Assembly: GCA_048941015.1 (NCBI GenBank)
Contig: JBHLNZ010000009.1
Location: forward strand, 1 to 64,000
Direction: 5' to 3'
Length of the DNA: 64,000 nucleotides
Origin: Promethearchaeota archaeon
GTDB taxonomy: Archaea; Asgardarchaeota; Lokiarchaeia; Sigyniarchaeales; SOKP01
In this document: positions 1 to 64,000 of the stretch, piece by piece
Position numbering within the stretch: position 1 is the first letter of the stretch
How the letters are laid out: every line of letters begins with the position of its first letter
Position numbers and translations under genes: made by a program
The notes under the pieces: model-generated
Told to the model about the DNA's origin: nothing
Databases searched by the model: none
Seen by the model: the letters and a program-made list of their open reading frames with translations, nothing else

Positions 1-270
1 TAATAATAATTCCAAAAATAGATAGAATAAAATAATTGCTATAGAGATTATTATCTTTTTCTGTTCCTTTTCCTTAAAATACCCTACTAAAGTAATAGCA
101 AAAGGAATTATCAGGAGAATTACAATGAAACCAGCAACTTGCAGGAGTTCCATATTACCGACTATTGTAGCAATATATACAATACTTACTGAGATGTTGA
201 AAATAATAGAAGAAGTAATGAAAATAATATCCATCAATTTACCTAAACTAAAAGAGTTTGACTTGCTCAT
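1..270 (-). CDS. Membrane protein, partial (runs off window start)
   Basis: Hand-translated from ATG at 270: MSKSNSFSLGKLMDIIFITSSIIFNISVSIVYIATIVG...IIISIAIILFYLFLELLL. Open to base 1, about 3 hydrophobic segments, 40 bp downstream of the GRE on the same strand. Confidence 0.75.
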   Translation of the reverse strand, partial: MSKSNSFSLGKLMDIIFITSSIIFNISVSIVYIATIVGNMELLQVAGFIVILLIIPFAITLVGYFKEKEQKKIIISIAIILFYLFLELLL

Positions 271-310
271 AACAATTCCCACCATTTTCTATCAAATTAT
301 AAATATTATA

Positions 311-2893
311 TTAAATTATCATATGTTCTGTTCTTGAAATGACCTCATCTTGAATTTCTTTTCCTAAGTCAGTGAAATAAGCAGAATACCCTCCAACTTT
401 GACGATTATGTTTCTATATGGTTCTGGGTTTTTTTGAGCCGCTTTTAATACTTCTGTAGATACAACAGTGGGTTGGAGTTGTTGACCTCCAAGAGTAAAG
501 TAAGTTTTTAGGAGAGAGATCCATTTTTTTCTAGTTTCTTCCGTTTTTCCAATACCAGATGGATGCATTCGAATGTTAACTGCACAGCCACAAACATGCT
601 GAAAATCAAGAGCTGCAACTGATCGCATAACACCTGTTGGCCCATTTTTTTCGACATTATAAGGATTGCAGCTTGCTGCAAAGGGTTTCCCTGCAAGTCT
701 ACCATCTGGTGTTGCAATACCAATTCGTCCATCATACGTGTGAGACGTCATAGATATGACAAATGGGGCATAAACTCCCCCTCGATACGTTTTATATTTA
801 TAAGTTTCTTCAAATATTCTTGTAGTAACTTCTCGAGCGAGTTCATCACATTCAGGGTTACCATTTCCCCATTTTCCTTCAAGATCCATAATGAGTTTAT
901 GGATACTTTGATACTCATCAGTGAAATTGCTATCAATCGCCTTTATTAAATCATTAAAGTTGAACTTTTTTTGCTCAAAGATGAGTTTCTTTATTACATA
1001 TAATGAATCAACCATATTTGCAATACTATTCATTATAAGTATTCCTTCTGCATCGTAAAAAGCGCCTCCTTTAGTAATATCTTTTTTGTTTTTAAAGCAT
1101 CCTCGCATGAATGCAGAAATAAAGGGTGCTGGAAAATAATTCGCGAATAATTTATCACGTATAGTAGTAGCTTCTACAATTGTTTTAATAACAAAATCTA
1201 GTTGCTGGTACAATGCATTGAGAAAATCTTCGAATGTTTCAAAGTTATCTGGATCTCCTGTCTTCAATCCTACATTATTTACTAAACCTCCAATTGTTAA
1301 ACAGTTGCCATTGCGAAGAGTCATATCGAGTGTTCTACACAATAAAAGAGCTGAAAAACCAATTCCTCCTGTTTTTCCAGGACTACACATGTCTACACAG
1401 CCAGTTATTGAATATGCATTTGCATCTCTTTCTTTAATACCTCTCTTTTTTAATGCTTCAACACATATATTATCATTAAGTACAGATAAACTAGAATATC
1501 CATTGGAATGAAGTTCAGCTACTTTCATATATAATTCTTCAGGTGTTTTATCATGAAAACGAACAGCAAAATTGAGAGACGCTTTAGATATATCTGCTGC
1601 TTCTAATATTAAATAAGTAAGCTCATTTGTTGCATCTTCTCCCTCTTCATTTAACCCTCCTATTGTTACTGGTTCTGAACCCTCAAATCGTTGGCTAAAA
1701 TCACTCACAGCATTGGAATACGGACGTATATTATGACTCATTATATTTAAAACTAACTCTTCAAGTATTTCTCTCGCTTCTTCTCGAGTGATAAGACCTT
1801 TTTTAATATCTGAATAGTAAAAAGGATAGAGAAGTTGATCTAAGCGACCAGGGCCATGCACATTAAAGGGGATGGCTAAATCTACTGTATTTTTAACAAT
1901 CCAAAATGTCTGCACTGCTTCACGAAAAGTGGTGGGAGGAGAATTTGGGATTCGCTTACATGCATTATACATCTCTGATAATACTTTTTTTCTTTGACCA
2001 TTACTAGTTTTATCTAATTCTTCTTTTACCTCTTCAGCTAATCTACGAGCATAAATCAATACCGCTTCAAGAGTTATTTCAATAGATCGAAAGAAATCTT
2101 TTTGTTCATTGGTTAAATCTTTATTCGATTCTAATTCATCCTGAATTTCTTTCTGTATAATTAAAAGTCCCTTTTTTAGGACAGTTTCAAAATCAAGAAC
2201 TAGATGACCTTGCCATACACCAATCACCGCACAGGGGGATATAACTATATCATTTTGAGCAGTTTTCAGAGGTAAATGAGATAAAAACTCATATGCTTCA
2301 CCTGTATATACCCCAGAATTAGCATATTCTTTCTCTAGAATATCTGCGAGTGTTTTATTCTTCCAATAAGAAATAAGTTCTTCTAATAGAATCTTTTTAT
2401 CTTCTTCTCGAATTTGATATGGATTAATTTTTCTTTTATCAAGAGTTTCAGTTCCTAGAGTGGTAATCGGAGCATTAATTTTTTTTGTTTTTTCAAGTAA
2501 TTCAAGAAGGCCATCAGGTCCAATTTTGTTTATCATATATGCCATGTAATTCTTGTTACTTTCTTTCATGTATTTATTCATAGTTTTTTCATCGAGTTCA
2601 ATTTCAAAAACTCTATTCCAAATTCCACGCTCAATGTCAACCGGTATTCCAATAAAATTTTCTGTCCATTTTCCAGCAATTCGATCATCAGGGTCTATAT
2701 AGATAGTCATATTTTCAAGAACATTCTTCATAGAAAGTGCAACTCTTACACCAAGAGGTTGCCCCTTATTTTCAGTTTCCTTCCATTTTTCTGTATAAAG
2801 TTGAGCTCTTTCTATCGAGATCAAAGGAATCTCATCAAGCAGTCTCCTCCTTATTCTCTTGATTCTCTCACTCGCATTATCAACAAATTCCAT
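311..2893 (-). CDS. Glycyl radical enzyme (PFL2/eliminase-like family)
   Basis: 860 aa. C-terminal Gly-radical motif IVKVGGYSAYF, Cys loop ITGCVD, GRLDQ, KWGN and ATPDGR motifs. GGAGG RBS upstream. Confidence 0.93.
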   Translation of the reverse strand: MEFVDNASERIKRIRRRLLDEIPLISIERAQLYTEKWKETENKGQPLGVRVALSMKNVLENMTIYIDPDDRIAGKWTENFIGIPVDIERGIWNRVFEIELDEKTMNKYMKESNKNYMAYMINKIGPDGLLELLEKTKKINAPITTLGTETLDKRKINPYQIREEDKKILLEELISYWKNKTLADILEKEYANSGVYTGEAYEFLSHLPLKTAQNDIVISPCAVIGVWQGHLVLDFETVLKKGLLIIQKEIQDELESNKDLTNEQKDFFRSIEITLEAVLIYARRLAEEVKEELDKTSNGQRKKVLSEMYNACKRIPNSPPTTFREAVQTFWIVKNTVDLAIPFNVHGPGRLDQLLYPFYYSDIKKGLITREEAREILEELVLNIMSHNIRPYSNAVSDFSQRFEGSEPVTIGGLNEEGEDATNELTYLILEAADISKASLNFAVRFHDKTPEELYMKVAELHSNGYSSLSVLNDNICVEALKKRGIKERDANAYSITGCVDMCSPGKTGGIGFSALLLCRTLDMTLRNGNCLTIGGLVNNVGLKTGDPDNFETFEDFLNALYQQLDFVIKTIVEATTIRDKLFANYFPAPFISAFMRGCFKNKKDITKGGAFYDAEGILIMNSIANMVDSLYVIKKLIFEQKKFNFNDLIKAIDSNFTDEYQSIHKLIMDLEGKWGNGNPECDELAREVTTRIFEETYKYKTYRGGVYAPFVISMTSHTYDGRIGIATPDGRLAGKPFAASCNPYNVEKNGPTGVMRSVAALDFQHVCGCAVNIRMHPSGIGKTEETRKKWISLLKTYFTLGGQQLQPTVVSTEVLKAAQKNPEPYRNIIVKVGGYSAYFTDLGKEIQDEVISRTEHMII

Positions 2894-3196
2894 AATATTT
2901 TACCTCCACAAAAAATAAACAGTTAGGCTTTTCAGTTTAAAATAACAAAAAGTAATATATTTTATTTAAATCAATTAAAAACTATAAAGAAGGAATATTT
3001 ATAATTTGCTATTTTTAAGAAGTTAAGAGTATATAGAAAGAAGAATTAAAGTATACAGGTGATTAATTATCACTTTTTAGAGAAGAAGATATAAAAAATA
3101 ACAGCAGATAAAAGATATTAAATAAAATATTAAGGAAAGATTATAAAATGAGAATATTCCTCTTAAAATTATAGAATTAAGAGATTCTTATTTATT

Positions 3197-4015
3197 ATGG
3201 AAGATAAAATAATTCTGATCTCAGGCTCCACGGATGGTATAGGTTATAAAACAGCAATTGAGCTTGCTAAATCTGGTTATCATGTGATTATTCATGGAAG
3301 AAATCAAGAAAAGGCTCAAAAAACTATGAAAAACGTGATAAAAGAATCCAGTAGTAATAAAGTTAGTAGTGTATATGCTGATCTAGGTTCTTTCACTCAA
3401 ATAAAAGAAATGGTCAAAGATATCAATGATCGTTTTGATAAGTTAGATGTATTGATTAATAATGCGGGAGTTATTCGACCAGAGCGGAAATTAACCCAAG
3501 AAGGATTAGAAGAAACTTTTGCAATAAATTATGTTGCTCCGTTTCTGATTACTAATCTACTATTGGATACACTAAAAAAGGCTCAATCAAGTAGAATAGT
3601 AAATGTTGTCTCTCGTGTCCAGTCAAACCATTTGGATTTCAATGATCTACAGTTTGAGAACGGTTATACTGGAGTAAAAGCTTATGCTCGCTCAAAAACA
3701 GCTCTGATTTTATTTACCTATCAATTCGCAGATAAATTAAAAGATACTAATATTACAGTAAATTGTCTTCATCCGGGAGTTATTAATACAAAATTGTTGA
3801 GAACTACTTATGGGACATATGGCGCACCACTAATAGAAGGAGCTAAAACCTTAATTTTCGCTGCTACAGCACCAGAATTAGAAAATATTAGTGGAAAATA
3901 TTTTGTAAATAATCACTCTCAACTTTCAAAAGATATTACTTATAATAAAGAGATTCAGAGAAAACTCTGGAAGAAAACCGAAGAGATTGTTGGTATTGAA
4001 TTTAAAGATTTTTGA
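3197..4015 (+). CDS. Short-chain dehydrogenase/reductase (retinol-DH-like)
   Basis: SGSTDGIG, LINNAG, YARSK (YxxxK), LHPG motifs. Confidence 0.93.
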   Translation: MEDKIILISGSTDGIGYKTAIELAKSGYHVIIHGRNQEKAQKTMKNVIKESSSNKVSSVYADLGSFTQIKEMVKDINDRFDKLDVLINNAGVIRPERKLTQEGLEETFAINYVAPFLITNLLLDTLKKAQSSRIVNVVSRVQSNHLDFNDLQFENGYTGVKAYARSKTALILFTYQFADKLKDTNITVNCLHPGVINTKLLRTTYGTYGAPLIEGAKTLIFAATAPELENISGKYFVNNHSQLSKDITYNKEIQRKLWKKTEEIVGIEFKDF

Positions 4016-4140
4016 TATAATTATCACTATAATACTGGAGCAAATTTCATTCCATTAAGAAGATTTTTAACAAATAAAAAAAATATTAAAATATACATAG
4101 GATAATTAGTGAAATTAGCACCTAACAGTCGTAAATGTAG

Positions 4141-4272
4141 TTAATCACAACAATTTTCAGTAGTTTTTGTATCTATTTTATGATCGCTTTCGCTAGAGGT
4201 CATACAATCGCAAGAACACATGGGACAACAAATGGGTTCCTTATTTTTTACTTGGTTAGTTTCATCATACAT
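4141..4272 (-). CDS. Cys-rich microprotein (43 aa, 7 Cys), metallothionein-like
   Basis: Hand-translated MYDETNQVKNKEPICCPMCSCDCMTSSESDHKIDTKTTENCCD*. Strong AAGGAGG RBS upstream. Below the ORF track cutoff. Confidence 0.7.
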   Translation of the reverse strand: MYDETNQVKNKEPICCPMCSCDCMTSSESDHKIDTKTTENCCD

Positions 4273-4427
4273 TTTCTTATTTCCTCCTTATTTTTGCTTT
4301 ATTTCAAAAAGTTAAAATCAATAGATTTTTAACAAATTACTATCTATTATATATTAAGTATAAATTGTAAAGTATTTAAATTAACAAGTGTATAATACCA
4401 TAGTAAGTAAATTTGTGGTGATTTACT

Positions 4428-4787
4428 ATCAAAGTAAATACTGAGGAAAATTGTACAAGTGAAAGTGAAAATGAAATTTGCTTTTGCCCGATTGAAGGTA
4501 TTATTGAAGTTATAAGTAAAAAATGGGCACTAGTAATTATTGGTACAATAAGTAATCATAAAAGAATCAGATTTAATGAACTTATAAATGAATTACATGG
4601 AATAAGTCCTAGAACCTTATCCATAAGATTAAAAGAATTAGAAAATGCAGAACTTATAAAAAGAGAAAATTTCGCAGAAATCCCACCGAGAGTTGAATAT
4701 ACATTAACTCAAGATGGCATGGAAGTAAGAGACGCTATGAGACCTCTCATGAAATGGGCTCATAAAAAGCAAATCAACCAAACGTAG
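4428..4787 (+). CDS. HxlR-family winged-helix transcriptional regulator (non-canonical ATC start inferred)
   Basis: Not in ORF track. CFCPIEGIIEVISKKW...RFNEL...GISPRTLSIRLKELE...LIKRE.FAEIPPRVEYTLT.DG is the classic HxlR signature. In-frame TGA at 4419 lies inside the GGTGA RBS. Confidence 0.9.
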   Translation: MKVNTEENCTSESENEICFCPIEGIIEVISKKWALVIIGTISNHKRIRFNELINELHGISPRTLSIRLKELENAELIKRENFAEIPPRVEYTLTQDGMEVRDAMRPLMKWAHKKQINQT

Positions 4788-4805
4788 AATAATGGTTCCA
4801 TTGAC

Positions 4806-4916
4806 TTAAAATTCTTGGTTCCCTCTTTTACAACCTCTAATTGCTTTTTCATTACTTTCAATTAACTTCTCAACCCAGATCTCAAAGTAAAACATTTTGA
4901 TTGGCAAAAAATTTAT
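4806..4916 (-). pseudogene. Remnant C-terminus of an Lrp/AsnC regulator paralogue
   Basis: INFLPIKMFYFEIWVEKLIESN...* matches the C-terminus ISFVPIKMFYFENWIDRLIKDN of the 7983..8957 regulator. The 5' part is missing. Confidence 0.65.
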
Positions 4917-5014
4917 AATGAAAACAATGAAGAAGTGTATAGATCGACGCGTTCTAAAAGAAGAAATTCATAACCAAGCATATCCATTTAACATTAAAAA
5001 AAGTAAGAAATTTT

Positions 5015-6325
5015 TTAGTTTAAGTAAATCTCGATCTGTCTTTTTTTTATTAATATTAAACATACTAAACTAAATATGACAACAAAGATAAAAATATTTC
5101 CAAAAGGAATTGCTGGTCTTGGACCTTCAGGAAGTTCGTTATAGAAAAGATAGATGTTAAAATCTCTGCAAGCTGCAGCAATATAAGCGCCATCTGCTGA
5201 TATAGCCATGCAATTAATTTCTCCTCCAGTTGTAAAATTGAAGAGGGGCGTAGACTGCGTATTTTTGAATACGTAAATATTATAATTTAGAGTTCCTGCT
5301 GCTATATAATTGCCATTATCTGAGATTGCAATAGTTTGCGGGTAATTGTTTTCTCCTATTTGTCCTCCTGCCGTAAAGTTCCATAAGGGTGTCGAATTTG
5401 ATTTTCCAAAGAGATAAATATTATTATCTTGTCCTCCTGCTGCTATATAATCACCATCATGATCGATAGCCACGCTGTAAATAGTTCCATCTGCTGTATA
5501 ATTCCATAATGGGGTAGAGCTTGATTTATGGAAAAGAAAAACTTTATTATTTTCTGTGCCTGCTACAATATAATTTCCATCTGCTGAAATAGCTACGGAG
5601 TTAACATAATCTGCTGCAAAATAACTCCATAATGGTGTAGAGCTAGCTTTATCAAAAAAATATACATAATTATCATTACTTCCCGCAACAATATAATTTC
5701 CATTTCCAGAAATATCTACTGACCATAACATAGCACCAGTAGTATAGGTCCACATTTCAGTTTTAAGAGGGGTAATTGAATTATTTAATAGAATTACGGT
5801 TCCATCGTATCTTGCTGCTACGATATAATTACCATCAGCTGAGATTGCCACATCATTCATAAAATTGCCTGTTGGAGAATAATCCCATATAGGTAATTTT
5901 GGGGTTGTTATCGAATTGTTAAATGCAAAAATATGCTGGTTATCACTAACAGCTGCGATATATTTGCCATCCATTGAGATATCAGAACCATAAGCGTTAG
6001 AAGATGTATCATATCTCCATAAAGGAATTTTTGAGGTAGATGCTGTCTTATTAAATAGGTAAATACCACTATCAGAAGAATGAGTACTTGCTGTAATTAA
6101 TCTACCATCACCAGATATTGCTACAGATCGAACCTCATCGCTGCATGTATAATTCCATAAAAGATTTTCGAGGCCATTACTAGACTTAATTTGATATATC
6201 TCTCTTGAATTAAAAGAATGACCATAATTTTCAAAAGCAATAGCTCCAAAATAGCTTAAAGGAGAGAAAATTAATATTAAGACTAAAATGATTAAAATCG
6301 AATTCTTTTTCATAAGATTCAACAA
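5015..6325 (-). CDS. Exported WD40/PQQ-like beta-propeller with C-terminal membrane anchor
   Basis: Signal peptide, about 8 repeats of PLWNY..V.SVAIS.DG.YI.AG, and PAIPFG + TM + KKR tail. Confidence 0.88.
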   Translation of the reverse strand: MLNLMKKNSILIILVLILIFSPLSYFGAIAFENYGHSFNSREIYQIKSSNGLENLLWNYTCSDEVRSVAISGDGRLITASTHSSDSGIYLFNKTASTSKIPLWRYDTSSNAYGSDISMDGKYIAAVSDNQHIFAFNNSITTPKLPIWDYSPTGNFMNDVAISADGNYIVAARYDGTVILLNNSITPLKTEMWTYTTGAMLWSVDISGNGNYIVAGSNDNYVYFFDKASSTPLWSYFAADYVNSVAISADGNYIVAGTENNKVFLFHKSSSTPLWNYTADGTIYSVAIDHDGDYIAAGGQDNNIYLFGKSNSTPLWNFTAGGQIGENNYPQTIAISDNGNYIAAGTLNYNIYVFKNTQSTPLFNFTTGGEINCMAISADGAYIAAACRDFNIYLFYNELPEGPRPAIPFGNIFIFVVIFSLVCLILIKKRQIEIYLN

Positions 6326-6542
6326 ATTTATTTATTAATAGTAAATATACTCATTCTATAATATAAAGTATTATCTTTAGATGAACATAAAGGAATTTGT
6401 TAGATTATTTCCAAATTATCAAATATCAAGAAAATTTAGCCTTCTTCTATAAAGAAAAGCGTGCTATCATGTCACTAATATAATAGAAATTTATTAGTAT
6501 GATCAGTCTTTTTTATTCATAATACTTAAAAAAAAGGTTCTA

Positions 6543-6830
6543 ATGAGTAAAGTAGAAAAACCATTCCTTCAAGTTCTTTTGAAAGAAGAAGAGAACTATT
6601 GCGCAAAATGCTGCAAAACTAGGCAAGTTATAGAACGAATGATTGATGCAATTCCAGTATTTAAGGAAAAAGTTGATATCGAATATGAAAATATAGAACT
6701 AAAAGAGAATATTGAGAAATATGGCAACCTTACTCCCCCTGTCGTAATAATTAATGGAATTATATTTTCAGAGGGACAGGTTCCTATTATTAAGAAACTT
6801 TCAAGTGAATTATTTAAATTAGTTAAATAG
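6543..6830 (+). CDS. Thioredoxin/glutaredoxin-like small redox protein
   Basis: CAKC motif and the YG..TPPVVIING...SEGQVP pattern. Confidence 0.8.
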   Translation: MSKVEKPFLQVLLKEEENYCAKCCKTRQVIERMIDAIPVFKEKVDIEYENIELKENIEKYGNLTPPVVIINGIIFSEGQVPIIKKLSSELFKLVK

Positions 6831-6970
6831 AATAAATTTAGCGTTAAATCCTTAATCTGCTTATTAAATATTACAGAGATCTTATTATTATTTGATTTTT
6901 TTTTTTTTAATAACTAAGTGAAGTTACAAACAAGAATAGAATTTTTAAATAAAAAAAAGAGGTAAATTAA

Positions 6971-7123
6971 ATGAATTGTCCAAATTGCGGCACAGAATTA
7001 AGTAATATTGATCAGAGGTATTGTGAATATTGCGGAACTGAATTAGTGAATATTAATGATAAAAGTAAAGAAGAATTGAATGAAAAGTTTAGTTCGGTTC
7101 GCTCTAAAAGAAATTGTTGTTAA
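6971..7123 (+). CDS. Zinc-ribbon microprotein (50 aa) ending in RSKRNCC
   Basis: Hand-translated MNCPNCGTELSNIDQRYCEYCGTELVNINDKSKEELNEKFSSVRSKRNCC*. GAGGT RBS. Not in ORF track. Confidence 0.82.
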   Translation: MNCPNCGTELSNIDQRYCEYCGTELVNINDKSKEELNEKFSSVRSKRNCC

Positions 7124-7147
7124 TATTGTTTTATCTAAAATTTAGAT

Positions 7148-7900
7148 TTAATCTATAGTTAGTTCTAAACCATCAAAAGCAGCAATTACTTCAGGAAATA
7201 ATGTTTTAGCTTCTTCCTCTGCCTTTTTCCTGTCACTAATAGTTTTATAAATGCTAGCATCAAAATGAGTTAGGATTAATCTTTTTACTTTTGATTTCAA
7301 TGCTACCTCTGCTGCTTCTTCAGGTTTGAGATGGGGCCAACCCCATTCTTCTTGCCCAGGTTTATATGAGCATTCTGTAATAAAGATGTCAGCATCTCTA
7401 GCAAGCTTATATAAATTTGGACATAAACCAGTATCAGTACAATATGTAATGATTTTATCTTCTATTTCTAATCTATATCCTAAACATGGATCAGAATGAA
7501 CAAGAAGTTTACACGTAACAGGAAATCTAATATTATGTTTACCTTCATCTAAATCGTGAATTTGAATATTTAGTGGTAATCCATCAAAGGGAGACGAATA
7601 GGGGTGCTTTATGATGAAGTTTAATCCATTAATCGTTCCTTTATAGCCATAAATCTTAATCTCCTGATTAAAATGGAATTTTGCGAACGAATGAAACCCT
7701 ATTATATGATCCAAATGAGTATGACTGAGTAATAAAGTAATTGGTTTTTCTTCAACAATGTATTGATCAATTTTGTAAATTCCATCACCCGCATCTAAGA
7801 TGATATAAAAGTCATCAGAACAAATCAATGTAGAAGTTGTATTTCCTAATTCTGTTGAATACCAACCATTAGTTCCTAAAAAGAAAATATTCAATGTCAT
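7148..7900 (-). CDS. Metallo-beta-lactamase-fold hydrolase (RNase Z-like)
   Basis: FLGT, LDAGDG, SHTHLDH, TDT, HL, LTHF motifs. Confidence 0.85.
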   Translation of the reverse strand: MTLNIFFLGTNGWYSTELGNTTSTLICSDDFYIILDAGDGIYKIDQYIVEEKPITLLLSHTHLDHIIGFHSFAKFHFNQEIKIYGYKGTINGLNFIIKHPYSSPFDGLPLNIQIHDLDEGKHNIRFPVTCKLLVHSDPCLGYRLEIEDKIITYCTDTGLCPNLYKLARDADIFITECSYKPGQEEWGWPHLKPEEAAEVALKSKVKRLILTHFDASIYKTISDRKKAEEEAKTLFPEVIAAFDGLELTID

Positions 7901-7982
7901 ACTTACGGTAGGTTTAATTTATGCAATAATAAGTTGTTCAATTAAGTATATTAAATAATTATTAAATTTTAGTTTACTTCTT

Positions 7983-8957
7983 TTAATTAGCATTATCTTT
8001 TATTAGCCTGTCAATCCAATTTTCGAAATAGAACATTTTAATTGGTACAAAACTTATAACTTCTTTAACATGTTGAATTTTTTCAATTTCTTTAACTTGA
8101 TCGTCAATCTCTCTCAACTTATTTATGAATACGGTGAATATAAATGCTTCCTGGTTAGCAACTCTCCATACATAAAAATAATTTTTTACTATTTTCATGA
8201 TTTTATTAAAAGACTCAGACGCTATTCTTTGAAATTTTACGATTAAAAGATATGATAAAAAGTCTGCTGCGCTTGTATCAAGGTCTATCATAAAAATAAT
8301 TATATTGTTTTCTCTCAAGTAGCTTAATCTCCTTTTAACAGTTCTAGGTGAGATTCCTAACTCATTTGCTATTTCTACATCAGTTTTTCTGCAGTTATCT
8401 TTAATAGAGTTAATTATTTTCCAATCTGTTTTTATTAATCTCTCTTTTTTGAAGTCTAAATCTGGAGGAATAAGTAATATAAAATTTTCTGTGTTTCTTA
8501 TCTCTTTAAATTGCATCAATTCTTCAAGATTTTTTTTAAATTCATAGTCGTCAGAATAGGTATGAATAATTTGCATCTTGTTTTGGAGCGAAATGGCTCC
8601 CCCAGTGACCGCATCTAATTTTCCAATGCGTTCGATTAATTCATGTTGATCTGTACCTCCTCTTATTTCCGCAAGAGTATAACACACCGATTTTTGAAAC
8701 ATTAAAAAATTAATATTGGTTGTAAATTTCATGATTACTCCCAGATCAACAAGATTATTAATCCTTTTTTTGATTAGGTAGGGAGTTAACTTGACTTTCT
8801 TAGCAATCGATTCATAGGACATTCTTCCGTCAAAAAGTAATAATTTAAGAATCTCTAAGTCTTTATCATCCATTTTAAGGAAAATAATTTTTTCTTTTAT
8901 ACTAATTAATGTCCATTTTTCCTTATTTACTTTTATGAAACTGTACATTTTAAACAA
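7983..8957 (-). CDS. Lrp/AsnC regulator with duplicated HTH (likely start MDDKD near 8873)
   Basis: Two HTH_AsnC modules: DKDLEILKLL..DGR.SY..IA and TDWKII..IKDNCR.T..EIANELGISPRTVKRR. Confidence 0.85.
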   Translation of the reverse strand: MFKMYSFIKVNKEKWTLISIKEKIIFLKMDDKDLEILKLLLFDGRMSYESIAKKVKLTPYLIKKRINNLVDLGVIMKFTTNINFLMFQKSVCYTLAEIRGGTDQHELIERIGKLDAVTGGAISLQNKMQIIHTYSDDYEFKKNLEELMQFKEIRNTENFILLIPPDLDFKKERLIKTDWKIINSIKDNCRKTDVEIANELGISPRTVKRRLSYLRENNIIIFMIDLDTSAADFLSYLLIVKFQRIASESFNKIMKIVKNYFYVWRVANQEAFIFTVFINKLREIDDQVKEIEKIQHVKEVISFVPIKMFYFENWIDRLIKDNAN

Positions 8958-9095
8958 AATTTATGTCTAGTTAAAGGCATTGAGATCGCCACATTCTTTA
9001 AATATTTGAAATATTTGTTGGTGCATGAGAAAAACTGAGTAGATTTATGGTGTTTTTCTTAAAAATATTAAATGATTTAAAAGGAGGTAAAAAAT

Positions 9096-9755
9096 ATGAA
9101 AGAAATAGTAATGTTATATCAAAGTAAAGACTCAAGTTGGTATAGGTCTTGGGATAAACGAAAAATAGGTTTAGCATTATTAGGTTTCATAATCATAGCT
9201 ATTTTAAACGCAATATTTACAGTATTTTTTGACATTATAATGATAAAGATAGGCTATATCTACCTATATTTTGTAATGATTTTTCTGATGACGGTAACCT
9301 ATTTCTTCTGTGTCTTTTTAAAGACAAAAGGTACAGCAACTTTCTTTTTTGGATTATGTGGGATTATAGGAATTCCCATTGAGCTTCTAATAGAGTGGCA
9401 GATAGAGAATACTTTAAAATCTCCCTGGGGAGCTGTATATTGGGCATTAATTTACATTGCTTATGGATTATCTATAGACCTATCACTATGGTTATTGAAA
9501 CCTGCCAAGAACGAGAGAACAGCAGTTTTAGTTTCTTCATTAATTTCTTCAACCAGTTTTATTATATTAAGTCTCATAACAGGGACTTTCTATAAGGATA
9601 TGGTACCTGGAGTTGATCACTTTCTCACATATGGATATTTTTTAATTCCCTATTCTATCATTCAAGGATTAATGGGGGGTTTTATTGGCTGGTATGCCGC
9701 AAATTATTTGCTTATGAAAAAGTATGAAATAAGAGGCAGCAGGAATAATGACTAA
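9096..9755 (+). CDS. Multi-pass membrane protein (possible ECF S-component-like)
   Basis: About 6 TM segments, GGAGG RBS, divergent from the Lrp regulator. Confidence 0.7.
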   Translation: MKEIVMLYQSKDSSWYRSWDKRKIGLALLGFIIIAILNAIFTVFFDIIMIKIGYIYLYFVMIFLMTVTYFFCVFLKTKGTATFFFGLCGIIGIPIELLIEWQIENTLKSPWGAVYWALIYIAYGLSIDLSLWLLKPAKNERTAVLVSSLISSTSFIILSLITGTFYKDMVPGVDHFLTYGYFLIPYSIIQGLMGGFIGWYAANYLLMKKYEIRGSRNND

Positions 9756-9972
9756 ATTAAGATTAGATTTTGATGAAGCATTGACATTATGTGAACAAGT
9801 TCGCACTATAAATAAGAAAAAAAAGATATCTTTTGATAAAATGTGGTGTTGGGGCTGTGCAAAGTTCACTAAAAGTCCTGATAAAAGATGTTTTGCAAAT
9901 GCTGAAAACGGGAGCAATACTGGATGTACTCAAGTTAATAATCTATACAAAAAGATGCAAAAAATCAATTAA
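9748..9972 (+). CDS. Small Cys-containing protein
   Basis: 74 aa with 5 Cys including CWGC. Overlaps the upstream stop (coupled). Confidence 0.7.
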   Translation: MTKLRLDFDEALTLCEQVRTINKKKKISFDKMWCWGCAKFTKSPDKRCFANAENGSNTGCTQVNNLYKKMQKIN

Positions 9973-10080
9973 TAATAATAAAAACTTTTTATTTCCTTTT
10001 TTTTTTAAACATTCAAAATATAAACGAAAATTAATTATAAGAACAATGAATATATAACTCAACTTAAAGGTGTCATTAAT

Positions 10081-10260
10081 ATGAGTAAAAAATACGAACA
10101 TAGAGTAGATCATCTAAAAGATCATAAAGATCATAAAGAAAGGAAGCAACATCAAGAAGAAATAAAACCATATTCGACAAAACATAAACTTAGTCATTTA
10201 AAAAAAGAAGAAAAAAAATTTCATAAAAAAATTGATGAAAGTGAATATACTTGGTTATAA
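10081..10260 (+). CDS. His/Lys/Glu-rich microprotein (59 aa, 8 His)
   Basis: Hand-translated MSKKYEHRVDHLKDHKDHKERKQHQEEIKPYSTKHKLSHLKKEEKKFHKKIDESEYTWL*. AAGGTG RBS. Confidence 0.65.
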   Translation: MSKKYEHRVDHLKDHKDHKERKQHQEEIKPYSTKHKLSHLKKEEKKFHKKIDESEYTWL

Positions 10261-10424
10261 ATAGATGTATGACCAAAATCAAAAATTAATAGTAAATTAC
10301 TCATTTTTCTCTTTTTCTATAATCCAATTGTTTATCCCAGTTATTTTATTGGGAAGAATTATACCCTAATCCTTTTTATTTGAAATTCTAATTAATCATT
10401 AATCCAAATTTTTGGTGATATTTA

Positions 10425-11360
10425 ATGAGAAAAAATTTTAGTAAAGTAATGATAAGCCTTCTTACACTCGCAATGGTATTTTCATTAATTGGTGCTGTGA
10501 ATGTGATGGGTTATGAAGGCCCCGATCAAACTATAGCTGTTCAGGGGGATACAATTCAGCTACAACTTCAGAGTCATCTTCGGACGATGTTATGTTTTCG
10601 TGAAACCACACGACTCACAATCTGTGCTAATACAGATTTAGATTTAGATATTAACTGTGACGCTTTAAAAATAAGAGAAAAAGATATGATTATCGAGATT
10701 GTGGGAGTTGATAATCATAGAATGACTTTGATCTGTACAAGAGAAGAAGCTCAACTCGGATTAATGAACGGAAGCCTTCACAGGGCGAGAAATCGAAATA
10801 TGTACAGATATGTAGAAGGATTTTGTATTTCTATAGCGTGCACTCCAAATTCCAATTGTGAATGCACTTGTAAATGTGATCCTATATGTACTTGTCCATG
10901 TGATTGTGAGTGCACATGTCAGTCAGAATGTACTTGTCCATGTGATTGTGAGTGCACATGTCAGTCAGAATGTACTTGTGTATGTGATTGTCAATGTCAA
11001 TGTGATCCTATTTGCACATGTGAATGTGAATGCCAATGTATATGCGATCCTGAATGTAAATGTGATTCAGAATGTTCTTATAATGGAAATTTTATAAAAG
11101 CAAGATTGAGTATTAGAACAACAAACCAGAATCGATTAGGGCAGTGGGCATATTATGATCATGAGAATAATGAATGGGTGACTGTTCCAACCACAATTGA
11201 AGATGGCTATTTAACTACTGAGGCAACTATTTTATCAACATGGACTATATTAAACCCTATGGCGGCATCATCAGTCATTGAGGGCACTCTTATTATTACA
11301 ATCATGTCTTTCATTGGTGCAATTGCTATTTTAGGTTTCTATTTAAAAAGAAGGCAATAA
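10425..11360 (+). CDS. Exported membrane-anchored protein with CxC-repeat insertion
   Basis: Signal peptide, central block of 32 Cys in about 81 aa, C-terminal TM + KRR, GGTGA RBS. Confidence 0.85.
   Translation: MRKNFSKVMISLLTLAMVFSLIGAVNVMGYEGPDQTIAVQGDTIQLQLQSHLRTMLCFRETTRLTICANTDLDLDINCDALKIREKDMIIEIVGVDNHRMTLICTREEAQLGLMNGSLHRARNRNMYRYVEGFCISIACTPNSNCECTCKCDPICTCPCDCECTCQSECTCPCDCECTCQSECTCVCDCQCQCDPICTCECECQCICDPECKCDSECSYNGNFIKARLSIRTTNQNRLGQWAYYDHENNEWVTVPTTIEDGYLTTEATILSTWTILNPMAASSVIEGTLIITIMSFIGAIAILGFYLKRRQ
10887..11054 (+). repeat. In-frame 42-bp tandem repeat (CxCxCxCxCxCxxx) x4
   Basis: 10887-10928 and 10929-10970 are identical. 10971-11054 contains two diverged copies. Confidence 0.92.
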
Positions 11361-11480
11361 AATTCAATTATTTTTCTTTTTTTTTATTTTACTTTAATTT
11401 AGGAAGGATATAATATTTCTTATTCATATTAATGATTTATTTTAGTGCGTTTAATTTTTAATCAAATTAATAAGCAATTA

Positions 11481-12878
11481 TTATTCAATTTTTTTTTTCA
11501 AATAATCCAAATACGCCCGTTCTTTTTCCTCATGTATTTTAATAATTTCATCTTTTTGAGCAAGCCAGTTGGGTCCATCTAAGGTGTAATAAAACATTAC
11601 AAGTCCACCGAGAATCAAAAAAATTGCTGGTATGAGCGAAAAACCTAACATAATTCCTAATTGAGCGGGAAGATCTTGAATAGCTTTTTCTGGATCAAAT
11701 GCAAAAAAGTCAATTATCAAAAGAAAGAGCCAATTCGCAATAGATATAGCGGGTTTTGTAATTAATGCATTTATTCCAGAGTAAGTTGTTTCTCTGCGCT
11801 TTCCTGTTCTTATCTCATCATAATCCACGATATCAGCCACTAAAACTTGGTTTACCAACATGTATCCCGAGAATCCGATACCGATAATTATGAATCCAAT
11901 TATTGCAGAACTGAATGTCCAACCGAAAAAAAAGATTAAAAGAAATCCCACTCCAGTAAATAATATTGCTGAAATAAAGGTTTTTTTCACTCCATATTTT
12001 ACTACTAATTTATTGAATACGATTATAAAACTGAAAACCATAAGAAAAACTAAAATCAACGGAGCTGAGTTTAAAAAACCAGGTAATCTTAACATGTAAT
12101 CAGCATAATAATAAATTGCAGTAGTAAGAATTGTTTGAGCAATAGTAAAGGAGAAGTTTGCTACTTCAAAAACCATAAAGGGTTTATTTTTAAAAGTTTC
12201 TTTTATTCCTTGTAGCACAGGAAGAGTATCTTCCATTTGTGTATACTTATTTTCTTTTAAGTAATAACTGCATATGAATAGAATTATAGCAGAAAATATA
12301 CCAACTAAAATCATTGTTATGATAAACGGTTGTGGGGAACTAGGTGCGTCACTCCCAGTTAATAAGAAAAGGGGAATTATAAAAGAGATTAAATATGCGC
12401 TTGAAGAAATAATAGTACTATAGATTAATAAATTAGTCCTTTCCTTTGCAGTTATAGCCATTTCAGCGGGTAAAGTAAAATTAATAAGACCTAAAATAGT
12501 AAATAATGTATCAAAAATGAATATAACAAGAATAAAATTGAAAAAAAGTGCTATTTGGCTATTTATATCAACAAAAGGAATCCAACACAAAATAAAAGAT
12601 AAACCATATAATGGTGCACCAAATCGAATATAAGGAATTCTTCTGCCATACTTTTCTGATTTTGTATGATCTTCAATAAAACCAAATAAGGGGTCATTGA
12701 TCGCATTCCAAAACGAAAAAATAAGCCATGCGATTCCAATAAGTTTAGCATCTAATCCTATTACTGTGTTATAAAAGAAAGTTATGGCTGAGAAAGCAAT
12801 CTGGGATGATAAGTTAATGCCTGCTCCAAGACCACCATAAGCCAATTTGGATTTCAATGGTAATTTATCTTTAACCAT
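11481..12878 (-). CDS. GPH/MelB-family MFS sugar:cation symporter
   Basis: WNAINDPLFG, GRRIPY, ADIVDYDE..TGKRRE motifs; about 12 TMs. Confidence 0.92.
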   Translation of the reverse strand: MVKDKLPLKSKLAYGGLGAGINLSSQIAFSAITFFYNTVIGLDAKLIGIAWLIFSFWNAINDPLFGFIEDHTKSEKYGRRIPYIRFGAPLYGLSFILCWIPFVDINSQIALFFNFILVIFIFDTLFTILGLINFTLPAEMAITAKERTNLLIYSTIISSSAYLISFIIPLFLLTGSDAPSSPQPFIITMILVGIFSAIILFICSYYLKENKYTQMEDTLPVLQGIKETFKNKPFMVFEVANFSFTIAQTILTTAIYYYADYMLRLPGFLNSAPLILVFLMVFSFIIVFNKLVVKYGVKKTFISAILFTGVGFLLIFFFGWTFSSAIIGFIIIGIGFSGYMLVNQVLVADIVDYDEIRTGKRRETTYSGINALITKPAISIANWLFLLIIDFFAFDPEKAIQDLPAQLGIMLGFSLIPAIFLILGGLVMFYYTLDGPNWLAQKDEIIKIHEEKERAYLDYLKKKIE

Positions 12879-12922
12879 GGTAAAGTTTACACAATCCCAT
12901 AAAAATTAGTCAGTAATTAGTA

Positions 12923-12967
12923 TTTTATATCTTCTTATAAATAAAAAGGTTTTATATCTTCTTATAA
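12923..12967 (-). promoter_or_regulatory. 18-bp direct repeat (duplicated BRE/TATA-like element)
   Basis: ttttatatcttcttataa at 12923-12940 and 12950-12967, upstream of the transporter. Confidence 0.55.
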
Positions 12968-13068
12968 CATGTTTATTCCAGCACCAAAACTAGATGAAAA
13001 AGACTAATAGTAAACCTGATAATAATTTAATTAAAAAAAAAAAGATTATTAGAATTTTTAACCTAATT

Positions 13069-13482
13069 CTATCGCTTATTTTCTTTTAGATATGCATATA
13101 TATTGAGAACAATAAGAAATGCTATAACTATTATATCAATCAATTCATTACTAAAGCTGGTTAGTGAGTGAGTATATGCTGGATCCACTAAATAAATGAT
13201 ATTGACAATTTCCATTAGTATTAACCATAAAATTACGAATTCTATAAGTATTTTGAGTGTTGTCCACTCATTTCGAATAATACCGATAACTCCAAAGACT
13301 GCTAAACTAACACAGGTAATTCCCCAGAGTCGCCAGAATTGTAGACTAAAAGCTGGTGAATCTATAAGAACAGCAAAAATCTCAGGAATAAAGAGATATA
13401 CTATCCCGTAAAATAAAGCAGCTATAATATTTATTAGCAAAACGATTTTAAAAAATTTTGATAATTCAGCCATTTTTTTCAC
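13069..13482 (-). CDS. 4-TM membrane protein (paralogue of 46879..47274)
   Basis: MAELSK..KIVLLINII..F.IPEI..WR..G..EW shared with the 46879 ORF. Confidence 0.8.
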   Translation of the reverse strand: MKKMAELSKFFKIVLLINIIAALFYGIVYLFIPEIFAVLIDSPAFSLQFWRLWGITCVSLAVFGVIGIIRNEWTTLKILIEFVILWLILMEIVNIIYLVDPAYTHSLTSFSNELIDIIVIAFLIVLNIYAYLKENKR

Positions 13483-13631
13483 TTTTAATGTTGGATTTCA
13501 TTAACATATAGTTAATGATTATGAATTTGTTTGATTGTTATTTAAATTTTCACAATTTTTTCTCATTTAACAGTTGTTTAAAACAAGGATTAAGAACAGT
13601 AAAGCATTAATTGCATTATAAATTTAAATAG

Positions 13632-14480
13632 TTGAAAATGTCAACCAATAGAGATAAAAAAATAAAAGAAAAGTATGGTGTAGAAACTGGTTTTTTTGAA
13701 GATGGACTTCCCTATGCACGCATGGGTAATAAACCAAAGATAATTGTTAATATTGAAGCTTTATCCTTTAAACATGAACCACCTACAGGGACTACGTTAA
13801 AACAATTTGTAAAGTCAGCTAGAGCATTTGCGAATGAATATACTATTTTTCTTGTAGGGCGAAAACAAAATTTACCGGAAAATTATTTATTTGACAAAAT
13901 GGCAGAAGATTATGCAAAAATGATTCAAAGGGAATTTAAAAGACCTGTTGATATAATGGGTGCATCAACAGGAGGTCAACTTGTTCATTATTTAGCTGCT
14001 AATCATCCCGATGTTGTTCGGAAACTCGTAATTATCTCTGCAGCGTTTCGATTAAGTGAAAGAGGAGTAGAAATCGAGAGAACTGCAGAAGAGTACTTCA
14101 GACAAGAAAAATATGGAAAGGCACTAGCAGCGACATTAGATTTGATCTTTTCTTCTAAAATTATAAAAGGGATCGTTAAATTTTTCATTCGTTTTATTGG
14201 AAAAAGATGGATAGGAAAAGTAGAATACCCAAATGATTTCCTAAATGAAGTGATGGCAGACCGGGATATGAATTTTAAAGAAAGATTAAAAGAAATTAAA
14301 GCTCCTACACTAGTTATTAGCGGAGAGCTTGATATTGCCTATACAACAGATGATGTCCGTGTAACTGCTGAAGGCATTCCTAACTCGAAATTAATTATTT
14401 ATGAAGGGTATGGACATAACCTTGTGATGGCAAATAGGAAGCAAGTTCAAAAGGATATATTAGAATTTCTTAATAAGTAA
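13632..14480 (+). CDS. Alpha/beta hydrolase
   Basis: GASTGG nucleophile elbow, PTLVISGELD, GYGH. Confidence 0.88.
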   Translation: MKMSTNRDKKIKEKYGVETGFFEDGLPYARMGNKPKIIVNIEALSFKHEPPTGTTLKQFVKSARAFANEYTIFLVGRKQNLPENYLFDKMAEDYAKMIQREFKRPVDIMGASTGGQLVHYLAANHPDVVRKLVIISAAFRLSERGVEIERTAEEYFRQEKYGKALAATLDLIFSSKIIKGIVKFFIRFIGKRWIGKVEYPNDFLNEVMADRDMNFKERLKEIKAPTLVISGELDIAYTTDDVRVTAEGIPNSKLIIYEGYGHNLVMANRKQVQKDILEFLNK

Positions 14481-14490
14481 ACCAATAATA

Positions 14491-15456
14491 TTAATATTTG
14501 TCCATAACTTCTTTAAAACCAGCCAGATCTTTTAGACTTTCTAATAGATTCTCTTCCTCATCTAAAATTAATACAAACTCTTTATCGATCGATACAGCTT
14601 TTTCCAAGGCATCCAATGCATTTTCGAGTTCTCCCTTTTTCTGGTAAAGAATTGATAGATGTAACCAAGTTTCAACATCATCTGGTTCAATATTTATAAT
14701 ATTTCTATAAGCATTTAATGCTTCATCGAAATTATTAGATGTTTCAAAAGCAAATCCCAACCCAAAAAGCGCGTTACTAAACTCAGGATCAATTGTTATA
14801 GCTTTCTTAAAACACTCAATGGCTTTATTGTTTTTGCCGTCATTTAATAATACAAAACCAAGATTGAACCACCCAATTTCATTTTGAGGATCAAGTTCCA
14901 GTGCTTTTTCAAGTGCACTTATTGCTTTTTCAATATTTCCTAAAAATCCTAACGCTCTTCCTAAATTGTTCCATATCTCGGAATCATTTGGACTTATTTG
15001 AAGTGCTTTTCGAAAAAACTCTACAGCCCCTTCATAATCTTCCATTTTGCTCAGAGCCACACCTAAATTATATAATGTATCTGCATCATTGGGACTTAAT
15101 TCTAAAGCTTTTTTATAAGCATCAATCTCAGCTTCAATATTATCATTTTGTCCATAAGCGACACCTAAGTTAACCCATAATTCTGCATTAGAAGGATTTA
15201 ACTCTAACGCTTTTTTATAAGATTTAATCTCCTCCTTATTATTACCCTGCATTCCATATGCTAATCCTAAGTTTATCCATGTTTCAATATCATTGGGATT
15301 CAAAGTTAATGCTTTTTTAAACGCTTCAATTGCCCCCTTGATATTTCCCTCTTGTCCTAGTGCTATCCCGCGATCAAACCAACTTTTCGCATCTTTTGGC
15401 TCGACTTTTGAGGATTTATCTTGATGCTTCATTTTATTAAAAAATTTCACATTCAA
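14491..15456 (-). CDS. Tetratricopeptide repeat protein
   Basis: About 8 34-aa repeats W.NLG.A......EA...YKKALEL.P. Confidence 0.93.
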   Translation of the reverse strand: MNVKFFNKMKHQDKSSKVEPKDAKSWFDRGIALGQEGNIKGAIEAFKKALTLNPNDIETWINLGLAYGMQGNNKEEIKSYKKALELNPSNAELWVNLGVAYGQNDNIEAEIDAYKKALELSPNDADTLYNLGVALSKMEDYEGAVEFFRKALQISPNDSEIWNNLGRALGFLGNIEKAISALEKALELDPQNEIGWFNLGFVLLNDGKNNKAIECFKKAITIDPEFSNALFGLGFAFETSNNFDEALNAYRNIINIEPDDVETWLHLSILYQKKGELENALDALEKAVSIDKEFVLILDEEENLLESLKDLAGFKEVMDKY

Positions 15457-15546
15457 TAAGAACTTTTATCATTATTAGAAACTATCAGAGGAACTGTTAG
15501 CCTGAAATTAAAACTTTATATGTGATATTAACTTTATAAACAAGCC

Positions 15547-16566
15547 ATGCTTTTAGTCTCTCTCCTATTTCTAACATTAGGGTTCATTGGGTTATATTTT
15601 GGAGCAAAATATGTGATCATTGGACTTGAAAATATCGCCGATCGCTTCCATATTAGTCATATCATGGTTGGACTAACAATATTATCAATAGGTACTAGTT
15701 TACCAGAGATTGCGGTAAGCATAATAGGTGGTTTCGATAAAGCGTTAGGCATTGATCCTACTATAGATGGAATAGTGATTGGAAATAAAATTGGTTCTTT
15801 TTTGACTCAAATAACTTTAATAATTGGTATTTTGGCAATTAGTCAACCAATTTTTGTTAGTAAATGGGAACTGAGAAGAGAAGGGCCTATGCTCTTTACA
15901 TCGGTATTAATTTTTATTTTTTTCTCAGTTGATGGGATTATAACTCAACTTGAAGCTCTGTTAATGATTATAATATATTTCCTTTATCTTTCATTAGTGA
16001 TTTGGAGTGAGAGACACCTTTCAAAAATTAAATTGAAAATCGAATATATTGAAAAAGAACGAATAGATACTGCAAGCTTTGAACCAGTTGAAACTCCTCA
16101 TAAAACATCATCATTTGCTAAAGATATTATCTATTTTCTAGTAGGTCTCTTCATATTATTAATAGCAGCAGAAATTACATTATTATCTGCCCATGACATA
16201 TCAAAGGAATTTAATATTCCTGAAAATGTAATTGGAATACTTATTGTTGGGTTCGGTACAAGCTTACCAGAATTAATAGCAGATTTAACTGCTATAAGGA
16301 GAGAATCATTTGGAATTGCGGTAGGTGATATCTTAGGCTCTAATATATGTGATATCCTACTAGCTACAGGATCAGGAGCTATTATAGTTAGTTTTAATGT
16401 TCCGATGATTATTTTATTTTTTGATATACCCTTTCTATTATTTGCGTTAACAATTGCTTTTTATCTCTTATGGAGTCAAAAAACTTTAAAAAGATGGGAA
16501 GGCGTCCTTTTAATTAGTATTTATGCAGGCTATACGATTCTGAAATTATTTCTATTTCAAATTTAA
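15547..16566 (+). CDS. Ca2+/Na+ antiporter (YrbG/CaCA family)
   Basis: Two GTSLPE alpha-repeats, GDILGSN. Confidence 0.92.
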   Translation: MLLVSLLFLTLGFIGLYFGAKYVIIGLENIADRFHISHIMVGLTILSIGTSLPEIAVSIIGGFDKALGIDPTIDGIVIGNKIGSFLTQITLIIGILAISQPIFVSKWELRREGPMLFTSVLIFIFFSVDGIITQLEALLMIIIYFLYLSLVIWSERHLSKIKLKIEYIEKERIDTASFEPVETPHKTSSFAKDIIYFLVGLFILLIAAEITLLSAHDISKEFNIPENVIGILIVGFGTSLPELIADLTAIRRESFGIAVGDILGSNICDILLATGSGAIIVSFNVPMIILFFDIPFLLFALTIAFYLLWSQKTLKRWEGVLLISIYAGYTILKLFLFQI

Positions 16567-16697
16567 ATTGAGTTTGATTAACTTATTTTCCTTTTTCAAA
16601 CCATAAAATTAGTATAATGTTATTTATATGAGGAAAATATAAAGATTGGATTAATTCATCAAAATTTTGATTGATCATGATGCTAAGAGTCTCTTGG

Positions 16698-17306
16698 TTA
16701 ATTATTCAGGAATACCATCAGAGCAAGAATAAAGTAAAACAACTGAAAAGGTGTTACCATAATTCTTTCAATTATCCCCCTATACTTACCTGAGGCAAAA
16801 ATACCGGAGATAATTACACCAACTAATGATAGAATCGCTGAAATAAATGAAAAAATAGCAAAACCACTCCATAGGGGTACGGATTGTAATCGAATCCAAA
16901 GTGCTACCATACCCGAAATAGCAAATATTCCCATTAGAACTACGAGGATAATATGCATTTTTCCTTTATAAGTTGTGAATTCTCCTCCCTCATCAAGAGG
17001 AAAGAAAAAAGCTACCAATATTCCCAAAATTGAACTAACCAGTAAAAGAACTGGTCCAATAATGGAACCTCCCCCGTCAGTGATTCCATCTTGTAATCCA
17101 ATAAAAAAGACAAATAACAAAATACTTTCTGTAATCACGAGTAATTGGGCTAAACGTCTATTAGGAGCACCAACTGCAAAAAGTGAACTTATATCATCAT
17201 GGATATGGTTGTAACCTGATTGTTTACTACCAATTATAATCCACATCGCAGTATATATGATAGGACTCAGCATTCCACAAATTGCTAGAATTTGAAACAG
17301 ATTCAT
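16698..17306 (-). CDS. DUF998-like membrane protein
   Basis: GYNHIHDDISSL.AVGAP, FPLD, MH, GIIER motifs. Confidence 0.75.
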   Translation of the reverse strand: MNLFQILAICGMLSPIIYTAMWIIIGSKQSGYNHIHDDISSLFAVGAPNRRLAQLLVITESILLFVFFIGLQDGITDGGGSIIGPVLLLVSSILGILVAFFFPLDEGGEFTTYKGKMHIILVVLMGIFAISGMVALWIRLQSVPLWSGFAIFSFISAILSLVGVIISGIFASGKYRGIIERIMVTPFQLFYFILALMVFLNN

Positions 17307-17507
17307 ATTAATTTGGTTTTTTGCTTAAAATTAAAACTTTACTATCTTTAATAAGGATGAGAAAATTATATTTATAAAAAATAATTATCTCAGCTTAAAC
17401 ATATATAATCTACTTAAAACTAGATAATTTCCAACCTAAAAAAATAAAATCAGAATAATTAGTATTTTAATAAGTATTATGGAATTAAAGAAATTAGGTG
17501 ATAAAAA

Positions 17508-18155
17508 ATTATAGAAAAAATATCTGGTTTTCTCTTTTTGTTTATTATAATCACAAACCTTGCTAGTGATTTTTTTGGTTATAAAACATTCGGTGATGTG
17601 GAATCAGAGGCTCAACTACAAAAGATTAATAAAAATCCTACAAAATTTAAAATTGGCGTAGTATTGATACTTATAGAGCACTTAAGCATAATAATTCTTG
17701 CTGTAACGTTGTTTATTGCTTTTAGTCCTTATAACATAATACTTGGAATTGTCTGGTCGATCTCTCGAATAGGAGAAGGTTTGATCCAAATTTATGATAA
17801 AAAAAACTACTGGGGATTTCTCAACTTAGCAAAAAAGTACTCAGATACTAGTGATGCTGAAAAAGAAGTGGTAATTGATTTAGGTCGTAGCATTCTCAAA
17901 ACAAAAACTTCTAGATTCTCATTTGCACAAATCTTATTCTCCATTGGTACACTCGCATACTCAATTTTGTTTGTTACCTATGGAGTTGTACCAATAATTA
18001 TCGGGTGGTTTGGAATTGTTGCCAGTATTCTCTATGGTCTCGGTAATGTGATATTTCATATAAATTCTAACCTTAAAATCCTATGGAGCATCGGAGGTCT
18101 GTTAATTCTTCTTTTTGAAGTAATATTGGGAAGCTGGCTATTGTTTTTTGCTTAA
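17508..18155 (+). CDS. DUF4386-like membrane protein (start probably ATT 17508 or ATA 17511)
   Basis: Paralogue of 21492..22175. Similarity (ISGFLFLFII vs LSGFLYLLIL) extends upstream of the track's TTG at 17538. Confidence 0.78.
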   Translation: MIEKISGFLFLFIIITNLASDFFGYKTFGDVESEAQLQKINKNPTKFKIGVVLILIEHLSIIILAVTLFIAFSPYNIILGIVWSISRIGEGLIQIYDKKNYWGFLNLAKKYSDTSDAEKEVVIDLGRSILKTKTSRFSFAQILFSIGTLAYSILFVTYGVVPIIIGWFGIVASILYGLGNVIFHINSNLKILWSIGGLLILLFEVILGSWLLFFA

Positions 18156-18366
18156 ATCTAATCATGAAATTTTTGGGGAATAAAAAAGTGAAGAGCTTTA
18201 TAATGGTTATAGGCTCCAATTGTTCATTTTTTTTCCACATCTGTAAAAAAAGCTTTATCAAAATCCCAATTTGAATTATCATTCACAAATCTTGAAATAA
18301 AATAAAAAAAATTAAATTTAAAGAAATAAACACAACGTATACATAAAAAAGTAAATAAATATCATT

Positions 18367-18732
18367 TTGAGAGTGGAAGATTTGTATAATTATAAAACAT
18401 TAATAGGTGAACTGCTAGGTGCGGCTATCGCAGTTGTTTGGATAGCTTTTGCCTTGGTTGGAAGGGGAAGTATGCTTTTTCTCGTTATTGCCATTGACCT
18501 TACTATATTGTTTGGTACATTATCTGGAGGACTTATTGGGCTCAGCAAAAAGGAAATTAATTATAAAGAAGTACTTGGTTGGCTTTTTGGAGCAAGTATT
18601 GGAGTTACTTGGATAACTTGGGCAATACTTTTCCCGGGCGATATGTTAGGTCTTGTTGTTGCCATCTCCCTTACAATATTATTTGGTGTATTATCTGGCG
18701 GTTTAATTAAATTAAGTGGTAAAAGCAAATAA
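18367..18732 (+). CDS. Small membrane protein built from an internal duplication
   Basis: NYK..LG.L.GA.I.V.WI..A....G.ML.LV.AI.LTILFG.LSGGLI.LS occurs twice. Confidence 0.8.
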   Translation: MRVEDLYNYKTLIGELLGAAIAVVWIAFALVGRGSMLFLVIAIDLTILFGTLSGGLIGLSKKEINYKEVLGWLFGASIGVTWITWAILFPGDMLGLVVAISLTILFGVLSGGLIKLSGKSK

Positions 18733-18804
18733 AGTACTAAGACACAAGAAAGATAGGAACATCTAAACTATTTTTTTTTAATTAAGCATTAAGAGTTAAT
18801 TAAA

Positions 18805-19059
18805 ATGAAAAAATGGACAGCATTTATAATTGGGTTAATCCTGGTTGTGATTTTTATAATCACTATGTTTATCCTACCACCACTATTAGGCTGGTATTAT
18901 CCTAATATTTTGAGTTGGCAGGATTTTTTAGATTCTATTAGCACATTAGAAGGATTAATTATCGGGATTGTTACTCAAGCGATTCCGATCATCTGTGTTA
19001 CAATCGGAGCTATTTTTCTTCTAATTTTTGTGATTAAATTGATTCGGGGTAAAGAATAA
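18805..19059 (+). CDS. Small 2-TM membrane protein
   Basis: Two hydrophobic segments, co-oriented in the cluster. Confidence 0.65.
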   Translation: MKKWTAFIIGLILVVIFIITMFILPPLLGWYYPNILSWQDFLDSISTLEGLIIGIVTQAIPIICVTIGAIFLLIFVIKLIRGKE

Positions 19060-19115
19060 GCAAATTTTAATTAATTTTTTTTTAAAACAAATATTCATTT
19101 TCAAAAGGGTAATTA

Positions 19116-20069
19116 ATGGAGATAAAAATGGAAGATAGAGAAAAAATGAAAGCAGTAGTATATGAAAATTATGGTTCACCAGAGGTTCTTAAAATAAAAG
19201 AAGTTGAAAAGCCTAACCCCCAAAAAAATGAAGTACTGATTAAAATACACGCAACATCAGTGACTATCGGCGATGTTATAGTACGAAGAGGTAAACACCC
19301 AACTTCTAAATTTCAAACTTTCATGCTACATATTATGTTAGGTTTTAGAAAACCTAAGAGATCTGTGCTAGGCATGGAATTAGCCGGAGAAATTGAAGCT
19401 ATTGGAGAAGAGGTAAAGTTATATAAGAGAGGTGACAAGGTTTTTGCATCGACCGAATTCAAATTTGGTGCTTATGCTGAGTACAAATGTCTACCTGAAG
19501 ATGGCATAATGGCACTAAAACCAACCAACATTAACTTTGTAGAAGCTGCTGGTGGCTTTGCTTCAGGAGGAGTGACAGCATTGACAGTTCTCAGAAAGGC
19601 AAATATCCAGAGTGGACAAAAAGTCTTGATCTATGGAGCATCAGGAAGCGTTGGTACTTTTGCAGTGCAGCTTGCCAAGTATTTTGGGGCAGAAGTCACT
19701 GGAGTATGTAGTACCACTAATTTAGAAATGGTGAAATCATTAGGGGCAGATAAAGTCATTGATTATACTCAAGAAGATTTTACTCAAAGAGGACTTAAAT
19801 ATGATGTTATTTTTGATGCAGTGGCTCGAATTTCATCTTCCCACTGTAAAAATGCGCTCAAGAAGACGGGTATTTATCTTAATACTATAAAAGATTCTCC
19901 AAGCAAATTAAAAACTGAAGATTTAACTTATCTCAAGGAATTAATTGAAACTGGAAATTTAAGATCAGCTATAGATAGAATCTATCCATTGGAAGAAATT
20001 GTTAAAGCTCATGCCTATGTTGAAAAAGGGCATAAGAAGGGAAATGTTGTAATAAAAGTGGTGGATTGA
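19116..20069 (+). CDS. Zn-independent MDR / quinone-oxidoreductase-like dehydrogenase
   Basis: [35 protein letters not shown]. Confidence 0.92.
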
Positions 20070-21022
20070 TAATGAAAGCAATTGTATACACAAACTACGG
20101 ACCTCCGGAGGTTCTTCAACTCAAGGAGGTCGAAAAACCAATTCCCAAAGACAAAGAAATATTGGTAAAAATATATGCGACAACTGTAAATTACGCAGCA
20201 AGATTAGTTCGAAGCGGTAAACACCCAGATAAAAAAGTTTATACTCTTGCGATACGATTAATGTATGGTCTAAGAAAGCCAAAAAGAAGTATACTCGGAT
20301 ATGAGTTTGCTGGAGAAGTTGAAGCAGTGGGAAAAGATGTAACTCTTTTTAAGAAAGGTGATCACGTTTTTGGGACAACAACTGGATTATTTTTTGGTAC
20401 TTATGCTGAATATGTATGCATACCTGAGGAATGGAAGAAAGGGATGGTGGCAATAAAACCGGCTAGTATGAGTTTTGAGGAAGCTGCTGTTATCCCTATT
20501 GGGGGTAGTACTGCATTGAATTACCTAAGAAAAGGAAATATACGAAGTGGACAAAAAGTCCTTATCTATGGAGCTTCTGGGAGTAATGGTACCTTTGCAG
20601 TACAGCTTGCTAAATACTTCGGAGCAGAGGTCACCGCTGTATGTAGTACAAGGAATCTAGAAATGGTAAAATCTCTGGGAGCTGATAGTGTAATAGATTA
20701 CACTAAAAAGGATTTTACTGAAAGCGGAATACTTTATGATCTTGTTTTTGATGCCGTTGGAAAAGCTTCATCTTCAGATTGCAAAAAAGTACTAGCTCCA
20801 AACGGAAACTATGTTTCAGTTTTAAAGGGTTCATATCGAGAAAAAGCTGAGGATTTGATTTTCTTAGGACAGCTTTTTGAGGAAGGAAAGTTAAAACCAG
20901 TTATAGATAGAAGTTATCCCTTGGAAAAAACTGCCGAAGCACATGCCTATGTTGATAAAGGACATAAGAAAGGGAATGTAGTAATAATTGTGAAACATAA
21001 TAACAAAAAAGAGGGGATATGA
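20066..21022 (+). CDS. Zn-independent MDR dehydrogenase (paralogue 2)
   Basis: [15 protein letters not shown]; highly similar to its neighbour. Confidence 0.92.
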
Positions 21023-21029
21023 TAAAATT

Positions 21030-21398
21030 ATGGAAGATGTGAAAATAATACTCGCATTTATATGGGTAGCCACAATGCTAATTTATTTATTAGGTGATGT
21101 GCTACGCATTTTTGCTGGAGATTTTAAACCTGGTGAAGTAGAAGGTAAACCAGTATCGCATAAAATGTACTTTGGTATGGCAATAATAATGGTAATTCCG
21201 ATTGTTATGGTTGTTTTATCCATTATATTGGAGTTTCCTGTGAATGGTTGGGTAAACATAATCGTAGCCATTTCCTTTTTTGGTTTCAATCTCATTGGAA
21301 TCAAGGGTTACAAGGCCTATGATATATTTTTACTAATTGTAAGTTTTATGTTTAACGTACTAATTATATGGTATGCATCGGCTCGATTATTAATATAA
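21030..21398 (+). CDS. DUF6326-like membrane protein
   Basis: WVATMLIYLLGDVLR..GDF.PG, IP.VMV.LS, VN.W.NII.A. Confidence 0.72.
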   Translation: MEDVKIILAFIWVATMLIYLLGDVLRIFAGDFKPGEVEGKPVSHKMYFGMAIIMVIPIVMVVLSIILEFPVNGWVNIIVAISFFGFNLIGIKGYKAYDIFLLIVSFMFNVLIIWYASARLLI

Positions 21399-21491
21399 AC
21401 TTTTTTAAATTTTTTAGCAGATACTATGTTTAATAAAAAATATATATTAAAAAAGAGGAAAAAAAATGAAGAATAAATTGGAGGGTTCCTA

Positions 21492-22175
21492 ATGATTATC
21501 TTAACGAGGTTATCTGGTTTTCTATATCTCCTTATCTTGGTTTTACAAATTGCAATGGCAGCATTTGGATATATATTAGAACCAACACCAAAACATTATG
21601 AATCAGATTATAAGCTACAAAATTTTAACAAAGATCCAAAAAAGTTTAAAACTGGTGTCGGGATAGCACTCATAGAACACTTTTGTGTAATTACACTAGC
21701 TATAATGTTGTTTATTGTAATTAGCCCATATAATATACTACTTGGAATTGTTTTGATAATCTTTCGAGTAGCAGAAGGCTCGATCCAAGTCTATATTGAA
21801 AAAGATTATTGGGGACTCCTTAATATAGCAAGAAGATATTCAACAGCTAGTGTTACGGAGAAAGATTCATTGATGGATTCATATCAAAACATTCTCCAAA
21901 CAAAAAGCTATAGATTCGCGTTTGCTATGATCGGTTGGTCAATTGGAACACTTGCATTTTCAATTGTGTTAGTTACTTACGGATTAGCAATCCCCTTTAT
22001 TGGATGGTTAGGATTAGCTACCAGTATTTTGATTGGTTTCGCTAATGGGATGAAACTTGTAAAACCTGAAGTTAAGGCCTATGAATCTTTGTCATCATTT
22101 AGTGGTATATTAGCAATTTTATTTGAAGTACTTATCGGAATAGCGCTTATGTTTTTTCCACCCATTATCCCATAG
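21492..22175 (+). CDS. DUF4386-like membrane protein
   Basis: FRVAEG, IP.FIGWLG, LFEVLIG; paralogue of the 17508 gene. Confidence 0.78.
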   Translation: MIILTRLSGFLYLLILVLQIAMAAFGYILEPTPKHYESDYKLQNFNKDPKKFKTGVGIALIEHFCVITLAIMLFIVISPYNILLGIVLIIFRVAEGSIQVYIEKDYWGLLNIARRYSTASVTEKDSLMDSYQNILQTKSYRFAFAMIGWSIGTLAFSIVLVTYGLAIPFIGWLGLATSILIGFANGMKLVKPEVKAYESLSSFSGILAILFEVLIGIALMFFPPIIP

Positions 22176-22276
22176 CTAATACATTACAACTCATGAGAGG
22201 AAAAAAATTACTCAATTAATTATTTAGTAAGCACAAAGCCAGCAAATAAACAAATTTCAAAAAAAGAGAGATAATT

Positions 22277-23269
22277 ATGAAAGCGATTATATGGACAGAA
22301 TATGGGCCACCAGATGTACTTAAACTCAAAGAGGTAGAAAAACCTAGTTCAAAGGATAATGAAATATTATTAAAAATTCATGCTACATCAGTAACAATGG
22401 GCGATTGCGAGATGCGAAGTCTCAAATTTTCTCGCTCCTTGGCTCTCTTCATGAGATTGTATAATGGCTTAAGAAAACCAAGAAAAATCACAATATTAGG
22501 ACAGGATGCAGCCGGAGAAATTGAAGCCGTAGGTAAAGATGTAACATTATTTAAGAAAGGTGACCAAGTTTTTGGGTCTACTGGGTTCAAAATGGGCGCA
22601 TATGCTGAATATCTATGCCTTCCTGAAAAATGTATGATGGCACTAAAACCGACCAATATGAGCTATGAGGAAGCCGCCGCAGTACCTCTTGGAGGTCTTA
22701 ATGCACTATATTTTCTTAAAAAAGCAAATATCAAAAGTGGAAAAAAGGTTTTAATTAATGGTGCAGGTGGAAGTATAGGTACTTTTGCGGTTCAACTTGC
22801 AAAGTCATTTGGGGCTATAGTGACTGGCGTGGACAGCACAGATAAATTGGAAATGCTACGTACCATTGGAATTGACCATGTAATTGATTACACTCAAGAA
22901 GATTTCACCAAGAAGGATGAGAGCTATGATGTTATTTTTGACGTAGTACGCAGGAGTTCGTTTTCAGGTTGTATAAGGGTGTTGAACAAAAACGGAATCT
23001 ATCTTCAAACTAACCATGGGATTTTAAGGAGAGTTAGAGGACGATTGACTTCACTTAGAAGTAGCAAAAAAGTAATTAGTGGGGCAATATCAGAAAGAAC
23101 AGAAGATTTAATGCATCTCAAAGAGCTTATTGAGGCTGGTAAGATCAAATCAGTTATAGATAGAAGTTATGCACTGGAACAAACTGCTGAAGCTCATAAG
23201 TATGTTGAAACGGGACAAAAAAAGGGGAATGTAGTAATAGTTATAAAACACAATAAGTTGGAGGAATAG
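22277..23269 (+). CDS. Zn-independent MDR dehydrogenase (paralogue 3)
   Basis: [23 protein letters not shown]. Confidence 0.92.
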
Positions 23270-23271
23270 TT

Positions 23272-23739
23272 ATGAATTCTCTAATAGTTTTATATTCATA
23301 TCATCATCATAATACTGAGAAGATTGCTAATGTCTTCGCAAAAGTTCTTGATGCTAAAATAAAAACACCACAACAAATAGATCCTGAAGAGTTTCAGGAG
23401 TATAGCCTAATAGGTTTTGGTTCAGGGATATATAGTGCAAAACACCATAAACTTTTACTTGACCTTGCGGATACTCTTCCCCAAGCTCCCAACGAGAAAG
23501 CATTTATTTTTTCAACTAGTGCATTAACAGGAGAAAAGAAGATGGCTGAAGATCACTCGTTGCTTAGGGAAAAACTAAAATCAAAAGGTTATATAATCGT
23601 TGGTGAATTTCAATGTAAAGGTTTTAACATTAATAGTTTCATGAAATATTTTGGAGGAATGAACAAGGGAAGACCTAATGCTGAAGATCTCAAAAATGCA
23701 GAAAATTTTACTCAGAAACTTAAGCAGAGCCTGGAATAG
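23272..23739 (+). CDS. Flavodoxin-like protein
   Basis: YSYHHHNTEKIA, GFGSGIY, FST, GEFQCKG, GRPN..DL. Confidence 0.88.
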   Translation: MNSLIVLYSYHHHNTEKIANVFAKVLDAKIKTPQQIDPEEFQEYSLIGFGSGIYSAKHHKLLLDLADTLPQAPNEKAFIFSTSALTGEKKMAEDHSLLREKLKSKGYIIVGEFQCKGFNINSFMKYFGGMNKGRPNAEDLKNAENFTQKLKQSLE

Positions 23740-23772
23740 TAGTGGATCTTGTACAGATTAACTTTGAAGAGC

Positions 23773-26205
23773 TTATTTTAATGGTATAAATAAATTATTT
23801 TTATACGCTTCATGCACCATGAAATAAGCTTCCTGATCTGAAACATTCATTTCTTTCGTAAGAATGGAAACGATTTCCGCAGGATAGAAACCCTCAGATC
23901 TAGGTATAAAGTCGTTTAAAATAGCTTTAAATGATTCAGAAACATCATATGTATTTAATTGCTTTAAATTAATGGTACATTTTTTATTTAGGTTCATATT
24001 AAGACCTGTTTCAATTGTATCCTCAAAATCTTTGAAAACCTGGAGGTCTCCATCGAAGCTTTTTAAATCATCAACATGCTTAGTTTCATAAGCCCTTAAA
24101 ACTTGTCCACACTGTTGTTTTATTAAGTCTCCAAGACTTTTGTAAGAAACTAAACCTAATCTAAGATATTCACCATCCATAAGGGTTATAGTAAATTCAT
24201 TATATTGAATAATATTATCTCCGCCTTCACCACGAACTTTTAGACCCATTTGATTAGCAAGTTCATTTTTGAAACTTCCTATAGCAGATATAAAACCAGA
24301 GAATAAATTTTCATCCAATCCGATACCACCATGAAGGGCAATTTTAGAAAGACATAACCCTGATTCATTGTGTATGGCCAAAATTGTAATAATACTAGTA
24401 ATATCTTTAAAGTATTGTGCATCTGATAATTCTTCTTTAGTTAAATCTCTTGATTTTTGTATTTCGCCCTTATTTGATCCCCTCCGAATCAGAATTCCAG
24501 TAAGTATAATTGCCAATACTGCAACGATACTAACAATAATGATTACAATTAACTCAAGGGAAGGGGGTTCATCACCAGGGGTTTGGGAGCCATCAGGCGT
24601 GTGGGAAGTATCTTTTATTATGAGTACAGAATTAGAACCTGTTTTCCATGCAATATCTCGAGCATAAAAGGAAATATTTACATAACCATCACTTAATGTA
24701 CTCCACGTGTCTTGGTCAATTGTACCGTTTTCTGTAAAGTAGTATTTTATACTGCTATTATTTATTGTATACCACATGTAATAAATATAAGTTTCATTGA
24801 CTAATACGTTAAATTCAGGAGCATTATTATCATATTTACCTGAAGTCGGAGTATTGATGTTAATAATGGGAGACCAATTATCCACAATAGGAAGACTGTC
24901 ATTTGCATTAGCCGGACCAGAAATATTAAAGGGAATATCACCAATGTGATCGTTATTTAAATCTAAACCAGTATAATTATCCCAATAATTCCCAACCATT
25001 GTATTATTCCAAAAGGTTGCTGATCCGTTATCAAAAGCATGAAATGTGTTTGAAATGAAGGAATTTCTATAAAATAAATTATTAATATCAGAAGGATCAT
25101 AAATGTACACTCCAAAATTATTATTATCTTTAATTATATTATCGTGAAATTCATTATCATCACAATTTATATGTAATCTTATTGCATAATTTCCTGTATT
25201 ATTGAAAAAATTTCGAGCTATTTCACCTCCATCACATCCACTCATATAAATTGCTGAAGAACCACCTGAAATTGTATTACCATTGATTTTATTCTGATAA
25301 GCATTTACCATGTACAAACCACTACCGCATTCTCTTATTTGATTATTAATTACTAAATTCTCATCAGAACCAACCAATAATATTACATAACTATTAAGAT
25401 TCTCAAACAAATTTAACGAAATATTATTTTGTTCGCAAAAACTTGCTACTCTAATTCCATAATCTTGTTGAATTGTGGCTGAATTTTTGATTGTGTTATT
25501 ATTTATCAAATTCTCTCTACAATAATAATCAATATGAATTCCATAAATATTATTATCATATATCATATTATCCAGAATTTTATTGTTATCACAATAATAT
25601 CTAAGATATATTCCAGTATCCTGGAGATTTGTACCATCATTCTTTATTGTATTCCCAAGAATTTTATTATCATTACAATATGAAGATAAATTAATCCCGT
25701 ACAACCCATTATTAATTAATTTATTTTTTGAAATGGTATTATTAACACAATTAAACATGCTAATTCCTGAGTCTAAGTTGTCTAAGAGACTATTATTAAT
25801 TATAGCCCCCTTATTCGAATTTTCTAATTTGATTCCCTTATCAGCCCCAAAAATAGTAACATTGTTAATTTTAAAATAAACATTAGTGGAATTCTCAATC
25901 CAAATGCCACAACCTGTTGGAGAGTTGCTTGCATTAATTATCATGTTTTCAATTAAATAGGGATCCCCCCATATACCTGAACCAGAACACCAATCAGATT
26001 GATTAGCAACGGTCCAATTTAAATCGGTAATATGAATAAATGTAAAGTTATCCCAATATCCCGCTAACTTTAAATTAGGTGTTCTAATTTTTAAATTCTC
26101 TTGAGCTGTGTCATTTGGATCTTCAATATTAATTTGTATAGAAATTGTAAAAATCGTCAGAAATAGTATTAGAAATGCAATAAATGGTTTCATTTTTGTT
26201 TTCAC
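23773..26205 (-). CDS. Single-pass protein: extracellular NosD/CASH beta-helix + TM + cytoplasmic longin-like domain
   Basis: Signal peptide, Asn-rich parallel beta-helix repeats, GNYWDNY.G.D motif, TM, then IHNESGLCL...DENLFSGFISAI.SF. Confidence 0.85.
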   Translation of the reverse strand: MKTKMKPFIAFLILFLTIFTISIQINIEDPNDTAQENLKIRTPNLKLAGYWDNFTFIHITDLNWTVANQSDWCSGSGIWGDPYLIENMIINASNSPTGCGIWIENSTNVYFKINNVTIFGADKGIKLENSNKGAIINNSLLDNLDSGISMFNCVNNTISKNKLINNGLYGINLSSYCNDNKILGNTIKNDGTNLQDTGIYLRYYCDNNKILDNMIYDNNIYGIHIDYYCRENLINNNTIKNSATIQQDYGIRVASFCEQNNISLNLFENLNSYVILLVGSDENLVINNQIRECGSGLYMVNAYQNKINGNTISGGSSAIYMSGCDGGEIARNFFNNTGNYAIRLHINCDDNEFHDNIIKDNNNFGVYIYDPSDINNLFYRNSFISNTFHAFDNGSATFWNNTMVGNYWDNYTGLDLNNDHIGDIPFNISGPANANDSLPIVDNWSPIININTPTSGKYDNNAPEFNVLVNETYIYYMWYTINNSSIKYYFTENGTIDQDTWSTLSDGYVNISFYARDIAWKTGSNSVLIIKDTSHTPDGSQTPGDEPPSLELIVIIIVSIVAVLAIILTGILIRRGSNKGEIQKSRDLTKEELSDAQYFKDITSIITILAIHNESGLCLSKIALHGGIGLDENLFSGFISAIGSFKNELANQMGLKVRGEGGDNIIQYNEFTITLMDGEYLRLGLVSYKSLGDLIKQQCGQVLRAYETKHVDDLKSFDGDLQVFKDFEDTIETGLNMNLNKKCTINLKQLNTYDVSESFKAILNDFIPRSEGFYPAEIVSILTKEMNVSDQEAYFMVHEAYKNNLFIPLK

Positions 26206-26439
26206 TATAAAATACCCCTTTATTCCCTAATGAATGATAAAATTATTCTATAAAAAATATAAAGTTCATAAATATAGGTTTTTGTTTTTTCAATTAAATA
26301 GAAAATTTTCTATTAGAGATGAGTATTTCGGGAATATGCACCTAGTGCCGAAAGAAAAAATAAATGAGTGAGCAGGAAAAACTATTAAAGTTATTAGATT
26401 CATATGATGTGATACACAAATAAAAAAAATAGTTAGATT

Positions 26440-27093
26440 ATGGAAGAACAAAAGATAATTGAAACAGAAAATCTTAGAAAATATATTAATAAATTAGATA
26501 TTGATACTTTTGGTATTGCTGACATGCTTTTTTTAAAGGAAATGGAGACTGGTCTTCCTACAGATGTAAAGAAATTCGTAGATGTGTTTCCTTATGCGAT
26601 TGTATTGGGAGCTCAATATGGAAAGTTAGGGAAAAAAGCATCTGGAGGCGAAACTGCACTATTTTTAGAAAAAGCTGCCTTTTCAATAATGGAATATTTA
26701 GAAGATAAAGGTTATAAACAACTTATTATTCATACTGAAGACGAATTTGATCCTATTAATCGCTTAGGATTTATGTCGCTTAAACTCTTAGCAAAAACGG
26801 CTGGACTTGGATGGCAAGGAAGGTCATTATTAATTGTATCTCCAGAATATGGTCCTTTACATCGTCTAATTGCTATTTTGACCGATATCCCGCTTCAAGC
26901 AAACAAAGTAATTAAAAATGAATGTGGTGACTGCCGAAAATGTATAGAAGCTTGTCCTCAGAATGCTCTTACTTTTAATAATTTTAAAGATCATCCTCAA
27001 CATAGGGAGGATGTATTGAATATTAAGTCTTGTTTGGGAGATAATGGATGTATGATATGTATTTTGTCCTGTCCTTGGTTAAAAAAATCTTAA
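26440..27093 (+). CDS. QueG/reductive-dehalogenase-superfamily Fe-S protein
   Basis: AGLGWQGRS.L...PEYGP.HRL...LTD, CxxCxxCxxxCP and a second Cys cluster. Confidence 0.82.
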   Translation: MEEQKIIETENLRKYINKLDIDTFGIADMLFLKEMETGLPTDVKKFVDVFPYAIVLGAQYGKLGKKASGGETALFLEKAAFSIMEYLEDKGYKQLIIHTEDEFDPINRLGFMSLKLLAKTAGLGWQGRSLLIVSPEYGPLHRLIAILTDIPLQANKVIKNECGDCRKCIEACPQNALTFNNFKDHPQHREDVLNIKSCLGDNGCMICILSCPWLKKS

Positions 27094-27200
27094 TATTTTA
27101 AAAAATAATTTTATTCAAACTATACATGAGATTATATTATCTAATGTATAATGAATTACCTGATTAATGATGATTTATGACAAGAATTAAATAGAAATCA

Positions 27201-27632
27201 TTAATGGTGAGAATTTTTAAATGCTTTTGCGCAATGTATACAGCAAAAATTCAATTCTTTACCCTTAATTGTTTCAACATGAAAATCTTCATAAAGTTTA
27301 ACACCACAGCTAGCACATACTTTCAATTTTGATTCTATAGCTGCTTCAATTAAGTTACTAAAGCGCTGAAAAATGTTATCAATAAACTCTTTTCCCGATG
27401 TGGTTAATTGAAATCCTTTTGATTTTTTTGATTTTGGATTAGGAGTGGGAATTATATATCCTTCTGATTGGAGCTTATTTAAAAAATCATATATATAAGT
27501 TGGGCTTGCCGTCTTCCCTAAATCTGATTCAAGCCGCTTTATAATATAATATCCCGTGACTGACTTTTTAGATTTTAATAATGTTAAAGTATAAAACTTT
27601 GTTAGGTTTTGGATTTTAATACTATCACTCAA
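27201..27632 (-). CDS. PadR-like wHTH regulator fused to a TRASH/YHS metal-binding domain
   Basis: TGY.IIK.L....G...SP.YIY.FL..L...GYI...F.LT.SG, then CASCG...NFCCIHC. Confidence 0.85.
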   Translation of the reverse strand: MSDSIKIQNLTKFYTLTLLKSKKSVTGYYIIKRLESDLGKTASPTYIYDFLNKLQSEGYIIPTPNPKSKKSKGFQLTTSGKEFIDNIFQRFSNLIEAAIESKLKVCASCGVKLYEDFHVETIKGKELNFCCIHCAKAFKNSHH

Positions 27633-27739
27633 TTAATGAACTCCTCCATTTCATAATCTTAGGATATTAATGGAAAATCCCTATATTAATAATAGCTTTT
27701 ATAATTTATAAATATATATTTTATAATAACAATTCTTAA

Positions 27740-27761
27740 ATATATACTTTAACATATATAT
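27740..27761. promoter_or_regulatory. Candidate operator ATATATAC-N6-ATATATAT
   Basis: One mismatch to the arms of the palindrome at 29030-29051; overlaps a TTAAATATA TATA-like box. Confidence 0.45.
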
Positions 27762-27796
27762 CCCAAAATAATAATAAAATAAAAATTGATGAAAAA

Positions 27797-28084
27797 ATGA
27801 TATTTGATACTTTTTATGATGGAGATTTTCATGTGATGGATTGGTGGTTTAATTTATTTGGACCATATTCATGGCTTATTATGGCATTAGGAATGGGGTT
27901 TTATATCGCATTAAGCATCATAATTGCCTATTATGTTCATAAAGACGCTATAAGAAGAGGAATTGTTAATTCTGAAGTATGGTTAATAATTGCTTTGATT
28001 TTTAATGTACTAGGTTTATTACTTTATCTTCTTGTAAGAGGAAATTACAGTAAACGGATTTCAAGTGAAAAAAGTAAGCAATAA
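27797..28084 (+). CDS. Small membrane protein (PLDc_N-like)
   Basis: YVHKDA.RRG....VW.II...NVLGLLLYLL.R; N-terminal HVMDW. Confidence 0.78.
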   Translation: MIFDTFYDGDFHVMDWWFNLFGPYSWLIMALGMGFYIALSIIIAYYVHKDAIRRGIVNSEVWLIIALIFNVLGLLLYLLVRGNYSKRISSEKSKQ

Positions 28085-28104
28085 TAAAAATAGGGGATAA
28101 GTTT

Positions 28105-28452
28105 ATGATATTAGATTATAGTCATGATTATATGAATCAAATGATGGATTGGGGTTCAAATGGATGGATCATCTTAGTTTTAGGCGGTGCCATTTTTCTT
28201 TTATTTATTATAATTCTTTTATATTTTTTGTCTCGAGGACGTAATCATCAAGAGAATTTCCCGAATAATAAGCAAGATATAATTTATAATAAGAATGAAC
28301 TGTTGAACATTCCAAATAGTTATAGCTCTAGACCAGTCAAGGATAATGTAAAAAGTGATTATGATGCTGTTAATTATTGCCCTGCTTGTGGAGAAAAAAT
28401 AAATGGAACAGAAGTAAAATTTTGCCCTTTTTGCGGAGCTCGAATTTTATGA
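28105..28452 (+). CDS. Single-TM protein with C-terminal zinc ribbon
   Basis: HDYMNQMMDW N-terminus, TM, CPACG...FCPFCG. Confidence 0.8.
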   Translation: MILDYSHDYMNQMMDWGSNGWIILVLGGAIFLLFIIILLYFLSRGRNHQENFPNNKQDIIYNKNELLNIPNSYSSRPVKDNVKSDYDAVNYCPACGEKINGTEVKFCPFCGARIL

Positions 28453-28858
28453 TTAATATCATCAATTAAATTATTCTTTTTTTATATGTACTTACATTCT
28501 GAAGCTAAGACTAGCTAAATTTTAGATTATAAAAAGCCAAAATCTAATAGAGTTTAAAATTAATATTTTAAAATAAAAATCTCAGAATCCTTAATTTTTT
28601 TCCTTCTTGGGATAAAAATAGACATAAAATCCAAAAATAATGCTATTAAATGTTAAAAAAACCCATAATATTAATATGAAAAAGAATTCAAAAGTACCCA
28701 GTTCAAGACTAAAATAACAACCTATTAAGAACTAATCCCAATTTTTAATTATCCTCCGTTATTAAAAAAAAAATATTAGGGTAGAGCACATCACACATTG
28801 AGTTTCAAATGTATATTCTCTGCATTCTACTATTTCTTAGATTAATATTCGTTATATT

Positions 28859-28981
28859 CTACATTTTATCATGCTCGTGCATGTGTTCCATTTCTTTTTT
28901 GTGTTCATGTTCATGCATATGTTTCATTTCTTTTTTGTGTTCATGCTCATGCTCACTTTCTTCATTCTCATGACAATCCAT
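28859..28981 (-). CDS. His/Met-rich micropeptide (40 aa), putative Cu-binding
   Basis: Hand-translated MDCHENEESEHEHEHKKEMKHMHEHEHKKEMEHMHEHDKM*. 11 His, 6 Met, 36-bp internal repeat, divergent from copB. Confidence 0.75.
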   Translation of the reverse strand: MDCHENEESEHEHEHKKEMKHMHEHEHKKEMEHMHEHDKM

Positions 28982-29029
28982 AAGTTTTCCCTTTTTTTAA
29001 ATTAAATTCTATTTAATATATATTTCATG

Positions 29030-29051
29030 ATATATACTAATACGTATATAT
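29030..29051. promoter_or_regulatory. Palindrome ATATATAC-N6-GTATATAT
   Basis: Perfect 8-bp arms upstream of the His/Met peptide, overlapping its TATA-like box. Confidence 0.5.
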
Positions 29052-29249
29052 TTAAATGTATTTCTTTAGTTTAATAACTTCTTTAAATTAGTTTCATAAC
29101 AGTAAATTCTTTTAAAAAACCTGCTCAAAAACTTAGAAAAGTAATCGAGGAGGTTGGATTGGATTAAAGGGACTATTGAATTTTAAATATTATGAATTAT
29201 AAATAAAAAATTTATAATCCTTCTTAAAAAATACTAGATATAAGGGAAT

Positions 29250-31340
29250 TTGATGAAAAGGATGAAAATTAATAAAGTTAAAGATAAAAAACAAGATAAA
29301 ACCAAATTATTATCAGATAAAAAAAGTATAAGAAACGACTCTCATAATACCCATGATATGAGCGAAATGGGGCATAAAGGAAAAATAGACCAATCTACTC
29401 ACCATAGAATGATGATAAAAGATTTTCGGCGAAGATTTTATGTCTCGTTAATCGTTACCATACCGATTTTGATATTATCTCCTACTATTCAAGGATGGTT
29501 AGGATTGAATATCGTTATTCCCGGTGTGGATTTTATTCTACTAGCTATGGCGTCATTCATTTTCTTTTATGGTGGATGGCCCTTTCTTAAGGGAATTGTA
29601 AATGAGTTAAAGAAAAAGTCACCGGGAATGATGACCTTGATTGCGGTAGCTATTGCAGTAGCATATTTTTATAGTACAGCTACTATATTTGGATTGGAAG
29701 GAGATCCATTTTTTTGGGAATTAGCGACTTTAATTGATATTATGCTTCTTGGGCATTGGATTGAAATGAAATCCGTTTTAGGAGCTTCTAGAGCTTTAGA
29801 AAAATTGGTAGAATTAATGCCATCAACAGCTCATTTAATAAAAGATGAAGAGATCGTTGACGTAGGACTTAGTGAACTGAAAAAAGGAGACATAGTTTTA
29901 ATAAAACCTGGTGAGAAAATACCCTCCGATGGATCGATTATAAAAGGCTCGAGTTTTATAGATGAATCCATGTTAACGGGAGAATCTGTACCAGTTGAAA
30001 AAGAAAATGGAGACTTAGTTATTGGAGGATCGGTGAATGGGGATGGTTCCCTTGAAATTCAAGTAGAAAGTACAGGAGAAGATTCCTATTTGTCAAAAGT
30101 TATCAATTTAGTAAGGGATGCCCAAGCATCCAAATCAAAAACTCAACGACTTGCTGATAAAGCGGCATTTTGGCTTACGATTATAGCTCTTACGGTAGGA
30201 TTCACCACACTTTTTACTTGGTTATCGTTAGGAAAATCTTTTAATTTTTCAATTGAAAGAATGGCAACAGTAATGGTTATTACCTGTCCACATGCTCTTG
30301 GACTAGCAATTCCTCTAGTTGTTGCAATTTCAACATCAATCTCAGCAAAAAGTGGATTATTGATAAGGAATCGAACTGCATTTGAAGCTTCTAGAAAAAT
30401 TACTACTATAGTATTTGATAAAACTGGAACATTAACAAAAGGCACTTTTGGTGTAAATCTTGTTCAATCATTTGACAGTGATTATGATGAAGAGAAAATT
30501 ATTGAAATTGCAGCTTCTTTGGAGCAAAATTCTGAGCATCCAATTGCGAAGGGAATAGTTGAAAAAGCACATGTAATGAATCTTACCTTACAACAACCTT
30601 CAGATTTTAAAGCTATCAAGGGTAAAGGCGTTGAAGGAAAGATTAATGGAAAACTAGTTAGTGTAATTAGTCCAAACTATTTAAAAGAACTAGATATAAT
30701 CATCCCAGAAAACTTGAAGAGAGGCCCTATAGATACTGTGGTATTTATTCTTCTGAGTGAAAATAAATTAATTGGTGCTATTAGTCTTTCTGATCAAATC
30801 CGTGAAGATTCTTTTGAGGCTATTAAGAATTTAAAATCTATGGGTATTAAATGTTGGATGTTAACTGGTGATAATAGGAAGACTGCTAAAGCAGTTGCAG
30901 AGGAATTAAATCTTGATGGATATTATGCTGAAGTTCTTCCTCATGAAAAGTTAGAAAAAGTTAAAGAGTTGCAATCTAAAGGTGAATTTGTTGCTATGAC
31001 TGGTGATGGAATTAATGATGCTCCTGCTTTAGCTCAAGCTGATGTAGGAATTGCAATTGGATCTGGTACTGATGTTGCTGCTGAAACGGCAGACATCATT
31101 CTAGTAAATAGTAATCCAGAAGATGTAAATTCTCTCATTGGATTTGGAAAAGCAACTTATAGTAAAATGATTCAAAACCTAATTTGGGCAACAGGCTATA
31201 ACATATTTGCAATTCCACTTGCCGCAGGAGTTCTAATTAGTCTCGGAATATTAATTAACCCTGCAATCGGGGCAATTCTTATGTCTTTAAGTACAATTAT
31301 CGTTGCAATAAATGCCCGATTTCTAAAGTTAAAGAAATAA
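29250..31340 (+). CDS. copB: P1B-3 copper-exporting ATPase
   Basis: CPH transmembrane motif, DKTGT, TGES, SEHP, GDGIND, YN and MSLS; His/Met-rich N-terminus. Confidence 0.92.
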
Positions 31341-31463
31341 TCAATTTTTTTCCTTAATAATTCTTTAAATTTTACTATTAGAAAGCCTTAAATAGTCGAA
31401 ATTGATATTAATCCCCACAGCAATATCTAATTAAAATATAGCAAGTTAATTTTAATAAGAGAG

Positions 31464-31781
31464 GTGAAATCACAAATGGTATATTTCTTAACTGTAATCT
31501 ACTTTCCCGGAGAGAAGGCAGAACAAATAGGTAAAGTTTTACCAAAATTACCAAAACTTCCCGATTTTGTTAAACCCCCCCAAATTTTTGCTACAGTTTC
31601 TAGTGATAATGGACAAATTAAAGCATATGGAATTTATGAAGTTGATGATAATAAATCTCATGAAGGATACGTTGCAATTGCAAAACGTTTAACGGGCTAT
31701 TTTGAAATAGAAGGAGTACAATATAAAATAGAACCTTTAATGACGCTACGGGAAGCATTAGCTATCATAGGACTCGGATAA
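31464..31781 (+). CDS. Hypothetical protein (probable ATG at MVYF)
   Basis: GAGGTGA RBS; protein-like composition. Confidence 0.7.
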   Translation: MKSQMVYFLTVIYFPGEKAEQIGKVLPKLPKLPDFVKPPQIFATVSSDNGQIKAYGIYEVDDNKSHEGYVAIAKRLTGYFEIEGVQYKIEPLMTLREALAIIGLG

Positions 31782-31941
31782 AATTTCCATAAATTTTTCA
31801 TATAAACCATTTAATTAACTTTTTTTTTATAAATTTATTTAATGGTAAGCTCGGTATTATCGGCCTTTACCCATAATCCTGAAATTGATAAATCTTCATT
31901 ATTTTAAAATATAAAAAAATAAAATTTTTACATTTATAACT

Positions 31942-32463
31942 TCAATCTCTTGGTAATATTCCACCAATAACTCCTAATATTCCTCCAGCAAGTAATAGAT
32001 AATTCCCTAGTGATACAGAAGCTCCATATCCCATTGGTCCAATTATTATATTGAGGGGAAATCCACCTAAAGTTTCACTTGAAAATGGAGCAATATAATC
32101 TATAACATTTGGAGGAACATTGAAAGGACCAGAGATAATAGCAAGTGCCATCGCGATCGGCATAATAGCTCCAATTATAGGAATTACTCGGTTTTTTACA
32201 CCGAGTAAGATTAGAATACCCGAAAATAGAAAGAATATAAGACATCCTCCTACAATATAAAGAACAAAGCCAGGTACTCCTGATCCCCAACTAGCAGCAA
32301 TAGATTCTGCATTTGCAAATGTTTCTGGTAAACTCATAATGATCCCTATACCATGCCCATAGTAAAGAGTGCCAGTTATATCAACTACAAACCACGCAAA
32401 GACAAAGGTTGCAAGTAGAGTTATAATTCCACCTATTAAACTTAAAAGTTTTCCTAATTCCAT
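31942..32463 (-). CDS. Membrane protein
   Basis: About 4 TMs; GGTGA RBS. Confidence 0.75.
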   Translation of the reverse strand: MELGKLLSLIGGIITLLATFVFAWFVVDITGTLYYGHGIGIIMSLPETFANAESIAASWGSGVPGFVLYIVGGCLIFFLFSGILILLGVKNRVIPIIGAIMPIAMALAIISGPFNVPPNVIDYIAPFSSETLGGFPLNIIIGPMGYGASVSLGNYLLLAGGILGVIGGILPRD

Positions 32464-32620
32464 TCTTGTTTCACCTATTCTTTTTACATTTAATTAAATA
32501 ACAGGTGTTATATTACACCTTAAAATATTTACTTAATAAACTTTCTTTTTTTAATTTATTATCCAATATATTCAGCAATAATTAACTATAAATAAATGAT
32601 AAAAGAATATTGTTATAATT

Positions 32621-34186
32621 ATGAGTGAAATTCAAGAACAATCCGAATCTACTACGGAATTTCGACTATCAAAAAAGAAATTTCTATTTAATTTAATAAA
32701 ATTAATTCCAAAGATGAGAAGGATAAGGAAACGGGTTGAAAGAATTCTAAGTGATACTAAAGTACCAACTCTTGACGTTAAAGCTCCTTCTGCAGAGACT
32801 ATTCAGAAAGATTTAGAAGATATTTGTAAAGTTCCACATCGAAGAATTGGCACTAATGAAGCTCATCAAATTGAAGATTTTTTATTAAGCAAATTAAAAG
32901 AATTTGGTTTAGAATCCTTAAAAAAAGAACCTATTGATGTAATTAATTGGACTGCTTCAAAATGGAAATTGCTTGTATCATCAAACGGAAACCAGATTGA
33001 AATTCCCTGCTTTTATGTTCTTAACACTGGTTTTACAAATGGTGAAGGGATAACAGCACCTTTAGTTTATGTTGGTACTGGTCAAATAAAGGATTTTAAG
33101 GGAGTTGATGTTCAAGGTAAGATTGTTGTGGCTGACATTGAATGTCCAACTTTACCTTTAGGAAAATTGATAAAGTTAGCAAAACTGTATTATGTTTCTG
33201 ATCCATCAAACTCAATTGATACAACTACTAAACTTATATTGACCTTTGTGTTGTCGAATATGCCTCCACAGGCTTTAGGTGGGAAAAGAAGGGAAGATTC
33301 GGTTTATTGGCGGGCATTTGATAGAGGTGCTCTAGGTTTAATATTGATTTTAAGGGATTATCCGTCAAATATTAATAGCCACTGGGGGCCATATGATGGT
33401 GTTATGAAACCGATTCCTGCATTATATGTTGGCAAATATGATGGAATTAAAGTTCGAGAATTAACTCAAGAAAACAGCTCTCTTGGTACAATTATTCTCG
33501 AAGGAGTTCAAGAACCTGCTATAGCACATAATATATGGGGTATCTTACCTGGAAGATCAGAAGAAATGATTATGATCTCCAGTCATCATGATTCAGCATT
33601 CAAGGGTGCTTCTGAAGATGGTACTGGAGTCGCGATGGTCTTAGCTCAATTAAGAGCATGGTCAAAAGTTCCAAAAAATGATCGTCCAAGATCGTTATTA
33701 TTTTGCTTATCTGCAGGACATCTATATGGTGGAATAGGCGCCGAAGCATTTGCCCGTAAATATAAAAACAGCTTCTTGAAAGACGTACTTGTAGACGTCA
33801 ACTTAGAACATATGTGTGCAAAAGAAGTCGAAGAAGATCCTGAAACTCACAATTTTAAGTTTACAAATAATTTAGCAATGGGAGCGGTATTTCTTTCACA
33901 AAATGAAAATTTAGTAGCACCCGTAGTTAAAGTTTGTAAGGATTACAATATAGACAGAATGATGTTAATTCCGGATAACTTTTTTGCAACACCTCCAATC
34001 GGAGAAGCAGGGCATTTTGTAACGCAAGCAGATTTAAAAGTAATTCATTGGATTAGATCTCCCTATTATTTATTGACCGCAGAAGATACACTGGATAAAA
34101 TTAATATGGATAAACTTAATTCTACTGCCCAATGTATCACTGAATTAATTAATTTACTAATGATTCTTCCAAAAGAAAAATTTTAA
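32621..34186 (+). CDS. M28-family peptidase with PA domain
   Basis: HRRIG, APLVYVG..GKIV, SSHHDS..GASEDGTG; variant SAGH metal motif. Confidence 0.8.
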   Translation: MSEIQEQSESTTEFRLSKKKFLFNLIKLIPKMRRIRKRVERILSDTKVPTLDVKAPSAETIQKDLEDICKVPHRRIGTNEAHQIEDFLLSKLKEFGLESLKKEPIDVINWTASKWKLLVSSNGNQIEIPCFYVLNTGFTNGEGITAPLVYVGTGQIKDFKGVDVQGKIVVADIECPTLPLGKLIKLAKLYYVSDPSNSIDTTTKLILTFVLSNMPPQALGGKRREDSVYWRAFDRGALGLILILRDYPSNINSHWGPYDGVMKPIPALYVGKYDGIKVRELTQENSSLGTIILEGVQEPAIAHNIWGILPGRSEEMIMISSHHDSAFKGASEDGTGVAMVLAQLRAWSKVPKNDRPRSLLFCLSAGHLYGGIGAEAFARKYKNSFLKDVLVDVNLEHMCAKEVEEDPETHNFKFTNNLAMGAVFLSQNENLVAPVVKVCKDYNIDRMMLIPDNFFATPPIGEAGHFVTQADLKVIHWIRSPYYLLTAEDTLDKINMDKLNSTAQCITELINLLMILPKEKF

Positions 34187-34260
34187 TAGAAATTTTCAAG
34201 ACATAAAGGTTTTAAATTGATTTTGATTAGTAATAAATATTTTTATTACAATGAGAAATT

Positions 34261-35505
34261 ATGAGTAAATATTTCAAGAGATCTAATATTATATATTCAA
34301 TTTCTATATGTATTTTGTTTATTCTGACCCTTCAATATTTTATTTCTTTTAGAAATTCAAATTTGGCAAGCCTAGAAAACAATTTGAAATTAAACGTATC
34401 AGAACCTGATTATTGGCCAACATCGGGTTGGATAACTTCCTTACCAGAGACTCAGGATATGTCTTCAAAAAAATTGGAAGCAATGGAGAATTATATAGAA
34501 AATCAGAACATAGATCATTATATTGATTCCTTATTAATTATAAGGAATGGATATCTTGTATATGAATCATATCCTTCAGATATGTATGACGCGAATGATC
34601 GTCATCATATTTATTCATGTACGAAAGTATTTACTTCAGCTCTTATTGGCATTGCCCTAAATGAAGGTTATATTACTGGGATTAATGATTTTGTCATTGA
34701 TTATTTCCCAAATAAAACGTTTGATAACATGGATTCTCGAAAGGAAGCAATAACGATTAAACATTTATTAACTATGACTTCCGGATTAGAATGGACAGAT
34801 GATATCAATTACTATCTGTTGGCTCACTCTACTGATTGGGTTCAATATATTTTGGATCAGCCTATGGTATCTGAACCCGGGGAGATATGGAACTATAATA
34901 CAGGCAATTCTCACTTATTATCAGCCATTATTGACCAAGAAACCCCAAGTGGAACTTCTGCTTATGCTAAAACAAAAATTTTTGATCCCTTAAATATTAC
35001 AAATTATTCATGGAATTTAGACTATCTAGGAATTCCAATAGGAGGGACTTTATTATATCTGACCCCAAGAGACATGGCGAAGTTTGGATTTCTATACCTT
35101 CATAAAGGTAATTGGAATGGTACTCAACTTATTCCTTCTAGCTGGGTTGTTGAATCTACTACATCTTCTGAGGATGTTGACTTTGATAGAGGTCATGGAA
35201 CTGGATATGGATACAAATGGTGGATCTATAAATGGGCTAATGCTTACACTGCCCGGGGGTCTTTTGAGCAATATATTGCAGTAATTCCGGATTTTAATTT
35301 AGTAGTAGTGTCTACTGGAAATAACTATTTTCAGTTTATCAGATTGTTGGTTAACTATATCCTTCCCTCTGCTGGTTTTTATCCTAATTTAAACGTTATC
35401 TTAATTATTTCCCTTAGTATTGGTTCAGCTGCTTTAGTTGTAGTTATAGGATTCATCTATTATCGCTTTCGTAAAAAGAGAGTAAAAGAAAATACATCTA
35501 ACTAA
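34261..35505 (+). CDS. Serine hydrolase (class C beta-lactamase fold), membrane-anchored
   Basis: SCTK (SxxK), LLTMTSG, YNT, GYGYKW; hydrophobic N- and C-termini. Confidence 0.88.
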   Translation: MSKYFKRSNIIYSISICILFILTLQYFISFRNSNLASLENNLKLNVSEPDYWPTSGWITSLPETQDMSSKKLEAMENYIENQNIDHYIDSLLIIRNGYLVYESYPSDMYDANDRHHIYSCTKVFTSALIGIALNEGYITGINDFVIDYFPNKTFDNMDSRKEAITIKHLLTMTSGLEWTDDINYYLLAHSTDWVQYILDQPMVSEPGEIWNYNTGNSHLLSAIIDQETPSGTSAYAKTKIFDPLNITNYSWNLDYLGIPIGGTLLYLTPRDMAKFGFLYLHKGNWNGTQLIPSSWVVESTTSSEDVDFDRGHGTGYGYKWWIYKWANAYTARGSFEQYIAVIPDFNLVVVSTGNNYFQFIRLLVNYILPSAGFYPNLNVILIISLSIGSAALVVVIGFIYYRFRKKRVKENTSN

Positions 35506-35632
35506 TTAATTTTTTACACTTTTTTTCATGAATATTTATTCGATATTCTTAAATATTCTCAAAAATAATTTTATTTAGTTAAGGATAATGAATAATTATT
35601 CTAAAAAGAAAAAAATTGAGCTGATATAGAAA

Positions 35633-35824
35633 TTGAGAAGTTATCAAGAAATAATAAAAGGAGATATTTTTGATAAGAAAGATTCCTACATTGTGAGTGG
35701 TAAACATACTAAAATGTGTTGGGGTTGCGAGACTAAACATAAGGAAGGTTACATGGTTAGAGATGTCTCGAAAATGCGAAGTATTTTCTTCTGCCAAGAT
35801 TGTTATGACAAATTGAATTCGTAA
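35633..35824 (+). CDS. Small zinc-finger-like protein
   Basis: CWGC and FCQDC pairs. Confidence 0.6.
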   Translation: MRSYQEIIKGDIFDKKDSYIVSGKHTKMCWGCETKHKEGYMVRDVSKMRSIFFCQDCYDKLNS

Positions 35825-35848
35825 AAAGTTATTTAATTTTAATAAGCA

Positions 35849-37930
35849 TTATATAGTTTCTTTAGCAATTTGGGTTTGATGATTTCTTTTTTTGAACGTG
35901 AAAATATCCGTAACAAAAGAATCCAAAACCCTCTCATGAGAAATAATAATCATTTGAGATGTATTAAGGGTATTAAAAATTTCTTGCATTCGATTAACCT
36001 GTTGTTGACTGAATCCATCGGTGGGCTCGTCTAATATTAATAAATCTTTTGTTTTAATCTCTTGATATCTTTCATTTATTATTTTATTTAATCCCAATCT
36101 ATAAGCTAAAGAAATCGCACTTTTTTCTCCTCCTGAAAGATCATGAAAAGGCGAGTCATGACCGTTAACATTGATTAAAGGTTGAAAATCATCGGGGCGG
36201 ATCTCAACTTCTATATTTCCTTCCTCGATAAGGATATTAAACCATTCTTTAAAATATAAATTGAAATCGTTAGCACTAGAAACCATTATTTCTCTTTCAA
36301 TGTCTCTTAATAATGTTGGGAACTCTTGGATTAGCCAATTTCGTATATCAGTCAAATATACCAGTTTTTGATTTAATCTTTTTTTAAGTGCTATATTAGA
36401 TTTTATCTGATCAATTTCTTGTGTCAAAAATTCAATAACTTTCTCTTCAGCACTTAATTTTTTTTCTAATTCACTTTTCTCGGAATTGAGTTTATCCACT
36501 TTTTCTTCTACGCTTTTTACAGTATCACTAACTTCTTTCTCTAACTTTCTTAAGCTTTGAATATCAGGGGCTCTAAAAGCACTTAATATCTCCTTTAACT
36601 CTTTCTGTAATTTTTCAATTTTTATAGCTAAATCTCTAAGCTGTTGTTTAAGATCTTTTTCTTGTTTCTTACTTGTTTCAAGTAACTTTTCGTATAATTC
36701 TTTTTTTTCTTTATTTATTTTATATTCTTGATAATCATGAAAATCTTCTTCTAATTTATTAATTTCTTTTGATAATAAATCCAATTCTTTTGAGATTGAA
36801 TCTTTAGTTATATGTGCTTCATTGAGCTCTTTTCTAAATCTCTCTTCTTCATGAATTTCTTGTCCACATAAAGAACATTTTCCTTGTTCTAATAATTTAT
36901 CAACATCTTTTATTTTTTGCACTATTACAGCTTTATTTTTTTCTTTGCTTGAAATATGTTTTCTTAATTCCGAAATTTGCTCGTTAAATTGTTTTTCATT
37001 TAATTCTACAGATAATTTTTTAAGTATAATTTTCCCTACATCATTTTCATACATTTTAATATTATTTTGAACAGTGTCAAGTTCTTTAATACTTTTTTTC
37101 CTTAACTCTTGACTTTCTTTGTATAAACTTTCTTTATTCTCTAATTCTATTATTTTTTTTGCGAAATCTTCTTTTTTCAATCTTGCTTTTATGAGATCTT
37201 GTATGGTATTGTCAATTTCTTTTTGTTTGAATTCCCTATTCTTTTTCAAATCATTAATTTTTGATTTTTGATTTTTTAATTCCATTTCTTTTTCAATGAT
37301 TAATTCCTCAAGATTTTCAAATTGGTTGAGTCTAAGGCTTATTTCTTTAATTTTATCTCTTAAATAATCTGATATAATATTTATATTTCTTAAAGAAATC
37401 TCATATTTCTCAATACCAAAAACATCCTTGAGAATTTCAAAGCGAGTATCTGGATTCGCTTCTAAAATTTCCTTTACGGATTCTTGAGGTGTGTATACTG
37501 TATATCTAAATAAATCGATACTTTTAGCTCTTTCATATCTTGGGATCGAATAATTAAGAATTTCTAATATTTTTCTCCGTAAATCAGTAGCAGCAAATGA
37601 AATCTTACTCCCATTTATGGATAATGAACCTTTTGTTTGAGAAATCTGACCTTTACTATTTTTTGAAAGACCTCTTTCTATCGTATATCGATTCTCATCG
37701 ATTAAAAAAGTGAGTTTTACAAGAGCTTTATTTTCACCACGTCTTAAAAGGGAATCACCGCTTAAATCTGCACTTGTTAATATTCCAAATAATGCGAATT
37801 CTAATGCTTTCAATACTGAAGATTTACCACTACCAATATCTCCAAAAAAGAGCATTGTTGTTTGAGGAAAAGGTATTGTTAAGTTTTTGATACTTCTAAT
37901 ATTATTAATTATAATTGATTCTAAAATCAA
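35849..37930 (-). CDS. rad50: Rad50/SbcC ATPase
   Basis: GDIGSGKS, coiled coils, CSLC zinc hook, LSGGE, LDEPT, SH. Confidence 0.92.
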   Translation of the reverse strand: MILESIIINNIRSIKNLTIPFPQTTMLFFGDIGSGKSSVLKALEFALFGILTSADLSGDSLLRRGENKALVKLTFLIDENRYTIERGLSKNSKGQISQTKGSLSINGSKISFAATDLRRKILEILNYSIPRYERAKSIDLFRYTVYTPQESVKEILEANPDTRFEILKDVFGIEKYEISLRNINIISDYLRDKIKEISLRLNQFENLEELIIEKEMELKNQKSKINDLKKNREFKQKEIDNTIQDLIKARLKKEDFAKKIIELENKESLYKESQELRKKSIKELDTVQNNIKMYENDVGKIILKKLSVELNEKQFNEQISELRKHISSKEKNKAVIVQKIKDVDKLLEQGKCSLCGQEIHEEERFRKELNEAHITKDSISKELDLLSKEINKLEEDFHDYQEYKINKEKKELYEKLLETSKKQEKDLKQQLRDLAIKIEKLQKELKEILSAFRAPDIQSLRKLEKEVSDTVKSVEEKVDKLNSEKSELEKKLSAEEKVIEFLTQEIDQIKSNIALKKRLNQKLVYLTDIRNWLIQEFPTLLRDIEREIMVSSANDFNLYFKEWFNILIEEGNIEVEIRPDDFQPLINVNGHDSPFHDLSGGEKSAISLAYRLGLNKIINERYQEIKTKDLLILDEPTDGFSQQQVNRMQEIFNTLNTSQMIIISHERVLDSFVTDIFTFKKRNHQTQIAKETI

Positions 37931-37932
37931 AT

Positions 37933-39276
37933 TTACTCCTCCTCGTCAGTTATGTCGAAAGTAGTGAGAAACTTTTGTATTAAATCATCATTATATTCTT
38001 TAACTTTCTGTCCTTCTTCTCTTTCATCACCTAAAGCTTCTAATATTTCGTGAATTCTCGTTTCCATAATCTCCTTGGAGATATTTTTAATTTTTGTTTG
38101 TTGAGCATGTTCATGAATTAATATCTTCTCTATTTCTTTGTTTGTTTTTCCTACAACAACACTTTTGGATCGATATTCTCTTGAAGAAAGTGCATTTTTA
38201 TTCAATAAAACCTCTATAGCACCCTTCTCAAAAAAATATTGTTTAATCTCATTAGTTTTAATTTCATAAGCTTTTCCAGAGGATAAGGTACCTTTTATTC
38301 TGATGGTAACTATTTTATCCTTAACATTCAAACTTGATATTGATTTTTTAATATGATCAAGAGCTTCTTTAACATTTTTATTATTACAATCAATCGAAAT
38401 TGAGCAGATTTCCTTCACTTTAAGTGGAACAAACTTAACGTGTAGATTAGAAATCTTTAGATTCTCATCCAAATCTCCAGAAACTAAACAAAAGCCACCA
38501 TATTGATAGTTTTCAAGTTCTCGAAAATCCGTGGGATACATAGATCCAGGATAAATTACATTATTCTTCTCAGTAATGTTAAGTGGTTCTTCCTTCTCTC
38601 TTAATGTTTCAGGAACAGTTTTATGAAGATGTCCTCCAGCATAATAATCAAAACCTGTAGGCAATAACGATTTGGGAGCGGATTCCATATCTCTATATTC
38701 CTTAGGTTTTAATTCACTTAATAAAGTATGAAGTACAAAAATTTTGGCCCCTTTTTCACTTTGAAGATTATGTCTAATTAAATTATTATAATCCTCTATC
38801 TCTAAGCTCCTTTTCCTTGCTCTTAAACCTGTTATCTTTATTTTAGTCTTAGGATCTTCTGTGAATATCAATTTTAACTTATCTTGACTGGTTATCTCGC
38901 CCTTTGAAACATCATTATATAATTCAGCGGAAACTAAAGGAAGAATCATGGTTTTATTGGAAGGAGAAAAATCATGGGATCCCATAATTCCATAAACAGG
39001 AATGTCATTATCTTTTAATTTTTTCAACTGTCTAACAGATAAGTCAACAATAGGGATACTAGGGTTGCTAACATCATACAAATCACCGCTTATTATGACA
39101 AAGTTGACTTTCTCTTTAATAATTATATCAATTGCTTGTTCAAATACCTCAAAACCCATTTGATTTAGGGTTTCATTTCGCCATGCTCCTAAATGACAAT
39201 CTGCTAAATGAGCAAATTTAATCTTCATTTTTTTCCCTTGTTGTTCATCAAATAATTTAGTTTGCTGTGTTTTCAT
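37933..39276 (-). CDS. mre11: Mre11/SbcD nuclease
   Basis: ADCHLG, SGDLYD, GSHD, GGHLH, YPGS. Confidence 0.92.
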
Positions 39277-40865
39277 GAAAATCCTGGTGAAATTCTTTTA
39301 GTTTTTTTTGTAACTTGTTCTTTTTTAGCCCCCTTTATGAAATCTTCAAATAAGGGAATACTAATTGGAACTGCAAATTTAGTGAAAGTAGAAGTGACTA
39401 TTGCTTCCCCTTTATCTAAACTTCCAATAGTTTGATAATCTTCAGATAAATCTTGTGCTGAGCTTTCAATTAAAGCTCTCCGCTCAGGGCCCATCTCATT
39501 TCCTAAGATGATCTTAGTATTCATATTAGCTAATATTTCACGGTCTATTACGCTAGGTAGTTGGGTAATAGCAATAAGTCCAATTTGAAATTTTCTTCCT
39601 TCACGAGCAATTTTTCCGAATACATTATCTATAGACTCTAATACTTTTTTTCCAATTACTCGTGGAGCTTCTTCTATTACAATAGAAATCACTGGTTTAT
39701 CTTGTAATTGATCTTTAAATTTCAATCTTCTATATTCATTGAAAATACTTTCTACAATAATAGAAGCAATAAAGATTTCCTCAGAACCTTGAAATAATGA
39801 CGTATCTATTATTACAGTTTTACCTTTTGTTAAAGAAGTTATTATATCATGTGTAATTTGTTCATGACCATCAAAAGTATGAATGCCATTTTCCAAGATA
39901 TTTCCATCATCATCAGTAGTAATCCGTAATAGTAATCCAATTTTCCTTCTTAGAACTTCTATGGTATTAGGATGTATTCCTGACTGATTTCGACGTTCTT
40001 CAGTGAATTCATTAAACATTTCACGAATCCAATTTGTCTTATATGCTCTATAAAATGCAACGAGAGCCTGTATTTGAGGATCACTAAGTGTGATACTATC
40101 TATTATATGTCCAGGATTTATTAAATTAATATTAAACCGTAAATTAAAAGCGCCAGGTATTGATCTAATTGTATAGTAGTCTAAAAATTCATCTCTTTTA
40201 GGATGGTCTCGTAATCCTTTTTGAGTTATGCTTCCGTAATATTCATTGTGAGGATCAAATACTAACTTCCCACATTTATCATTTTCCATAAGATCATATA
40301 ACATTACTTTCACTAAGTTTGACTTTCCCCTTCCTGTTGCTGCGGGTATTAAGATATGGTGCTTTAATACTTCTATCGCATCTAATTTTACCTCAATATC
40401 CATAATTTTAGAGCCAGAACGTACCTTCCCTAAGCTTAATGGTGCATCAAACTGCTCTTCCTTAAAAAACTGAAGATGACCATCTTCTAAATTATATATA
40501 TCAGAAAAGAATTTTGGTAATTTCTTCGGTATTGATAACTCAAATTTCTTGGTTTCAGAATTTTTATTCACGGCTATTAATTCTCTTGCTTGAGCAAGAA
40601 CATAATTTCTCAATTCAGGCTCATAAATTTTAAGATCAGAAGATTCCCTTTCTAATCCATATCCCGCCATGAGTTCTAACGAACTTTCTGGGATTTGAGA
40701 ACCATAAAATAAATCTTTAATTTGGAATATAGAATAATTATCTTTATTTTCTCCAGCAACAAATAATTCTCCAAGCTCAAATTCTTTATCAGATTTCTGT
40801 CTTAATATTAATTTAACAAAAGTACCTGATACAAAACTACCAATTTTATCTCCTAAAACGCTCAT
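39273..40865 (-). CDS. herA: HerA helicase
   Basis: HAS barrel, [30 protein letters not shown]. Confidence 0.92.
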
Positions 40866-40879
40866 TTTTTAATCTTTCA

Positions 40880-42004
40880 CTAATTTTTTCTTATTGAATT
40901 TAATAAATCATGCGCATCAATAGATCTTATGCGCGGTAGTATAAATTTATCATAAATTTCTGAATCGAATTCAGACAATAGATGTACTTTTTGTGGTTCA
41001 ATTTCTCTTTGACCTATTCTACATAATTGATCCACTTTTATTAATCCATATGGATAACCTGGAAACGATAAATCATTTGAGTTTAAAGCAATATTAGAGA
41101 TTATTATCTCTTTTTCATGTTGGTTCAATTTATTAGATTGTTCCAGATATATATCAAACCTGAATGGTGAACGTGCATATTTATGTAGTTTTATAAAATA
41201 AACATCAGCTAAATTATCTGCTTTAGTTAATTTGTATATTGGGTGATAATACCATTCTTCTTCAGTAAATTTATTATTACCCACTATATCAATTAAAGAA
41301 ATTAAAGAGTCTCCATTTTTTGTGATTAATCTACAGGATTTTGAAAGTCCTGTTACATAAACATTTTTTGTTTGAGCAACAGAATACAAATCTTTCACTA
41401 TAAGAATTTCATTTTTATAGCCTGTTTGAAGGGATCCATCTCTAATAAAAATATCTCCACTCTCTAATTCATTATCAATAAATTTCATAGCGTAAGACCA
41501 TTCAGCAAATCTCATTGCTACACCTCCAAAAATCTCTATATTAGGCATAAATCGAAAACCCATCATCATTCGAACTTCATCAATAGGGATTATTATTTCT
41601 TCTTTAGGTAGAAAATCATTAAATTTTGATTCTCTAGGAAATAAGTGCGTATTATAAGCCATTTTTCCGTCAGATAATGGTTGAAGGATCGTTGCGGTAT
41701 AGAATTCTATTACTTCTGGAGTATTTGCAAGGTTGCATACCATATTATTTTCAAATTTTACTCCTGCAACTCTGCTTAAACTTATATTAAAATCTGCCCC
41801 GCTTAAAATCGAAGAAGAACCTCCATCTACAAACCCCAGTTTTCTGATATCATTACATTCCGGGATTCTAAAAAAGCGGTCTTCTGTAATATCAAAACTT
41901 ACCTCATCATCTCCCTCAGAATACGGAACATCGTCCTCTGCTAATTCCCTTTTACAGCTTTGAATAAAATCAATGCATTCCTTCAATGGAGACTTTTTTT
42001 CCAT
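40880..42004 (-). CDS. nurA: NurA nuclease
   Basis: FVDGG, RDGSL, GLSK, GYPYGLI.VD; first gene of the operon. Confidence 0.88.
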   Translation of the reverse strand: MEKKSPLKECIDFIQSCKRELAEDDVPYSEGDDEVSFDITEDRFFRIPECNDIRKLGFVDGGSSSILSGADFNISLSRVAGVKFENNMVCNLANTPEVIEFYTATILQPLSDGKMAYNTHLFPRESKFNDFLPKEEIIIPIDEVRMMMGFRFMPNIEIFGGVAMRFAEWSYAMKFIDNELESGDIFIRDGSLQTGYKNEILIVKDLYSVAQTKNVYVTGLSKSCRLITKNGDSLISLIDIVGNNKFTEEEWYYHPIYKLTKADNLADVYFIKLHKYARSPFRFDIYLEQSNKLNQHEKEIIISNIALNSNDLSFPGYPYGLIKVDQLCRIGQREIEPQKVHLLSEFDSEIYDKFILPRIRSIDAHDLLNSIRKN

Positions 42005-42265
42005 AAAAATATAACTTATCTGTTTTTGTATTATAATTTTATTATAATTTAATTTTTAACAGTTTAATTTTATTAAATCCTTATTATGTCTTTTTACCAT
42101 TTTAAAAGAATATAATCAATTAAGTAAATTGAGCTCGGAGTTTTTAAAAAAAAAAAGACTAATTTAGTTTTATGAATTTTAAAAAAATTCAGCAATGTAA
42201 AATCTTAAAAGTTGATTTATATAATTATCTTGCATACTAATTCCGTATAACAAGTTGAAAATTGG

Positions 42266-43201
42266 ATGAAATCTAAATCTAAAGAAAAAATAATGGTTTT
42301 ATTTATCATTTTTGCTTTTTCTTTTTTTATTAGCATCAGGCTGAATTTCAAAAGTGTTGAAATGAATACAGATATATCAGAAAATGAAACATTAAATATA
42401 TCAGACATTTCAGGAAAAATTCATATTAATAATAATTGGTCTGATGCTAAGATAGCAGGAAAATGCACAGGATATGGTAATTCTACTCATCCTTATGTTA
42501 TAGAAGATCTAATTATCGATGCAGAAAATATAGGAAATTGTATTTTAATTGAAAATACTAATGATTACTTTATAATTGAGAATTGTACTCTTTATAATTC
42601 AGATGATACATACATTATAACTCATGCTGGAATTACTTTAATTAATGTCACGAATGGTGTAATAACTAATAATACTCTTTATGATAACTTTGATGGAATT
42701 TATTTAAATTCAAGCACTAATGATATCATCATTGGAAATATAATTTATAATAGCATTAATGCCGATATTGAATTGTTATACTCTGGTGGCAATATAATAT
42801 ATCTTAACAGTTTTCAATCAACTCATATTGATATTTTTTATTTGTATTCAATTAATACTTACAGTTCGCAGAAAAAGCTAATTTATACCTATAATGGGAA
42901 GAATCACACTAATTTCCTGGGTAATTACTGGGAAGGATATAGCGGATTAGATGAGGATGACGATGGAATTGGAGACTCTCCCCATACTATTGTACCTTTT
43001 GAACCTGGACCCGGCAAATCTGTTTTAACGGACAATTACCCTTTAATAGAACCTCTATCAAACTATAAGATCATTGGATTTGCAGAAGAAAGTCCTGGAG
43101 CAATTCCTGGATACAATTCATTCTTATTTATTGGATTAATTAGTATTACTATAATATTTTTCCTTAAAAGTACTAAAAAAGGTCTAAAATTAAAATTTTA
43201 A
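42266..43201 (+). CDS. NosD/CASH surface protein with IPGY C-terminal anchor
   Basis: G.G...PYVIE.L.ID, GNYWEGY.G.D...DGIGD.P, DNYPL, AIPGY-TM-KK. Confidence 0.85.
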   Translation: MKSKSKEKIMVLFIIFAFSFFISIRLNFKSVEMNTDISENETLNISDISGKIHINNNWSDAKIAGKCTGYGNSTHPYVIEDLIIDAENIGNCILIENTNDYFIIENCTLYNSDDTYIITHAGITLINVTNGVITNNTLYDNFDGIYLNSSTNDIIIGNIIYNSINADIELLYSGGNIIYLNSFQSTHIDIFYLYSINTYSSQKKLIYTYNGKNHTNFLGNYWEGYSGLDEDDDGIGDSPHTIVPFEPGPGKSVLTDNYPLIEPLSNYKIIGFAEESPGAIPGYNSFLFIGLISITIIFFLKSTKKGLKLKF

Positions 43202-43257
43202 TTTTTTTTCTTTTTTTTTATTGAAAAGCTAACAAAAATAGAAATAAAGAATACAAA

Positions 43258-44115
43258 CTAAATTAAAATTTTATTAAATTCATTTCCTAATTTTTCTGGA
43301 AGCTCTCCTAAATAGGAATTTGGTTCGGCAAATAGTAGATAAAAATATGGTTCAAATAGACCGTTTAAACTCGGGCCTACATTCGATTTATAAATATAAA
43401 CCCAGATTTGCGTATTATCATATTCAGATTGGCGATAAATCCAATTTAAAGGAGAAATTTCGGGAATATTTCCAATATTTCTTAAAATTTCATGAATATT
43501 TTCTAATGAGTACTTTTTACCTATTACTGTTATAGGAGATAAATCAAATGAAGTTATACAAATTCCATTAAGCCCATAATTTTTCATCTCAAGTAAAAAA
43601 TCATTACCGACATGTTTAATTTTACTTTTATGCCTACGTAATTGAATTTTTGCTTTAGCATCAGTTAATATATCTATTATTTTTTCTTCTTCTGAAGGTA
43701 GGATTTCCATAGATGAGTCGAGAGGGATTTTTTTAGTAATAATTGAATTATAAATCAAATTTATTTTTTCATGAAAAGATTTATGAAATAAATAAGGTTC
43801 CGTTTGAGCAGTAATTAAAACATTACCACTATAGTTGGTTTTAATTCTATTACTATTTGTGTTTTCATTCGAATTGAATTCAAGAACATCTATTTTTTTA
43901 TCCATGCTATGTGCAAATTTAAATAATGCTGATACCAATCCTGCATGAAGTTCAAATGCATTGGCTTGATTAAAATTAAGATTCTGTTCGAGATTGCTTT
44001 TTGAGAAATCAAAAAATCTAAGATACAATTTAATTTTCTTTGGCGGGTCTTCAACAATTAAATGATAATAGGGAAATCCCTCACTTGATATAACAGAAAA
44101 TGTATATATTGTCAA
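43258..44115 (-). CDS. Hypothetical protein with longin/roadblock-like features
   Basis: FSVISSEGFPYY...ELHAGLVSALFKFA, plus a second GICITSFDLSPI unit. Confidence 0.6.
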   Translation of the reverse strand: MTIYTFSVISSEGFPYYHLIVEDPPKKIKLYLRFFDFSKSNLEQNLNFNQANAFELHAGLVSALFKFAHSMDKKIDVLEFNSNENTNSNRIKTNYSGNVLITAQTEPYLFHKSFHEKINLIYNSIITKKIPLDSSMEILPSEEEKIIDILTDAKAKIQLRRHKSKIKHVGNDFLLEMKNYGLNGICITSFDLSPITVIGKKYSLENIHEILRNIGNIPEISPLNWIYRQSEYDNTQIWVYIYKSNVGPSLNGLFEPYFYLLFAEPNSYLGELPEKLGNEFNKILI

Positions 44116-44282
44116 CTTTTAGCTTTTTCTCTATATAATTATCTTTTTAACCAACTTCAATATATTAGTATGATTTTATAAAGTTTTGCTGCGAAATAAT
44201 CAATCAAAGCAAATCTTAATGAGTTTTCCTTAATAAAACTGAAAATATATTAAATAAAAAAAGAATTTTTTATATGGTTTTT

Positions 44283-44465
44283 CTAATCATCTAGAAGGTC
44301 CTCTTTTCCTTCTTTAACTGCTTTTTTAAATCCTTTTTTAACACTTCCTTTTTTAACGCCTTTTTTTACACCTTTACCAATAGCTTCGCTTCCTGTAAGT
44401 TCCTCTGCGAGACCTCCAGCAACTTTAGCAAAACCTTTCTTGAATTTTTTACCAAGTCCACCCAT
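44283..44465 (-). CDS. Lys/Gly-rich 60-aa peptide with GxKK repeats
   Basis: GAGGATGA RBS; 16 Lys, 13 Gly, acidic tail. Confidence 0.7.
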   Translation of the reverse strand: MGGLGKKFKKGFAKVAGGLAEELTGSEAIGKGVKKGVKKGSVKKGFKKAVKEGKEDLLDD

Positions 44466-44627
44466 AATATATCATCCTCTTTATTATAATTACAAATTAA
44501 AATTATCTTATTCAATAGTAATAGAAGTTCTATTTATATTTCTCTTTTTAATTAAACAAAAAAGCTGTTTTATAATGTCCAATTCTCCTTCTATAAAACA
44601 TTAATTCTATAAGTTGATAAGAATTAA

Positions 44628-45584
44628 TTGGATTATTATTACAAAGAAGGAATAAATATGTCTCAAAGTAAAATTTTAGAGAAAATTTATAAAAAATTGG
44701 ATGAGAATGGTTATAAAGGGAAGATTATTTCTGCAAAACATATTCCAGACTTACAAAATGATATAAAAAAACATTATGAATTAAATCTATTTGACCCTGA
44801 ATTTTATAACGAATTTAAATCTTATTTTGAATTTAAACCAGATGTAGATTTACCTGAAATTAATTCTCTTTTTATTCTAGCAATCCCACAACCACAATAT
44901 GAGGCAATTTTCCACTGGAATAGTGAAAAAATTTCATTATTAATACCTCCTACCTATTTACATGGTCTAAGAATAATAAACCAAACTAAAGATCTTCTTA
45001 ATATAATTCTTAATCAAGAAGGTTATAAGGTGGAATATGGTTTTCTTCCTGCTAAAACCTTGGCAGTCCGTAGTGGTTTAGCTGAATATGGCAGAAATAA
45101 TATTACTTATGTGCCAGGAATGGGCAGTTTCCATCGTTTATTGGCATTTTATTCCGATTTTCCTGTTGAGTTTGATATTTGGCAAGAATTAAGGTTGATG
45201 GATCTATGCAAAGAATGTTCTGCTTGTATTCGTAGATGTCCAACAGGAGCGATCCCAAAAGATAGAATTCTCTTACATGCTGAACGATGTTTAACCTTCC
45301 ATAATGAACACCCAGGAAATATACCTTTTCCTGAATGGATCGATTCTTCATGGCACAATTGCTTAGTCGGATGTCTTCATTGCCAGAAAGTCTGTCCAGC
45401 AAATAAAAAAGTAATTAATTGGACAGAACCAGGGCCAATTTTTAATGAACAAGAGATAAAGCAAATATTAAATGGCAAAACGGTGGAAGAACTCCAGCCA
45501 GAAACCAAAACCAAAATAGAAGAATTTGATCTTATAAATTATTATGAAGTTCTCCCCAGAAATCTAAGTGTTTTTTTAAATTAA
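44628..45584 (+). CDS. QueG/reductive-dehalogenase-superfamily Fe-S protein
   Basis: SGLAEYGRNN...GMGSFHRL, CKECSACIRRCPTG, CLVGCLHCQKVCP. Confidence 0.85.
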   Translation: MDYYYKEGINMSQSKILEKIYKKLDENGYKGKIISAKHIPDLQNDIKKHYELNLFDPEFYNEFKSYFEFKPDVDLPEINSLFILAIPQPQYEAIFHWNSEKISLLIPPTYLHGLRIINQTKDLLNIILNQEGYKVEYGFLPAKTLAVRSGLAEYGRNNITYVPGMGSFHRLLAFYSDFPVEFDIWQELRLMDLCKECSACIRRCPTGAIPKDRILLHAERCLTFHNEHPGNIPFPEWIDSSWHNCLVGCLHCQKVCPANKKVINWTEPGPIFNEQEIKQILNGKTVEELQPETKTKIEEFDLINYYEVLPRNLSVFLN

Positions 45585-45679
45585 ATATTTAAAGTATTTT
45601 TTTATACTATCAAATCAACTGAAAGCAAATAATGTAAGTAGATTTAATATCAAAATAAAAATTAATTTAATTAAAAAAA

Positions 45680-46222
45680 ATGGCACGTTTAGAGAAATGG
45701 ATTGAGAAAGAGGGAGAAGATGTTCTTCGGGATATAGGAGTAAAAGAAAGCCAAAAAGTGTTAGATTTTGGATGTGGATCAGGAGTGTATTCTATAATTG
45801 CTTCAAAAATTGTTGGTAATTCTGGTAAGATTTATGCAATAGATTCTGATGAAAAAGGTCTGCTTGTTGATTTAATCGAAAAGGTAAAGAAAAAAAAAAT
45901 CAAGAATATTGAGATTATTAAGACTTCGGGTGAGATAGATTTTAGATTTCCTAATGAAAGTATTGACGTAATTTTTATGTATGATATTCTTCATTTATTA
46001 AACGATGATGAAATAGATAAGCTAATCAAAGAATCCAATCGCCTTCTTAAAAAAGGAGGGTTTATTTCTTACCATGTGACTCATGTTGGAGAAGTTAATT
46101 TAGAGGAGATTCATAATAAAGTGAAAAATAATGGTTTTTCAATTAATAGAAAATTCAAAAAACCTATGTTTCACTGGGCTTGGATTGAAGATTCTACTAT
46201 TTTTAATTATTATAAGGAATAA
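45680..46222 (+). CDS. Class I SAM-dependent methyltransferase
   Basis: VLDFGCGSG, ESIDVI, LKKGG. Confidence 0.9.
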   Translation: MARLEKWIEKEGEDVLRDIGVKESQKVLDFGCGSGVYSIIASKIVGNSGKIYAIDSDEKGLLVDLIEKVKKKKIKNIEIIKTSGEIDFRFPNESIDVIFMYDILHLLNDDEIDKLIKESNRLLKKGGFISYHVTHVGEVNLEEIHNKVKNNGFSINRKFKKPMFHWAWIEDSTIFNYYKE

Positions 46223-46303
46223 ATTGAAGCTTCACTTTATCTATGGTAATCTTTTAATTATTTGTTTAAAATATAAATAGTCTTCTTTCTTAATCTGTAA
46301 ATA

Positions 46304-46780
46304 ATGTATCCTACTGAAATTCCCTATAATTTTAAATCAAATAACCCAATCGAAGAATATGCGGAAGTAAAACCAAGTAAAGTTCATGGATTAGGCTTAT
46401 TTGCAAAGAAATTAATTCCAAAAGGTACGATATGGTGGCACGCTCGTCCGCAAGATGTATTAATAATAACTAAAGATCAATTTTTAAAATTAGATTCTTC
46501 TCATAAATCCGCTAAGATGGAAAATTTTATGAAAAGTCTCCTTACATATTCCTACTATGAAAGAGACCTTGATGCTCTTATTTTTTGCTTAGATGATTCG
46601 AGATTCGTAAATCATTCATTCGATGCCAATTCAGGAGCGTCTGAAGATGAAAATGGATTTTGTGCAGTAGCTCAAAAGGATATTAAACCTGGTGAAGAAA
46701 TTACAGAAGATTATTCAAGATATACCATTTGTTCATGGTTAAAAAAGTATAAAGAGTATTTTGATCCTTGTTGTTGGTAA
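46304..46780 (+). CDS. Stand-alone SET-domain protein
   Basis: HGLGLFA..I.KG, RFVNHS..AN, DI.PGEEITEDY. Confidence 0.88.
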   Translation: MYPTEIPYNFKSNNPIEEYAEVKPSKVHGLGLFAKKLIPKGTIWWHARPQDVLIITKDQFLKLDSSHKSAKMENFMKSLLTYSYYERDLDALIFCLDDSRFVNHSFDANSGASEDENGFCAVAQKDIKPGEEITEDYSRYTICSWLKKYKEYFDPCCW

Positions 46781-46878
46781 TAAGAAAAGAGATACATTTT
46801 TGTCACATTTTTTATATATTAGCTTTTCTTAGTCAACCTTACTAATAATTTTAAAAGAAATCCAAAAATCTTTAAAAG

Positions 46879-47274
46879 GTGGAATGTGTAAGAAAAATGG
46901 CTGAAATTTCAAAAGAAGCGAAAATTGTATTTTTAATAAATATTATTGTTTGCTTTATCTTTGCTTTTTTCTTTTTTGGAATCCCAGAAATTTATTATGA
47001 TTTAGTTGGCGGTGTTGGATTTTCTGCTGTTTGTTGGCGTCAAATAGGAGGAACAATTCTAATCCTTGGCTTATTTGGTATAATTGCTTTAATAAGAAAA
47101 GAATGGGAGCAAGTAAGAATATATTGGGAATTTGGAATAGCGTTCATAATACTCTTAATCGTTATAGATTTATGGTTTGGAATTGGAGTATATGGTGCAT
47201 TTGAATATACGTTGATAGTTGAGATAGTATTAGCTGTGATCAATATCTTTTTTTACATACGAGAAAGAAAATAG
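46879..47274 (+). CDS. 4-TM membrane protein (paralogue of 13069..13482)
   Basis: MAEISK..KIVFLINII...IPEI..WR..G..EW. Confidence 0.78.
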   Translation: MECVRKMAEISKEAKIVFLINIIVCFIFAFFFFGIPEIYYDLVGGVGFSAVCWRQIGGTILILGLFGIIALIRKEWEQVRIYWEFGIAFIILLIVIDLWFGIGVYGAFEYTLIVEIVLAVINIFFYIRERK

Positions 47275-47436
47275 AAAATTAAAATATAACTTTTTTTTAT
47301 TTTTGGTTTGAAAATAATTTCTGATTAGATTTTGGTTAGATAAGGTAAATTAAGCTATTTTCTAATAAACCATAATGAGCAGATTTAAACATTCAATTTT
47401 TTACTTAGATATAATTATAAATAGATTTTAAAAAAG

Positions 47437-47904
47437 GTGATAAATATTTATAAAAAGATTCTTTTAGGTATTGATAAATCTGATCACTCAACGAAAGCAG
47501 TTGAGAGAGCTCTGGAAATTCAAAAAAGAGATAATAGTGAAGTAGTTATATTTCATTCTGTTTTACACAAATTATCTGATATTAGACCAACATTTGCGGG
47601 TATAAATATAAGTGCCGGTGAATCATTAAATTATGAGATCCATGAAGATCGCGTAAAAGAAGCAAGTAAATTATTAGAAGATATAAAGAAAAAGTTTGAG
47701 GGTTCTTCTGCAAAAGTTGAAACACGATTGGCTTACGATATTGGACCACAGTATTATATTGAGGAAAAAGTAAGAGAAGAAGGTTATGATTTAGTAATTC
47801 TGGGTTGTCAAGGCGAGCACTCAAAACTGAAGAGGACAATTTTAGGAACTGTACCTGAATATGTATTGAATCACGTTGAATCAGATGTTTTAGTTGTTAA
47901 ATAA
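47437..47904 (+). CDS. Universal stress protein (probable true start ATT 47446)
   Basis: YKKILLGID.S.HS.KA, DLVILG..G.....ILGTV.EYVL....DVLVVK. Confidence 0.92.
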   Translation: MINIYKKILLGIDKSDHSTKAVERALEIQKRDNSEVVIFHSVLHKLSDIRPTFAGINISAGESLNYEIHEDRVKEASKLLEDIKKKFEGSSAKVETRLAYDIGPQYYIEEKVREEGYDLVILGCQGEHSKLKRTILGTVPEYVLNHVESDVLVVK

Positions 47905-47985
47905 TTTTTTCCCCGTTAATTTTTTTAGTTTAAATGATACTTTCTAATAAAATTTCTATATGATTAATAATTTTCATTAATAACA

Positions 47986-48705
47986 ATGGACACTGATTTA
48001 ATTTGGAACCAACAAAAATGGACTAAACCGGCGCGCTCTTTAACTGAAGGCCTTAAGAAATTCCCAGAGGATTCTAAAATCATATTAATCATTCGACATT
48101 CTCATAGAAACTCTATTAAAAGTTTAAATGATATGGGTGATCTAAAATTAACACCAATAGGGCATGAGATAGCTAAATTATTTGGGAGTAAATTACCGAC
48201 AAGCAGAGATGTAAAACTTTATTATAGTCCAATTGAACGCTGTGTAGAAACTGCACAAGATATTTTGATTGGATTTAATTCTATAAATGGAAACGGTAAT
48301 TTGGTGGAAGATTTAAATGTATTATATGATATAGGAGTTGATGCAGAATACTTTTTTGAAGAAGTTTCAAAATATCCTTTTGTATATTTTCTTTATAGAT
48401 GGATTGCAGATTTATATCCAGAAAGTATAGTTCAACCCTTTAATAAATTTTGCCGGGAGGCTGCAAATATTATTTGGAATAAATCCTCATTATCGAACGA
48501 AAATGATAATAATTCTCTTTATATTCACGTTTCTCATGATCTCATGATTTTAAGTTATCGTCTAGGATGGTTTGGATTATCTCCCAGTGATAGATGGCCT
48601 TCATTTCTAGATGGATTTGCTTTCTCAATTAATGAGGATCATATCTTATTATTAGATCAGGGTAAATTTAGTAAAATAGAAATTCCTTACTGGTGGAATC
48701 GTTGA
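47986..48705 (+). CDS. Histidine phosphatase superfamily protein
   Basis: IRHS, LT..G, SPIERCVETA, VSHD. Confidence 0.85.
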   Translation: MDTDLIWNQQKWTKPARSLTEGLKKFPEDSKIILIIRHSHRNSIKSLNDMGDLKLTPIGHEIAKLFGSKLPTSRDVKLYYSPIERCVETAQDILIGFNSINGNGNLVEDLNVLYDIGVDAEYFFEEVSKYPFVYFLYRWIADLYPESIVQPFNKFCREAANIIWNKSSLSNENDNNSLYIHVSHDLMILSYRLGWFGLSPSDRWPSFLDGFAFSINEDHILLLDQGKFSKIEIPYWWNR

Positions 48706-48771
48706 TATATCCTACTAATTTGAAGATATTGAAGTAAAAATCTTCTTATTATTATCGAAATTATAAAAAAA

Positions 48772-49251
48772 TTAAAACTCAAATCTACATTTAGTGCATA
48801 CTCTTTTCTTTGCATAAATTCTTCTTGGAATATAGCTAAGTATCCGATTTTTATCATCAACCTCTTTGATTGCAAATCCTGAGGCTCCACAATTCGGACA
48901 TTGTCTCTTTACAAATCCTATATCTGTACTATATGTCCCTGTAGGAGAGATTTTTGGAAGATTTATTTGAGGCGCTTGTGATGGTGGTGAAGGTTTGAAT
49001 TGTGGAGGAGGATGAAATGTAGGTTGAGAATTTGATGCAGAATAAGAATTTGATGTATACTGTTGTTGAGTATCTTGAATTCGAGCTTTTAATTGTTCAT
49101 TTTCATTTATAAGTTGATTAATATAACGATCTTTTTCCTCAAGAAGAGATTGATAATTTACTAATTGTCTTTGTAATTCATCTATTTGATTTGATAAATA
49201 TAATATTTTATTTTCCCAATCGGCTATGAGATCATCCATATTATTATACAT
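48772..49251 (-). CDS. Coiled coil + Pro-rich linker + zinc-ribbon protein
   Basis: Heptad N-terminus, PPPQFKPSPP, CPNCG...CTKC. Confidence 0.8.
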   Translation of the reverse strand: MYNNMDDLIADWENKILYLSNQIDELQRQLVNYQSLLEEKDRYINQLINENEQLKARIQDTQQQYTSNSYSASNSQPTFHPPPQFKPSPPSQAPQINLPKISPTGTYSTDIGFVKRQCPNCGASGFAIKEVDDKNRILSYIPRRIYAKKRVCTKCRFEF

Positions 49252-49476
49252 TAGATAAATAGACTCCTTATTTTAACTTTGGTGTGTTTTTTTACTATTG
49301 TACTTAGTACCGACATAAATATAAATATTATTAAAAACTATTAAAAAAATTAATAACCATAATCTTGAGAACAAACCTAAAAATTATCTTAAAGAAAAGA
49401 TAGATAAGCATGAATAGAGAATTTTTGTGCTTTAATGAATTTTAAACTTTAATGATATAAAAAAATAGAACCAAAC

Positions 49477-50505
49477 ATGTCAAGGCTAAAAAACTTTTTT
49501 AGGCCATTTTATTCCAAAACCGCTCCAATTCTAAATGAAGTTGGAACTGAAAAACCCAATAGCATAGCTTCAATGGAATTTGTAAAGTTGGGAGAAATAG
49601 ATCAGTGGATTCTCATTCGTAGTCATAATCTTGATAATCCATTATTATTATTATTGCATGGTGGACCTGGTTCAGCAGACTCCCCATTAGCTTATAAATT
49701 TCAGAGTGAACTTGAAGAACATTTTATTGTTGTTAATTATGATCAAAGAGGGGCAGGTAAATCCTATTCTAAAAAGATTCCAAAAGAATCGATGAAAATT
49801 GAACAATTTGTATCTGATACATATAATTTAATTATACTACTTAAAAAAAGATTTAATAAAGAGAAAATTTATCTAGTTGGCCACTCCTGGGGAAGTATGT
49901 TAGGCACTCTTCTTGTACTACGTTATCCTGAGCTTTTTTATGCATATATTGGAGTTGGACAAGTAGTGAATCTTATCGATAATGAAATTTTTTCCTTCCA
50001 ATTCACCCTTAAGGAAGCTAAAAAAAGAGATAATAAGAAAGCCATTAAGCAACTTGAAAAGATAAGACCTTATTCAGGCGAAAAATTAGCTCACTTAAGA
50101 ATTCAGAGGAAATGGTTAAAGAAATTTGGAGGTGTTCTTCACAATGAAACAAGTATGTGGCCATTACTTAAAATTGGCATGTGTTCTCCCGAATACAATT
50201 TTGCTGATTTTATTAGATATATTAGAGGTACACGTTTTTCTATTAAAAATCTTTGGAATGATTTATTCGAATTAGACTTCTTTAAAGAAATCAAGGAATG
50301 TAAGGTACCTATATACTTCTGTATTGGCCGATATGATTATAATGCTCCATTTGAGTTATCGGAACGATTCTTTAAGCAATTAAAGGCCCCTATAAAAAAA
50401 TTTATATGGTTCGAGAATTCAGCTCATTGCCCTAATTTTGAAGAACCTAAGAAGTTCAAGAACTTTTTAATCAATGAAATGCTTCCAGAAACTTATAATG
50501 AATAA
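49477..50505 (+). CDS. Alpha/beta hydrolase (proline iminopeptidase-like)
   Basis: HGGPG, DQRGAG.S, GHSWG, SAH. Confidence 0.9.
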   Translation: MSRLKNFFRPFYSKTAPILNEVGTEKPNSIASMEFVKLGEIDQWILIRSHNLDNPLLLLLHGGPGSADSPLAYKFQSELEEHFIVVNYDQRGAGKSYSKKIPKESMKIEQFVSDTYNLIILLKKRFNKEKIYLVGHSWGSMLGTLLVLRYPELFYAYIGVGQVVNLIDNEIFSFQFTLKEAKKRDNKKAIKQLEKIRPYSGEKLAHLRIQRKWLKKFGGVLHNETSMWPLLKIGMCSPEYNFADFIRYIRGTRFSIKNLWNDLFELDFFKEIKECKVPIYFCIGRYDYNAPFELSERFFKQLKAPIKKFIWFENSAHCPNFEEPKKFKNFLINEMLPETYNE

Positions 50506-50510
50506 TATAT

Positions 50511-51530
50511 TTAAATAACTTCTTTCCCACACTTCGGACAGATTCTGGCATCAAAATCTATAAAATTTCCACAATTCTGGCATTTCACTTTAATACCTGA
50601 TCTTCTAAAAATAGGTAATCCGCTTGACAAATCATTAAGAAAATCTGACATGGTATCATAATTTACAATTAAGTAGTCACCATCAATAACAAAATTAAAT
50701 CTCTTTGCCCATTCAAATACTTTGTTAGTAAAATCTTCTTCGTCCATACCTAAAGCTATACGCATCATATCTAGTTTTAAACGATTTGAAACCTGGAGCA
50801 TTGACTTTATTTGATCTATTCGTTCTTTCTCTTGTTTCTTTCTCTCTATCTGCTCTGCTTCTTTATAATCTTTTGCTTGATTAATTAGATTATAAAATTT
50901 TTCTGTTTTGGATTTATCATTGGAGTATTTTCCTAATTTTTTTTTAACCGTTATATATGAATAATTTTCATCTTGATAAGTTTGAATCCCCACATTAGGA
51001 TTGGAATCTTGTATATTATTAATGATTCTCATAATTTCTTTGACTTTTATCTGATGAATAACTCCCTCTTTGAAAGGTTTAAATGACAAAAAATCTTCAG
51101 TTAAAAAAATAATTCCTTTTCCTAGGTTTTTATTTTGAATATCATCGCTTTCCTTCCAACACTTACCATTTGCTTCAAATAAAATCATCTTTTCATTTTT
51201 GAATGTCAAACGAGTTAACTGTCGAAATAATTCTTTAGTCAATTTTTTTGAGGTAGAATATGATGATTTCTCTTTTTTATGAGGATAAAAGGTGAAATAA
51301 GTTCCTTTTTTATTCATTAGTTCAATTGTTGGTAATTTGAATCTCTTTTGAATATAAAAGTTCTCAATATCAGAGACCAATATCTGAAATAATATTTTAT
51401 CTTTATCAGATTTAAACAAAAAACCTTTCTCTGTTAATTTTATTTTGCCTCTAGATTTTTTTGAGATTAATCCCAGATATGTAGGGGTTCCGGTTGCGAA
51501 GTTGCCAAAAGATTCAAAAAGGATTACCAT
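50511..51530 (-). CDS. Tandem PH/GRAM-like + helical/WH-like + zinc-ribbon protein
   Basis: GKIKLTEKGFLF and GIIFLTEDFLSF repeats; C-terminal CQNCG..CPKCG. Confidence 0.65.
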   Translation of the reverse strand: MVILFESFGNFATGTPTYLGLISKKSRGKIKLTEKGFLFKSDKDKILFQILVSDIENFYIQKRFKLPTIELMNKKGTYFTFYPHKKEKSSYSTSKKLTKELFRQLTRLTFKNEKMILFEANGKCWKESDDIQNKNLGKGIIFLTEDFLSFKPFKEGVIHQIKVKEIMRIINNIQDSNPNVGIQTYQDENYSYITVKKKLGKYSNDKSKTEKFYNLINQAKDYKEAEQIERKKQEKERIDQIKSMLQVSNRLKLDMMRIALGMDEEDFTNKVFEWAKRFNFVIDGDYLIVNYDTMSDFLNDLSSGLPIFRRSGIKVKCQNCGNFIDFDARICPKCGKEVI

Positions 51531-51705
51531 TTCAAGTTCATAATAATATTATAAGAATTTATAATTTTACATTATATTCATAAAAGATATAAAAAAAAAT
51601 TGGGAAATATCAAGAAAAATAAGAAGCCAAGAATATTTTCCTTGATGTGTTTCTTTTTTTTTTGATGTTTCCTTTGTTTATTTTAATACTTTGATGTTCT
51701 ATTCC

Positions 51706-51960
51706 TTAATAGTCTCTTCTTCGAGACTTAAAACTTGGACGAGGGGCTTTCTCAGTAATTGTAAGATTACTTGCTTGTGGACCTTTTTGACCTTCTACAA
51801 TCTCAAATTCCACAACGTCACCTTCAAATAATTTTTTAAATTCATCATCTGGTCCTTGTATAGCAGAGAAATGAACAAATACGTCTCCAGAGCCATCATC
51901 ACAAGTTATAAAACCATAGCCTTTGCGGCTATCAAACCACTTTACTGTTCCTTTTACCAT
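51706..51960 (-). CDS. cspA: Cold-shock protein
   Basis: [26 protein letters not shown]. Confidence 0.95.
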
Positions 51961-52114
51961 TAAAAAAACCTAATGAACCAATTGAGTACATTATATATAT
52001 AGTACTCGTCACTCAAACAAAAGCATGGGTTTGTAATAAAATTTAGCATCTAATTAGTATTTTAAAAGTAAAAAAGTAAAAAATATAAATAACAGCAAAT
52101 TGAAGTAAAATATC

Positions 52115-52936
52115 ATGTCATATGCAGATGTAAATAATATCAAGTTATATTATGAAATTCATGGAGAAGGATATCCAATCTTCTTATTACATGGATATGG
52201 TGCTACAAATAAGGTTTGGATAGCTCAGGTTGGAGCGTTATCCAAACATTTTAAGGTTATTGTGTACGATCAACGAAGTTCTGGTAGATCTGATCATCCT
52301 ACTACAGAATATACACTTGATACATTAGTAGAGGACTTAAAAGGATTAATGGAATTTTTAAAAATAGAGAAAACTCATCTTATGGGACAGTCTATGGGGG
52401 GATGGGTCTCTCAGAATTTCGCGCTAAAATATCCAGAGAAAGTTAATAAACTTGTGTTAATCGGTACAAATCATAAAGGAGCAGGACTTTATATACTTAA
52501 AAATACCATGATTGACCTTTATGAAGCTGCTAAAACTAATAAAGAAGAAGCATTTTGGAAATATGCTAAGTTAATGCACCATCGGAGATTCTTGAAAGAA
52601 ATGAAGGAGGATCCAAAAAAAAAATTTTATGGCTTATGGTCCGCTGAAGATTTGATTGAGGAATTAACTGATAATCAAATGACACCTGAAGATTATGAAA
52701 TGTTCGAAAAAGCAGGTTCTATGCATAATCTTTTAGATCGTTTATCAGAATTGAAACATCCCGCAATATTAATTGGTGGTGATAGTGATAAAATGTCTCC
52801 AAAGTTAGTTTTAGATGAGATGCATGCTGTATTACCAAATAGTCAAATACATATCATTGAAAAAGCGGGCCATCATGTGTTTATAGAAGAAGCCCCTACC
52901 GTAAACCAACTAATTATCGATTTCTTAAAAAATTAA
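52115..52936 (+). CDS. Alpha/beta hydrolase
   Basis: LLHG, GQSMGG, AGH. Confidence 0.9.
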   Translation: MSYADVNNIKLYYEIHGEGYPIFLLHGYGATNKVWIAQVGALSKHFKVIVYDQRSSGRSDHPTTEYTLDTLVEDLKGLMEFLKIEKTHLMGQSMGGWVSQNFALKYPEKVNKLVLIGTNHKGAGLYILKNTMIDLYEAAKTNKEEAFWKYAKLMHHRRFLKEMKEDPKKKFYGLWSAEDLIEELTDNQMTPEDYEMFEKAGSMHNLLDRLSELKHPAILIGGDSDKMSPKLVLDEMHAVLPNSQIHIIEKAGHHVFIEEAPTVNQLIIDFLKN

Positions 52937-53019
52937 ATGTATTTTTTTTAATACTTTTATTAGTTTTTCTATGGAATTATAAGGTTAAATAAAGCGTTAA
53001 ATTTTAAAATAAATTGACT

Positions 53020-53511
53020 TTAAATTCTTTTAAATTTCTTCCGTTCTAAATAAAGCACACGTTTATAATCCTGAAAACCATTTTTAAAATAAAATGAATT
53101 AGCTTTCTCATTTTTTGAAGCAACATTTAATTCTATTCTATCTAATCCTTGGGAATATACCCATTCAATTGATCTATCTAACAATCTGGTTCCAATTCCC
53201 CTTCTACGATACGTAGATTTCACAACTAAATCATAAATAGCTCCATATTTCTCATATAAGTATACAGGAGGGTATAGATCAATTTTAACCAAAACAAATC
53301 CGAGTATTTTATCATCTTCTTGTGCTACAAAAATTGTTGCTTCACTGGAATTTAATAATTCCTTTATAAAAGATTCATAATTTAAATGAGCATCTTCTCG
53401 TCTTTTGAAAAACTGATCTAATTGCGTATGATAATCAATCATTTCGGTCCATAATTCAACAATAGCAGGAATATGAGTCTCTTTTGCTTCAATTATGTTA
53501 ATAATGATCAA
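53020..53511 (-). CDS. GNAT acetyltransferase
   Basis: V...YRRRGIG, N..A..FY.KNGF. Confidence 0.9.
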   Translation of the reverse strand: MIIINIIEAKETHIPAIVELWTEMIDYHTQLDQFFKRREDAHLNYESFIKELLNSSEATIFVAQEDDKILGFVLVKIDLYPPVYLYEKYGAIYDLVVKSTYRRRGIGTRLLDRSIEWVYSQGLDRIELNVASKNEKANSFYFKNGFQDYKRVLYLERKKFKRI

Positions 53512-53625
53512 CTCTGATTTTCAGATTAATAATGAAAATTTAATAGTTATTCTATTAATCATTATTTAGTTATTTATGCTTTTAGCTCAATATTTAAAAA
53601 AATTACTTTAAGGTGCTAAGATGAT

Positions 53626-54171
53626 ATGACAGAATTAAATAAATTAACTGTTTCTCAATTAGAAAAGTTAGCTAAAGAGTGTTCAGTTAAGTTTAAAAAA
53701 AGTGATAAAAAAGCTCTAAAAATTTCTAAAATATTAGATGCTGACATTGAAAAAGATCGCCTTACACAATTAATACACAAATACATGAGCAAAAGCAAGG
53801 AATCTAAAAAGATTAGTAAAGAAATAATTTCTGAATTAAAGGGAAGGATAAGACTGCTCGAAGAACAAGTAAAATTTTTAATGTCAAAAATCAGTGTTTC
53901 TGAAGTTACAATCGATACGGAAGCTAATAGAGATTTAATAACAATAACCAGTGATTTAGGTGATATCAAAAAATTCATTAAAGCACTTATACCACCAGGA
54001 GAAGTAATAACAATTGATGAACTAATTGAACTAAAAGAAATTCAAAAAATTCCTTTAGTAGCGTTAAAACATGCTATATATGATTTAATCGATGAAAAGA
54101 TCTTTGAAGCAAGAGAGGGAAATTCTCGACACACTATTGGTAAAAGAATAGGAATCCTAATAAGAAATTAA
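53626..54171 (+). CDS. Hypothetical protein: SAP/Rho-N-like N-terminus, coiled coil, WH-like C-terminus
   Basis: LNKLTVSQLEKLAKE...KK.LKISKIL. Confidence 0.65.
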   Translation: MTELNKLTVSQLEKLAKECSVKFKKSDKKALKISKILDADIEKDRLTQLIHKYMSKSKESKKISKEIISELKGRIRLLEEQVKFLMSKISVSEVTIDTEANRDLITITSDLGDIKKFIKALIPPGEVITIDELIELKEIQKIPLVALKHAIYDLIDEKIFEAREGNSRHTIGKRIGILIRN

Positions 54172-54190
54172 AAAAATTCAATATTATTTT

Positions 54191-54206
54191 GTGTAATTCT
54201 TGCACC
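54191..54206. promoter_or_regulatory. Candidate sulfur-regulon operator GTGTAA-N3-TTGCAC(C)
   Basis: 15/16 identical to 58797-58812; lies just upstream of a TATA-like box of moeB. Confidence 0.6.
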
Positions 54207-54255
54207 TTTTTTTATATAAACGAAAATCATTTCTATTTTGATAATTTTCTAATGA

Positions 54256-55071
54256 ATGGAAAAAATGAATTTAACTGAAAATCAAATTAAAAGATATTCA
54301 CGTCAGATTGTTTTAAAAGAAGTGGGTGGAATAGGTCAAAAAAAGTTAATGAATTCAAAGATAACATTAATTGGATTAGGTGCCCTCGGTTCTCCTGTTG
54401 CTTATTACTTAGCAGCAGCAGGCATAGGAAAATTAAAAGTTATTGATTACGATATTGTCGAGATATCTAACCTCCATAGACAAATTCTTCATTTTACAAA
54501 GGATATCAATAGATTAAAAACTGAGAGTGCTATTGAAAAACTTAATGAGATAAACCCTGATTGTGAAGTAGTTATAATAAATAAGATGATAAATTCAAAT
54601 AATTCTAAGCAGGTTTTAAAGGATTCGGATTTTGTAATAGACGGTTCTGATAATATTCCGACTAAAATGTTAATTAATGATACTTGTATAAATCTCGAGA
54701 TACCATTTACAATAGCAGGAGTATTGAGATTTCAAGGGCAAATTATGACAGTAATTCCAAAAGAAAAGACAGCTTGTTATAGATGTATTTTTGGTGATGC
54801 AACTGATGGTGATAACAGCCTAAGTTGTTCACAAGCAGGGGTAATAGGATTTATTCCAGGGATTTTTGGGTGTATTGAAGCTAATGAGGCAATAAAATAT
54901 ATTCTCCAAATTGGTGAATTGATTACTAATAAAATATTATATATAGATCTTCTAAAAAATAATTTTGATTTTATAAAAGTTTTGAAAGACAAAAATTGTA
55001 TTGCTTGTGGAGACAATGCTAAAGATTTGGTTGAGATATTAGATTACAGAGGTAATTTGTGTAATGAATAA
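54256..55071 (+). CDS. moeB: MoeB/ThiF/UbaA E1-like adenylyltransferase
   Basis: RYSRQI, GLGALGS, D.VE.SNLHRQ, CYRC, SC.QAGV, CIAC. Confidence 0.9.
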   Translation: MEKMNLTENQIKRYSRQIVLKEVGGIGQKKLMNSKITLIGLGALGSPVAYYLAAAGIGKLKVIDYDIVEISNLHRQILHFTKDINRLKTESAIEKLNEINPDCEVVIINKMINSNNSKQVLKDSDFVIDGSDNIPTKMLINDTCINLEIPFTIAGVLRFQGQIMTVIPKEKTACYRCIFGDATDGDNSLSCSQAGVIGFIPGIFGCIEANEAIKYILQIGELITNKILYIDLLKNNFDFIKVLKDKNCIACGDNAKDLVEILDYRGNLCNE

Positions 55072-55321
55072 TCAAATAGATATGGACGATATTTCAATGA
55101 TAGATATAAGGGGAAAAATGTGTCCAATGACTTTTGTATATACAAAACTAAAATTAGAAGAACTTCAACCGGGTTCGATTTTAAAAGTATTACTAGATTT
55201 TCCCCCTGCTCTGAAAAATATTCCAGAAAGTTGTAAACGACAAAATTTAGCAGAAGTTATCAAAATTCGAGAGCTCAACAAGGGTAAGAATGAATGGTTA
55301 ATAACTTTAAAAAAAATATAG
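55064..55321 (+). CDS. tusA: TusA/SirA-family sulfur carrier
   Basis: IDIRGKMCPM, L..L.PG.IL.VLLD. Confidence 0.85.
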   Translation: MNNQIDMDDISMIDIRGKMCPMTFVYTKLKLEELQPGSILKVLLDFPPALKNIPESCKRQNLAEVIKIRELNKGKNEWLITLKKI

Positions 55322-56355
55322 AAAGCATTGATTCAGTTGAGCTTAAAAAGGCGAAGAATTTATTAGGTCTCGGCTTGATCTCGGGAGGTTTAGATAGCCT
55401 ATTAGCCTGCCTCATCCTAAAACTTCAAAATATAGATATTATTGGATTAAATTTTAAATCCCCTTTCTGTGTGTGTGATAAGGCATATAAAAGTGCTGAA
55501 TGTGGTTTGAACCTTTATTATGATAAGTTAGGTATAAACGTTCATTATTTAAAAAAAGAAGATGATTATTTAGAACTAGTAAAATCTCCCAAATTTGGGT
55601 ATGGTAAAAGTTTAAATCCTTGCATTGATTGTCGGATATATATTCTAAAAAGAGCTAAGAAGTATGCAGAAGAAATTAAAGCTGATTTAATTTTTACCGG
55701 AGAAGTTTTAAACCAAAGACCTAAATCTCAGAATAGACAAGCTTTAAAGATCATAGAACGAGAAGCTGGTCTTGAGGGAAAATTATTAAGACCTTTGTCT
55801 GCATTATTATTGGAACCAACAATTTTTGAAAAAAAAGGTGATATTGATAGAACTAAATTATTTGGGATAAATGGACGCAGTAGAAAGATCCAAGTTAGTA
55901 TTGCTCAGAGATATGGATTATTAGATTCATATTATGCCTGCGGGGGATGTTTATTAACAGATAAAGGATTTTCTAATAGAATGAAAGACTATATTAAGTA
56001 TAATATAAAATTGAAAATGGTTGATATATCACTTTTAAAAATTGGACGTCATTTTAGGTTTAATCGATCTAAAATTATAGTAGGAAGAAATGAGTTGGAA
56101 AATAAGCTCTTACTGCAACTTAAAAATCCAAAGGATTTAATTATGGAAGCTAAAAAAGTGGTAGGACCAATAACAATTATACAAGGAAGAATCAATCATC
56201 AAATAATAAAATTTGCTGCGAAATTAACATTAAGATATTCAGATAGCACAAAAAAATATGGCAAAATTGTCTATGGAACAACAATCGATTCCTTAAATGA
56301 GTCCATTATTGTTAGTCAAATAATGGAAGAGAATTTAAGATCACATATTATATAA
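55294..56355 (+). CDS. ThiI-like PP-loop thiouridylase lacking a THUMP domain
   Basis: SGGLDS, NPCIDCR, TGEVL.QRP.SQ, GGCLLT, GRHFR, VGRN..EN. Confidence 0.8.
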   Translation: MVNNFKKNIESIDSVELKKAKNLLGLGLISGGLDSLLACLILKLQNIDIIGLNFKSPFCVCDKAYKSAECGLNLYYDKLGINVHYLKKEDDYLELVKSPKFGYGKSLNPCIDCRIYILKRAKKYAEEIKADLIFTGEVLNQRPKSQNRQALKIIEREAGLEGKLLRPLSALLLEPTIFEKKGDIDRTKLFGINGRSRKIQVSIAQRYGLLDSYYACGGCLLTDKGFSNRMKDYIKYNIKLKMVDISLLKIGRHFRFNRSKIIVGRNELENKLLLQLKNPKDLIMEAKKVVGPITIIQGRINHQIIKFAAKLTLRYSDSTKKYGKIVYGTTIDSLNESIIVSQIMEENLRSHII

Positions 56356-56379
56356 TGAAGCGAAGGACCAATCTTGTTT

Positions 56380-56925
56380 TCATTTTTTAAATCTCATTAC
56401 TTTTTTAAGTTTACAATATTTACAGTTACCATCACATCCATCTTCTAAGATAGGTTCAAGAATCTCCGATTCAACATCCATTGGTAATACTAGATCTTTA
56501 ATAATATACGTTACAACATCCATAGACACTTTTTGAACTTGAGAATTATTTCTGAAATGATGATTCACAATATTATCGATTTTTTTAATTTTTGTATTAA
56601 CTATTAAAACGACCATATTATGCTCTCCACTTGTTCTAAAAGCGTTAAGCATAAAAGGACATTGTTCCACCATCTTTATAATTTCCGTTGGATTCTTTAC
56701 ATTTAAATATACAATTGCTAATTGAATATCTAAATTCTTAAAATTTAATCCAGCTTGAACCTGTAAAATACCCTTATTCTTAAGCTTTTTCAATCTTGCT
56801 CCTATAGATGGTTGACTTCTTTTTACAATTTCACCAATTTGAGTATGAGTTAAGTTTGGATCTTCTTGTAATAGAGAAATTACTCTTAAGTCAATCTTAT
56901 CTAACTTTAATTTTTTATTAGACAT
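56380..56925 (-). CDS. Lrp/AsnC regulator with C-terminal CxxxCxxC
   Basis: LDKIDLRVI..LQ.DP..T...IG..V.RSQPSI; CDGNCKYC. Confidence 0.88.
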   Translation of the reverse strand: MSNKKLKLDKIDLRVISLLQEDPNLTHTQIGEIVKRSQPSIGARLKKLKNKGILQVQAGLNFKNLDIQLAIVYLNVKNPTEIIKMVEQCPFMLNAFRTSGEHNMVVLIVNTKIKKIDNIVNHHFRNNSQVQKVSMDVVTYIIKDLVLPMDVESEILEPILEDGCDGNCKYCKLKKVMRFKK

Positions 56926-56937
56926 TGTAATATTGAA

Positions 56938-57867
56938 TTATGTTTCAAATAGTTCTGTAGATAAATATCTTTCTCCCGTGTCTGGTAAAATTACTACTAA
57001 ATTATCTCCTTTTTTAAAATCGTTTGAAGCTTTGTAAATTCCAGCCCATGCTGCAGCTCCCGCAGAAACTCCAACAAAAATTCCTTCTAATTTAGCTAAC
57101 TTTCTGGCTGTTTGTACAGCATCATCATATTCGACTTGAATTATTTCGTCATAAATTTCAGTATTTAATACTTCAGGTACAAATCCGGCACCAATACCTT
57201 GAATTTTATGCGAACCTGGCTCTCCTCCGGACAGTACTGGAGAGTCTTGTGGTTCAACAGCATAGATTTTCACATGATCCCCAATTCTTTGTTTAAGAAT
57301 TTCTCCAACCCCCGTTATCGTTCCCCCTGTACCAATCCCCGCTACAAAACCATTTACTTTTCCATCAAGATCATTGTATATTTCTTCAGCAGTAGTTTTG
57401 CGATGAATTTCTGGGTTTGCCTTATTTTTAAACTGTTGAGGAATAAAAATTTTCTTATTCTCTTTAGCTAATTCTTCAGCCTTCTCAATCGCTCCTTTCA
57501 TCCCTTTATTAGCAGGAGTTAAGATTAATTCTGCTCCATATGCTTTTAGTATTTTTCTTCTTTCAATTGACATACTATCTGGCATAGTAAGAATCAATTT
57601 ATAATTTTTAGCAGCACATACTAAAGCTAAACCTATACCGGTATTTCCTGAGGTGGGTTCAACTATTGTAGTATCCTTATTAATTAAATTTGCCTTTTCA
57701 GCCTCTTCAATCATAGCCATACAAATTCTATCTTTGACACTTGCTCCGGGATTAAAAGCTTCAACTTTAACAAAGATATTTGGATTAACATCTTTAGTAA
57801 TTCTATTGAGTCTTACTAAAGGTGTATTTCCTATTGTTTCTATTATATTATTATATACTTTTCCCAT
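56938..57867 (-). CDS. cysK: Cysteine synthase A
   Basis: IGNTPLV, SVKDR, EPTSGNTG, QQF, GTGGT, HKIQGIG, GERYLST. Confidence 0.96.
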   Translation of the reverse strand: MGKVYNNIIETIGNTPLVRLNRITKDVNPNIFVKVEAFNPGASVKDRICMAMIEEAEKANLINKDTTIVEPTSGNTGIGLALVCAAKNYKLILTMPDSMSIERRKILKAYGAELILTPANKGMKGAIEKAEELAKENKKIFIPQQFKNKANPEIHRKTTAEEIYNDLDGKVNGFVAGIGTGGTITGVGEILKQRIGDHVKIYAVEPQDSPVLSGGEPGSHKIQGIGAGFVPEVLNTEIYDEIIQVEYDDAVQTARKLAKLEGIFVGVSAGAAAWAGIYKASNDFKKGDNLVVILPDTGERYLSTELFET

Positions 57868-57901
57868 TTATAGATACACTCTTTATTTATTAATAAAATC
57901 T

Positions 57902-58735
57902 TTAAATACCTCCACCATCTAATCCATAATAGATTTCTATCTCTTTTTCAGGTTGTTTAATTCTAAGTTTTTTCTCTAAATTTTCTAACCTAGAATTTAT
58001 TGTTGAAATTGTAATTGTAATTGGATCAGGAAGATCACCATGAGAAAGATCAATCTTTTTAATTCTTTCTCCCTCTCGAGCTATAATCTTTCCAGGAACG
58101 CCAACTACTACGGAGTTTGGAGGTACATTATTCACAACTACAGAATTCGCCCCAATTCTTACATTATCTCCGATTTTTATAGGTCCTAATAACTTTGCAC
58201 CTGTACCAATAACAATATTATTACCCAACGTCGGATGCCTCTTTCCTGGATCTATCATGGTCCCTCCAAGAACTACCCCTTGATAAATAGTTACATTATC
58301 ACCGATTTTTGCTGTTTCTCCGATAACAACACCCCCTCCATGGTCAATAAAAAAATCCTTTCCTATTTCAGCACCAGGATGAATTTCTATTCCAGTTAGT
58401 TCTCTAGTAATTTCTGAAAGATATCGTGGGACGAACGGCATATTAATATTCCAAAAAAAATGAGCAATACGATGTAAAAGAATTGCTTTTATTCCAGGAT
58501 AACTTGTTAAAACTTCTAAAAGAGAACGAGCAGCGGGATCTTTATTAAATGCTGCGCTAACATCAGATATAAAGAAATCCAAAATTTTTTGTAAATTTTG
58601 ATCTACTTCTTCACGATTTAACTCTTCTAATCGAAAATCTAATTTTAAAATGCATTCTGTGCAAAAATTATAATTATTCCGTTCTTTATCGCCTAAAGTC
58701 TTACCACAATTTAAGCAGTTTAGAAATTCTTCCAT
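57902..58735 (-). CDS. cysE: Serine O-acetyltransferase with an N-terminal CxxC..CxxC extension
   Basis: DPAA, YPG, TGIEIHPGA, FIDHG, KRHP hexapeptide domain; C-terminal GGGI. Confidence 0.94.
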   Translation of the reverse strand: MEEFLNCLNCGKTLGDKERNNYNFCTECILKLDFRLEELNREEVDQNLQKILDFFISDVSAAFNKDPAARSLLEVLTSYPGIKAILLHRIAHFFWNINMPFVPRYLSEITRELTGIEIHPGAEIGKDFFIDHGGGVVIGETAKIGDNVTIYQGVVLGGTMIDPGKRHPTLGNNIVIGTGAKLLGPIKIGDNVRIGANSVVVNNVPPNSVVVGVPGKIIAREGERIKKIDLSHGDLPDPITITISTINSRLENLEKKLRIKQPEKEIEIYYGLDGGGI

Positions 58736-58796
58736 TTTCTAATTATTTTTCGGTATTTTATTAAGTAAAAAACTATTTATCGGCATAAAAAATTAA

Positions 58797-58812
58797 GTGT
58801 AATTTTTGCACC
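58797..58812. promoter_or_regulatory. Candidate sulfur-regulon operator (second copy)
   Basis: gtgtaatttttgcacc, about 60 bp upstream of cysE. Confidence 0.6.
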
Positions 58813-59028
58813 AATATATTAAATAACTTCTTACTCTTAAGGAAAATAATAAAGGAAATGAACTAAAGTCATTTTTCTAATTTGCAAAACATTTTTTAAA
58901 CTAATTCTACTAAATAAAGATTTTGGATTGGGGAGAAAAGATATTATAATTATTATTTTCGATATTAATAATTCATAACAATAAAGAATTAATATTTCAC
59001 AAATTTGTTTTTATTAGAATCATAAAAG

Positions 59029-59715
59029 GTGTTTTTAAAAATTAACATTATTCCGTTTATAACTTCAGTAATATCCTTTACTTTTGCATTTTTACTCCTT
59101 TATCAATTTATTATAAGAAGAAAAATTCATCAATTATTGTGGACTTTAGCTATTTTTTCATACGGAATTGCATCATTAATGGAATTTTTAATGAACCCTG
59201 ATTTGCTTAATTTTAATGGTATTTTATTCAACACTTTTTATTTTAATTCTTCTTTATTAGTAGGACTTTTAGGTGCAGGTCAACTATATTTAATTACTCA
59301 ACATAAAATTTCTGCTATATTTTTAGGATTTATAATAACCCTTTCAATAGGATTAATAATTTCTTTGAGTTTAACTCCCTTCCCAACTGGATTAAGTTTT
59401 TTAGGTGAACTTGGTAAAGACATAAGAATAATTTCGGATGCTTATCCATATTCAGTAAGAATTTATGCAATACTATTAGCATCAGTTGGAGGTACTATGC
59501 TACTTTTTGGCTCTTTATACAGTTTCATTAGAGATAGAACAAGATACTATACTCTTTTTTTCGCATTAGGTGCTTTAATGCCAATGCTTCGGAATATACC
59601 ATTCGGTTACTTAGGAAATGAATTAATTGGGTTAATATTCTTATTCTTGGGATTCCTTTTAAGCATGTTTCATCTTAAAAGTCAAAAGATCCAGGAATCC
59701 TCAATTCCTTCTTAG
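59029..59715 (+). CDS. About 7-TM membrane protein
   Basis: Hydrophobic segments; RRKIHQLLW, LGAGQLYL. Confidence 0.72.
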   Translation: MFLKINIIPFITSVISFTFAFLLLYQFIIRRKIHQLLWTLAIFSYGIASLMEFLMNPDLLNFNGILFNTFYFNSSLLVGLLGAGQLYLITQHKISAIFLGFIITLSIGLIISLSLTPFPTGLSFLGELGKDIRIISDAYPYSVRIYAILLASVGGTMLLFGSLYSFIRDRTRYYTLFFALGALMPMLRNIPFGYLGNELIGLIFLFLGFLLSMFHLKSQKIQESSIPS

Positions 59716-59731
59716 AAAAGTTAAAATTCTT

Positions 59732-60019
59732 TTAACCACCAGCTATAGCAGGTAAAAAAGCAATTTCATCTCCCTTATGAATCAAAGTCTCTAAACCATG
59801 ATATGAGCGAAGGTGTTTTCCATTTAATACTAATATTATATATTTATTCAATAGATCTTGAGAAGATAGGATTTGATTTTTAAAATCCTCCCCATATCTC
59901 AAAATTAATTTTCCAATTAAATCTTTAATAGAAGATTCTTCATCAATAGATAACATTAATTCTTCTTCTTCTGTTAAGTCTGCTAATAATGATAAAAATT
60001 TTATTTTTACATCAATCAA
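59732..60019 (-). CDS. MoaD/ThiS/SAMP ubiquitin-like sulfur carrier
   Basis: LNG......GLET....GDEIAFLPAIAGG with C-terminal GG. Confidence 0.9.
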   Translation of the reverse strand: MIDVKIKFLSLLADLTEEEELMLSIDEESSIKDLIGKLILRYGEDFKNQILSSQDLLNKYIILVLNGKHLRSYHGLETLIHKGDEIAFLPAIAGG

Positions 60020-60137
60020 ATAGGGAAACTCCTAAAAATCATAATTTCATATGTATAATAGGAATTAAAGTAATTATTTATTTTGATTATAAAACTTAAA
60101 TAATTTTAAAATAAATATGGATTTTATATAACTAAAT

Positions 60138-61097
60138 TTGAGCTATTTAAAAATGAAAGATAGTCTTAATATAGGACACTTGTCGACAGCTTATCATACA
60201 AATTTTATTTTAATGGGAGAGAAAAGATTAAGTAAAGATCTCAATAGAAATATCAACTGGCTTCTATTTGGAACAGGCCCAGCGATGGTTAAGGCTTTTT
60301 TAAATGGGAAAATTGATGCTGGCTATATGGGTTTGCCTCCCGCAATCATAGGAATAAGTAATGGGGCTCCAATTAAATGTGTTGCGGGGGGGCATGTTGA
60401 AGGGACAATAATGATCGCTCAAGATGAATATAAAAATATTAAAGAGTTAAATAATAATATAGGAGATGTATTGTCTCAGTTTAAAGGAGAGACTATTGGG
60501 GTTCCTAGTAGGGGATCTATTCATGATGTTATTTTAACTCATTTTTTAAACAAATATCATCTAATAAATGAAGTACATATAAAGAACTATAAACAAGCAG
60601 AATTTATAGCAATAGATATGGAAAAAAATATATTAGCAGGGGGTGTTGGTACTCCTGCATTAGCTGTTTTTGCTCAAACAATTTTAAAATCCCAACTTAT
60701 AATTCCCGCTCAATATTTATGGCCAAATAATCCTAGTTACGGTGTATTTTTTCATGAATCTTATATTAAAAATTATCCTGAAATAATAATTAAGTTTCTT
60801 AAACATCATAAAGAGGCATCAACTCTACTTCGAACTGATCAATCAATAGCCGCTGAAAAAATTTCTAATACGTTTGGAATTATAACTAAATCTTATGCTG
60901 AATCTGTTTTAAAAATATCCCCCAAATATTGTATCGCACTTACAGAAAATTATGTAAAAGCAACAATGGAATTTGTTAATAAACTCCATGAATTGGGCTA
61001 TATCAATGAAAATCTTGAAGTTGACGATATTTTCTACTTTAATTTTGTAAAAGAAGTACATCCTGAAGATGATCATTATATAAGCCTCAAAAATTAA
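60138..61097 (+). CDS. SsuA/THI5-like substrate-binding-fold protein, no signal peptide
   Basis: FGTGP.MV.AF..G.IDAGYMG.PP, G.TIGVP..GSIHD. Confidence 0.8.
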   Translation: MSYLKMKDSLNIGHLSTAYHTNFILMGEKRLSKDLNRNINWLLFGTGPAMVKAFLNGKIDAGYMGLPPAIIGISNGAPIKCVAGGHVEGTIMIAQDEYKNIKELNNNIGDVLSQFKGETIGVPSRGSIHDVILTHFLNKYHLINEVHIKNYKQAEFIAIDMEKNILAGGVGTPALAVFAQTILKSQLIIPAQYLWPNNPSYGVFFHESYIKNYPEIIIKFLKHHKEASTLLRTDQSIAAEKISNTFGIITKSYAESVLKISPKYCIALTENYVKATMEFVNKLHELGYINENLEVDDIFYFNFVKEVHPEDDHYISLKN

Positions 61098-61186
61098 GAA
61101 TTTAGCTAGAATACTAAATTTAAAATATAAACCCTTATAATAGTGCAAGAATAAAATTCATATAAAATATTAATTATAGTTTCTAT

Positions 61187-61750
61187 ATGCAACTTGATCA
61201 TATTGATAAGCAAATTATAAATGCTCTGTTTTTAAACGGACGTGAGAGTCTCACTAATCTTGAAAAAATTATTTTCAAATCTAAGCAAGAAACAATGAGT
61301 CATACGGGAATCTCTAAAAGAATTTCTAGATTAGAAGAAGCAGACATTCTTAAGGTTCAAGCAAATGCAAATATAAAAAGATTAGGTTATAAAGCTTTAT
61401 TTATTCTGATGGAAATGCGGAATTATGAAGAAGAAAGAAAGATAATTGAAGCTTATTCAGAATGTCCAAGAGTATTTTTGTTAGCCCATGTTACAGGACA
61501 GTATAATTTAATATTAGGGATAATGGGGCAGAGCATTGAAGTTTTACATAGATTTCTTAATTATTGTGGCCCTACCAATAAGGAAGGTATATTACATTCA
61601 GCAACTATATTTGTCTCAGAATTAATTACTCCTACATTTTTGCCATTCAATATATTTAGTTCAGAAAGTAAAGAACAAAAGTGTGGTAACATGTGTGCAG
61701 AATGTACCGCATATTTAGATGGTAAATGCAGGGGTTGTGGAGAATTTTAA
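61187..61750 (+). CDS. Lrp/AsnC regulator with a 5-Cys C-terminal motif (copy 1)
   Basis: LDHIDKQII.AL..NGR, TGQYNL, CGNMCAEC-X7-CRGC. Confidence 0.88.
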   Translation: MQLDHIDKQIINALFLNGRESLTNLEKIIFKSKQETMSHTGISKRISRLEEADILKVQANANIKRLGYKALFILMEMRNYEEERKIIEAYSECPRVFLLAHVTGQYNLILGIMGQSIEVLHRFLNYCGPTNKEGILHSATIFVSELITPTFLPFNIFSSESKEQKCGNMCAECTAYLDGKCRGCGEF

Positions 61751-61839
61751 TTGCTCATATTAACATAATTTAATTTTTATTATTGAAGTTCGTTAATAGT
61801 TCTTTAACTTTTTATATAAAGACGATCTTTAATTTTTAC

Positions 61840-61917
61840 TGTTTCAAATTGAAACAATTAAGGAGAAAATGTTTGAAATTAAAACTAAAGTGAGTATAAT
61901 TGTTTAATGTAATCAAA
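61840..61917. promoter_or_regulatory. Array of TGTTTCAA-A-TTGAAACA boxes spaced 30/31 bp
   Basis: Perfect palindrome at 61840-61856, 14/17 copy at 61870, half site at 61901, further 14/17 copy at 62840. Confidence 0.55.
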
Positions 61918-61969
61918 CTAGCAAAATATAAGGATATTTTTTTTAAATCATCGATTCTAATCATATATT

Positions 61970-62533
61970 ATGGAATTAGACAAAATTGATAAACAAATTC
62001 TAAATGCATTATTCATTGATGGAAGAGAGAGCTTAAGTAACTTAAGTAACCAAGTCGAAAAATCAGATCAACAAAAAATGAGTCATACAGGAATAGCAAA
62101 AAGAATTTCTAAATTAGAAGATTCTAGAATTTTAAAGGTTCAAGGAAATATTAGTATTTCAGAGCTTAATTATTATACGGCTTTTATACTTATGGAAATG
62201 AAAAATTATGACGAAATTCAAACCATAATAGATCAATACTCCGAATGCCCAAGAGTTTTCTTATTAGCTCATGTGACTGGACAATATAACTTAATTTTTG
62301 GAATAATAGGACAGAATGTTGATGTTTTACGCAGATTTATAAATTATTGTGGTCCTACTAATAAAAAAGGTATTTTGCATTCAGCGATTATCTTTGCTTC
62401 TGACATTATAAACCCAAAATTTCTACCTATAGACCTTTTTAGTGGCGTTAGTAAAGAGCATAAATGTGGTAATATCTGTAAGGGTTGTGAAGCATTTCTC
62501 AAAGGCGATTGCTGTGGGTGCGGTAATTTTTAA
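61970..62533 (+). CDS. Lrp/AsnC regulator with C-terminal Cys motif (tandem paralogue)
   Basis: Same length (187 aa) and motifs; CGNICKGC-X7-CCGC. Confidence 0.88.
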   Translation: MELDKIDKQILNALFIDGRESLSNLSNQVEKSDQQKMSHTGIAKRISKLEDSRILKVQGNISISELNYYTAFILMEMKNYDEIQTIIDQYSECPRVFLLAHVTGQYNLIFGIIGQNVDVLRRFINYCGPTNKKGILHSAIIFASDIINPKFLPIDLFSGVSKEHKCGNICKGCEAFLKGDCCGCGNF

Positions 62534-63083
62534 TAATTCCAAAATCAATTTAAGTCTTTTAAATTTTTCAATAGTTTTGCATTTTACTGTATTAGTTTGA
62601 ACTCTTGTCTAAAATTAATTTGTGCTATAGAATTGAATTTCAAAAACTCCTCGAAATTCTTTTAAAAATGAAGTAAAAGAATAAAAAATTGTGAAGATTA
62701 TTTACTAATAGAATATAATTATAGAATATTTTTATCCATTTAATTCCATTTTTAATTCTTTTTCTATCGTAAATAATTTATAAACCAAATTTATAAATAG
62801 AATTTTTGGACTAGCCTGTCTAAAGTAAAGAAATTTTTTTGTTTCATATTTAAACTAATCAGAAGAATTCATTAGATCTTTAAACCCATATTAATTAAAT
62901 TGTTTAAATTATCCAGATCTAGTAAAACTTATAAAAGAAGTAATAAGTTTTAAAAATTAAGGTGATATTTTAAAAAGAATTGAAAAAATAGAATTTTCAT
63001 AAACTTTTTAAGAAATATTTAGAACAAATCTAAAAATATAAAATAGCAAAAAACCAAAATTAAACAAATATTTACACGAAAAA

Positions 63084-63734
63084 GTGAGTAATTTAATGAA
63101 AAAAAGAATAATCCCTCTTTTAATAATCAGTAGCTTTCTTTTAATAACAATTGGAGGAGTTGTAGCATATCCTTCTTCTATTGAGACTTTTGCTGGTGGA
63201 TCACATACAGGATGTCATGCTGGTGTTAGTCCTACTACTGAGAGTGTTGGTGCGACAGTAACCTGTAATTCTGTAGAAGGTACTTCTTTAAATGCAGGTC
63301 AACAGTTCACTATAAATGTTGTAATTGAAAATTTTACTGAAGCGTTAACTATAGATAGAAATAGTATGGTGAGTGTAGCAGTTCCCCGTACTCGAGGCGA
63401 TAATGCAGCATTTGGCACCCTTTTAGAAGATCCTATAAGAGAACATGATGTTACATTAGATGTTAATGGAGATTCAAATGTTTCGGTAACTTTTAACTTA
63501 ATAGCTCCATTCACTAACGGAGATTATGATATCGTCGTTGATGTTTTAGCTGCCGCAAATCATACTGATGGAAGTGCTTTAGGTATAATTTATGCAACAG
63601 ATACTTTAAGCATAACAGTCAGCGGTGGCCTGATTCCTGGTTTTGAAGTCTATACCTTGATTGGAGTGCTTATAATAACAACTGCATCAATATTAATGAT
63701 TGTACGTCGTAGGAAACTTAAAGCTTCAAAATAA
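63084..63734 (+). CDS. Exported Reeler/Ig-like protein with HxxCH motif and IPGF anchor
   Basis: Signal peptide, GGSHTGCH, AP...GDY.I.V, LIPGF-TM-RRRK. Confidence 0.78.
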   Translation: MSNLMKKRIIPLLIISSFLLITIGGVVAYPSSIETFAGGSHTGCHAGVSPTTESVGATVTCNSVEGTSLNAGQQFTINVVIENFTEALTIDRNSMVSVAVPRTRGDNAAFGTLLEDPIREHDVTLDVNGDSNVSVTFNLIAPFTNGDYDIVVDVLAAANHTDGSALGIIYATDTLSITVSGGLIPGFEVYTLIGVLIITTASILMIVRRRKLKASK

Positions 63735-64000
63735 AATCTAATTCTTTATTATTTTTTTTTTTATTTATAGACCTATATTAACGATTAATCAATAAGAATA
63801 AATTTTAAAAACAAATTAAAATAACTCCCAATTAAAAGGAATTAAAGATAATTTTTAATCAATATTAATACAACTAATATTTACCATAATTATACAAATA
63901 TAAACACATATATTACAAAAGATTATATTCATCTGTGTGATAAAATGAAGGAAATCTCTAACTGGTTCAAAAGAGACTATTTACTTGTCATCTCAATTTC

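Follow-up and report, generated by a model that had tools for sequence, protein, structure and literature searches.

Genes and promoter elements of the locus

Between positions 27201 and 31340, the window (the whole stretch of 64,000 nucleotides that was analysed) holds a regulator gene, two genes for small membrane proteins, a short open reading frame rich in histidine and methionine, and a gene for a copper ATPase, together with their promoter elements. In order of position, the features are the following:

27201..27632, minus strand: PadR-TRASH regulator, 143 aa; TTG start with the ribosome-binding site GGAGGAG 8 nt ahead
27698..27722, minus strand: conserved block on the regulator's side, AATTTATAAATATATATTTT; kept in the window and in genomes G018 and G030
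27735..27761, plus strand: promoter/operator O1; TATA-like CTTAAATA (27735-27742) fused to ATATATAC-TTTAAC-ATATATAT (27740-27761)
27797..28084, plus strand: TM95, small membrane protein; HxMDWW motif at the N-terminus; weakly PLDc_N-like
28105..28452, plus strand: TM115, membrane protein; MMDW motif at the N-terminus, a single membrane helix, and a zinc ribbon (CxxC...CxxC) at the C-terminus
28859..28981, minus strand: pep40, a monocistronic 40-aa His/Met/Glu/Lys open reading frame built on a 36-bp repeat
29016..29056, minus strand: promoter/operator O2; TTTAAATA (29049-29056) fused to three half-sites 14 bp apart (29044-29051, 29030-29037 and 29016-29023)
29197..29217, plus strand: TATA-type promoter block of copB itself, TTATAAATAAAAAATTTATAA; conserved in an alignment of six copB upstream regions
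29250..31340, plus strand: P1B-3 (CopB-type) copper ATPase with a His/Met-bearing N-terminus; TIGR01511 629 bits; CPH, GYN....P and MSLST

The regulator gene and TM95 diverge, and the distance from the regulator to copB is 1.6 kb. O1 ends 35 nt before the ATG of TM95 and O2 34 nt before that of pep40, while the true start of CopB is likely the ATG at 29253. The block at 27698-27722 is probably the regulator's own TATA box plus one isolated half-site, ATATATAT, at 27713-27720. Contigs of other runs, a second study included, have the same arrangement with an identical peptide region, and an Rfam search of 26500-31800 returned nothing credible. The gene content given by an earlier, sequence-only reading holds up: a winged-helix regulator with a CxxC..FCCxxC tail, in which we find a PadR-type fold and a TRASH-type Cys domain; two small membrane proteins with His/Met N-termini, whose motif is conserved; and a peptide, for which a direct count gives 11 His, 6 Met and 1 Cys, divergent from a CPH-type ATPase.

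The palindrome and its distribution

O1 and O2 share a 22-bp palindrome, ATATATAY-N6-RTATATAT, that has exactly two exact occurrences in the 3.59-Mb, 29% GC genome, at 27740 and 29030. When up to two mismatches are allowed, the window yields six strand-matches against 0.73 expected, a number reached by 0 of 100 shuffles; with up to one mismatch, the whole genome contains four sites, three of them at this locus, and the fourth (C133:6524) was dismissed as lying inside a coding region. Spacers of 0-20 bp other than 6 produce two exact genome matches in all, one with spacer 15 on another contig and one with spacer 20 formed by the two outer half-sites of the three-half-site array at this locus. 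Similarly, an independent operator matrix, built from other genomes only with the window genome left out, ranks the three window sites first to third (25.4, 24.7 and 16.1 bits), ahead of the next genome site at 14.5 bits. The operator proposed earlier, shared by the 27797 gene and the peptide gene and overlapping the TATA-like box of both, is thus borne out as unique in the genome, and the genome-wide scan places the motif far above chance rather than at background frequency.

The palindrome is fused to the TTTAAATA TATA box and spans roughly -30 to -1, covering the core promoter. At most loci, the TATA box starts 60-75 nt, and the palindrome ends 32-48 nt, ahead of the start codon. In relatives, the same palindrome stands at the orthologous promoters of copA, of the TM95/TM115 operon (directly upstream of TM95 in most related genomes) and sometimes of copB; within each genome examined, it is unique to these promoters. 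Palindrome and regulator gene co-occur across 41 genomes; the two apparent exceptions are TM95 palindromes located where a contig ends. The regulator gene is adjacent to and divergent from a P1B ATPase gene at 11 of 12 related loci, and the palindrome lies both between these two genes and ahead of TM95; a gene for an IscU-like protein is often found nearby. Of the 400 genomes sampled from the phylum, 126 (about a third) have the conserved system. Several single-contig genomes carry the regulator, G032 and G267 for example. The closest regulators in the protein search are 83-92% identical, and their loci were covered where they belong to GTDB representatives.

With half-sites that are TATA-like and fused to the TATA box, the palindrome might simply be a strong promoter element common to these genes, recognised by the basal machinery and unbound by the neighbouring regulator. 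Such an element is hard to reconcile with a palindrome found at just three sites in 3.59 Mb of AT-rich DNA and essentially confined to genomes with the regulator gene, or with the different palindrome that accompanies more distant regulator orthologues (42-46% identity), and we consider it very improbable.

The regulator, its likely signal and the proposed switch

The regulator scores 33.4 bits against the Pfam PadR model (PF03551; cut-off 27). Its AF2 model (pLDDT 88) has a winged helix followed by a long C-terminal helix as in LmrR and PadR, and Foldseek ranks LmrR and PadR proteins at the top (target TM-scores 0.7-0.8 over ~100 residues). Likewise, B. subtilis PadR is the first PDB match to the regulator-family profile (E 7.9e-8), and Lrp/AsnC models gave no match in the Pfam and NCBIfam searches. 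The first single-sequence PDB match is of MarR type; membership of that family was rejected because PadR came out ahead in the profile and fold searches.

The tail reads C106-AS-C109 ... F-C130-C131-I-H133-C134. The pattern C-x2-C-x20-CC-x-H-C is invariant in 22 homologues, and the spacing C106-x2-C109-x20-C130-x3-C134 agrees with that of TRASH domains, C-x2-C-x19-22-C-x3-C; the terminal HH stressed earlier is real in the window protein but not conserved among the 22 homologues. The models TRASH_HVO_1752_C, at 20.6 bits, and Ta0938, at 22.1 bits, both score below the cut-off of 27 on this tail (E ~1e-4 for each), and precomputed matches to them are present on many homologues. Ta0938, a protein of unknown function, is the nearest solved relative. 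No search made here found the regulator outside Asgard genomes.

Copper is the likely signal because regulator orthologues adjoin copA or copB in nearly all the related genomes examined, a result of the synteny comparison across other Asgard genomes that the sequence-only reading had suggested. The Cys domain could instead be a structural zinc ribbon, or a sensor of Zn, Cd, thiol or redox stress in a module that is not copper-specific: TRASH-type scores fall below their cut-offs, Ta0938 offers no functional lead, TM115 has a zinc ribbon of its own, and an IscU-like gene often lies nearby. We judge this improbable, given that the Cys spacing fits TRASH exactly and without variation, that the pumps linked to the regulator in related loci bear copper signatures (CPC with HMA and MxxSS, or CPH with MSxST), and that Met/His motifs mark the target proteins.

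TRASH-based copper regulators, along with a strongly copper-induced unannotated small gene, have been described in archaea, the examples of CopR being P. furiosus PF0739, T. onnurineus TON_0836 and Saccharolobus CopR (PMC7830388). Like the regulator here, archaeal CopR is a small transcription factor that joins a winged helix at the N-terminus to a TRASH Cys domain at the C-terminus; it adjoins copper ATPase genes, usually divergent from copA, and its small copper regulon, unannotated small genes included, resembles the module described here. Unlike CopR, the present protein has a PadR (LmrR-like) fold without the Lrp oligomerisation domain, is Asgard-restricted in all searches made, and goes with a different 22-bp palindrome that overlaps the TATA-to-start region and does not match the CopR operator TTNNCAWWWTGNNAA (PMC7830388). 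It is most likely a PadR-based variant of the archaeal Lrp-TRASH CopR. Literature searches on PadR-TRASH copper regulators, PadR and copper in Asgard archaea, Ta0938 and HVO_1752 found nothing relevant. The PadR-family repressors B. subtilis PadR and L. lactis LmrR share the fold, the Pfam family and a palindromic operator, and release by a ligand is likely here as well. The ligands known for them, phenolic acids or drugs, bind at the dimer interface, whereas here a separate four-Cys metal domain is appended.

Taken together, the locus is probably a copper-stress module governed by the PadR-TRASH regulator, for which a Cu(I)-released repressor is the most likely reading. A dimer of the metal-free regulator would sit on the palindrome and block TBP, TFB and RNA polymerase, and arrays of half-sites 14 bp apart would let neighbouring dimers bind. 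Cu(I), and probably also Ag(I), would release the regulator by binding at the TRASH cysteines, a step modelled on PadR-family ligands and on the repressor-type CopR of Thermococcus onnurineus. The genes switched on in this genome would be TM95-TM115 and pep40.

The same parts could also build a copper-dependent activator or dual regulator that, like CopR of P. furiosus and Saccharolobus, does not leave the DNA in the presence of copper but stimulates TBP/TFB. CopR-type TRASH regulators act as activators in two of the three archaea studied, and in several relatives the palindrome is found ~76 nt before the regulator gene and ~140 nt ahead of the copA start as annotated, far upstream of copA's probable core promoter; such positions would also fit activation or autoregulation, and we counted them against the repressor reading. 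At TM95, TM115 and pep40, however, the palindrome covers the TATA box to the expected start site, which is the classic position of an archaeal repressor, and to our knowledge the PadR-family members studied so far are ligand-released repressors. An activating role is hence unlikely, and Cu(I)-released repression is preferred. Asgard archaea are the closest prokaryotic relatives of eukaryotes, and gene regulation in them is scarcely known experimentally; here, sequence alone defines a regulator, its exact predicted binding site, a likely ligand and a small set of predicted target genes.

Proposed target proteins and copper pumps

TM95 and TM115 are the most constant of the predicted targets. 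In each, a conserved H-M-M-D-W motif at the N-terminus directly precedes the first membrane helix, and with it they probably present an outward-facing His-Met-Met-Asp-Trp copper site. These HMMDW membrane proteins and the His/Met micropeptide, unnamed in any database, point to new copper-handling parts.

Encoded beside CopB, pep40 has a His/Met/acidic composition with short M-x-H-M-H-type repeats and is the most His-rich of the 9,963 ATG-started open reading frames of 25-80 aa in the genome. It has no family match in Pfam or NCBIfam and neither an HMA motif (MxCxxC) nor a TRASH fold; the protein database held no candidate relative, and the ESM Atlas no usable match. It therefore differs from the chaperones CopZ and CopT (CopM), having neither of their domains and a single Cys that is not conserved; a role in their place, as suggested earlier, would be consistent with the data. 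A DNA search found it in 3 of 135 family genomes only, the window genome plus G018 and G099; a six-frame protein search of the 135 genomes proved insensitive, missing even the G018 copy.

That narrow distribution is one reason to ask whether pep40 is a gene at all, rather than a non-coding RNA or a frame that a 36-bp DNA repeat keeps open, with the operator driving something other than a peptide. It is missing from the calls of the gene finders behind a 5.8-billion protein set, its sequence has low complexity (the antisense frame is also open, for compositional reasons), no RNA run contains the locus, and substitutions between copies mostly change the amino acid. Against this, the reading frame and the three-half-site operator array are kept in G018 and G099; in all three genomes, the ATG follows a GAGGA or GGGAA ribosome-binding site by 5-7 nt, the stop position is the same, all indels are in frame with repeat number varying by whole repeats, and two to three copies of M-E-H-M-H-E are present. 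The high histidine content, the promoter/operator of its own and a T10 run ~95 nt downstream also argue for a gene, and we regard the non-coding alternative as possible but doubtful. The free His/Met peptide gene of the sequence-only reading stands as a candidate in these three genomes. If translated, pep40 may buffer copper as a cytoplasmic His/Met peptide or pass it to the His-rich N-terminus of CopB.

More tentatively, the PadR-TRASH sensor of Asgard archaea may have been assembled independently of the Lrp-TRASH CopR and may govern a regulon with two new classes of copper protein: the outward-facing His-Met-Met-Asp-Trp membrane proteins TM95/TM115 and a free His/Met micropeptide, regulated and confined to a few lineages, that would serve as a soluble partner of CopB, i.e., a detached CopB metal-binding domain.

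In the Arguello classification, P1B-3 ATPases lack an HMA domain and are recognised by CPH in core helix 4 and by YN....P and MSxST in the final two; CopB has the CPH, YN....P and MSxST signatures and no CxxC HMA motif. Its gene had been counted in the regulon, an assignment that is only putative in this genome because copB has its own conserved TATA promoter without an operator, although copB does lie behind the palindrome in two other genera (G057 and G058). The operator matrix finds no match above 12 bits between 29052 and 29249, and a palindrome at 29197-29217 was rejected as a second operator, only its TATA part being conserved among the six copB upstream regions. CopB itself would be transcribed from this promoter. 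The copA gene of this genome (contigs C55 and C62) has lost the palindrome that stands at copA in relatives; since copB has a promoter of its own, both pumps may escape the switch here. No free-standing HMA or TRASH protein was found in this 95% complete genome, and its CopA carries other fused Cys/His domains that could serve as chaperone modules.

A PadR-type regulator with a TRASH-like putative sensor tail

ORF listing and reading of the sequence at 27000-29400 gave five genes, with the following coordinates and strands:

27201-27632, minus strand: regulator gene, 143 aa (PadR, Pfam)
27797-28084, plus strand: TM95, small membrane-protein gene (ORF listing)
28105-28452, plus strand: TM115, small membrane-protein gene (ORF listing)
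28859-28981, minus strand: pep40, 40-aa ORF (ORF listing)
29250-31340, plus strand: copB, ATPase gene, 696 aa (TIGR01511, 629 bits)

Pfam assigns the regulator to PadR (33.4 bits, cut-off 27); for the tail, Ta0938 and TRASH_HVO_1752_C match below threshold. Across 22 homologues (39-91% identity), the pattern C106-x2-C109-x20-C130-C131-x-H133-C134, which has TRASH spacing, is invariant. The sequence-only reading had described a winged-helix regulator with a Cys-rich tail ending in HH: the fold and the tail stand, the former now placed in PadR, while the terminal HH is not conserved among these homologues. An AlphaFold model built from the 22-homologue alignment is confident (pLDDT 88), and its residues 1-100 find their closest structural match in LmrR and other PadR proteins. 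A PDB search with the family profile ranks B. subtilis PadR at the top, with the tail matching Ta0938. Homologues in a large protein set are labeled ‘PadR family’ or ‘TA0938 family’, with Asgard source names apart from two evident mislabels. Profile matches (E 1e-25 or better, full-length except a handful) occur in 126 of 400 sampled genomes of the phylum, spanning 35 of 85 genera, and in just 14 of the 42 genomes of the window's own genus.

The characterized archaeal copper regulators (CopR) are octameric proteins joining an Lrp/AsnC module to a TRASH domain; they bind TTNNCAWWWTGNNAA, and whether they activate or repress varies between species (PMC7830388). The window regulator shares the sensor module and gene neighborhood with CopR but differs in DNA-binding family and operator, and lacks the oligomerization domain. 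Judged by its sequence, it is a protein that would work like CopR from outside the CopR family. A literature search turned up no publication that describes a PadR-TRASH regulator.

The operator and its promoter geometry

In the whole 3.59-Mb, 29% GC genome, the exact box, ATATATAY-N6-RTATATAT, has just two occurrences, at 27740 and 29030. One mismatch raises the count to four, three at this locus (including 29016); the fourth lies within a coding region on another contig and was set aside. Half-site spacers other than 6 gave essentially no matches. Shuffling the window never produced as many sites as were observed, and a weight matrix trained exclusively on sites from other genomes ranked 27740 (25.4 bits), 29030 (24.7), and 29016 (16.1) first to third genome-wide, with rank 4 at 14.5. 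The palindrome said to be shared by the 27797 gene and the peptide is thus borne out by the genome-wide scan. In the synteny comparison, a P1B ATPase adjoins the regulator orthologue in 11 of 12 related genomes, most have TM95/TM115 homologues nearby, and nearly all carry the same box in the intergenic region beside the regulator gene and immediately upstream of TM95.

In a set of 41 genomes, exact boxes in which a half-site contains G/C are almost confined to these loci, the exception being two additional boxes in G012 that lack a neighboring copper gene. These (G012:C64:25-46 and G012:C72:8264-8285; loci L047 and L046) are letter-identical to the window's copy before TM95, and one precedes a 266-aa secreted or membrane protein. 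In the two genomes with a box and no regulator match, the box precedes TM95 less than 1 kb from a contig end. The box is missing at distant orthologues (42-46% identity), which have other palindromes.

One flank of the box is fused to YTTAAATA, the archaeal TATA consensus; before pep40, the operator comprises three half-sites 14 bp apart, the period also given by Tandem Repeats Finder. At most loci, the start codon follows the first base of the TATA by 60-75 nt and the distal edge of the box by 32-48 nt. Promoter positions from about -30 to -1 thus fall within the box, and the leader of 35-45 nt bears a ribosome-binding site. This placement favors repression by occlusion. In some relatives, the box at copA stands further upstream, and there the regulator may activate.

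Copper ATPases and rearrangement of the locus

The ATPase combines CPH, GYN....P, and MSLST without an HMA motif, a P1B-3/CopB signature, and matches the copper P1B model TIGR01511 at 629 bits. The ATPases next to regulator orthologues are CopA-type (CPC, HMA domain, MxxSS), and in many the C-terminus bears fused YHS/TRASH-like and HCGKPMH-type domains. These are candidate chaperone modules, and none of the family models scanned put a name to them. At L015, L019, L021, and L022 these read CGM...YYFC..SC and CxxCG..HCGKPMH..CWMG..CG..PEHHGKPM; the HCGKPMH type also occurs free-standing, in 55-62-aa proteins beside copA (L018:3412-3830; L054:3830-3997).

In the window's own genome (G000), CopA (CPC, HMA) is split across contig ends that overlap in sequence (C55:8877-9793, C62:1-2136), and copA has the same preceding neighbors as in relatives, a 753-aa gene and an IscU-like gene. 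That site lacks the regulator, TM95/TM115, and the box, of which only 3-mismatch remnants persist; their segment has evidently moved from copA to beside copB. In G058, copB lies 3' of TM95-TM115 in a single operator-controlled unit, and in G057 copB and TM95 diverge across one box. In the window's lineage, copB keeps its own conserved TATA block irrespective of upstream sequence, and comparison of copB upstream regions found no box at its promoter. The proposed place of CopB in the regulon is therefore supported in G057 and G058 and is not supported here. Since the box is absent at both copA and copB, the clear targets of the predicted switch in this genome are only TM95-TM115 and pep40. The earlier observation is confirmed, and its interpretation as a PadR-based copper-responsive repressor with a free His/Met peptide is partly supported.

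CopB orthologues are patchy (15 of 135 family genomes), and copB of another genus (83-86%) is on a par with the nearest congener's (84%) in similarity to the window's copy, so the cassette looks mobile. In G079, G099, G107, and G109 (L052-L055), the other-genus cassette and regulator are as close as, or closer than, the nearest congener's (regulator identity 89% in G099 vs 82%), which, with the patchiness, suggests lateral transfer within the family. In G018 and G109, a 319-aa dehydrogenase-like gene stands before copB. Its final codons (..IGLD stop) are matched by TTGGATTGGATTAA (29154-29167) ahead of copB in the window, a relic of the gene's deletion here.

Small membrane proteins, pep40, and neighboring genes

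Both TM95 and TM115 families keep H-M-M-D-W just ahead of the first membrane helix, a motif missing from a nearby TM95 paralogue upstream of the box. The C-terminal zinc ribbon of TM115 is invariant, and the charge distribution suggests an outward-facing N-terminus. TM95 homologues are Asgard hypothetical proteins, a few labeled PLDc_N. We infer that TM95/TM115 may present an exposed Met/His copper site.

The genome's most His-rich small ORF, pep40 (11 His, 6 Met, 1 Cys), matches no Pfam or other family model and is not called in the large protein set; a look for RNA runs carrying the locus gave none. Across 135 family genomes, searching at the DNA level recovered the complete operator-plus-ORF stretch in G018 and G099 only; an identical region occurs in contigs of other runs, one from another study. 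The three versions (36-44 aa) differ by in-frame indels and the count of 12-aa repeats. Each is monocistronic behind the same TATA/three-half-site array, with ATG 5-7 nt behind GAGGA/GGGAA and a common end position; all share an acidic N-terminus and two to three copies of M-E-H-M-H-E, and the Cys is not conserved. Rarity, low complexity, and the missing gene call count against a real gene; on balance, a real, translated peptide is probable. A role as copper-binding partner or buffer for CopB is a more tentative proposal, somewhat short of an even chance. A precedent comes from P. furiosus, whose most copper-induced transcript is an unannotated small cop-region gene (PMC7830388).

Directly downstream of the regulator gene, 26440-27093 encodes a protein of 217 aa that ends in a 2x[4Fe-4S] ferredoxin domain and for which no link with copper genes was seen in relatives. 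A ~790-aa gene and an IscU/NifU-like scaffold gene constantly adjoin the regulon (L017-L022, L048, L049; G000:C55:5953-8658), which would fit repair of copper-damaged Fe-S clusters.

Follow-up and report, generated by a model that had tools for sequence, protein, structure and literature searches.

A conserved Lrp-type box at sulfur-carrier and cysteine-synthesis promoters of a Loki-type Asgard archaeon

In a Loki-type Asgard archaeon, a 15-bp box of the Lrp type adjoins the TATA elements of two operons, one encoding a sulfur-carrier system and the other a second cysteine-synthesis pathway. We favor, with somewhat better than even confidence, the reading that both boxes are true operator sites of the archaeal Lrp (FFRP) type, conserved between species, that a local Cys-tailed Lrp binds them, and that they govern a small local regulon. 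The uncharacterised Lrps of this locus have tails with invariant cysteines and, judging from their sequences, may sense sulfur or iron-sulfur status.

RESULTS

Gene content of the locus

The window analyzed here is a 64,000-nucleotide stretch of one contig. Gene calls were verified against Pfam and NCBIfam, and the gene identities previously assigned to the locus were upheld.

53626..54171, + strand: 181-aa protein (up181) without a Pfam family, function unassigned
54256..55071, + strand: E1-like adenylyltransferase of the MoeB/ThiF/UbaA type (PF00899, 249 bits)
55064..55321, + strand: TusA-family sulfur carrier (PF01206, 69 bits; Cys in MCPMT)
55294..56355, + strand: ThiI-like PP-loop ATPase fused to an NFACT-R (DUF814) RNA-binding domain (PF18297, PF02568, PF03054)
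56380..56925, - strand: Lrp1, Lrp/AsnC regulator (HTH_AsnC and AsnC_trans_reg matches)
56938..57867, - strand: CysK2, O-acetylserine sulfhydrylase, second copy (TIGR01139, 458 bits, cutoff 351)
57902..58735, - strand: CysE2, serine O-acetyltransferase, second copy (TIGR01172, 231 bits, cutoff 211)
59029..59715, + strand: membrane protein (weak DUF7471 match)
59732..60019, - strand: MoaD/SAMP1-type ubiquitin-like sulfur carrier with C-terminus AGG (TIGR01687, 55 bits, cutoff 49.5; PF02597)
60138..61097, + strand: cytoplasmic protein with an SsuA/NMT1-like binding-protein fold (PF13379, 68 bits; TIGR01728 below cutoff)
61187..61750, + strand: Lrp2, 187-aa Lrp with tail CX3CX2C-X7-CX2C
61970..62533, + strand: Lrp3, Lrp2 paralogue with tail CX3CX2C-X7-CX2C

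The E1 best matches MoeB and SAMP-activating E1 models in Pfam/NCBIfam and carries the cysteine pairs CYRC and CIAC; the same check revealed no rhodanese domain in it. Its stop is overlapped by the start of the TusA gene. The PDB structures nearest to the PP-loop/NFACT-R protein are MnmA, and the protein is predicted to be an RNA/tRNA thiouridine synthetase. CysE2 has an N-terminal extension bearing CxxC...CxxC, and its closest orthologues (75-80% identity) are, without exception, sulfur-locus-linked. The housekeeping cysK copy is located on contig C84. lrp1 lies in the cysE-cysK operon, 12 bp 3' of cysK.

The cluster is not limited to one genome. Across the genus, E1-TusA-PP-loop/NFACT-R, SAMP and the SsuA-like protein recur together, often with a 187-aa Lrp; all relatives keep the SAMP gene opposite the E1 operon, and the SsuA/NMT1-like gene is invariably divergent from SAMP. 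In many relatives up181 is kept immediately 5' of the E1 operon: orthologues (58-76% identity) adjoin E1 in about 13 genomes, and presence of up181 does not track that of the box. The membrane protein gene is missing from orthologous loci, which marks it as a lineage-specific insertion, and it probably stands outside the regulon. The locus had been described as self-contained. This does not hold: neither a sulfur source, such as a cysteine desulfurase or a rhodanese, nor a JAMM protease is encoded in it, and DsrEFH is encoded on another contig.

Two boxes abut the promoters of the E1 and cysE operons

54191..54205: Box 1, GTGTAATTCTTGCAC, core TGTAA-TTC-TTGCA
54211..54218, + strand: TATA-like element TTTATATA of the E1-TusA-PP-loop operon, read from the sequence
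58797..58811: Box 2, read on the cysE strand as GTGCAAAAATTACAC, then TTAATTTTTTAT
61143..61152, + strand: half-site GTGCAAGAAT 5' of Lrp2, doubtful

The copies reported ahead of both operons, GTGTAATTCTTGCACC at 54191 and GTGTAATTTTTGCACC at 58797, are real and 15/16 identical. The box is an imperfect palindrome, and Box 1 and Box 2 have opposite orientations along transcription; the 3' end of Box 1 is one base short of CTTTTTTTATATAA. GTGYAA-N3-TTRCAC matches three times in the window, against 0.00 expected from window shuffles, and these three are the only matches in the whole 3.59-Mb genome. The third, at 2737, is inside a CDS, and the genome-wide scan that the original prediction called for thus returned Box 1 and Box 2 as the only intergenic copies. 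The core alone occurs at 39 sites genome-wide, 4 of them intergenic. As for the partial box reported at 61143, the 10-bp copy exists; it is a half-site only, statistically marginal (its count was reached in 2/100 shuffles), and it has no counterpart in relatives sharing the SBP-Lrp arrangement.

The box is kept at orthologous promoters

Of 23 genomes of the genus with a readable E1 promoter, 15 carry the core TGYAA-N3-TTRCA, with at most one mismatch, 1 to 3 nt 5' of the T-run/TATA; these genomes are kin, so that counts across them exaggerate the number of independent cases. The T-run and TATA are kept in relatives and the flanks of the core have diverged; the chance of a core per 25-nt window is 0.005. 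The core is also present at every locus-linked cysE2 promoter (the window, G013, G022 and G055, and G003 with two mismatches), and the box is present at 0/25 housekeeping cysE promoters. Box 2 together with TTAATTTTTTAT is kept at the cysE2 promoters of G013, G022 and G055 and at the Lrp1 promoters of G010 and G018. All four Lrp1-clade genes have the box at their own promoter, with 0 to 2 mismatches, and four sulfur-linked genes for 187-aa Lrps are preceded by a perfect ATGCAAAAATTGCAT. Conservation is strongest in TTGCAC, the half of the box nearer the TATA.

The form of the box is that of an Lrp site. Archaeal FFRP sites follow the scheme abcdeWWWedcba, and the optimum for Ss-LrpB of Saccharolobus solfataricus is TGCAA-WWW-TTGCA (PMC2715240). 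The core here, TGYAA-WWW-TTRCA, equals that optimum, a 5-3-5 palindrome with an A/T centre. On these sequence comparisons, the box is a conserved cis-element rather than a chance match. A functionless chance match or relic of a duplicated promoter is accordingly given a very low probability. It would be helped by the AT-rich genome, in which short repeats are favored, by the further exact match in the CDS at 2737, and by the lack of enrichment of the core in intergenic DNA genome-wide (4/39). Against it stand the zero matches expected from window shuffles, the recurrence of the box in many species at one promoter position amid divergent flanks, the boxless housekeeping cysE promoters, and the identity of the box with a proven Lrp-binding consensus.

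With a conserved operator in common, the two operons would form a small regulon, and this supports the proposed link between the cysE-cysK copy and the E1/TusA/SAMP relay. The original prediction had regarded clustering confined to one genome and a motif missing from orthologous promoters as evidence against it; because the clustering recurs and the motif is kept, both points came out in its favor. Its observation is confirmed and its interpretation partly supported.

The Lrps carry cysteine-rich tails

All three Lrps end in a CX3CX2C tail, as had been noted, with X7-CX2C added in Lrp2 and Lrp3 only. The Lrp1 C-terminus, CDGNCKYC, comprises CX3CX2C alone, and this tail is kept in 4/4 Lrp1-clade genes. 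Lrp2 has a 6-aa insert in its HTH and the body cysteines CPR and CGP. Across 31 homologues, the five tail cysteines, C93 and C127 do not vary, and CPR plus the five cysteines are also invariant in distant relatives. The 150 best matches each represent a cluster at 50% identity, and the five-Cys motif is present in 79 of the 149 distant ones; SufBD, SufC, FeS_assembly_P, TauE, SLAC1 and TtuA are encoded next to distant members. By sequence, the five-Cys tail and CPR cysteine define a wide archaeal Lrp family, unstudied and without a Pfam model.

Lrp2 is syntenic with the sulfur-type Lrps and groups weakly (81/79 support) with Ccm/hydrogenase-type Lrps in the tree. The lrp3 gene is preceded by GTTTCAAATTGAAAC at 61841, and the other members of its clade, which possibly includes Lrp2, flank Ccm/NiFe-hydrogenase loci. 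Lrp3 belongs to the adjacent Ccm/haem system.

Candidate regulators of the box

A Cys-tailed Lrp encoded in the locus is the likeliest binder. Among these candidates we place Lrp1 first, since by binding at the cysE promoter it would control its own gene, and Lrp2 after it. The E1 box is kept in 10/10 genomes with a locus-linked 187-aa Lrp, and 0/8 boxless genomes have a linked Lrp. G005, G044 and G047 keep the E1 box yet have neither a 187-aa Lrp nor a local Lrp, and G013, G022, G055 and G045 keep boxes yet have no Lrp1-clade gene; therefore, no single local Lrp fits every genome. The box could instead be real and the target of a regulator whose gene is not in the locus (one of the paralogues Lrp1b, 1c or 1d, or another family), which we consider rather unlikely. 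The local Lrps would then simply be regulon members or act elsewhere, Lrp2 and Lrp3 on Ccm/haem/hydrogenase genes through GTTTC-N5-GAAAC boxes. The persistence of boxes in G005, G044 and G047 is consistent with this, as is the occurrence in every genome searched of Lrp1-like paralogues, all of which share His24, Ser34, Gln35, Pro36, Thr/Ser/Ala37 and Gly39. Members of the 187-aa family are also found beside Ccm and NiFe-hydrogenase genes, close to boxes of the GTTTC type; by published contact rules, the Thr36 of this family predicts T, not G, at base b, which is compatible with the T there in TTTCA-WWW-TGAAA. The Lrp1-like His24, Gln35, Pro36 and Gly39 mismatch the Ss-LrpB residues. Arguing for a local binder, the promoters of the Lrp1b/Lrp1c pair are boxless in seven genomes, box presence follows the locus-linked Lrp, and the Lrp1-clade and four sulfur-type 187-aa Lrp genes have the box at their own promoters, the usual sign of autoregulation.

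Fe-S or thiol sensing by the Cys-tailed Lrps is plausible from their sequences. A doubtful though appreciable alternative is that the tails are structural, non-sensing zinc sites and the RAM domain binds a small molecule such as cysteine, O-acetylserine or another amino acid. Zinc is often bound by CX2C...CX2C pairs, and cysteine synthesis is the product of the controlled genes. Classical Lrp/FFRP amino-acid sensing occurs via the RAM domain (PMC2995911). AF2 predicted the RAM fold confidently and the tail with pLDDT below 50, and no Pfam model, including TRASH and YHS, matched the tail, so that the structural-zinc and Fe-S readings are indistinguishable on these two measures. Other evidence speaks against zinc: the five tail cysteines and the RAM-domain CPR cysteine are invariant from Asgard archaea to Methanomicrobia and exceed the ligands of one zinc site, Suf Fe-S assembly, TauE and SLAC1 genes are among the neighbours, and CopR is a precedent for an Lrp that senses through a Cys-rich C-terminal module. 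CX3CX2C and the terminal C-x-G-C-P also presumably resemble cluster-binding motifs.

DISCUSSION

Under the preferred reading, that of a local Cys-tailed Lrp, the predicted operator would lie directly 5' of BRE/TATA at the E1-TusA-PP-loop/NFACT-R and cysE-cysK promoters. Products of the former operon would transfer sulfur to the SAMP/MoaD carrier that ends in GG and probably also thiolate RNA; the second, locus-specific cysE-cysK operon, which here also carries lrp1, would be under the same operator. The regulon would couple extra cysteine synthesis to protein-thiocarboxylate/TusA sulfur transfer. The site meets BRE on its upstream side, and recruitment of TFB/TBP is therefore the step that the regulator probably affects; this may be activation (as with CopR, Ptr2 and LysM) or occlusion. 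We infer the binding Lrp, the sign of regulation and the tail ligand: the invariant cysteines (CPR/CPF in the RAM domain and CX3CX2C with or without X7-CX2C) may hold an Fe-S cluster or metal or, alternatively, undergo thiol/persulfide chemistry. Expression would then track sulfur or Fe-S status.

Despite the shared site, the recognition residues differ, being L,P,I,S,T,R in Ss-LrpB, H,S,Q,P,S,G in Lrp1 and L,S,H,T,G,S in Lrp2, and Ss-LrpB lacks a Cys tail. The targets of Ss-LrpB are pyruvate-ferredoxin oxidoreductase and permease genes. CopR of the Thermococcales, which joins an Lrp-type HTH to a C-terminal TRASH metal-sensing domain, shares the added Cys-rich C-terminal module, the BRE-abutting 15-bp site and the regulation, predicted here, of a local operon. 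In Pyrococcus furiosus, this Lrp with a Cys-rich metal-sensing domain binds a 15-bp semi-palindrome directly 5' of BRE (PMC7830388). In place of the TRASH motif, the Lrps here end in CX3CX2C(-X7-CX2C), and their predicted targets serve the sulfur relay and cysteine synthesis, whereas CopR controls copper export.

The locus resembles UbaA-SAMP (Haloferax), TtuBCD-TtuA and Urm1-Uba4 in having an E1-like adenylyltransferase, a GG-ended beta-grasp carrier and a PP-loop thiolase consumer. Unlike those systems, its E1 has no rhodanese domain and is overlapped at its stop by a TusA gene, its consumer is a ThiI-like PP-loop/NFACT-R protein rather than NcsA or TtuA, the locus includes a second cysE-cysK copy, and neither a JAMM protease nor evidence of conjugation was found here. 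For ThiI+DUF814 (NFACT-R) with TusA, an s4U/thiouridylation pathway was predicted by Burroughs and Aravind in 2014; they describe the family chiefly from bacteria and from a small number of Thaumarchaeota, the donor being IscS (PMC4075521). The domain fusion here is identical and the TusA adjacency kept; the difference is its setting in Asgard archaea, inside an E1/SAMP module and under a predicted Lrp-type operator.

The proposed logic, in which a Cys-ligated cofactor would report Fe-S/sulfur status to sulfur-mobilising genes, is that of IscR (Rrf2) and SufR, bacterial regulators that sense Fe-S clusters and control Fe-S assembly. The fold is unrelated (Lrp/AsnC here, Rrf2 or DeoR there), and the cofactor here is putative. 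A further likeness is that Fe-S assembly genes (Suf) adjoin distant Cys-tailed Lrp members.

Gene content of the sulfur locus

The window is contig C123 of an assembly of 3.59 Mb with 29% G+C, which homologues assign to the Asgard archaea (Loki/Promethearchaeota type). Every gene named in the original prediction, which joined cysteine synthesis to Ubl/TusA sulfur transfer in one regulon under Fe-S- or thiol-sensing Lrp control, was confirmed by Pfam and NCBIfam analysis.

Genes of the sulfur locus, with the evidence for each assignment
54256-55071, + strand: E1-like ThiF/MoeB/UbaA protein (PF00899, 249 bits; CYRC and CIAC pairs in the sequence)
55064-55321, + strand: TusA (Pfam/NCBIfam)
55294-56355, + strand: ThiI-like PP-loop protein fused to NFACT-R (PF02568, PF03054, PF18297; SGGLDS and CIDC in the sequence)
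56380-56925, - strand: lrp1 (HTH_24 and HTH_AsnC above cutoffs; AsnC_trans_reg weak)
56938-57867, - strand: cysK, second copy, cysK2 (TIGR01139, 458 bits; cutoff, 351)
57902-58735, - strand: cysE, second copy, cysE2 (TIGR01172, 231 bits; cutoff, 211)
59732-60019, - strand: MoaD/SAMP1 gene, product ending in AGG (TIGR01687 above cutoff)
60138-61097, + strand: cytoplasmic SsuA/NMT1-like protein (Pfam/NCBIfam)
61187-61750 and 61970-62533, + strand: Lrp2 and Lrp3, paralogous 187-aa Lrps (gene calls)

The E1, TusA and PP-loop/NFACT-R genes overlap one another in a single + strand operon that converges on the - strand cysE-cysK-lrp1 genes, and a membrane-protein gene is placed between the cysE module and the SAMP gene. 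The ThiF-family adenylation domain with its CxxC pairs, together with a GG-ended beta-grasp carrier, identifies an E1/ubiquitin-like sulfur carrier pair. The E1 scores below the equivalog cutoffs for both MoeB and UbaA, and its subtype is therefore not fixed. Pfam analysis of the locus ORFs revealed no JAB/MPN (JAMM) family member, that is, no isopeptidase of the kind that belongs to SAMP/Urm1-type conjugation. The PP-loop protein has the SGGxDS and CxxC motifs, the NFACT-R fusion and the overlap of its 5' end by tusA that characterize the ThiI+DUF814(NFACT-R)/TusA pathway; this family is predicted to form thiouridine together with TusA (PMC4075521). CysE and CysK gave equivalog-level matches to serine O-acetyltransferase and O-acetylserine sulfhydrylase A, respectively. 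CysE2 carries an N-terminal CLNC-X14-CTEC extension, which is kept in the locus-linked orthologues (full length, 277-279 aa), and ends in ...DGGGI.

From what is known of these families, the E1 would adenylate the GG-ended carrier, with sulfur probably supplied by TusA since the E1 has no rhodanese domain, and the carrier thiocarboxylate would feed the PP-loop/NFACT-R enzyme. cysE2-cysK2 would either provide more cysteine for the relay or use the carrier thiocarboxylate as a sulfide donor. Membership in the Mycobacterium-type CysO/CysM system was rejected: the synthase matches best as CysK, the CysM models score below their cutoffs, and the locus has no JAMM protease to support such use of the thiocarboxylate. 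SAMP, cysE and cysK are co-oriented in relatives, so we retain thiocarboxylate-fed cysteine synthesis as an idea about mechanism and not as an assignment to that system.

Conservation of the locus in related genomes

The TusA gene is present in 24 of 41 genomes of the same GTDB genus, each time within an E1-TusA(-PP-loop) operon (24/24). In every genome for which wider flanks were analyzed, the E1 operon converges with the SAMP gene and the SsuA-like gene diverges from it. In four relatives (G013, G022, G055 and a metagenome contig identical to G022), the second cysE-cysK copy is flanked by SAMP on one side and by the converging E1 operon on the other; G003 likewise has this copy, adjoining SAMP. 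Because both arrangements recur, the clustering is not peculiar to this genome. Locus-linked cysE copies are 75 to 80% identical to the window cysE, compared with 64 to 72% for housekeeping copies; the housekeeping cysE of the same genome is on another contig (C84). The layout in the window, with its inverted cysE module, extra lrp1 and extra membrane gene, is a local variant.

Several relatives have additions at the locus, namely, NifU, a TtuA-like PP-loop protein, a radical SAM protein, DsrE/F/H, an FTR1 iron permease and a CDF transporter. A block of DsrE/DsrF/DsrH (TusBCD-like), FTR1, the CDF transporter and an 85-aa MarR (MarR85)-DsrE pair adjoins the SsuA-like gene in relatives (e.g., locus L099:4996-7210) and is found on a separate contig in the window's own genome (C51:4086-8062). 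In two relatives, G010 and G018 (L031:11190-12632 and L032:6762-8204), a cysteinyl-tRNA synthetase gene is followed by the PP-loop/NFACT-R gene, which converges with an Lrp1 orthologue; this adjacency is a further cysteine link for Lrp1. A tblastn search of the window's own assembly, which is 95% complete, with this synthetase gave no match at E up to 1e-8.

A probable shared operator precedes both operons

GTGYAA-N3-TTRCAC occurs three times in the window (expected number in shuffled sequence, 0.00), and the whole genome likewise contains only these three matches. Two of them are intergenic and are the boxes first noticed by inspection, both of which are real: box 1 (54191-54205) precedes the E1-TusA-PP-loop operon and box 2 (58797-58811) precedes cysE2-cysK2-lrp1. 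The third exact match (GTGCAACTCTTACAC, 2737-2751) lies about 150 bp inside a coding sequence for 860 aa (311-2893, - strand) and is probably due to chance. A partial copy proposed at 61143, before Lrp2, did not hold up; it is a half-site of marginal significance and has no counterpart in relatives.

A single base separates box 1 from the TTTTTTTATATAA that comes after it; the E1 start codon lies 51 bp past the box. On the cysE strand, box 2 reads GTGCAAAAATTACAC and is followed by TTAATTTTTTAT, with the cysE start codon 62 bp on. A scan for sigma-70 promoters and terminators gave 59 matches versus 51 expected and 0 terminators, the model being of bacterial type and uninformative for an archaeon.

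Archaeal Lrp (FFRP) sites are 13-bp palindromes of the form abcdeWWWedcba, and the SELEX optimum of Ss-LrpB is TGCAA-WWW-TTGCA (PMC2715240). The boxes conform to this type: the core is TGTAA-TTC-TTGCA in box 1 (with one non-W base centrally), TGTAA-TTT-TTGCA in box 2 and TGCAA-AAA-TTGCA in relatives, and the Ss-LrpB optimum is the core found at this locus. At nearly all promoters regulated by CopR of Pyrococcus furiosus, an Lrp with a Cys-rich TRASH domain, a 15-bp semipalindrome immediately precedes the BRE (PMC7830388), and the boxes described here similarly abut the BRE from upstream. Because of this form and this CopR-like position, the box is taken as a putative Lrp-family operator that would act on TBP/TFB recruitment and may either activate or repress.

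When the E1 promoters were aligned on TATA, 15 of 23 readable ones had the core TGYAA-N3-TTRCA (no more than one mismatch) 1 to 3 nt upstream of the T-run/TATA; the sequence farther upstream of the box has diverged among relatives. With a background chance of 0.005 for such a core site per 25-nt intergenic window, conservation of the box in the aligned promoters is far beyond chance, even if only eight independent lineages are counted. Every locus-linked cysE2 promoter has the box together with the conserved TTAATTTTTTAT, and the motif is conserved at orthologous promoters of both operons; it is present in none of the 25 housekeeping cysE promoters. G010 and G018 have true Lrp1 orthologues, convergent with the PP-loop gene, and a third relative (G048) has an Lrp1-like gene at the locus; in each of these promoters a box-like site is present, with the same T-rich element after it. 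In addition, a perfect palindrome, ATGCAAAAATTGCAT, precedes four sulfur-linked 187-aa Lrp genes.

Elsewhere in the window's own genome and in relatives, the strict 15-mer is rare and is mostly in coding sequence, which indicates that the regulon is local. A wider regulon in this genome was considered and rejected: there are only four intergenic core sites, and the two outside the locus (contigs C12 and C122) precede a short-chain dehydrogenase-like protein and proteins of unknown function. Three strict 15-mers outside the locus are intergenic in relatives, and they lie before non-sulfur genes. No box was found on the contig that carries DsrEFH, FTR1 and MarR-DsrE (C51). The shared operator and regulon are well supported, and the form of the site speaks for Lrp control; of the regulon as first proposed, these two parts stand, and the identity of the regulator is hypothetical.

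Two other promoter elements were observed. Many housekeeping cysE promoters of the genus (L044-L068) share a different conserved stretch, approximately TTTTATGATTTATAATCAAAAATT, which is possibly another operator. At the SsuA-like gene promoter (the SAMP|SBP intergenic region) of three relatives (L103, L100 and L099, from G017, G044 and G005, respectively), a box-like palindrome, TCGCAATTATTGCGA, lies downstream of a conserved GATTATAAAA element; the palindrome has no counterpart in the window.

Candidate regulators of the box

The Lrps of the locus have the N-terminal AsnC-type HTH and the RAM domain of the Lrp/AsnC (FFRP) family. Lrp2 matched FL11 (PH1519) over residues 2 to 131 (E = 1e-7), and both Lrp2 and Lrp3 contain a 6-residue insert in the HTH loop. 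The occurrence of the box favors a 187-aa Lrp as its binder, in that the E1 box is kept in 10 of 10 genomes with such an Lrp beside the SsuA-like gene and no such Lrp is present in the eight genomes without the box. Some locus-linked 187-aa Lrp genes also have a perfect box at their own promoters. However, the box is also present in three genomes that have no 187-aa Lrp (G005, G044 and G047), and the residue equivalent to FL11 position 36 is Thr in the 187-aa proteins, for which published contact rules give T, not G, at the second base. The window Lrp2 itself groups, weakly, with a clade sited between Ccm and NiFe-hydrogenase genes, which also counts against it.

Lrp1 is favored by its gene lying in the same operon as cysE-cysK, with predicted cotranscription from the box promoter, and by the presence of the box at the promoters of all four Lrp1-clade genes. 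Genomes of the G013 type, which have no Lrp1 clade, argue against it. A single set of recognition residues is common to all Lrp1-like paralogues, and such paralogues are present in every genome searched, which could explain boxes in genomes without a local Lrp; against an Lrp1-like binder, the universal Lrp1b/Lrp1c pair outside the locus has no box at its own promoters. Taken together, the sequence data suggest Lrp1 as the leading candidate in the window, followed by Lrp2 and then by an unlinked regulator. An upstream 181-aa protein was rejected as the regulator, as its occurrence does not follow that of the box.

The cysteine tails define a wider archaeal Lrp family

The C-terminal motif is CX3CX2C in Lrp1 and CX3CX2C-X7-CX2C in Lrp2 and Lrp3. 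All 120 close homologues keep the five-Cys motif unchanged, and in a 31-sequence alignment C93 (CPR), C127 (CGP), C166, C170, C173, C181 and C184 were all invariant. A profile search of 1.8 billion representatives returned 190 clusters at E up to 1e-10; among the matches listed, CX3CX2C-X5-10-CX2C was found in 79 of 149 distant representatives, typically in the form PCGxxCxxCxxY....CxGCP. These come from Methanomicrobia, Helarchaeales and many Asgard families, and CPR and the five tail cysteines are again invariant in 25 distant sequences. Lrp1-like proteins have the same body Cys (CPF) and CX3C(X2C). The strict 187-aa family was found only within the window's own GTDB family. A contig labeled Hodarchaeota at NCBI and contig C20 of G048, a member of the window's GTDB genus, are equal in length (41634 bases) and carry identical Lrps (L118/L123), and for this reason the labels Thor-, Odin-, Hod- and Heimdallarchaeota on 187-aa homologues look unreliable. 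Fused forms with an N-terminal GAF domain, Lrp and Cys tail (proteins P0122 and P0124) were also observed, as were tandem double-Lrp proteins in other families of the order (matches in G027, G029, G031 and G033; open frames of 360 to 415 aa).

No Pfam family matched the tail in Lrp1 to Lrp3 or in 10 distant relatives, and TRASH, YHS and Arc_trans_TRASH gave no match in the same proteins at E up to 0.01 to 1. Membership in the CopR/TRASH group was rejected, since there is no TRASH match and the Cys spacing differs: unlike CopR, whose C-terminal TRASH domain has its own Cys motif, Lrp1 to Lrp3 have differently spaced tails. By analogy, the system may nevertheless work like CopR. A suspected likeness of the tail to DUF3795 was not confirmed. 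An ESM Atlas search with the tail yielded no usable match. An AF2 model of Lrp2 shows the HTH together with the strands and helices of the RAM domain; in this model the tail is unstructured (pLDDT < 50).

The neighbors of three distant members were labeled with Pfam; they comprised a SufBD-SufC-FeS_assembly_P operon with SLAC1, TauE with TtuA, and SLAC1. TauE-like and SufC/SufBD genes recur beside five-Cys Lrps in other Asgard families. In one Asgard family the commonest neighbor is an unrelated hexapeptide acyltransferase; a CysE-like neighbor of distant Asgard five-Cys Lrps proved to be a NeuD/LpxA-like enzyme of this kind and, not being CysE, was not counted as a sulfur link.

The tail cysteines and these contexts support a connection with the physiology of sulfur, Fe-S clusters or metal cofactors and suit an Fe-S cluster, a zinc site or a thiol switch alike. 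We hypothesize that the tails sense Fe-S or thiol status. A broader reading, which we put forward tentatively and consider rather unlikely, is that Cys-tailed Lrps (CPR plus CX3CX2C-X7/8-CX2C) are widespread archaeal transcription factors that sense Fe-S clusters or persulfide, a functional counterpart of IscR/SufR. Through BRE-adjacent FFRP-type boxes, they would control sulfur mobilization, Fe-S assembly, sulfite export and metal-cofactor systems (Ccm and NiFe hydrogenase) in Asgard archaea and their methanogen relatives. If this were true, the locus would be a ready operator-regulator pair.

To our knowledge, no transcription-factor regulon has been characterized in Asgard archaea, and a limited search of the literature turned up no archaeal Lrp described as sensing Fe-S or sulfur status. 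The locus lends itself to a concrete test: two or three candidate regulators are encoded next to a pair of short, conserved Lrp-type operators whose promoter positions are defined. The invariant Cys signature of these candidates has no Pfam model and is shared as far away as Methanomicrobia and across many Asgard families. Should the tail prove to bind a cluster, it would be a new sensor module for the Lrp family and would show how anaerobic archaea keep cysteine supply and thiocarboxylate/TusA sulfur transfer in step with demand; if it is a zinc site only, the locus would still illustrate clearly a local regulon that is small and conserved.

Lrp3 and a second type of box

Lrp3, with GTTTCAAATTGAAAC upstream (61841), belongs to the adjacent haem/Ccm system. 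This GTTTC-N5-GAAAC box (TTTCA-WWW-TGAAA) likewise fits the FFRP form. In relatives, such boxes accompany an 85-aa MarR gene (in the MarR-DsrE operon and the MarR|Lrp1 intergenic region) as well as 187-aa Lrps, so MarR is an alternative binder. Sites were located at 61841-61855 in the window and at L117:6457, 6974 and 7709; L120:7664 and 7694; L031:8279 and 8309; and L032:10197, and the boxes occur in pairs about 30 bp apart. The copy at 61841 is the only perfect intergenic one in the window's own genome.
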